25,419 nt of DNA from Acidimicrobiia bacterium (GCA_035462285.1 DATHUL010000041.1:1-25419); one strand, 5' to 3'. Numbered from the stretch's first letter, positions 1 through 25,419 are shown. A program made the numbers and translations. Notes: generated by a model from the letters alone, not told the origin.

Positions 1-96
1 GAAAGGTCCAACCAGCCCAATGTGCGGCAAATGCGTATCAGCGAGAGAGTGACCGCCGGGATCTTGCGCTCGGCGATCGCCGGGGTGCTCGGACAT

Positions 97-127
97 GAAT
101 CGGGCCCCCATGTCGGGGGCCCGATTC
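97..127. terminator. Perfect 13-bp hairpin downstream of the 147..683 gene
   Basis: gaatcgggccccc (97-109) and gggggcccgattc (115-127) are exact reverse complements with a 5-nt loop, about 20 nt past the stop at 147. No U-tract follows on the minus strand. Confidence 0.7.
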
Positions 128-146
128 GATCCGTAGAACGAGTCGA

Positions 147-683
147 TCAGAGAAGGACTGCCCTCTTGCGGATCTGTAGGAACACATACCCGGTCACGAT
201 CAGCGTCAGCCCGATCACCACCGCAAAGGCAGACAGTGCGTAGGCGACGATCCCGAGCCCGAGAGCCGTGGTCAAGGTGGTTGCGTTGAACCATGAGGCC
301 CTTGCCTCATTGGGAACCATCACCTCTTCCCCGTTCTCGTCGAGGACGGCTGCGCCGTTCTCATCCAGCTGTGGGATCTCACGAGGCATCTGTGCGTAAT
401 ACAGACCCCCGGTGTTGTCGAGCTGGTGGTGCGTGATGATGTCGGACTGTGCCCACATCGAGAAAGGACCTCTCACCGGTGTCTCCGGGATGGCGGCGTC
501 GTCGGGGGTGGTCACATCCTGGGCCACGGCCTGGTCCCAGGTGTACCACGCTCCGAAGATGCCTCCCGCAAACGAGCCGAACCCGACGACGAGCGCCATG
601 ATTCCGGCGGTGAGCAGAAGTACGGACTTGCGGACCGGGCTGATCTCTTCTTTGACCAACCTGTCACGGTCGATAGCAGTCAT
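147..683 (-). CDS. Uncharacterised membrane protein, 178 aa, resembling the actinobacterial family often auto-annotated as 'aromatic ring-opening dioxygenase LigA'
   Basis: One N-terminal and one or two C-terminal hydrophobic segments around a soluble loop with DDA..PVRGPFSMWAQSDIITHH and NATTLTTAL motifs. Strong SD AAGGAGG at 690-696 (minus). The family resemblance is from memory. Confidence 0.85.
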   Translation of the reverse strand: MTAIDRDRLVKEEISPVRKSVLLLTAGIMALVVGFGSFAGGIFGAWYTWDQAVAQDVTTPDDAAIPETPVRGPFSMWAQSDIITHHQLDNTGGLYYAQMPREIPQLDENGAAVLDENGEEVMVPNEARASWFNATTLTTALGLGIVAYALSAFAVVIGLTLIVTGYVFLQIRKRAVLL

Positions 684-755
684 TTGATGCCTCCTTCTTC
701 CTACGGGCCAACTGCCTTATGGTGGGAGCATCGGGGTTTGTGAAGGAATGCACGA

Positions 756-810
756 GGGTCATAGGCCCCCTACTGCGAGGGACCTATGACCCCGTTCGTC
801 CGGGACCTTT
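756..810. promoter_or_regulatory. Three phased GGGAC-N4-GNCCC-like boxes (DosR/DevR-like)
   Basis: GGGTCATAGGCCCC (756-769, reverse complement GGGGCCTATGACCC), GGGACCTATGACCC (779-792) and a half-site GGGACCTTT (802-810); starts are exactly 23 bp apart. Confidence 0.55.
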
Positions 811-1583
811 CAGACGCAAGCGCCCCCGTCTTCGCCGCGTCCGCAGAGAGCGGTCATCTCGACGGTCCGGAGAGTGAACCCCCCGCCGTCGCGTTGGCCG
901 AAGACGTGCAGTCGCAGACCTCTGACCGCGTCGTCCCCGAGTCCGATCACGTCATAGGTGACCTCGCCCAGATCTCTGACCTCGGGGGCCGAGGTGAGGA
1001 CGATGTCGGACTCCGGCTCTTCCGACGCCATGCTCTCGGCGACGATCAGTCCCAGTTCGAGCATCGTCGCCGCGCTCGGGGTCTCCCCGAGCGCCTCGAT
1101 GACCGAGGCCGTGACGTCTGTGGTCTCGCCCAGGAAAGCGATGTATCTGTAGTTCACCCATCCTGTGCTGCCCCGGTACTCGACCTCGATCCAGAAGGAG
1201 GTAGAGAGATCCCGGGTGTGCCCCAGGGCGATCAGCGAGTCGTACAAGGGCGGGATCCGCTCCAGGATCCGCTGGTCGGCGCCCGGGGCGGCTCTCAGGT
1301 TGAGCACGTCGTCGTGGGCGACCCCGATCACGGCCACCGTGTCCCCCGCCGCCGGACCGAAGTCGATCCTCTCGCCGGGGAGGGTCCCGGAGATGGTAGT
1401 GGTTGCTCTCCCCGCCCCGCTGGTCGACGTCGTGGTGGTGACGATGGTGGTGCTGGGTTGGGTGGCGCCCGGTGGCGTGGTGCTCGAAACCGGGGACGAG
1501 GTGGTGGTGGACGCCGCTTCACCTCCACAGGCGGCGAGTATCAGTGTCATCGAGGCGGCCCAGAAGGCATGTCGTGATCTCAT
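810..1583 (-). CDS. Lipoprotein with a bacterial SH3 domain and an uncharacterised C-terminal domain, 257 aa
   Basis: Lipobox LAAC after a basic/hydrophobic signal; Thr/Ser-rich linker; SH3b-like segment DVLNLRAAPG...WIEVEYRGSTGWVNYRYI; C-terminal LCGRG...ACV. Confidence 0.85.
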   Translation of the reverse strand: MRSRHAFWAASMTLILAACGGEAASTTTSSPVSSTTPPGATQPSTTIVTTTTSTSGAGRATTTISGTLPGERIDFGPAAGDTVAVIGVAHDDVLNLRAAPGADQRILERIPPLYDSLIALGHTRDLSTSFWIEVEYRGSTGWVNYRYIAFLGETTDVTASVIEALGETPSAATMLELGLIVAESMASEEPESDIVLTSAPEVRDLGEVTYDVIGLGDDAVRGLRLHVFGQRDGGGFTLRTVEMTALCGRGEDGGACV

Positions 1584-1635
1584 CAGGCTCCGATCGAATG
1601 GTGGGTTGTCAACGGTCCGGCCGGTCGAGACGGGT

Positions 1636-2445
1636 TCAAGTGCCGGTGAAGTCAGGCCTGCGCTTCTCCATGAACGCCGCCACCGCCTCCATGAGGTCGT
1701 TGGACATCAGGTACGAGGCATTCCACTGCGCCACGAAGTCGAGTGCCTGTTCCACGGTCCGGCCGTCGTTGGCGGCGAGCACCGTCTTGATCCCTCGAAC
1801 CACCAGCGGGGAGTTGCCGGCGATCTCGGTCGCGACCTCCTTGGCGGCCCCGATGGTGGAGTCCGGATCAGGATGGACCGCGTTGACCAGCCCGATCGCC
1901 ATGGCCCGAACCGCGTCGATGTCCCGCCCGGTCATCGCCAGCTCGGCCGTGTGCCCCGCCCCGACGATGCCGGGGAGCCGCTGTAACGTCCCGACGTCGG
2001 CGACCAGGCCCATCCGGGTCTCCCTTATCGAGAAGATCGCGTCCTCGGAGGCGAGCCGGATGTCACAGGCGGTGATCAGGTCCATACCGGCGCCGAGGCA
2101 ATAGCCGTGAACCACTGCGATCACCGGTTTGGGTGAGTCGGAGAGACAGGTGGCGGTCTCCTGCATCCGTCTGATCAGCCGGTACAGCCTCATGTTGGAC
2201 GACGCCGCCGATTCGCCTGCGGGCTGCATCGAGGCGAGTAGCTCGATGTCGATTCCCACCGTGAAAGCCGGACCTCGCCCCGCCAGGACCACCACCCTCA
2301 CCGAGTCGTCGGCGTCTAGCTCGGCCATGGCCGCCGGGATGTCCTCCCACATGTCCGAGGAGAGGGCGTTCCGCTTCTCGGGACGGTTCAGCCAGAGCGT
2401 GGCGATGTGACCCTGGCGCTCGATCTCGACGTGCTGGTATCCCAC
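1636..2445 (-). CDS. Crotonase/enoyl-CoA hydratase family protein, delta3,5-delta2,4-dienoyl-CoA isomerase-like, 269 aa
   Basis: LNRPEKRNAL, KPVIAVVHGYCLGAGMDL and RETRMGLVADVGTLQRLP. The E...ADVGTLQRL segment is typical of the ECH1/DCI subgroup. Confidence 0.92.
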   Translation of the reverse strand: MGYQHVEIERQGHIATLWLNRPEKRNALSSDMWEDIPAAMAELDADDSVRVVVLAGRGPAFTVGIDIELLASMQPAGESAASSNMRLYRLIRRMQETATCLSDSPKPVIAVVHGYCLGAGMDLITACDIRLASEDAIFSIRETRMGLVADVGTLQRLPGIVGAGHTAELAMTGRDIDAVRAMAIGLVNAVHPDPDSTIGAAKEVATEIAGNSPLVVRGIKTVLAANDGRTVEQALDFVAQWNASYLMSNDLMEAVAAFMEKRRPDFTGT

Positions 2446-2451
2446 GTGGTG

Positions 2452-2457
2452 AGCCTA
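2452..2457 (-). promoter_or_regulatory. -10 element of a leaderless promoter
   Basis: TAGGCT on the minus strand, 6 nt before the GTG at 2445, with no SD. Confidence 0.65.
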
Positions 2458-2513
2458 TCTCCCTGATCGGAGACCCCTCAGGGTCATCGGCGAACCTGCG
2501 TTCGTGACTCCCG

Positions 2514-3725
2514 TCAGGTGCCCGCCGAGCGCCAGGCGTCCCTCAACTTGACCCTGGTCCCGAAGCGGAGCAGACCGCCGGCGTAGATCCTCCCCGCCAC
2601 GAACACCAGCCCCACGATCGCCCCCAGGGTGAGGACGACAGCGAGGACATACTGCCAGGTCGGGATGGAGCCGAGGGCGGCCCGCACCGGCACCACGAAC
2701 GGGGCGGTCAGCGGGATGAGGGTGCCGATCACGGCGGCCGGCCCGTCGGGATCGGAGAGGGCGGTGATCGACACGAAGAACCCGGCGACCGCGATCATCG
2801 ACATGGGAAAGGCCACGTTCTGGGCATCCTCCATCCTGCTCACCAGGGACCCGGCGGCTCCGTACATGACCGCGAAGAGCAGGAAACCCAGGACGAACCA
2901 GACGATCAGATTGGCCACGGTGGCCACGTCGAGGCTGGGGAGCTCGACGACATTCGACACCTGGACCGCGACCACCGCGACCAGGATGGTGCCGGCGAAC
3001 TGCCCGATCCCGAGCAGCCCGATCCCGCTGATCTTCCCGGCGAGCAGCTGCCAGGGCTTGACACTGGAGAGGAGGACCTCGACCACCCGGTTCGATTTCT
3101 CTTCGGTCACGCCGGAGAGCATCCAGTTCCCGTAGAGCAAGACGGCCATGTAGAGCAGCAGTAGCCCTGCATAGGCCACGGCTCCCCGGGTCTCGTCCCC
3201 GGCCTCCGGCCCGGACAGGGTCGTGGTCTGCAACGGATCCGAGGTCATCACCTCGATCACATCGGCTGCGGCCTGTCCCGACTCGGTGACGATCGCCTCC
3301 AGTTCGACCGAGGCCGCCCCCCGCTGCAGCAAGCTGAGCACCGCCGATTCCCCGAACCCGCCCACGCTCTCGACTATCACCTCCTGCCCGTCGATGAGGA
3401 TGGCGTCGAGCTCACCCTCCTCCATGATCGCCTCGGCCGAGGCCCGGTCGTCGAACGGCCGCAGTTCGATCGCCACCGAGGGCTCGGCGTCGGGCTCGTC
3501 TGCGGCATTGCCGAGCAGTTCGGCCGATGCCACGATCGGCTCGTTGCCCTCGCCGACGCCTCCCACCGTGTACTCGGAGGTGCCGCCACCGATCAGACCG
3601 GGGACCACCACCAAACCCGCCACCAGGAGAAAGGTGAGAGCGGTCGTGATCAGAAAGGCCCTGGAACGACCGTGTTCCCGAATCTCACGCACTGCCACCC
3701 GCCACACCGTCTTCAGCGAGCTCAT
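2514..3725 (-). CDS. ABC-2 type exporter permease (NatB/YhaP-like), 403 aa
   Basis: VAVREIRE N-terminus, one TM, a large extracytoplasmic loop, the VTEEKSNRVVEVLLSSV motif, then several TMs. Overlaps the ATPase stop by 4 nt. Confidence 0.93.
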   Translation of the reverse strand: MSSLKTVWRVAVREIREHGRSRAFLITTALTFLLVAGLVVVPGLIGGGTSEYTVGGVGEGNEPIVASAELLGNAADEPDAEPSVAIELRPFDDRASAEAIMEEGELDAILIDGQEVIVESVGGFGESAVLSLLQRGAASVELEAIVTESGQAAADVIEVMTSDPLQTTTLSGPEAGDETRGAVAYAGLLLLYMAVLLYGNWMLSGVTEEKSNRVVEVLLSSVKPWQLLAGKISGIGLLGIGQFAGTILVAVVAVQVSNVVELPSLDVATVANLIVWFVLGFLLFAVMYGAAGSLVSRMEDAQNVAFPMSMIAVAGFFVSITALSDPDGPAAVIGTLIPLTAPFVVPVRAALGSIPTWQYVLAVVLTLGAIVGLVFVAGRIYAGGLLRFGTRVKLRDAWRSAGT

Positions 3726-4609
3726 CGCACCGCCTCCCGGAAGAGGTCGGACAGGGACGGCGTGGTGTAGGTGAAGTGACGCACCCGGCCCACCTCCTGG
3801 GCCCGGGCCAGAAAGCCGCGGATATCGGTGCCGGCGTCGATGATCAGGGTGTGGCTGTGATCCTCGGAGCGGACCTGACGAACATCGCCGAGGGTCTCGA
3901 ACAGATTCCCCACGTCGCCGTCGAGCTCGAGCTCGAGATGACGGATCGGGGCGGCATCCTTCAGCCTTCGAACGTCCCCCTCGACCACGATCCTCCCCGC
4001 GTTGATGATGGCCACCTCCTCGCAGATGTCCTCCACCAGGTCGAGCTGGTGGGAGGAGAACACCACCGCCTTGCCGCTCGCCGTCTGCTCCCGAAGGATC
4101 TCGGCCATGGTCTCGGTGGCGAGAGGATCGAGACCGCTGAACGGCTCGTCGAGAACGAGCAGGTCGGGATCGTGCACCAGCGCCGCCGCCAATTGGACCC
4201 GCTGCTGGTTGCCGTGGGAGAGCACCTCGACCCTATCCAGTCTTCGGTCGGCGAGGCCGAACCGCTCCAGCCACATGTCGGCCGCCGCCGCCGCCTCCTT
4301 CGCCTCCATCCCGCGCAGACGTCCCAGGTAGACCAGTTGGTCATGAGCCTTCATCTTGGGATAGAGACCGCGTTGTTCCGGCATGTAGCCGAACCGGCGC
4401 TTCTGATCGTTGGTGATCGGTTCGCCGTCCCAGGTGACCTGCCCCGAATCGGGGGTGACCAGCCCGAAGATGGTGCGCATGGCGGTGGTCTTGCCCGCAC
4501 CGTTTGGACCGAGGAAACCCAGCATCCGGCCCCGGCCCACCTGGAAGGTGCAGCCAGCGAGGGCGGCCACGTCCGCGTAGCGTTTGTGGAGGTCACTGAG
4601 GGCTAGCAC
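3722..4609 (-). CDS. ABC exporter ATP-binding protein (NatA/YhaQ-like), 295 aa
   Basis: Walker A GPNGAGKTT, signature LSHGNQQRV, Walker B LLVLDEP, H-loop SSH; GTG start. Confidence 0.95.
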   Translation of the reverse strand: MLALSDLHKRYADVAALAGCTFQVGRGRMLGFLGPNGAGKTTAMRTIFGLVTPDSGQVTWDGEPITNDQKRRFGYMPEQRGLYPKMKAHDQLVYLGRLRGMEAKEAAAAADMWLERFGLADRRLDRVEVLSHGNQQRVQLAAALVHDPDLLVLDEPFSGLDPLATETMAEILREQTASGKAVVFSSHQLDLVEDICEEVAIINAGRIVVEGDVRRLKDAAPIRHLELELDGDVGNLFETLGDVRQVRSEDHSHTLIIDAGTDIRGFLARAQEVGRVRHFTYTTPSLSDLFREAVR

Positions 4610-4640
4610 GAACCCGGGAGGATAGGTGCCCGGTCAGGGA

Positions 4641-4672
4641 GTGGCGACACGCCCCCCCGGTAGCATCGCCAC
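4641..4672. promoter_or_regulatory. Divergent promoter region with an inverted repeat overlapping a -10 element
   Basis: gtggcga (4641-4647) and tcgccac (4666-4672) are inverted. TAGCAT (4661-4666) lies 8 nt before ATG 4675. TATCCT on the minus strand lies 9 nt before GTG 4609. Confidence 0.5.
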
Positions 4673-4674
4673 GA

Positions 4675-7248
4675 ATGCGACTCCTGGAACGTGACGACGT
4701 CCTAGAGCACCTCGACCACCTCCTCTCGGCGGCAAGGCAGGGCAACGGGCGCGCGGTTCTGGTGCGGGGCGAGGCCGGGATCGGGAAGACGTCGGCGGTG
4801 CGCCTCTTCACCCGGTCTCATCTCGACGACGCCCACGTGCTCTGGGGCGGTTGCGACGATCTTCTCACCGCCCGTCCCCTCGGCCCGATCTGGGACATGG
4901 CGCTCGACGAGCCGACGCTGGGAGAGGCGCTGCGAGGCCAGGATCGGCACGAGGTCTTCGCCCTCCTCTTCGAGTTGGTGGCGAGGGTGTTGCGACCGAC
5001 GATCATGGTGATCGAGGACATCCATTGGGCCGATGAGGCGACGCTCGACCTGGTCAAGTACCTGGGGAGGCGAATCGACCGTACCCACGGGCTTCTGGTC
5101 CTCACCTATCGCGACGGCGAAGTGCCGGGTGACCGTCCTCTGCGTGTCGCCCTGGCAGATGTCGCTGCCTCGGTGCTGGATCGGATAACCCTGCCCCCAT
5201 TATCGGAGTCGGCCGTGTCCGAGATGGCGACGGCGGCAGGGGGTTCCTCAGACGGCTTGTGGGAGATCTCCGCAGGAAACCCGTTCTTCCTCACCGAGCT
5301 GCTCGCCTCGGACCGCGAGTCGGTCCCGGTCTCGATACGAGATGCGGTCATGGCCCGGGTCGCCCGACTCTCACCCGGGGCGCGCTCACTGGTCGATCTG
5401 GTGGCCGTGGTGCCGAGCCGGGCCGAGCTCGACCTGGTCTCGGCCGTCCTCGGGCCATCGGACCGGGCAGTCGCCGAGAGCGAGGCTGCCGGGGTGCTCC
5501 AGCTCGAGGAGGATGCCCTCTCCTTCCGACACGAGCTGGCCCGCCGCTCGGTCGAGTCCGATCTTCCCGAGATCAGGAGACGCGAGCTGAATCTCCTGGT
5601 GCTGCGGGCGGTCGAGAGTCTCGGCTACGACCTCGCCCGCGCGGCGCACCATGCCCGGATGGGGGGCCACGTCGACTCGCTCCTCCGACTCGCCCCGCTC
5701 GCCGCCCGCCGCGCCGCCGAGATGGAGAGTCACAGCGAGGCGGTCGCCCATCTTCGCACGCTCGAGCCCTATTTGGACCGGCTCGATGCCGAGATGTGCG
5801 CCGACCATTACGATCTGTGGGCCTACGAGGAGTATCTCGGCAACGAGAACACCCGGGCCGAGGAGATCATCGAGACCGGCATCTCGTTCCGGCGGAGGTT
5901 GGGCGATCCGGCCAAGCTGGGCAACTCTCTTCTCATTGCGAGCCGGATCGCCTGGGTGCGCAACCGCCGAGCCTCGGCCGTGGAACTGGCCAACGAGGCT
6001 GCCACCGTGCTCGAGGCGGTAGGCGGCCACGATCTCGCCTTCGCCTACTCGACCATCTCCCAACTGGCGATGCTGGCCAGTGATGAGGAGCGCACTCTGG
6101 AGTATGCCGACAAGGCGATGGCTACCGCGGGCGATGGGCCGAGTGAGGCACGAGCCCATGCCCTCAACAACATCGGTGCGGTCAAGATGGGCTCTCGATT
6201 CCCGGAGGGGATGGAGGAAGTGGAGCAGAGCTTCGCCATGTCGGCGCAGCTCGGGTTCTCTCATGAGCAGATGCGGGCCGCGGTCAACATCGGTTGGTCG
6301 GCCCTGTGCTTCCGGGAGTTGGACACCGCCGCGACCTGGGTGGCTCGTGCCCATGATCTGGCGATGGATCGCGAGATCGCCAGCTTCGAGGCCTACGCCG
6401 TGGTCGCCCGCGGTCTGATCTCTGAGATGCGGGGGGATTGGGCCGATGCCGAGGCCAACGCGGTGTATGTGTTGGAGAACTTGGAGCTGGCGACAGCGAG
6501 AATGGTGGCAAATTCGTTGCTGGGCCGGCTCCAGGCCCGGACCGGTCACCCGGAAGCGAAGAACCATCTCCTCGAGGGCTGGGAGCCTGCGCTTCAAACC
6601 GGTGAGATACAGCGGACCGCCCCGGCCGGGAGCAGCATGGCCGAGTTCGTCTGGATAGGCGGCGCCCTCGATCGGGACATCTTTCCCCGGCTCCGCGAGG
6701 TCCTGGCCGAGTCGTTGCAGCGCGATCCGACCTGGCGGGGGGGTGAGTTGGCCTTCTGGCTCCACATGATCGGCGAGATCGACCAGCCGCCACCCGGAGT
6801 GGCCGAGCCCTACCGTCTCGCCATGGAGGGGGAATGGGAGAAGGTGGCCTCGTTCTGGGCGGAGCGAGGCATGCCCTACGACCGGGCGGTTGCGCTCAGC
6901 CAGGGCAGCACCGAGGCCAAGCTGGAGGGGCTCACCATCTTCGACGAACTGGGCGCCGCGCCGCTCGCCTCGCGACTCCGCTCTGAGCTGGCCGCTGCCG
7001 GCGTGAGCGGGGTGCCGCGGGGGCCGACCCGGGCTACCAGGGAGAACCCATTCGGTCTCACCCCCCGGCAGATGGACGTGCTCGGGCACATGGCCGGGGG
7101 CATGACCAACGCCGAGATCGCAGACCGCCTCTTTGTCTCGAGCCGGACGGTGGATCATCACGTCTCGGCGATCCTGGGCAAGCTGGGCGCTTCCACTCGC
7201 GCCGAGGCCGTGGTCATCGGTCGTGATGCAGGTCTCTTCGATAGGTGA
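4675..7248 (+). CDS. Large ATP-binding LuxR-family regulator (AAA/STAND ATPase, TPR-like region, C-terminal LuxR HTH), 857 aa
   Basis: Walker A GEAGIGKT, IEDIHWADEATLDL, helical repeat-like middle region, C-terminal LTPRQMDVL...TNAEIADRLFVSSRTVDHHVSAILGKLG. Confidence 0.95.
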   Translation: MRLLERDDVLEHLDHLLSAARQGNGRAVLVRGEAGIGKTSAVRLFTRSHLDDAHVLWGGCDDLLTARPLGPIWDMALDEPTLGEALRGQDRHEVFALLFELVARVLRPTIMVIEDIHWADEATLDLVKYLGRRIDRTHGLLVLTYRDGEVPGDRPLRVALADVAASVLDRITLPPLSESAVSEMATAAGGSSDGLWEISAGNPFFLTELLASDRESVPVSIRDAVMARVARLSPGARSLVDLVAVVPSRAELDLVSAVLGPSDRAVAESEAAGVLQLEEDALSFRHELARRSVESDLPEIRRRELNLLVLRAVESLGYDLARAAHHARMGGHVDSLLRLAPLAARRAAEMESHSEAVAHLRTLEPYLDRLDAEMCADHYDLWAYEEYLGNENTRAEEIIETGISFRRRLGDPAKLGNSLLIASRIAWVRNRRASAVELANEAATVLEAVGGHDLAFAYSTISQLAMLASDEERTLEYADKAMATAGDGPSEARAHALNNIGAVKMGSRFPEGMEEVEQSFAMSAQLGFSHEQMRAAVNIGWSALCFRELDTAATWVARAHDLAMDREIASFEAYAVVARGLISEMRGDWADAEANAVYVLENLELATARMVANSLLGRLQARTGHPEAKNHLLEGWEPALQTGEIQRTAPAGSSMAEFVWIGGALDRDIFPRLREVLAESLQRDPTWRGGELAFWLHMIGEIDQPPPGVAEPYRLAMEGEWEKVASFWAERGMPYDRAVALSQGSTEAKLEGLTIFDELGAAPLASRLRSELAAAGVSGVPRGPTRATRENPFGLTPRQMDVLGHMAGGMTNAEIADRLFVSSRTVDHHVSAILGKLGASTRAEAVVIGRDAGLFDR

Positions 7249-7370
7249 TTCCCGCCCGATATAGGCAGGACCCCCGCTCCCATCTAGGCAGTCATCACCG
7301 ATTCGCCCTCGGGCTCTCTCCCATACCTTGGCCAATGTCACCGAAGAGCCAAGACGAAGGAGAGAACCTC

Positions 7371-7535
7371 ATGATGCACAGCCCCGAATACACCAATGCG
7401 ATCCTTGCCGAGCGGCAGCGTCATGTCCGGGACCTGAGAAAGGTCCACGAGGCCAGGCGGGCCAGGAGCGAGGCGAGGAGAGCCAACCCACGCCGCAGGC
7501 GGATCCTCCGTCTTCGCCACCCCGTCAGAGTCTGA
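7371..7535 (+). CDS. Small Arg-rich hypothetical protein, 54 aa
   Basis: SD GAAGGAG at 7356-7362, 8 nt before the ATG; mostly G/C third codon positions; fills the gap between the LuxR gene and the convergent HD gene; candidate -10 TACCTT at 7324-7329. Confidence 0.7.
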   Translation: MMHSPEYTNAILAERQRHVRDLRKVHEARRARSEARRANPRRRRILRLRHPVRV

Positions 7536-7547
7536 GTCGGCCAGCGC

Positions 7548-8549
7548 TCAGTCGAGGAGCCCGGGCCGAAACAGCCGGTCGTGGGTGTGCAGGGCAAACC
7601 GGTCGGTCATGCCGGCCACGTAGTCGATGGCACGGTCCAGGGGCTCGGCGCCCGGCGTGGTGGCCGAGTCGGGCACATCGAGAGGACGATCGGTGAACCA
7701 TCGGACCAGATCCTGGATGACGTTGATCGCCTTCTGCTTCTGGCTCTCGCTCTCCGGGCTGAGGTAGACCCTTTCGAACATGAAGTTCCTCAGCTCTTCC
7801 ATGACCTCGAGATGATGGAGGTCCATCTCCACCTCTCCCGCCCGGTGACTGGCCTCGATGACCGCGGTCGCCAGAGACCCGATCCACTCGCGTGAGGTGG
7901 CCCCGAACGTGGTCAGGGCCCGGGTCGGGATCTCGTGGTACTGGAGGACGTTGGCCCGTAGGGCGTCGGCCACGTCGTGGGTGAGATAGGCGATCCGATC
8001 GGCGAACCGGCAAAGCCGGCCCTCCGGGGTCGCGGGTGGCGGATCGATCCGCCAGGAGTGGGCCCGTATCCCGTCCAGGACCTCGGCACTCAGGTTTTGA
8101 GGCTCGATCGAGGACAGGGTGCGCACACCATGAGCAGAGTGGAGCCAGTTGCCCTCGACGAACGGGGACAACGCCTCCTCCCCGGTGTGCCCGAACGGGG
8201 AGTGGCCCACGTCGTGACCGAGGCAGATAGCCTCGGTCAGGTCCTCATTGAGACCGAGGGCCCTGGCCATGGCTCGCCCGACCTGGTTCACCTGGATGGT
8301 ATGGGTCATTCGGGTGACGAAATGGTCTCCGTCGGGGTTGAGGAACACCTGGGTCTTGTGCTTGAGCCGTCGGAACGCCTTGCTGTGGACGATGCGGTCG
8401 CGGTCCCGTTCGAAGGCGGTGCGGAACTCGTCGTGCTCCTCTTCTTCGGCCCTTCCCATCGACTGGTCCGCTTTCGTCGCCGCCGGCGCCAGCAGCTCGT
8501 GCTCCAGCCGCTCCCGGTCCTGGCGGCCCCGTCTCAGCATCCCGTCCAT
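7548..8549 (-). CDS. dgt: HD-domain deoxyguanosinetriphosphate triphosphohydrolase-like protein (short dGTPase), 333 aa
   Basis: FRTAFERDRDRIVHSKAFRRLKHKTQVF, TRMTH, GHDVGHSPFGHTGE, ADRIAYLTHD, DYVAGMTD. Start placed at ATG 8549, 8 nt after TAGCCT. The longer 9470 start in the track overlaps phnE. Confidence 0.92.
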   Translation of the reverse strand: MDGMLRRGRQDRERLEHELLAPAATKADQSMGRAEEEEHDEFRTAFERDRDRIVHSKAFRRLKHKTQVFLNPDGDHFVTRMTHTIQVNQVGRAMARALGLNEDLTEAICLGHDVGHSPFGHTGEEALSPFVEGNWLHSAHGVRTLSSIEPQNLSAEVLDGIRAHSWRIDPPPATPEGRLCRFADRIAYLTHDVADALRANVLQYHEIPTRALTTFGATSREWIGSLATAVIEASHRAGEVEMDLHHLEVMEELRNFMFERVYLSPESESQKQKAINVIQDLVRWFTDRPLDVPDSATTPGAEPLDRAIDYVAGMTDRFALHTHDRLFRPGLLD

Positions 8550-8623
8550 GAAGACCAAGGCTAGAGGGCCATCCCTGCCCGGCTCGCCGTGGTCGAGACC
8601 ATGGCCTTTGCGGGCTGGGGCCC

Positions 8624-10525
8624 CTAGACGAACCGCTCGCGGAGTCTGGAGCTGGCCCAGTCCATCGTTGCCACCACTATGGCGATGGCGAGCATCTGGG
8701 CGGCCGCGGCCCGGTAGTTGAGGAGCCCGATGTTCTGCTGGAGGAGGAATCCGATCCCGCCACCGCCGACGAAGCCGATGATGGTGGAGAACCTGACGTT
8801 GATGTCCCAGCGATACATCGTGAAGGAGATGTAGGGAGCGACGATCTGAGGGACGACGGCATAGACCACGGTCTGGAGTCGGGTGGCACCGGTGGCCCGG
8901 ACCGCTTCGACCGGACCGGCGTTTATGCTCTCCACCTGCTCCGAGTAGAGCTTGGCGTTGGCGGCGATGGTGTGCAGGGCCAGGGCGAGGGCGCCGGCGA
9001 AGGGGCCGAGACCGACCCAGATGACGAAGACCAGGGCGAGGACCAGCGCCTCGATTGAACGGAGCGCGTTGAACACGGTTCGGGCCGTGTAGTACACGGC
9101 GAGGCCGATCCCGATCGGCCCCCGTTGTGAGGAGCGCCAGGCCAGGACCGCCCCGAGCACCGCACCCACGACCGCCGGGATGACCACGGTGCTCTGTCTG
9201 TCCACGATCTGGTAGAGCCAGGCCACCACCTGTCCCACGGCCATGGCGAGGAGCGCCCCGGCCAAGGCGCCGGCGAGGATCGAGAGCGCCCGGTTCAGCC
9301 CGCCGCTGACCCGACGTCCCAGCCGGTATCCGAACCGGCTGCCCAGATAGGCGAGGACCCCGGCCAGGCCGATCGCGGCGAACGCATCGAAGGCCGCTCC
9401 CAGGATCTGCCCCAGCAACACCACGAACTGGCCGATGAAGTCGAACACGCCGAGTCGTGCCGCCGCCCATGCTCCTCCGATCTGGGAGAAGCGGACCAGG
9501 GCCTGGGCGGCGATCAGACCGACCAGGGCGGCTGCGATTCCCGCCCCGATGCGAGCGGTCCGGGTGACGTTCGAGCCCGGCACCGGGACCGCGATCGGGA
9601 TCAGCCTGGCCACCACGGCTCCGGCCGCCAACGCCACCGCGGCCTGCAACAAGGCAGAGTCGGGGAGGGTCTCGATGAGACGGCGGGACTCCCTCGAGAC
9701 GAGCAGGCCGATGTAGAGCCCTATCGGGATGCCGGCGATGGCGAGACCGAGTTGCAGCGCCGGCATCCGCACGTCACGCATCAGGTTGCGAGCGGCGAAG
9801 AAGGAGAGGGGGATGGCGATCAGCGTCCCCAGCGTGGTGGCGAGGAGGGCGAGGAACACCGTCTCGATGATCAGGTCGAGAGTCTGCACCGCGTTCTCCG
9901 ACCAGCGTGGGGAGCGAAGCATCTCGCCGTTCTCTCCCTCCACATAGACCGGGCTGAAGATGGAGCCCGCGTTGAGCCGGCTCTTCACCCGGACTGTCTG
10001 GATCTCGGTGTCCGGTCGGTTGGAGAGACGGGCGTCGACCTGGAACGAGCCTTCGGGGTCGGTCCGGACATTGGCCAACCTGAGCTCGGTCCCGTTGGGC
10101 GGGACGAAGAACACCTGGACGTTGTCGTTGGCCCTGAATCCCGACCCGGTGATGGTCACCACCTCCCGGGGCTCGGCACAGGGCGGGTCGACGGTGAAAA
10201 TGGCCTCACCTTGCACTGGCTCGGCTTCGAAGCCACCGGCAGGGCATGGGATCATGTAGTCGAGGTCGATGTCGGTCGACTCGACCTCGTAGGTGATGAG
10301 ATCGGGCTGGGCCAGAGCGCGGATGACCCGGAACAACTGCGTCTGCCGGGTCTCGTCGGTGATCTTGTCCAGGCTGACCTCGGTCACCTGGAATCCATAG
10401 GCATAGATGACGAATCCGGCCAGGAGGCCCAGGAAGATCCACAGACTCCTCAGCCGACGGCGCTTGGGCGGCTGTTCTGAGATTCCCGGCTCAGTCTCCT
10501 CGGCCGAGGTGTCGAGGTCAGCCAA
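8624..10525 (-). CDS. phnE: Phosphonate/phosphate-type ABC importer permease (PhnE family) with two large insertions, 633 aa
   Basis: ETVFLALLATTLG..IAIPLSFFAARN, then RSIEALVLAL..VGLGPFAGALAL..AKLYSEQVESIN.GPVEAVRATGA and YRWDINVRFSTIIGFVGGGGIG. Confidence 0.9.
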   Translation of the reverse strand: MADLDTSAEETEPGISEQPPKRRRLRSLWIFLGLLAGFVIYAYGFQVTEVSLDKITDETRQTQLFRVIRALAQPDLITYEVESTDIDLDYMIPCPAGGFEAEPVQGEAIFTVDPPCAEPREVVTITGSGFRANDNVQVFFVPPNGTELRLANVRTDPEGSFQVDARLSNRPDTEIQTVRVKSRLNAGSIFSPVYVEGENGEMLRSPRWSENAVQTLDLIIETVFLALLATTLGTLIAIPLSFFAARNLMRDVRMPALQLGLAIAGIPIGLYIGLLVSRESRRLIETLPDSALLQAAVALAAGAVVARLIPIAVPVPGSNVTRTARIGAGIAAALVGLIAAQALVRFSQIGGAWAAARLGVFDFIGQFVVLLGQILGAAFDAFAAIGLAGVLAYLGSRFGYRLGRRVSGGLNRALSILAGALAGALLAMAVGQVVAWLYQIVDRQSTVVIPAVVGAVLGAVLAWRSSQRGPIGIGLAVYYTARTVFNALRSIEALVLALVFVIWVGLGPFAGALALALHTIAANAKLYSEQVESINAGPVEAVRATGATRLQTVVYAVVPQIVAPYISFTMYRWDINVRFSTIIGFVGGGGIGFLLQQNIGLLNYRAAAAQMLAIAIVVATMDWASSRLRERFV

Positions 10526-11270
10526 CCCTTTCCGCCTCCTGCCCGTAGATGTCCTTGAACATGGCGTCGTCGATCTCCGAGGGCAGACCCTCGAAGACGA
10601 GACGTCCCTCGTTCAGCGCGATCACCCGCTGCCCGTAGCGATGGACCAGGTCGAGGAAATGGAGACTGCACAACACGGTGACCCCGTCGGAGCGATTGAT
10701 GTCCTCCAGGTACTGCATGATGGAGTGGGCCAGGACCGGGTCCAGGCTGGCCACCGGCTCGTCGGCCAGGATCATCTCCGGATCCTGCATCATGGCCCGG
10801 GCGATCCCCACCCGTTGCTGCTGGCCCCCGCTCAGTTCCTCGGTGCGGTTCTGTTCTTTTCCCTCCAGCCCGAAACGGGCCAGCTGTGCCAGGGCTCGCT
10901 CACGGTCGCTCCGGGAGAACCGATTGGCCAGGGCCAGGGCGGGGCTGGTGTAGCCGAGTCTGCCGGCGAGCACGTTGGTGATCACCCTGGATCGGTGCAC
11001 AAGGTTGAAGTTCTGGAACACCATGCCGATCCGGCGCCGGATGCGTCGCATCTCCTCCTCGGAGGCGGCGGTGATGTCCTCCCCCTTCCACACGATCCGG
11101 CCCTCGGTCGGATCGATGAGACGATTGATGCAGCGGAGCAAGGTCGACTTGCCCGACCCGGACAGACCGATGATGGCCAGGAACTGGCCCTCGGCGACCT
11201 CGAAGGAAACGTCGCGCAGCGCGACCGTCCCGTCGTCGTAGACCTTGGTCAGGTTCTCAACCTGGAGCAT
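10518..11270 (-). CDS. phnC: Phosphonate-type ABC importer ATP-binding protein, 250 aa
   Basis: Walker [46 protein letters not shown] just before ATG 11270. Confidence 0.93.
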
Positions 11271-11290
11271 TTGCCTCCGAGGGGAGTGTA

Positions 11291-11316
11291 GGAGGGGGCG
11301 CCTTGGCGCCCCCTCC
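11291..11316. terminator. Intercistronic stem-loop between phnD and phnC
   Basis: ggagggggcgcc-tt-ggcgccccctcc is a perfect 12-bp inverted repeat. This position is typical of mRNA-stabilising hairpins after binding-protein genes. Confidence 0.7.
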
Positions 11317-11333
11317 AATCGAACGGTGTCGGC

Positions 11334-12458
11334 CTAGAGGTCTTCCAGATCGATCCCGGCCGTGTCGACGACCTTGCGCAGTTCGTCGTACTCGGCGTCG
11401 GTGGCCGGCTCGATACCGGTCCATCCATAGAAGTCCTGGTTACCGATGGAGTCGTTCCAGGCACAGTCGTCGTTGTCTTCGCACTCGGCGGCGAAGGCCA
11501 ACAGCGCCTCCTCGATCTGTGCCCGCAACTCGGCAGGGAAGTCGGGGCCGAAAGACAGGGTGTCGTTCGGGATCTCAGGCGAGATGGCGAGGATCCGGAC
11601 CTGCTGCACGATGTCCGGGGCTTCCTCGGTGGCGCTGGCTCGCGCATCAAGCACCCGGAAGTTCTCCCCGCAGAACAGGTCGCCTTCCTCGTTCGGGGCG
11701 CACGAGTCCACCAGGTCCTCGGGGACGTCGGGCTCGTCGCCGATCTGCCAGGGGTCACCTTCGAGGATCAGCGGCGGGCTGAAGAAGGTGGTTGCGAAGT
11801 CGGCGTCGCCCCGGTAGACGGCGAGGGCGGCATTGGGGTGGCCACCGGTCTCCACCGGCTCACCGGCGGTCACGCCCGCCTCCTCCAACTGGACCAGCGG
11901 GACCAGGTAACCGGAGGTCGAGTTCACATCGGGGAACGCCCACGACAGTCCGTCCAGGTCTTCGATGCTGGCGATTTCACTGTCTCTGGGCACCAGGATC
12001 TGGGCCCAGTACACGCCGTATCCGAAGCGGACCGCCTTGAAGGCGACGTCGACACCGCACAGGTTGTTGGCCAGCACGTATCCGAATCCGGGGATGAAGC
12101 CCATCGTGTCCTCGGGTGCGGCGCACATCTCCTCGATGGTGGCGGCGTACGACGTCGGGACGCTGACCTCGAAACTGAGACCGGTGGCCTCTTCGAGTGC
12201 GGCCTTCATCACATCACCACCCGAGACGATCACCTGTGCGTCGACCGAAGGCACGAACAGGACCTGAATCGGTCTGTCCGGTGACCCCAATTCCGCTTCT
12301 GCCATCGCGGTGCTCGTCGTCTCCTCGGGTGCTGCCGTAGTGGTTGTCTCCTCGGCTCCTGCGGTCGTCGTGGAGTCCTCGCCACCCTCGCCGCCGCCAC
12401 AGGCGGCCACGATCAGCGAAAGCACGACGAGACAAGCCCAGAGGGCTCTCTTCTGCAT
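11334..12458 (-). CDS. phnD: PhnD/PtxB-family phosphate/phosphite/phosphonate-binding lipoprotein, 374 aa
   Basis: Lipobox VAAC, Thr-rich linker, VPTSYAATIEEM, DVNSTSGYLVP, GGH, IPND motifs; SD GGAGA; candidate -10 TAGGGT at 12512-12517 (minus). Confidence 0.92.
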   Translation of the reverse strand: MQKRALWACLVVLSLIVAACGGGEGGEDSTTTAGAEETTTTAAPEETTSTAMAEAELGSPDRPIQVLFVPSVDAQVIVSGGDVMKAALEEATGLSFEVSVPTSYAATIEEMCAAPEDTMGFIPGFGYVLANNLCGVDVAFKAVRFGYGVYWAQILVPRDSEIASIEDLDGLSWAFPDVNSTSGYLVPLVQLEEAGVTAGEPVETGGHPNAALAVYRGDADFATTFFSPPLILEGDPWQIGDEPDVPEDLVDSCAPNEEGDLFCGENFRVLDARASATEEAPDIVQQVRILAISPEIPNDTLSFGPDFPAELRAQIEEALLAFAAECEDNDDCAWNDSIGNQDFYGWTGIEPATDAEYDELRKVVDTAGIDLEDL

Positions 12459-12533
12459 GTTCTCTCCTATTTGTTCTCCATGATCGCGATGACCCCGGAT
12501 CGCGTGTCGCGACCCTAATCGGGCAGTGGGCGG

Positions 12534-13082
12534 TCATTCCACCGAGTCGATCAGGACGCGAAACTCGTCGAAGTCGGCGACGTCCACCGCCCCGGCCACC
12601 GGCGTGTTCCAGGGCCGGACATAGCGACAGACGAGACGATCGGGCCGGTGTGCGACCAGATCCGGCAGGATGCGTGGCCCATCGTCGAGGTAGACGTCAC
12701 AGTCGATCCGCCATTTGTCTTCGAGGATGTGGATCTCCTTGGTCGGGATCTGGTGGGCCGCGATCCACTCGTGGGTGTCGGCGATGGCGAAGTTGGGTTT
12801 GGTGGTGAGGATCACTATCTGATGACCCTCGGCGTCCAGCTCGCGTAGCGCCTCGACGGCGCCGGGGAAGGTCTCCAGGTGCCAGAACAGTGATCGCCCG
12901 TCGAGATCGGACGACCATCGCCAGAAGGCGCCCATGTCCTCGAAGTGGGTCATGGTGGTCAGCCCGTCCCAGGCGACGACCAGGTCGGGCTCGAGATCGG
13001 CATCGAAGTCCCGGTTGTAGAAGTCGACCCAGCCCTTGGTGAAGTCGGCGACCACGCCGTCGAGATCGATGCCGAGCCTCAT
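12534..13082 (-). CDS. 5'(3')-deoxyribonucleotidase (NT5C-like, HAD superfamily), 182 aa
   Basis: IDLDGVVADF motif I, ILTTKP motif II, K...DVYLDDGP motifs III/IV; PGAVEALREL; no signal peptide. Confidence 0.85.
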   Translation of the reverse strand: MRLGIDLDGVVADFTKGWVDFYNRDFDADLEPDLVVAWDGLTTMTHFEDMGAFWRWSSDLDGRSLFWHLETFPGAVEALRELDAEGHQIVILTTKPNFAIADTHEWIAAHQIPTKEIHILEDKWRIDCDVYLDDGPRILPDLVAHRPDRLVCRYVRPWNTPVAGAVDVADFDEFRVLIDSVE

Positions 13083-13095
13083 CGGCGACCCGGGT

Positions 13096-13764
13096 TCACT
13101 CGGAGTCGATCGCCTTCGACTTCTTGTAGAAGTCCAGCCGGTCCACCGGCATCACCAGCGAGGTGAGCAGGTTGGAGAGGTGGGCGGAGATTCGCTTGAT
13201 GTAGCGATAGAGGATGGCCCGGGGAGCGGCGAAGGTCCCGGGCTGGTCCGAGCGTATGAACTCGGCCATGAGATCGTCGTAGTGCTTCTCGTCGTTCTCG
13301 ATCTCGGGGATGAGCTGGTGCACCGCGCTCTCCTTCTGGTCCCGGAACACCTCGGTGGTGATCACGACCAACTCGGCCACCCGGCGGAAGTGCTCCTGGA
13401 TCTCGGCCTGGTCAGGGCCGGCGGAGAAGTCGACTCCCAGATCGGCCAGGTTCCACAGGTTCTTGCAGTAGTCGCCCACTCTCTCCACGTCCTTGGCAAC
13501 CGACATGTAGGCCAGCATCAACCCGTAATCGACCTCCGCCCCCCACACCGAGCCATGGACCAACAGCTCGCGTCTGATCTCCCGCTCGGTCCGGTTCAGC
13601 TCTTTGTCCAGGGCGAAGATCTCGTCGGCGACCGCGGCCGGATCCGAGGTCCGCATCAGCGCGCCCACGGCCAGCTCGAACATGCGGGAGCAGGTCTCCA
13701 GCATGCCCACCAGCTGGGTCTCGACGTTTTCCAGTTGTTGGGCGTCCCGGAACAGGGAGAACAT
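13096..13764 (-). CDS. PhoU-domain protein, 222 aa
   Basis: Two helical repeats: DKELNRTEREIRR...KDVERVGDYCKNL and DEKHYDDL...RYIKRISAHLSNL. SD GAGGAG. Confidence 0.85.
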   Translation of the reverse strand: MFSLFRDAQQLENVETQLVGMLETCSRMFELAVGALMRTSDPAAVADEIFALDKELNRTEREIRRELLVHGSVWGAEVDYGLMLAYMSVAKDVERVGDYCKNLWNLADLGVDFSAGPDQAEIQEHFRRVAELVVITTEVFRDQKESAVHQLIPEIENDEKHYDDLMAEFIRSDQPGTFAAPRAILYRYIKRISAHLSNLLTSLVMPVDRLDFYKKSKAIDSE

Positions 13765-13774
13765 GGGCTACTCC

Positions 13775-14938
13775 TCAGGTGATGAACAATATGACGATGG
13801 GGAGGACAAAGAACATGCCGATGATGTAGACCGCGATCAGACCACGTCTTCGTGCCCCGACCTCCGCGGCCCATTCTGCGATCGCAACCGGTGTCCGCCT
13901 CAGTATCGGGATCGGGTAGAAGATCAGGATTCCGAGCAGGTTGAAGGTGGTGTGGGCGATGGCCACCACGAAGGCGTCCGGGTTGTCGGCCGCCACCGAC
14001 GCCAGCAATGCGGTGATCGTCGTCCCGACATTGGCACCGAGCGCCACCGGGTAGACGGTGGTGATGGTGAGGACGCCGGCTGCGGCCAGCGGCACCAGCA
14101 TCGAGGTGGTGATGCTCGAGCTCTGCACCGCCACGGTGAGGAGGAGCCCGATCAGCATCGCCCCCGCTCCGGCCCCCTTGCCCAGGATCCGGTTGATCGC
14201 CGCTTCGATCTGCCCCGATACCACCCATCGCATCTGAGTGGTGACCTGCCATAGCGAGAGAAATATGAGGGCGACGCCAAATCCGATCAGGATGCTGCCC
14301 GCCGCCCGTTCCCATCCAAGGCTCTCGAGGGCCCCGCTGATCGCATCGACCGGGCTCTCGATGGCGCGCTTGACCGGGCCGGGGTCGTCGCTCACTCCCG
14401 GGAGGAGCCCGTCGAACAGGGAGGCCATTGCGATGGCGATCCGGCTCACCGCTCCGAACAGCACTTCCAGCGGGAAGAGGGCGATGACGGCGAGGATGTT
14501 GAAGTAGTCGTGAACTGTGGCGGCGGCGAAAGCGCGGCGAAAGAAGGCATTCTGACGAACGTGCCCGAGGGCGGCGAGCGTCCCGGTGATGGTGGTCCCG
14601 ATGTTCGCCCCCATCACCATCGGCACTGCCGTCTCGATGCCGAGCACGCCGGCGCCGACCAGACCCACGATGGTCGAGGTCGTCACCGACGACGACTGGA
14701 CCAGCACGGTGGCCAGGACTCCGGCGGCGAGCCCGGCCAGCGGGTGGGCGACGGTGGCGAACACGTCCTCGACGAATCCGGCACCGAGGGCGCCGATTCC
14801 TCTCTCCAGCGCCTTGATCCCGACCAGGAACACATAGAGGAAGAGGACTGCGAGAAGAAGCCGGGCCCAGGTTCCGAAGTGTGGCGACGGGGGTTTGGAC
14901 TCGGGCGCGACCCGTTCTCTCGGCCGATGATCTCCCAT
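13775..14938 (-). CDS. Na+/Pi cotransporter (NptA/SLC34-like), membrane part only, 387 aa
   Basis: Two QSSS repeats (VQSSSVTTS, VQSSSITTS), each followed by GANIGTT or GANVGTT. Start placed at ATG 14938, 10 nt after TACCCT. Confidence 0.93.
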   Translation of the reverse strand: MGDHRPRERVAPESKPPSPHFGTWARLLLAVLFLYVFLVGIKALERGIGALGAGFVEDVFATVAHPLAGLAAGVLATVLVQSSSVTTSTIVGLVGAGVLGIETAVPMVMGANIGTTITGTLAALGHVRQNAFFRRAFAAATVHDYFNILAVIALFPLEVLFGAVSRIAIAMASLFDGLLPGVSDDPGPVKRAIESPVDAISGALESLGWERAAGSILIGFGVALIFLSLWQVTTQMRWVVSGQIEAAINRILGKGAGAGAMLIGLLLTVAVQSSSITTSMLVPLAAAGVLTITTVYPVALGANVGTTITALLASVAADNPDAFVVAIAHTTFNLLGILIFYPIPILRRTPVAIAEWAAEVGARRRGLIAVYIIGMFFVLPIVILFIT

Positions 14939-15045
14939 GGGCCGACGCAGGGTAAGACCGAGCCGTCGCCTCCTGCATCTCGGTACCGCCGATCGGCATT
15001 CGAAGCCGGGCCGGATCTGGTGAATGTTCAGGTGCCGGTGTCCGT

Positions 15046-15079
15046 GTTCAAATCGCTTGAGCATTCAGTCGATTTGAAC
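15046..15079. promoter_or_regulatory. Palindromic operator upstream of the winged-helix regulator
   Basis: gttcaaatcg (15046-15055) and cgatttgaac (15070-15079) form a perfect 10-bp inverted repeat with a 14-nt spacer, ending 12 nt before ATG 15092, in a locally AT-richer patch. Confidence 0.7.
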
Positions 15080-15091
15080 TAAACCTCCGCC

Positions 15092-15670
15092 ATGGCGCAG
15101 GCAACGACATTCGAGATCGAAGACGTTCGGGTCCTGGAGGCTCTCAACAACCCGACCAGACTACGGATCCTCTACCAACTCATGGAGGCGTCGACCGCTG
15201 GTGAGCTCGCTCGGCGTCTCGATGTCCCGGTCACCCGTCTCTACTACCACCTGAACCTGTTGCAGGACCTGGGAGTCGTGGAGGTGGTCGAGACCCGGAA
15301 GCGGGGGGCGATGCTGGAGCGGGTCTACCGCGCAGTCGCCACCAACTTCGTTCCCGCCCGGGATCTCATCGAGAAGGCCACGGACAAGGACAGGGTGATC
15401 AGCGCCGGGGTGGGTGTGGTTCTCGACGGGGCCCGGCTCGACGCAATGGCCGGTCTGCTCGGGCATTTGCAGAGCCCGGGAACGGACCCAACCGGGACGT
15501 TGGGCCGATGCGTCATCCCGATGAGCGAGGTGAACGCCTCGAAGTTCACCGAGCGGATCGGGGAGATCGTCGAGGAGATGAAACTCCTCGAGGACAAGGA
15601 CGGAGAGGAGTACGCCTTCTCATTCGTCTTCTTCCCCATGGTCGGCCCGGTGAAGGGAGAGAAGCTGTGA
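15092..15670 (+). CDS. Winged helix-turn-helix (ArsR/HTH_20-like) transcriptional regulator, 192 aa
   Basis: ALNNPTRLRILYQL...TAGELARRLDVPVTRLYYHLNLLQDLGVVEVVETR...ERVYRA. Confidence 0.9.
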   Translation: MAQATTFEIEDVRVLEALNNPTRLRILYQLMEASTAGELARRLDVPVTRLYYHLNLLQDLGVVEVVETRKRGAMLERVYRAVATNFVPARDLIEKATDKDRVISAGVGVVLDGARLDAMAGLLGHLQSPGTDPTGTLGRCVIPMSEVNASKFTERIGEIVEEMKLLEDKDGEEYAFSFVFFPMVGPVKGEKL

Positions 15671-16620
15671 GCGATTGGGTGTTCAAGGCGGAGGGCGTCA
15701 CCAAGAGCTACGACAAGGGCAAGAGCTTTGCCAATCGGGACATCACGATCGAGGTCCGGCCCGGCGAGGTGTACGGGCTGCTCGGGCCCAACGGAGCCGG
15801 CAAGTCCACCTTCGTCAAACAGATGATCGGGCTGCTCAAGCCGAACTCGGGCACCATGCATCTAGGAGAGCACGACCTGATCGCGGACCCCGACGCCGCC
15901 CGGCAGCTCTGCTCCTATCTGCCACAGGCACCGATGCCGATCGAGTCCTTCAAGCTGCATGAGGCGGTGCGTCTCGCCGGAGAGATCCGGGGTGGCGAGC
16001 GTTCCGCGATCATGGCCCGAGCCGACGAGCTGATCGATGTGCTCGAGATAGGCGAATGGCGTGACACGTTGGGGGCCAAGCTCTCGGGTGGTGTCCGCCG
16101 TCTGGTCGGTTTCGTCATGGTCACCGTGGTCCCGGGGCGGGTGGTCATCCTCGACGAGCCGACCAACGACGTCGACCCGCTGCGTCGCCGGCTTCTCTGG
16201 GAGCAGATCCGGCACCTCGGCGAGATGGGTGCTGCCGTGTTCCTGGTCACCCACAATGTGATGGAGGCGGAGAAGGCGGTGGATCGTCTCGCCATCATCT
16301 CCGATGGGACGCTGGTGGCGGAGGGCACCCCTTCGTCCCTGAAGATCGCCGACCGCGGGTGTCTGAGACTGCAGGTCATGCTCAGCCCCGGATCACTCAC
16401 CCCGGAGCTGCCGCCCCTGGTCCGGGAGCATTCGCGGGTGGGCAACAACCTGCTCTCGATAATCGACGAGGAGAATGCGGCAGACGGCATCGCCTGGGCT
16501 CAGCGGTTGATCGGTGATGGGATCGCCGAGGAGTACGCCCTGGGCGCCATCACCCTCGAGGACGCCTACATCCGTCTGACCGGCCACCGCTCCGCAGAGC
16601 CGGTGGAGGTGGCATCGTGA
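15667..16620 (+). CDS. ABC exporter ATP-binding protein (DrrA-like), 317 aa
   Basis: GTG start coupled to the upstream stop (GTGA); GPNGAGKST, LSGGVRR, VILDEPT, VTH. Confidence 0.93.
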   Translation: MSDWVFKAEGVTKSYDKGKSFANRDITIEVRPGEVYGLLGPNGAGKSTFVKQMIGLLKPNSGTMHLGEHDLIADPDAARQLCSYLPQAPMPIESFKLHEAVRLAGEIRGGERSAIMARADELIDVLEIGEWRDTLGAKLSGGVRRLVGFVMVTVVPGRVVILDEPTNDVDPLRRRLLWEQIRHLGEMGAAVFLVTHNVMEAEKAVDRLAIISDGTLVAEGTPSSLKIADRGCLRLQVMLSPGSLTPELPPLVREHSRVGNNLLSIIDEENAADGIAWAQRLIGDGIAEEYALGAITLEDAYIRLTGHRSAEPVEVAS

Positions 16621-17402
16621 CCGCGAGCCCGGTCACGCCCCCGCTCGTCATCCGGACCGGGACCGGCAACTGGTGGCGGAGTCTGAGCGCAATGCTGCGC
16701 TGGCACCTGACCTCGATGCGTCTCTTCCTGCCGGTGCTGATCGTGGTCCAGATGCTGGTAGCCGCCGGCTTCTCGGTGGGGATCAGTCTCTTCTTCACCG
16801 AGGTGAGCACGACGGTGGCTCTCTATCTGGCCACCGGCGCGGCGATCATCGCTCTCGTCCTGGTGGGTCTGGTGGTGGCTCCCCAGCTCATCGCCTCGGA
16901 GAAGGATGCGGGCACCTACGACTTCAGCTGGTCACTGCCAGTCCCCCGATCGGCGGCGGTGGCGGCCTGGGTGCTGTTGTGTGCCGTGGTCAGCATCCCG
17001 TCCATGCTCATGGCTCTGCTCGTCGCCGGGCTGCGTCTCGAGGTCGAGTACCAGGTTTCGTGGAGCATCGTGCCGGCGGTGGTCCTCGTCCTCGTATCAG
17101 GGACCATGATCGGGTACGGCCTGGCTCACTCCATCGAAAGGACGAGCCTGACCCAGCTTCTCTCCCAGATCCTCGCCTTCGGGCTCCTCGGGTTCACTCC
17201 GATCACGTACCCGATCGAGAACCTCCCGGACTGGCTCGGCTCCGTGCACCGGGTCCTGCCCTTCTATCACATGGGGGTGATCGTGAGAGGAGGCCTCACC
17301 GAGGGCATCGTCGCGGACCTCGGAGTCTCGTACCTCATCGTGCTGGCCTGGACCATCATCGCCGTCGGGTTGACCGCCCTCGTCCTGGGGAGGCGCAAGT
17401 GA
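16617..17402 (+). CDS. ABC-2 type permease, 261 aa
   Basis: About six TMs, EKDAGTYDFSWSLPV and PIENLPDWL..V..VLP motifs; GTGA coupling. Confidence 0.92.
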   Translation: MTASPVTPPLVIRTGTGNWWRSLSAMLRWHLTSMRLFLPVLIVVQMLVAAGFSVGISLFFTEVSTTVALYLATGAAIIALVLVGLVVAPQLIASEKDAGTYDFSWSLPVPRSAAVAAWVLLCAVVSIPSMLMALLVAGLRLEVEYQVSWSIVPAVVLVLVSGTMIGYGLAHSIERTSLTQLLSQILAFGLLGFTPITYPIENLPDWLGSVHRVLPFYHMGVIVRGGLTEGIVADLGVSYLIVLAWTIIAVGLTALVLGRRK

Positions 17403-18178
17403 CTGCAACGACGATTGAGACACCGGTCCGGAGCGGGCCCTCATACTGGTGGGCCAGCTACACCGCGATGCTGAGCTGGGTGCTCACCCAGCAGAAGATC
17501 CTCTTCACCGGAATCGTCTTCACCCAGTTCGTGATGGGGATAGGCGCCGCGGTCATGTACAAGTTCTACCTGGGATCCCTGGAGCCGCGCACCGCCCTCT
17601 TCCTCGTCACCGGCATCCCCGCGCTGTCATTGATCCCGGTCGGGTTCGTCATGGTGCCGATCCTGGTCATGCAGGAGAAGTCGCGGGGCACCCACGACTT
17701 CACCTGGTCGCTGCCGGTCCCCCGTCTCGCCCCGGTGGCGGCAACGTTCACCGTGTTCACCGCGATCTCGATGCCTATCGCCGCCCTGTCCACCCTGCTG
17801 GCGTCGAGGCAGTTCGAGGTGACCCTCGATGTCTCATGGACGGTGGTGCCGTTGGCCCTTCTCGCCTCCCTGATGGCCACTTCGGTCGGCTACGGGATGG
17901 CCATTGCCATCCCCGAGCCGCGCATCACCAACTTGATCACCAACGTCGTGATCTTCGTGGTCCTTCTCTTCTCGCCGATCGTGATCCCTATCGATCGCTT
18001 TCCCGACTGGGCGGAGACGGCGCATCGGGTCCTCCCCTTCTACCACATGGCCAACCTGATCAGGAGCAGTCTCAGCGAAGGGCTGGCCACCGACGTCGCC
18101 GTCTCACGCACCATCCTTATCGCCTGGACCGTCCTCGGCTGGGCGGTGGTGGCCCGGGTGGTGGGGAAGCGGGGGTAG
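17399..18178 (+). CDS. ABC-2 type permease (paralogue of the preceding gene), 259 aa
   Basis: GTG start coupled to the upstream stop (the track's 16673 start is an overlap artefact); EKSRGTHDFTWSLPV and PIDRFPDWA...HRVLP. Confidence 0.9.
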   Translation: MTATTIETPVRSGPSYWWASYTAMLSWVLTQQKILFTGIVFTQFVMGIGAAVMYKFYLGSLEPRTALFLVTGIPALSLIPVGFVMVPILVMQEKSRGTHDFTWSLPVPRLAPVAATFTVFTAISMPIAALSTLLASRQFEVTLDVSWTVVPLALLASLMATSVGYGMAIAIPEPRITNLITNVVIFVVLLFSPIVIPIDRFPDWAETAHRVLPFYHMANLIRSSLSEGLATDVAVSRTILIAWTVLGWAVVARVVGKRG

Positions 18179-18184
18179 GCGCCG

Positions 18185-18210
18185 GAGGCCTGGCCAGCCG
18201 GCCAGGCTTC
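18185..18210. terminator. Hairpin between convergent ABC operons
   Basis: gaggcctggcc-agcc-ggccaggcttc, an 11-bp stem with one G-U pair, between the stops at 18178 and 18209. Confidence 0.7.
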
Positions 18211-19813
18211 AGACCACCTGGACCCAGGCGAGTACCTCGGGCATGCGACGACGGAGGAGACGGCCGGCGACGTACAGCGAGATCAGGTAGAGACCGAGCC
18301 CCCAGCCGATCGCCACGACAGCCGCGATCCAGGGTGCCAGGGCCTGGCCGAACTCGACGGTCAGCACCACCGCCGAAGCCGGCGGCACCAACAGGATGCC
18401 GATGGCGAAGAACGACACGGTCTGGCTGACTATGGCCAGACAACCCTGCTCGGTCGATTGGGCGAACACATCGGTCCCTTCCCGGGGCAAGCGGAGCGGG
18501 GTAAGCACTGAGACGATGTTGCCCACCGCCAGCTGGGAACCTATGGCAGCCAGTGTCAGCGGCGCCACCAGCCACACCCAGGTCCACTGACCGGTGAACA
18601 GGGCGAGGCCGATGGTGAGCACGGTTGTCTCCACCACCAGCGCGATCGCCACCGCCAGGTTCTTGCCGAGGAGGATCTGATGGGCCCGGGGAGGGAGGAC
18701 GAACAGGTAGCTGGCCGCATTGCGCTCCCAGCCGAAGAGGTTGAGGGCGATGGGGAGTCCCACGAACAGGACCAGGATCGGAGCAACCAGCGGGGCCCAT
18801 TCCCGTTCCCGCAGGTCGAAGAAGCCCGTTGCATTCATGACAACCCCGCCGATCGCCAGGCCGACGAAGATGACCGTCCCGGTCCACACCAGACGCTGAC
18901 GAGGATCGCGCAAATAGAACCGAAGCTCCTTGCGGGCCATGGTCGGGATCACCCCCCAGGGCCCCACGGTCAAACCCAGCCTTCGGGCTCGGGACGCCGG
19001 TCTGCTCTGTTGCGCCGGGGTGGTGAGCAGCCAGTCGAGCAGGCCCCGCCAGAGCAGGGCGAGGAGGAGGAGACCGGCCAGCCCGGCGGTCAGGGCGAGA
19101 AGGGCCCCGCCCACCTGCCCGTCAGCGGCGGCGATCACGGCCTTCTGCGCCGCCACCGGCGGGATGAGAGGCCACCAATCGAGGATCGGGGTGGCCATGG
19201 CCGCTCCCCCGATACCGAGACGGTCAACGCTGTCGCTGACCGAGCGGTAGGTGAAGAACGATCCGGCGGCCAGCCCGAGCACGATGAAGGTGGCGATGTC
19301 ACGCCCTCTGCGGGTGCGGAGAACGGCGGAGATCGCCGACGAGAAGAGCAGGCCCCCCACCGAGAGCAGACCGAGGAAGAGGAGGGAGGCGGGGATGGTC
19401 ATCCACCACGCCTCCGCCATCCCGGCCCCGTTCGCCGACAACAGGAACAGGGGCACGACCGTCGATGGAGCCACGAAGCCGGCGGCGGCGAGACCGGTCA
19501 CCATCCGGTTGGGCGAGATGGGGAGGGTGGCGAGCTGCTGGGGGTCGAGGTTCTCGTCGAGCGGGAAGATGACGACCGGAAGGGTCACCCAGACCAGGAA
19601 TGCGAACAGGGCGCTCCAGGCCAGGTAGTCGGGCAGCGCCCCTGGATCGGTCTCACCGAGCCAGACCAGGGTCCGATAGTGCGACCGGGCCAGCCAGATC
19701 CCGGCCCAGCCGAGGAGGATGACGGCGACGGGCAGCCCGATCCGCCGCTGCTTGTCGCTGCGGAACCCGTTCCAGGTGAGTCGGGCCTTGAGCCCGACCA
19801 GTGTCCCGACCAC
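18209..19813 (-). CDS. Putative ABC-2 exporter permease (multi-TM, EcsB-like), 534 aa
   Basis: GTG start overlaps the ATPase TAG by 1 nt; LKARLTWNG N-terminus, LDPQQLATLPIS motif, ARKELRFYLRDPR at the start of the second half, many TMs. Confidence 0.88.
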   Translation of the reverse strand: MVGTLVGLKARLTWNGFRSDKQRRIGLPVAVILLGWAGIWLARSHYRTLVWLGETDPGALPDYLAWSALFAFLVWVTLPVVIFPLDENLDPQQLATLPISPNRMVTGLAAAGFVAPSTVVPLFLLSANGAGMAEAWWMTIPASLLFLGLLSVGGLLFSSAISAVLRTRRGRDIATFIVLGLAAGSFFTYRSVSDSVDRLGIGGAAMATPILDWWPLIPPVAAQKAVIAAADGQVGGALLALTAGLAGLLLLALLWRGLLDWLLTTPAQQSRPASRARRLGLTVGPWGVIPTMARKELRFYLRDPRQRLVWTGTVIFVGLAIGGVVMNATGFFDLREREWAPLVAPILVLFVGLPIALNLFGWERNAASYLFVLPPRAHQILLGKNLAVAIALVVETTVLTIGLALFTGQWTWVWLVAPLTLAAIGSQLAVGNIVSVLTPLRLPREGTDVFAQSTEQGCLAIVSQTVSFFAIGILLVPPASAVVLTVEFGQALAPWIAAVVAIGWGLGLYLISLYVAGRLLRRRMPEVLAWVQVV

Positions 19814-20613
19814 TAGCCGGCGTACCAGGACGAGTCCGTGGTGCGTCCACCCACCGCGGAGATGAATGCGTCTTCGACGTTGTCGACGCCCATCCGGCGG
19901 CACAACCCCTCGGGGGTCTCTTCGATGGTCAGGCGCCCGGCGACCATGATCCCGATCCTGGTGCACAGCTTCTCGACCAGATGCATCTCGTGGGAGGAGA
20001 AGACGATGGTGGTGCCGCCCTGGGCGGCCTGTTGCAGGAGACTGCGGATCAGCCGGGCCGACACCGCGTCGACACCTTCGAAGGGCTCGTCGAGGAACAG
20101 GACCGGGGGACGATGGATGATGGCGGCGCCGAGGGCGATCTTCTTGCGCATTCCTCTCGAGTAGTCGCCGACCAGCTTCGACCCGGCCTCGATCAGGTCG
20201 AGCATGTCGAGCAGTTCGTTGCGTCGCCGTGTCGCCTCGTGACGGTCCAGGCCGTGCATGGCGGCGGTGAAGTCGAGCAGCTCGGCCCCGGTCAGTCGCT
20301 CGTACAGGTTGAACTCCTCGGGGAGGACTCCGATCCGGGCCTTGACCTCGGTCGGGCTCTGCCATGTGTCGAACTCACCGATCCCCACCGAGCCGGCGTT
20401 GGGGCGGAGAAGACCAACGATCGACTTGATGGTGGTTGTCTTCCCGGCCCCGTTCTGACCGAGCAGCCCGTAGAACTCGCCCGCCTGTATGGAGAGGTCG
20501 ACTCGATCGACCGCCACCGTCTTCCCGAACTTGCGGACCAGCCCCCGGGCCCACACCGCAGGCGGTGCCGATACCGCGTCGGTGGATGGCTCCTCGGTGA
20601 GCGATTGGGTCAC
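19813..20613 (-). CDS. ABC exporter ATP-binding protein, 266 aa
   Basis: GQNGAGKTT, YSRGMRKK, LFLDEPFEGVD, SSH. Start placed at GTG 20613 because the track's 20769 start overlaps dnaX; the exact start is uncertain. Confidence 0.9.
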   Translation of the reverse strand: MTQSLTEEPSTDAVSAPPAVWARGLVRKFGKTVAVDRVDLSIQAGEFYGLLGQNGAGKTTTIKSIVGLLRPNAGSVGIGEFDTWQSPTEVKARIGVLPEEFNLYERLTGAELLDFTAAMHGLDRHEATRRRNELLDMLDLIEAGSKLVGDYSRGMRKKIALGAAIIHRPPVLFLDEPFEGVDAVSARLIRSLLQQAAQGGTTIVFSSHEMHLVEKLCTRIGIMVAGRLTIEETPEGLCRRMGVDNVEDAFISAVGGRTTDSSWYAG

Positions 20614-20664
20614 CTGCGAAGTATCGACGGAACCGGCCCGTAACCGAAGGGGAAGTACCGGTTG

Positions 20665-20724
20665 TCGGTAGTCGCTGATCGGTGTCGGACTACTGACCAC
20701 TGAGAACCGACTACTGATTACCGT
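20665..20724. promoter_or_regulatory. Divergent promoter region with phased CGACTAC(T/C)GA repeats and the dnaX -10 element
   Basis: tcggtagtcg (20665-20674, inverted copy), ggactactga (20687-20696), cgactactga (20708-20717); TACCGT at 20719-20724, 8 nt before GTG 20733. Confidence 0.55.
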
Positions 20725-20732
20725 AGACCCCG

Positions 20733-22457
<1,725 letters not shown>

Positions 22458-22459
22458 CC

Positions 22460-22485
22460 TTGTCCCCCGCTAGGCAGGGGGACAA
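22460..22485. terminator. Hairpin between dnaX and ybaB
   Basis: ttgtccccc (22460-22468) pairs with gggggacaa (22477-22485). It is followed by TACCGT (22487-22492), 8 nt before the ybaB ATG. Confidence 0.55.
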
Positions 22486-22500
22486 CTACCGTGGGCGACG

Positions 22501-22824
22501 ATGAACCGTCAGCCCGACATGCGTCAGCTCATGGCACAAGCACAAAAGATGCAAGAGCAGCTGGCTGCTGCCCAACAGGAGCTGGCGACGCGGACCTTCG
22601 AGGGAAGTGCCGGCGGGGGGATGGTGGTCGCCACCGTCACCGGCGCCCAGGAGTTGGTCGAGATATCGATTTCTCCCGAAGTGGTCGATCCCGACGATGT
22701 GGAGATGCTTCAGGACCTGGTGGTGGCCGCGGTTCGGCAGGCGTTCGAAGCCGCATCGAGCGCGGCGTCCGACCAGCTGGGAGGGCTCACCGGAGGTCTC
22801 GACCTCGGTGGCCTGCTCGGTTGA
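22501..22824 (+). CDS. ybaB: YbaB/EbfC family nucleoid-associated protein, 107 aa
   Basis: [43 protein letters not shown]; located between dnaX and recR. Confidence 0.96.
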
Positions 22825-23417
22825 TGTTCGAGGGGCCGGTCCAGCGTCTCATCGACGAGATGGCCCGTCTCCCCGGGATCGGGCAGAAGACCGCGCAGCG
22901 ACTCGCCTTTCACATCCTCAGTGTCGAGGAAGCCGACGCCCGGCGTCTGGCCACCGCCATCAACGACATGAGGGATCAGGTGACCCTCTGTGAGCGCTGT
23001 TTCAACGTGGCGGCCGGAGACGAATGCGCAGTCTGTCGCGACACGCGTCGGGACACATCGTTGGTATGCGTGGTGGAGCGCCCTCAGGACATAATCGTGG
23101 TCGAGCGCACCCAGGAGTTCAGGGGGCGATATCACGTCCTGGGCGGGTCACTGTCGCCGATCAACGGGGTCGGCCCCGGTCAGCTCCGGATCGAGGAGTT
23201 GCGGGGGCGGATCGGGAGGGAAGAGATCAAGGAGTTGATCATCGCAACCAATCCGACAATGGAGGGCGACGCCACCGCGATGTACCTGGCCCGGGAGCTG
23301 AAGCCGCTCGGGGTCAAGGTGACCCGTCTCGCCTCCGGGCTTCCGGTCGGCGGCGACCTCGACTACGCCGACGAGCTCACCCTGGGCCGCGCCCTGGCCG
23401 GGAGGATGGAGCTCTAG
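22824..23417 (+). CDS. recR: Recombination mediator RecR, 197 aa
   Basis: ATG overlaps the ybaB TGA; [21 protein letters not shown]....[50 protein letters not shown]. Confidence 0.98.
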
Positions 23418-23426
23418 GGCCCGACC

Positions 23427-23446
23427 CGGGACTGTCTTCGGTCCCG
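23427..23446. terminator. Short hairpin after recR
   Basis: cgggac-tgtcttcg-gtcccg, 6-7 bp stem; weak. Confidence 0.35.
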
Positions 23447-23466
23447 CATCTCCGTAACCTTGTCGG

Positions 23467-24144
23467 GTGCGCCCCCTTCACATCGTGTGGGATTGGAACG
23501 GGACCCTGCTCGACGACCTCGACGTCGTGATCGAGTCGCTCAATGTCGGCACCGCCCGATTCGGGGTGGACCCGATCGACCACGACGGGTACCGCGACCA
23601 CTTCACCCGGCCGGTACGAGGGTTCTACGAGTCCTTGTTCGCCCGCCCCGTCACCGACATGGAATGGGCGCAGCTGAACAAATCATTCCATGACGAGTAC
23701 GAGGCCCGGGCGGAGCAGGCCCCGTTGACCAGGGGCGCCTCGGAGACGATCGACCGGGTGGTCGAGCTGGGTTGGTCCCAGTCCCTTCTCTCGATGTCGA
23801 TGCACGATCACCTGCTCCAGATCGTGGCCTCACATGGGATCGCCGACCGTTTCGTCTCCATCGACGGGCTGCCCAGCGCGACCGGGGGGCTGAAGGCAGG
23901 TCATCTGGAGACTCATCTCGCCAAGTTGCAAAGGGAGCCGGCCACCGTCCTGCTCATCGGCGACACCCCCGACGATGCCATCGCCGCACGAGATGTCGGC
24001 GCCGGGATCGTCCTCTACGACGGGGGCTCCCATCATCTCGACGCCCTGCACGCATTGGGGGCCCCGGTTGCCGGCACCCTGGAGGAGGCCCTCGATCTCG
24101 CGGTTCAGCTGGCCGGGAGCGAGACTCTCGAGGCCTGGCGGTGA
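23467..24144 (+). CDS. HAD-superfamily hydrolase (phosphoglycolate phosphatase-like), 225 aa
   Basis: HIVWDWNGTLLDD motif I, LLSMS, K, IGDTPDDA; TAACCT 6 nt before the GTG (leaderless). Confidence 0.9.
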   Translation: MRPLHIVWDWNGTLLDDLDVVIESLNVGTARFGVDPIDHDGYRDHFTRPVRGFYESLFARPVTDMEWAQLNKSFHDEYEARAEQAPLTRGASETIDRVVELGWSQSLLSMSMHDHLLQIVASHGIADRFVSIDGLPSATGGLKAGHLETHLAKLQREPATVLLIGDTPDDAIAARDVGAGIVLYDGGSHHLDALHALGAPVAGTLEEALDLAVQLAGSETLEAWR

Positions 24145-24974
24145 GCCGTCGTCGTGTGGTCTCGATGCTCACCGCATCCGCGGCGGTGCTGGCGTTGGGC
24201 TATGTGGTCGCGGTTGCCTCTCGTTCCTTGCCGGGAGCGACCGAGGGCGCGCCTCTGTTCGACCTGGACTTCCGATCCGATCTCGATCTCGGTCCGTTGC
24301 TCGCCTGGGCCCTGATCGCCCTCGCCGTCCTCGGCGTGGTTCTCTTCGCCCTGGCCCTGGGACAGGGCCAGTCTCGTGTCTCGGGGAGACGGCGCAGTCT
24401 CCTCGGCGCAGTGTTGGGCCTGCTTGTGTTGTTCGCCATCGTTCGGTGGTTGTGGCCCGCCGCCGAGACCCTGTTCGGTGAGGGGGCGGCCACCGGCGAG
24501 CCCGCCACCGAGGTCCTCGGCGAGGAACGCCGGGGCGCAGCCGGAGGATGGCTGCTCGGCATCCTGCTCGCTGCGGTGCTGGCGGCGGCACTGACCCGAA
24601 TCGGCCTCTCGATCAAGACCACGCCGGCCGTGTTCGGGCCCGTGGCGGATGAGAGGGTCACCGTGCTCCCGGCCGGCACCGGGACGGCACCGGTGCCCCG
24701 GGGGCTGGGCGACGATCCGCGGTCGAGGGTCATCGCCGCCTACGAGCGGTTCGAGAGGGAGTTGGCCGCTCTGGGGCGGCCGCGTCACGAGTCGGAGACC
24801 ACCGCCCGGCACGCATGGCGGGCGAGCAGGGAGCTCGATCTCTCCCCGGTCGATGTGGGCGAACTGGTGAGACATCACGCCCTGGCCCGTTACGGCGCCG
24901 CCCCGCCGACGGAGTCCGACGCCGCTGCCGCCGAAGGGTCGGCACAGCGTCTCACCCTAGGGCTGGGCGGATGA
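24141..24974 (+). CDS. Membrane protein with a C-terminal DUF4129-like domain, 277 aa
   Basis: GTG coupled to the HAD stop; about four TMs; DPRSRVIAAYERFE...RPRHESET...ARYG pattern. Confidence 0.82.
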   Translation: MSRRRVVSMLTASAAVLALGYVVAVASRSLPGATEGAPLFDLDFRSDLDLGPLLAWALIALAVLGVVLFALALGQGQSRVSGRRRSLLGAVLGLLVLFAIVRWLWPAAETLFGEGAATGEPATEVLGEERRGAAGGWLLGILLAAVLAAALTRIGLSIKTTPAVFGPVADERVTVLPAGTGTAPVPRGLGDDPRSRVIAAYERFERELAALGRPRHESETTARHAWRASRELDLSPVDVGELVRHHALARYGAAPPTESDAAAAEGSAQRLTLGLGG

Positions 24975-25419
24975 CCGGTCTCCTCGCCCGGGCCGTGCTC
25001 GTAGCCGGGGTCGCCGCCCTCGTCTTGTCCCAGCTCGACGGCGGGGTGGAGCTGTTGGTCTGGGAGTTGGTGCTGGTCGGGATCGTGATCTGGGAGCTGC
25101 GTCGGCTCCCCGGACGTCACCCCGCCGACGATCCACCCTTGTTCGACCTCGAGCCGGACGAGCCGAGACGGCTTCCCCGGGCGGTGTCCTCGATCGAGCT
25201 CGGCGTGATCGACGCCGTGTCGGGGCACTTGAGCCCGGAGCGAAGGCTGCAGCCGACGCTGCGGCGCATCGCGTCCCACCGGCTGGGGCGACTCGGGATC
25301 GGATTCGACACGTCCGACGCGGTCGGGCTCCTCGGGGAGGAGGAATGGTCGTGGCTGGCCGACCCGGGGGAGGAGTCGCCTGCCCCCGAGACGATCGAGA
25401 AGATCGTGTCGAGACTGGA
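24971..25419 (+). CDS. Hypothetical membrane protein, truncated by the window edge and absent from the ORF track
   Basis: ATG coupled to the upstream TGA. My translation MTGLLARAVLVAGVAALVLSQLDGGVELLVWELVLVGIVIWELRRLP...RRLQPTLRRIASHRL...LLGEEEWSWL...TIEKIVSRL stays open to the end. Confidence 0.85.
   Translation, partial: MTGLLARAVLVAGVAALVLSQLDGGVELLVWELVLVGIVIWELRRLPGRHPADDPPLFDLEPDEPRRLPRAVSSIELGVIDAVSGHLSPERRLQPTLRRIASHRLGRLGIGFDTSDAVGLLGEEEWSWLADPGEESPAPETIEKIVSRL

Follow-up and report, generated by a model that had tools for sequence, protein, structure and literature searches.

The closest described relatives of the importer analysed here are the PhnCDE system of E. coli (TC 3.A.1.9; PhnD structure 3P7I) and the PhnDCE and PhnD1CE systems of M. 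smegmatis and picocyanobacteria, which are read as Pi transporters of an actinobacterium and of oligotrophs whose genomes, like those analysed here, encode PstSCAB but no C-P cleavage genes (PMC2797804; PMC10284923). A third relative, the glycerol-1-phosphate/glycerol-3-phosphate importer GpxBACD of the PhnT family, illustrates that PhnD-family binders can evolve phosphoester binding through loss of a capping tyrosine and a change in the tail-binding pair (PMC12718374). Two further systems share components with the locus. NptA transporters (e.g., S. aureus NptA and E. coli YjbB-like proteins) combine Na_Pi_cotrans domains with a PhoU domain, which is C-terminal in most of them and serves the transporter it belongs to as an accessory regulator (PMC13170248). 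Mammalian cells pair the HD-domain dNTP triphosphohydrolase SAMHD1 with the 5'(3')-deoxyribonucleotidases cdN and mdN.

Here, we describe a block of an Acidimicrobiia soil MAG (positions 7548-14938 of the window, i.e., the whole 25,419-nt stretch of DNA analysed) that represents one instance of an operon type widespread in Actinomycetota. In this operon type, an NT5C type-1 gene immediately precedes the genes of a Phn-type ABC importer (phnD-phnC-phnE or phnE1-phnE2), and a deoxynucleotide hydrolase gene comes last. This final gene is usually dgt, which encodes the only dNTP triphosphohydrolase of the genome, and it is often translationally coupled to phnE. The importer has the same three components as E. 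coli PhnCDE, and its PhnC and PhnE exceed the NCBIfam equivalog cut-offs. In contrast to the E. coli system, the block has no linked C-P lyase, which the searches did not find elsewhere in these genomes either, starts from NT5C and ends with dgt, and contains a lipoprotein PhnD with a ~60-aa insertion and a 633-aa PhnE that carries an extracytoplasmic Ig-like domain and additional transmembrane (TM) segments. NT5C/dgt partners are unmentioned in the cited accounts of the M. smegmatis and picocyanobacterial systems (PMC2797804; PMC10284923), from which the locus further differs in having no PHO box and, as far as the window was annotated, no phnF-type regulator gene. Hydrolase partners are likewise not described for GpxBACD. 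The mammalian enzymes belong to the same two families as NT5C and Dgt, whereas the window's genes are bacterial, share one locus and are wrapped around an ABC importer.

Layout of the locus

Profile matches recovered all seven consecutive minus-strand genes of the first-pass annotation at the coordinates it had given: a split NptA-type Na/Pi transporter with its PhoU-domain protein, NT5C, phnD, phnC, phnE and dgt. Gene starts were refined with orthologue alignments and junction sequences (Table 1). The start of the Na/Pi gene at 14938 agrees with the alignments, whose first aligned residue is residue 42 of the long ORF, and the start of phnC is preceded by a Shine-Dalgarno GGAGG. Intergenic gaps measure 10 nt (NaPi/PhoU), 13 nt (PhoU/NT5C), 75 nt (NT5C/phnD), 63 nt (phnD/phnC, with a 12-bp GC hairpin inside) and ~75 nt (phnE/dgt), and the phnC and phnE reading frames share 8 nt.

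Table 1. Features of the locus and its upstream flank, in order of position
Feature	Position	Strand	Evidence or context
Dgt, TT1383-type dNTP triphosphohydrolase, 333 aa	7548-8549	-	HD + HD_assoc; TIGR01353 178 vs cut-off 152
Candidate -10 element TAGCCT for dgt	8558-8563	-	8 nt before dgt ATG; leaderless-type arrangement
Long PhnE permease, 633 aa	8624-10525	-	TIGR01097 224.5 bits vs 216.7
PhnC ABC ATPase, 250 aa (ATG at 11270)	10518-11270	-	TIGR02315 equivalog, 327 bits vs cut-off 266
Perfect 12-bp GC hairpin without T run	11291-11316	-	Between phnD and phnC; read from sequence
PhnD type A, lipoprotein substrate-binding protein, 374 aa	11334-12458	-	PF12974 147 bits; TIGR01098 143.5 vs 112; lipobox VAAC
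Shine-Dalgarno AGGAGAG of phnD	12462-12468	-	After leader hairpin
Small hairpin in phnD 5' leader (GCGAT, 8-nt loop, ATCGC)	12486-12503	-	Read from sequence
Candidate -10 element TAGGGT for phnD	12512-12517	-	Directly past NT5C stop
NT5C type-1 HAD phosphatase, 182 aa, cytoplasmic	12534-13082	-	PF06941 93 bits
PhoU-domain protein, 222 aa	13096-13764	-	PF01895 50.6 bits
NptA-type Na/Pi cotransporter, 387 aa	13775-14938	-	PF02690 116 bits; NF037997 109 vs cut-off 50
Inverted TTCAA/TTGAA repeats	15046-15079		Spacer between ArsR-family gene and NaPi gene
ArsR-family gene	15092-15670	+	Divergent from NaPi gene

The NaPi and PhoU genes form an ordinary NptA-type module split in two, with the order of NptA retained and the PhoU domain, unlike in NptA, encoded by a separate downstream gene. 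Canonical PhoU identity was ruled out for this protein (TIGR02135 54 versus a cut-off of 130). The pair had been counted as part of the cluster, but it precedes NT5C in just 7/57 loci of the window's cassette type (type A, defined below), all from one family, and in one locus of the other type (type B). It thus accompanies the phn block variably, as a family-level add-on to the conserved unit. No separate -10 element precedes NT5C in this genome, and NaPi-PhoU probably supplies its transcript.

NT5C carries the catalytic DxDGV motif at residues 6-10, and among solved structures it is closest to the human 5'(3')-deoxyribonucleotidases of mitochondria and cytosol (E ~1e-6). Dgt matches PDB 2DQB over its full length (E 1e-57), scores 366.6 against NF002327, below the cut-off of 393, and is the product of the sole TIGR01353 gene in each of five genomes inspected. 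Both hydrolases are single-copy and present at this locus only, and neither has an N-terminal hydrophobic stretch, which agrees with the earlier statement that both lack a signal peptide. By analogy with the mammalian pair, NT5C and this TT1383-type HD-domain dNTPase may have a joint role in the dNTP pool.

Recurrence of the NT5C-phn-dgt unit

Type A comprised 57 loci from seven families of the order, with PhnD sequences 46-95% identical. NT5C lies upstream in 51 of these, and dgt follows phnE in all 51 loci long enough to show it; in 27/49 loci its start falls between -8 and +15 nt relative to the phnE stop, as TGATG, GTGA or ATGA overlaps. In other genomes of the same order, and even of the same genera in two cases, the same slot is occupied by a type-B cassette with two separate PhnE genes, whose PhnD and PhnC are 21-25% and ~45% identical to those of type A; the flanking NT5C and Dgt are still 63-78% identical. 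In a set of 111 genomes from the order, NT5C is carried by 80, and in 60 of these it sits directly upstream of a PF12974 (PhnD-family) gene. Outside the order, all 13 genomes with a type-1 NT5C, including Nitriliruptoraceae and another Acidimicrobiia order, have a same-strand downstream phnD-phnC-phnE-phnE cassette. The cassette is followed by dgt in 5/13 and, in 2/13, by a canonical NT5C paralogue with a GTG that overlaps the stop of phnE2, and the flanking genes differ from one lineage to another. The arrangement is far beyond chance and recurs in dozens of genomes. The conserved unit consists of NT5C followed by phnD-phnC-phnE(-phnE)-dgt.

Recurrence of NT5C and HD/Dgt neighbours, which the first-pass annotation had proposed to survey, therefore extends across the PhnD/long-PhnE clade, around the other cassette type and into other actinobacterial classes. 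No C-P lyase, phnX or phnW gene lies in the window, as originally reported, and the wider genome search found no PhnJ, PhnX, PhnW, PhnZ or PhnA in the MAG and four to five near-complete relatives. Based on the recurrence in these three settings and on the negative search for C-P genes in these genomes, the functional tie between importer and hydrolases is well supported. This part of the initial interpretation stands, and its inclusion of NaPi-PhoU does not. Recurrence across distant relatives suggests that the parts probably work together, perhaps in harvesting DNA-derived nucleotides.

Gene order could instead have been inherited without a functional link, in a stable chromosome stretch near dnaX and recR. 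In nearly every locus of the order, these two genes do lie upstream of NT5C at a distance of no more than 6 kb. The NT5C-Dgt slot may contain ribonucleotide reductase or nothing, and phnD and dgt have separate candidate promoters in this genus. However, the loci from outside the order largely refute this explanation, which we consider very improbable: the same arrangement is found in Nitriliruptoraceae and two further families with other flanks and no dnaX nearby, and every one of the 13 type-1 NT5C genes there is linked to a phn cassette. Moreover, the cassette was exchanged while its flanking genes were retained, and phnE/dgt start-stop codon overlaps occur in many lineages. The hydrolases also occur together without an importer, since NT5C and Dgt are adjacent in two genomes without a cassette and flank ribonucleotide reductase in other lineages, and dnaX abuts NT5C in one family; they thus have an internal dNTP-pool role independent of the importer.

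Binding protein, permease and candidate ligands

The AlphaFold2 model of PhnD (pLDDT 95.8) has PtxB (Z 25.8), HtxB (22.1) and E. coli PhnD (21.6; rmsd 3.0 Å, 253 residues aligned) as its best PDB matches. The sequence scores 90.8 against the cut-off of 261 for the equivalog TIGR03431. A structural neighbour deposited with ATP bound, 5UB7, aligns over 252 residues (Z 20.2, rmsd 4.8 Å). Relative to solved small-ligand PhnDs, both PhnD types contain insertions of 50-60 aa, accompanied in the window's protein by a Thr/Glu-rich linker. Each ligand contact of E. coli PhnD has an identical or conservatively substituted counterpart: Y47, Y93, S127-T128-S129 and H157 are kept, E177 is replaced by Asp and D205 is Asp, and at least 90% of the sequences of both cassette types have this Asp/Asp pair. 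At the position of the capping Tyr of the phosphite/Pi-type binders PtxB and PhnD1, the window's PhnD, like that of E. coli, has Asp (PMC5700983). GpxB also lacks the capping tyrosine, but has Arg223/Thr247 at the tail-binding positions where the window's PhnD has Asp/Asp. Entry 9LF9, which we take from its title and date to be GpxB, is very weakly related in sequence (E 0.0016). With all E. coli contacts kept, the predicted pocket fits a small ligand, and would suit a nucleotide less well than a compound with a cationic tail.

These residues would suit import of an amino-organophosphorus compound (2-aminoethylphosphonate, aminomethylphosphonate, phosphoethanolamine or phosphocholine), as the amino-binding acidic pair is largely kept as Asp/Asp, every phosphonate head-group contact is conserved (PMC5700983, PMC12718374) and the capping position is of the E. 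coli type. NT5C would then act as the phosphatase for an ester, a phosphonate would call for a C-P cleavage route not yet known, and Dgt would be an operon passenger. We regard this as improbable: the five C-P proteins searched for were not found in five to six genomes, the NT5C-family enzymes with solved structures are deoxyribonucleotidases, and both the translational coupling of dgt and its replacement by a canonical NT5C paralogue are left unexplained.

The hydropathy profile of PhnE indicates an N-terminal TM helix, an extracytoplasmic Ig-like domain (~44-211), ~10 more TM segments and the PhnE core (413-632). The extracytoplasmic domain was modeled as an all-beta sandwich (pLDDT 79) that gave weak Foldseek matches (E ≥0.006) to Ig-like, adhesin or macroglobulin domains only, and no catalytic fold was found among them.

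Our tentative reading of the unit is phosphoester import, possibly of deoxynucleoside monophosphates, followed by cytoplasmic dephosphorylation, with Dgt draining dNTP overflow. Lipoprotein PhnD would capture an extracellular ligand with a phosphate-type head group, most probably a phosphoester, with deoxynucleoside monophosphates from environmental DNA as the leading candidate, and PhnC and PhnE would bring it in intact. NT5C would strip the phosphate, yielding Pi and a (deoxy)nucleoside, and Dgt (or, in one lineage, the second NT5C paralogue in its place) would hydrolyse what was phosphorylated on to dNTPs, which may keep uptake from unbalancing the dNTP pool. Consistent with this are the conserved NT5C/dgt linkage, the single-copy hydrolases, the negative searches for C-P genes and for a PHO box at phn, the PhnD insertions and the 5UB7 match, together with the presence in the PhnT family of GpxB, a binder of the phosphoesters G1P and G3P (PMC12718374). 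Conversely, the E. coli-like 2-aminoethylphosphonate contacts, the importer-free NT5C-Dgt pairs, the Pi-uptake precedents given below and the separate candidate promoters for phnD and dgt argue against it. PhnD-family importers are not known to carry nucleotides.

As the main alternative, PhnDCE may import Pi, phosphite or another small P compound while NT5C and Dgt act only on endogenous dNMPs and dNTPs, so that co-expression would tie P supply to DNA-precursor control or phosphate recycling with no substrate-product relation. This is possible, if rather unlikely. Precedents come from Phn systems without catabolic genes, as M. smegmatis PhnDCE takes up Pi (PMC2797804) and picocyanobacterial PhnDCE is argued to do so (PMC10284923), and from E. 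coli PhnCDE, which also takes up Pi (PMC6469041). The small-ligand pocket residues, the recruitment of Pi-handling NaPi-PhoU beside both cassette types, the status of Dgt as the genome's only dNTPase, and the occurrence of NT5C-Dgt without an importer, around ribonucleotide reductase or beside dnaX point the same way. However, it offers no clear reason why this NT5C subtype accompanies a phn cassette in 13/13 outside-order carriers, or why deoxynucleotide hydrolases with two unrelated folds are the ones found coupled to the final phnE, and PhnD lacks the capping tyrosine of PtxB and PhnD1 (PMC5700983). Phosphate-starvation logic is also not visible: a strong PHO box (19-37 bits) was present at pstS in 20/20 genomes tested, and PstS is present in genomes carrying phn loci, whereas no PHO box of at least 14 bits was found at phn loci in 810 kb searched. 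The phn locus thus appears to lie outside the PHO-box regulation seen at pstS in these genomes.

Candidate promoters and hairpins

Both -10 elements cited earlier as a caveat to a single transcript were found, and are candidate promoters in this genus. A TAnnnT element occupies the same position as that of phnD in most orthologous NT5C-phnD spacers, and TANNNT occurs 6-10 nt ahead of the dgt start in 8/21 orthologous loci with a phnE-dgt spacer. The leader hairpin of phnD had no Rfam match, and similar GCGA...TCGC hairpins were seen in three same-genus loci. Placement of the phnD/phnC hairpin after the binding-protein gene suggests an intra-operon mRNA-stabilising element rather than a terminator. 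Upstream of the block, the inverted TTCAA/TTGAA repeats are likely an ArsR operator, and the same TTGAATGTTCAAGCGATTTGAA-like motif lies beside the ArsR gene in eight loci, regardless of the other flanking gene.

Composition and conservation of the phn block

The host MAG, of the Acidimicrobiia, comprises 1.89 Mb at 69% completeness, and the window, whose DNA was also met in soil metagenomes, is one complete 25.4-kb contig. Each of the seven genes listed in the first-pass annotation was confirmed, all of them on the minus strand. Intergenic gaps are short between NaPi and PhoU (10 nt) and between PhoU and NT5C (13 nt), while phnC and phnE overlap by 8 nt. The 75-nt spacer between NT5C and phnD has TAGGGT at its beginning and a small leader hairpin within it, and TAGCCT is found 8 nt 5′ of the dgt ATG in a spacer of about 75 nt. 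The earlier caveat that phnD and dgt each have their own candidate -10 element is correct for the genus of the window. The window NT5C, which comes directly after PhoU, is missing the leaderless-type TANNNT motif. A riboswitch or other known RNA in the phnD leader was considered and dropped, as an Rfam search of the whole window produced no match at gathering score. No sigma-70 consensus promoters were found between 7200 and 15300 (0 vs 0.9 expected), using a consensus ill-suited to a high-GC actinobacterium. Terminator-like matches lay at most about 1.7 sd over the shuffled mean, with none 3′ of dgt; the hairpin 3′ of phnD (12 bp, GC) is without a T run.

Genes of the phn block in the window
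Product	Position	Strand
Na/Pi cotransporter, NptA-type (NaPi)	13775-14938	minus
PhoU-domain protein	13096-13764	minus
NT5C-family HAD phosphatase	12534-13082	minus
PhnD lipoprotein	11334-12458	minus
PhnC	10518-11270	minus
PhnE, 633 aa	8624-10525	minus
Dgt, TT1383-type dNTP triphosphohydrolase	7548-8549	minus

By sequence, the window NT5C belongs to the 5′(3′)-deoxyribonucleotidase family (PF06941, 93.2 bits vs 24.8), with putative activity and specificity. HAD motif I (DxDGV) is present as DLDGV at residues 6-10, and the PDB relatives are mdN and cdN (E about 1e-6). It represents a divergent subtype (type 1, at least 47% identity to the window protein) that shares 25-34% identity with canonical actinobacterial NT5C paralogues (type 2). 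Dgt contains HD (PF01966, 54.8 bits) and HD_assoc (PF13286, 57.3 bits) domains, passes the subfamily threshold (TIGR01353, 178 vs 152.35) and has 2DQB as its nearest solved relative (E 1e-57, residues 8-326). It falls slightly under the NF002327 NCBIfam equivalog cut-off (366.6 vs 393; 381.6 for the orthologue in locus L073), so its substrate range is not assured. NT5C and Dgt are present in one copy each; neither the MAG nor any of four near-complete relatives holds a TIGR01353 gene other than dgt. The PhoU-domain protein has a single PhoU domain that passes Pfam, scores below the canonical PhoU threshold (TIGR02135, 54.1 vs 130.25) and fits better in the NptA-associated PhoU clade (PMC13170248).

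Among 401 genomes searched across the class, PhnD orthologues (46-95% identity) turned up in 57, which span seven families of a single order, and window proteins were mapped onto all 57 retrieved loci (type A). As this neighborhood survey, proposed in the first-pass annotation, makes clear, both hydrolases recur beside phn: NT5C is upstream in 51 of the 57 loci and Dgt downstream in all 51 of sufficient reach, at a distance of 3.7 kb in one. NaPi-PhoU was found in only seven of the 57, all from the family of the window. Thus, five genes of the seven-gene unit originally described stand as its core, and one family has gained NaPi-PhoU, a split NptA module. In 27/49 loci, the dgt start is -8 to +15 nt from the phnE stop, with typical overlaps of TGATG, GTGA and ATGA; another 21 loci have a spacer, and TANNNT is placed 6-10 nt 5′ of the start in eight of these. 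Upstream of NT5C, TANNNT occurs 5-11 nt 5′ of the start codon in 32/49 loci compared to 1.9% of random start-like positions, an enrichment that is a signature of a leaderless promoter. In one contig (G348:C21; loci L033 and L010), type-A phnD matches in two overlapping pieces and phnE in several fragments, with NT5C and Dgt looking intact, which suggests frameshifts, due either to decay of the cassette or to errors in long-read assembly.

Genomes of the order without type-A PhnD carry another importer in the same slot (type B), arranged as NT5C, PhnD, PhnC, two PhnE and Dgt. Identities to the window proteins are 63-66% for NT5C, 21-25% for PhnD, about 45% for PhnC and 55-78% for Dgt, and both cassette types co-occur within single genera (g2 and g3). 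Across 111 sampled genomes of the order, NT5C was identified in 80, with a PF12974 gene immediately downstream of it in 60 of them, a count cross-read by hand that takes in the unpublished genome G406 (59/79 without it).

Flanking genes show their own patterns. An 857-aa STAND/LuxR-type regulator (AAA_16 and GerE; window 4675-7248) converges on the dgt 3′ end and occupies this position only in close relatives (loci L005, L017 and L018, with a fragment in L015). TTCAA/TTGAA inverted repeats at 15019-15090 adjoin a divergent ArsR-family (HTH_20) gene and are conserved in L022, L027, L033, L046, L047, L053, L055 and L057, independent of the opposite gene (NaPi in the window, NT5C elsewhere). They probably serve as the operator through which ArsR acts on the ABC-2 exporter genes downstream.

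Genomic context within and beyond the order

Nearly every locus of the order has dnaX and recR within 6 kb on its upstream side; in the window they lie 6-8 kb from the block (20733-23417). In one family (e.g., L058, 9724-11472), 2-18 nt separate the dnaX stop from the NT5C start, and NT5C may be co-transcribed there with this replication gene. In two genomes from which the cassette is absent (G023 and G028), NT5C abuts Dgt. One genus of family f61 and two other genomes have a 630-aa ribonucleotide reductase (RNR) on the opposite strand between NT5C and Dgt; such loci (L120-L124, L127, L131 and L132) come from genomes without a phn cassette, and a DUF2330 protein and a cupredoxin sit beside this RNR in one genus. 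Where the phn cassette is present, the only RNR is a distant one, about 1000-1180 aa long and encoded elsewhere. In another arrangement, limited to one genus, NT5C has been relocated and phnDCE-dgt are still together. Inherited backbone synteny was for a time our main reading, given dnaX/recR upstream, RNR or nothing in the importer slot and dnaX abutting NT5C; it was rejected as such because other classes show the same operon in different flanks.

In a phylum-wide sample of 401 genomes, NT5C was present in only 41. Outside the order, type-1 NT5C occurred in 13 genomes from another Acidimicrobiia order, the Nitriliruptoraceae (named by close homologues) and two further families. All 13 have phnD-phnC-phnE-phnE downstream on the same strand, either adjacent (ten) or at 1.9-4 kb (three). 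The gene 3′ of the second phnE is dgt in five of the 13, three of these with GTGA or ATGA overlaps, and in two a type-2 NT5C (PF06941, 123 bits) takes this position, its GTG overlapping the phnE2 stop; the remaining six loci end, at the contig end or the limit of the retrieved stretch, before this gene. Elsewhere, type-2 NT5C genes have no phn linkage. Apart from generic ABC ATPases, the flanks of these loci vary by lineage.

The strict association of NT5C subtype with transporter, the differing genomic contexts, the start/stop overlaps and the exchange of the last gene for an unrelated enzyme of the same substrate class together argue strongly for a functional unit rather than mere inherited gene order. 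Consequently, pure synteny without a functional link appears very improbable, and the block very probably represents one operon type across Actinomycetota. Our search of the published literature found no description of this operon, of phnD in Acidimicrobiia or of the enzyme pair in connection with phosphate starvation; what is new is an undescribed, widely conserved combination of known families.

The PhnD binding pocket and the extended PhnE permease

PhnD is a member of the Phosphonate-bd family (PF12974, 146.9 bits vs 27; TIGR01098, 143.5 vs 112), and both PhnC (TIGR02315, 327.1 vs 266.1) and PhnE (TIGR01097, 224.5 vs 216.7) pass their equivalog cut-offs. PhnD remains far below the E. coli-type phosphonate-specific threshold (TIGR03431, 90.8 vs 261.1). 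Its nearest matches by sequence search are PtxB, HtxB and AioX (E 1e-12 to 1e-7), and its AlphaFold2 model (pLDDT 95.8) matches the fold of apo PtxB with Z 25.8 (rmsd 2.3 Å over 254 residues), followed by HtxB (Z 22.1) and open E. coli PhnD (Z 21.6). XAC2383, deposited with ATP bound (5UB7), was matched with Z 20.2 (rmsd 4.8 Å, 252 residues aligned).

To examine the pocket, E. coli PhnD (NC_000913) was aligned with 52 type-A and 15 type-B sequences. The residues around the P-oxyanion head group (Y47, Y93, S127-T128-S129 and H157 in E. coli) are identical in the window PhnD and conserved across both sets. A conserved DAR motif supplies the Asp that stands in for E. coli E177, and D205 has its counterpart in the Asp of IPND; each of these residues reaches at least 90% conservation in the type-A and type-B sets. 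The Asp of IPND also takes the place of the absent capping tyrosine (Te_PtxB Y208; PhnD1 Y204/Y206), which closes a small pocket and so confines the ligands of PtxB and PhnD1 to the set of phosphite, Pi and methylphosphonate (PMC5700983, PMC10284923). Loss of this tyrosine together with a changed tail-binding pair marks a shift toward larger ligands, i.e., 2-aminoethylphosphonate for E. coli PhnD and glycerol phosphates for GpxB (PMC12718374). Judged from its sequence, the pocket speaks against a binder of purely phosphite or Pi type and does not distinguish an amino-organophosphorus ligand from a nucleotide. Import of an amino-organophosphorus ligand, to which the Asp/Asp pair points, is improbable overall. 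PhnD proteins of both cassette types also contain insertions of 50-60 aa, at differing positions.

In PhnE, a single N-terminal helix precedes an extracytoplasmic domain of ~170 aa, after which come about ten more hydrophobic segments. The model of the extracytoplasmic domain (residues 44-211; pLDDT 79) shows an Ig-like beta sandwich, and the domain has two invariant cysteines; a nuclease or phosphatase role was considered for it and dropped, its matches being weak and none catalytic. A third cassette variant (L090) has two PhnE genes with the N-terminal domain on each. The best 120 PhnD homologues by word index are all close relatives, and more distant representatives are mostly on short contigs or lack DNA; the informative loci among them (L112, L114 and L116) contained no NT5C or Dgt. 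On the L112 contig of an unrelated MAG (GCA_022616275.1, 61-6909), phnD, phnC, a 620-aa phnE, a 514-aa phnE and a second phnD are followed by glycosyltransferases, with no Dgt 3′ of the cassette and the contig ending on the upstream side, so oversized PhnE permeases are not confined to the NT5C/dgt operon.

Phosphorus metabolism, regulation and candidate substrates

A genome search for C-P cleavage routes, as suggested by the first-pass annotation, identified no PhnJ, PhnX, PhnW, PhnZ-type HD protein (TIGR03276) or PhnA hydrolase above cut-off in the MAG and near-complete relatives (five relatives in the case of PhnJ). Since no C-P cleavage pathway searched for was found in these genomes, the annotation "phosphonate transport" overstates present knowledge of them. 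Orphan Phn importers without C-P cleavage are a recognised puzzle in phosphorus cycling, with known cases in M. smegmatis and marine picocyanobacteria (PMC2797804, PMC10284923). The present locus offers a new, testable clue by tying such importers, often through start/stop codon overlap, to deoxynucleotide-breakdown enzymes in several actinobacterial classes.

PstS was identified in 92 of the 111 genomes of the order. A direct-repeat PHO box of the PhoP/RegX3 type, GTTCACCnnnnGTTCACC, lies upstream of pstS in 20/20 genomes (19-37 bits; L092-L111), consisting of two GTTCACC direct repeats 11 nt apart, 86-151 nt 5′ of the start, and is followed by a TAC(G/C)TT-like -10 element. These 20 sites provide a ready-made position weight matrix (PWM) for the Pho regulon of a little-studied order. 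Scanning the 57 phn loci (810 kb) with this PWM gave no PHO-box match of at least 14 bits apart from one in the window (14.3 bits at 14495) that falls within the NaPi coding sequence, and the best scores upstream of NT5C, phnD and NaPi equaled those at random positions. Pho-regulon membership was therefore dropped, and the locus is placed outside the PHO-box control shown by pstS in the same genomes.

The first-pass annotation had regarded the block as a candidate nucleotide or phosphoester scavenging system. We tentatively favor phosphoester import followed by cytoplasmic dephosphorylation by type-1 NT5C, with deoxynucleoside monophosphates (dNMPs) as leading candidate. In the mechanism that we infer, the importer would bring in a phosphoester, candidate dNMPs, which type-1 NT5C would dephosphorylate in the cytoplasm, and Dgt, or type-2 NT5C instead, would drain deoxynucleotides escaping into the dNTP pool. 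This reading is favored because an enzyme subtype that accompanies one kind of transporter, as it does in all carriers examined outside the order, usually has the imported compound as its substrate, because a deoxynucleotide hydrolase is always encoded last, and because neither phosphonate catabolism nor the starvation box of pstS was found. The main alternative, in itself somewhat unlikely, is that Pi or another small ligand is imported with the hydrolases working on internal pools; good precedents (PMC2797804, PMC10284923, PMC6469041), the recruitment of NaPi-PhoU and the persistence of NT5C and Dgt without the importer speak for this alternative, and the PhnD pocket speaks against its pure Pi form. 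Were Pi the ligand, the operon would point to an undescribed coupling of phosphorus supply to dNTP-pool control.

Should phosphoester import hold, with nucleotides or other phosphoesters as cargo, the substrate range of the importer family would widen and a route to environmental-DNA phosphorus in monoderm bacteria would be identified. The most specific form of this reading, which is rather doubtful, would make the operon a system dedicated to the uptake of dNMPs, or of nucleotide phosphoesters close to them, with a phosphonate-type ABC importer as its base, type-1 NT5C freeing Pi inside and Dgt or the second NT5C acting as a dNTP-pool safeguard. To our knowledge, a nucleotide-type substrate class is so far unreported for this importer family; if true, soil and saline Actinomycetota would gain private access to the phosphorus of environmental DNA. 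Several near-complete genomes with the phn block (e.g., G142, G130, G170 and G122) gave no PstS match at E 1e-15, and these may have no ABC-type importer for phosphorus other than Phn.
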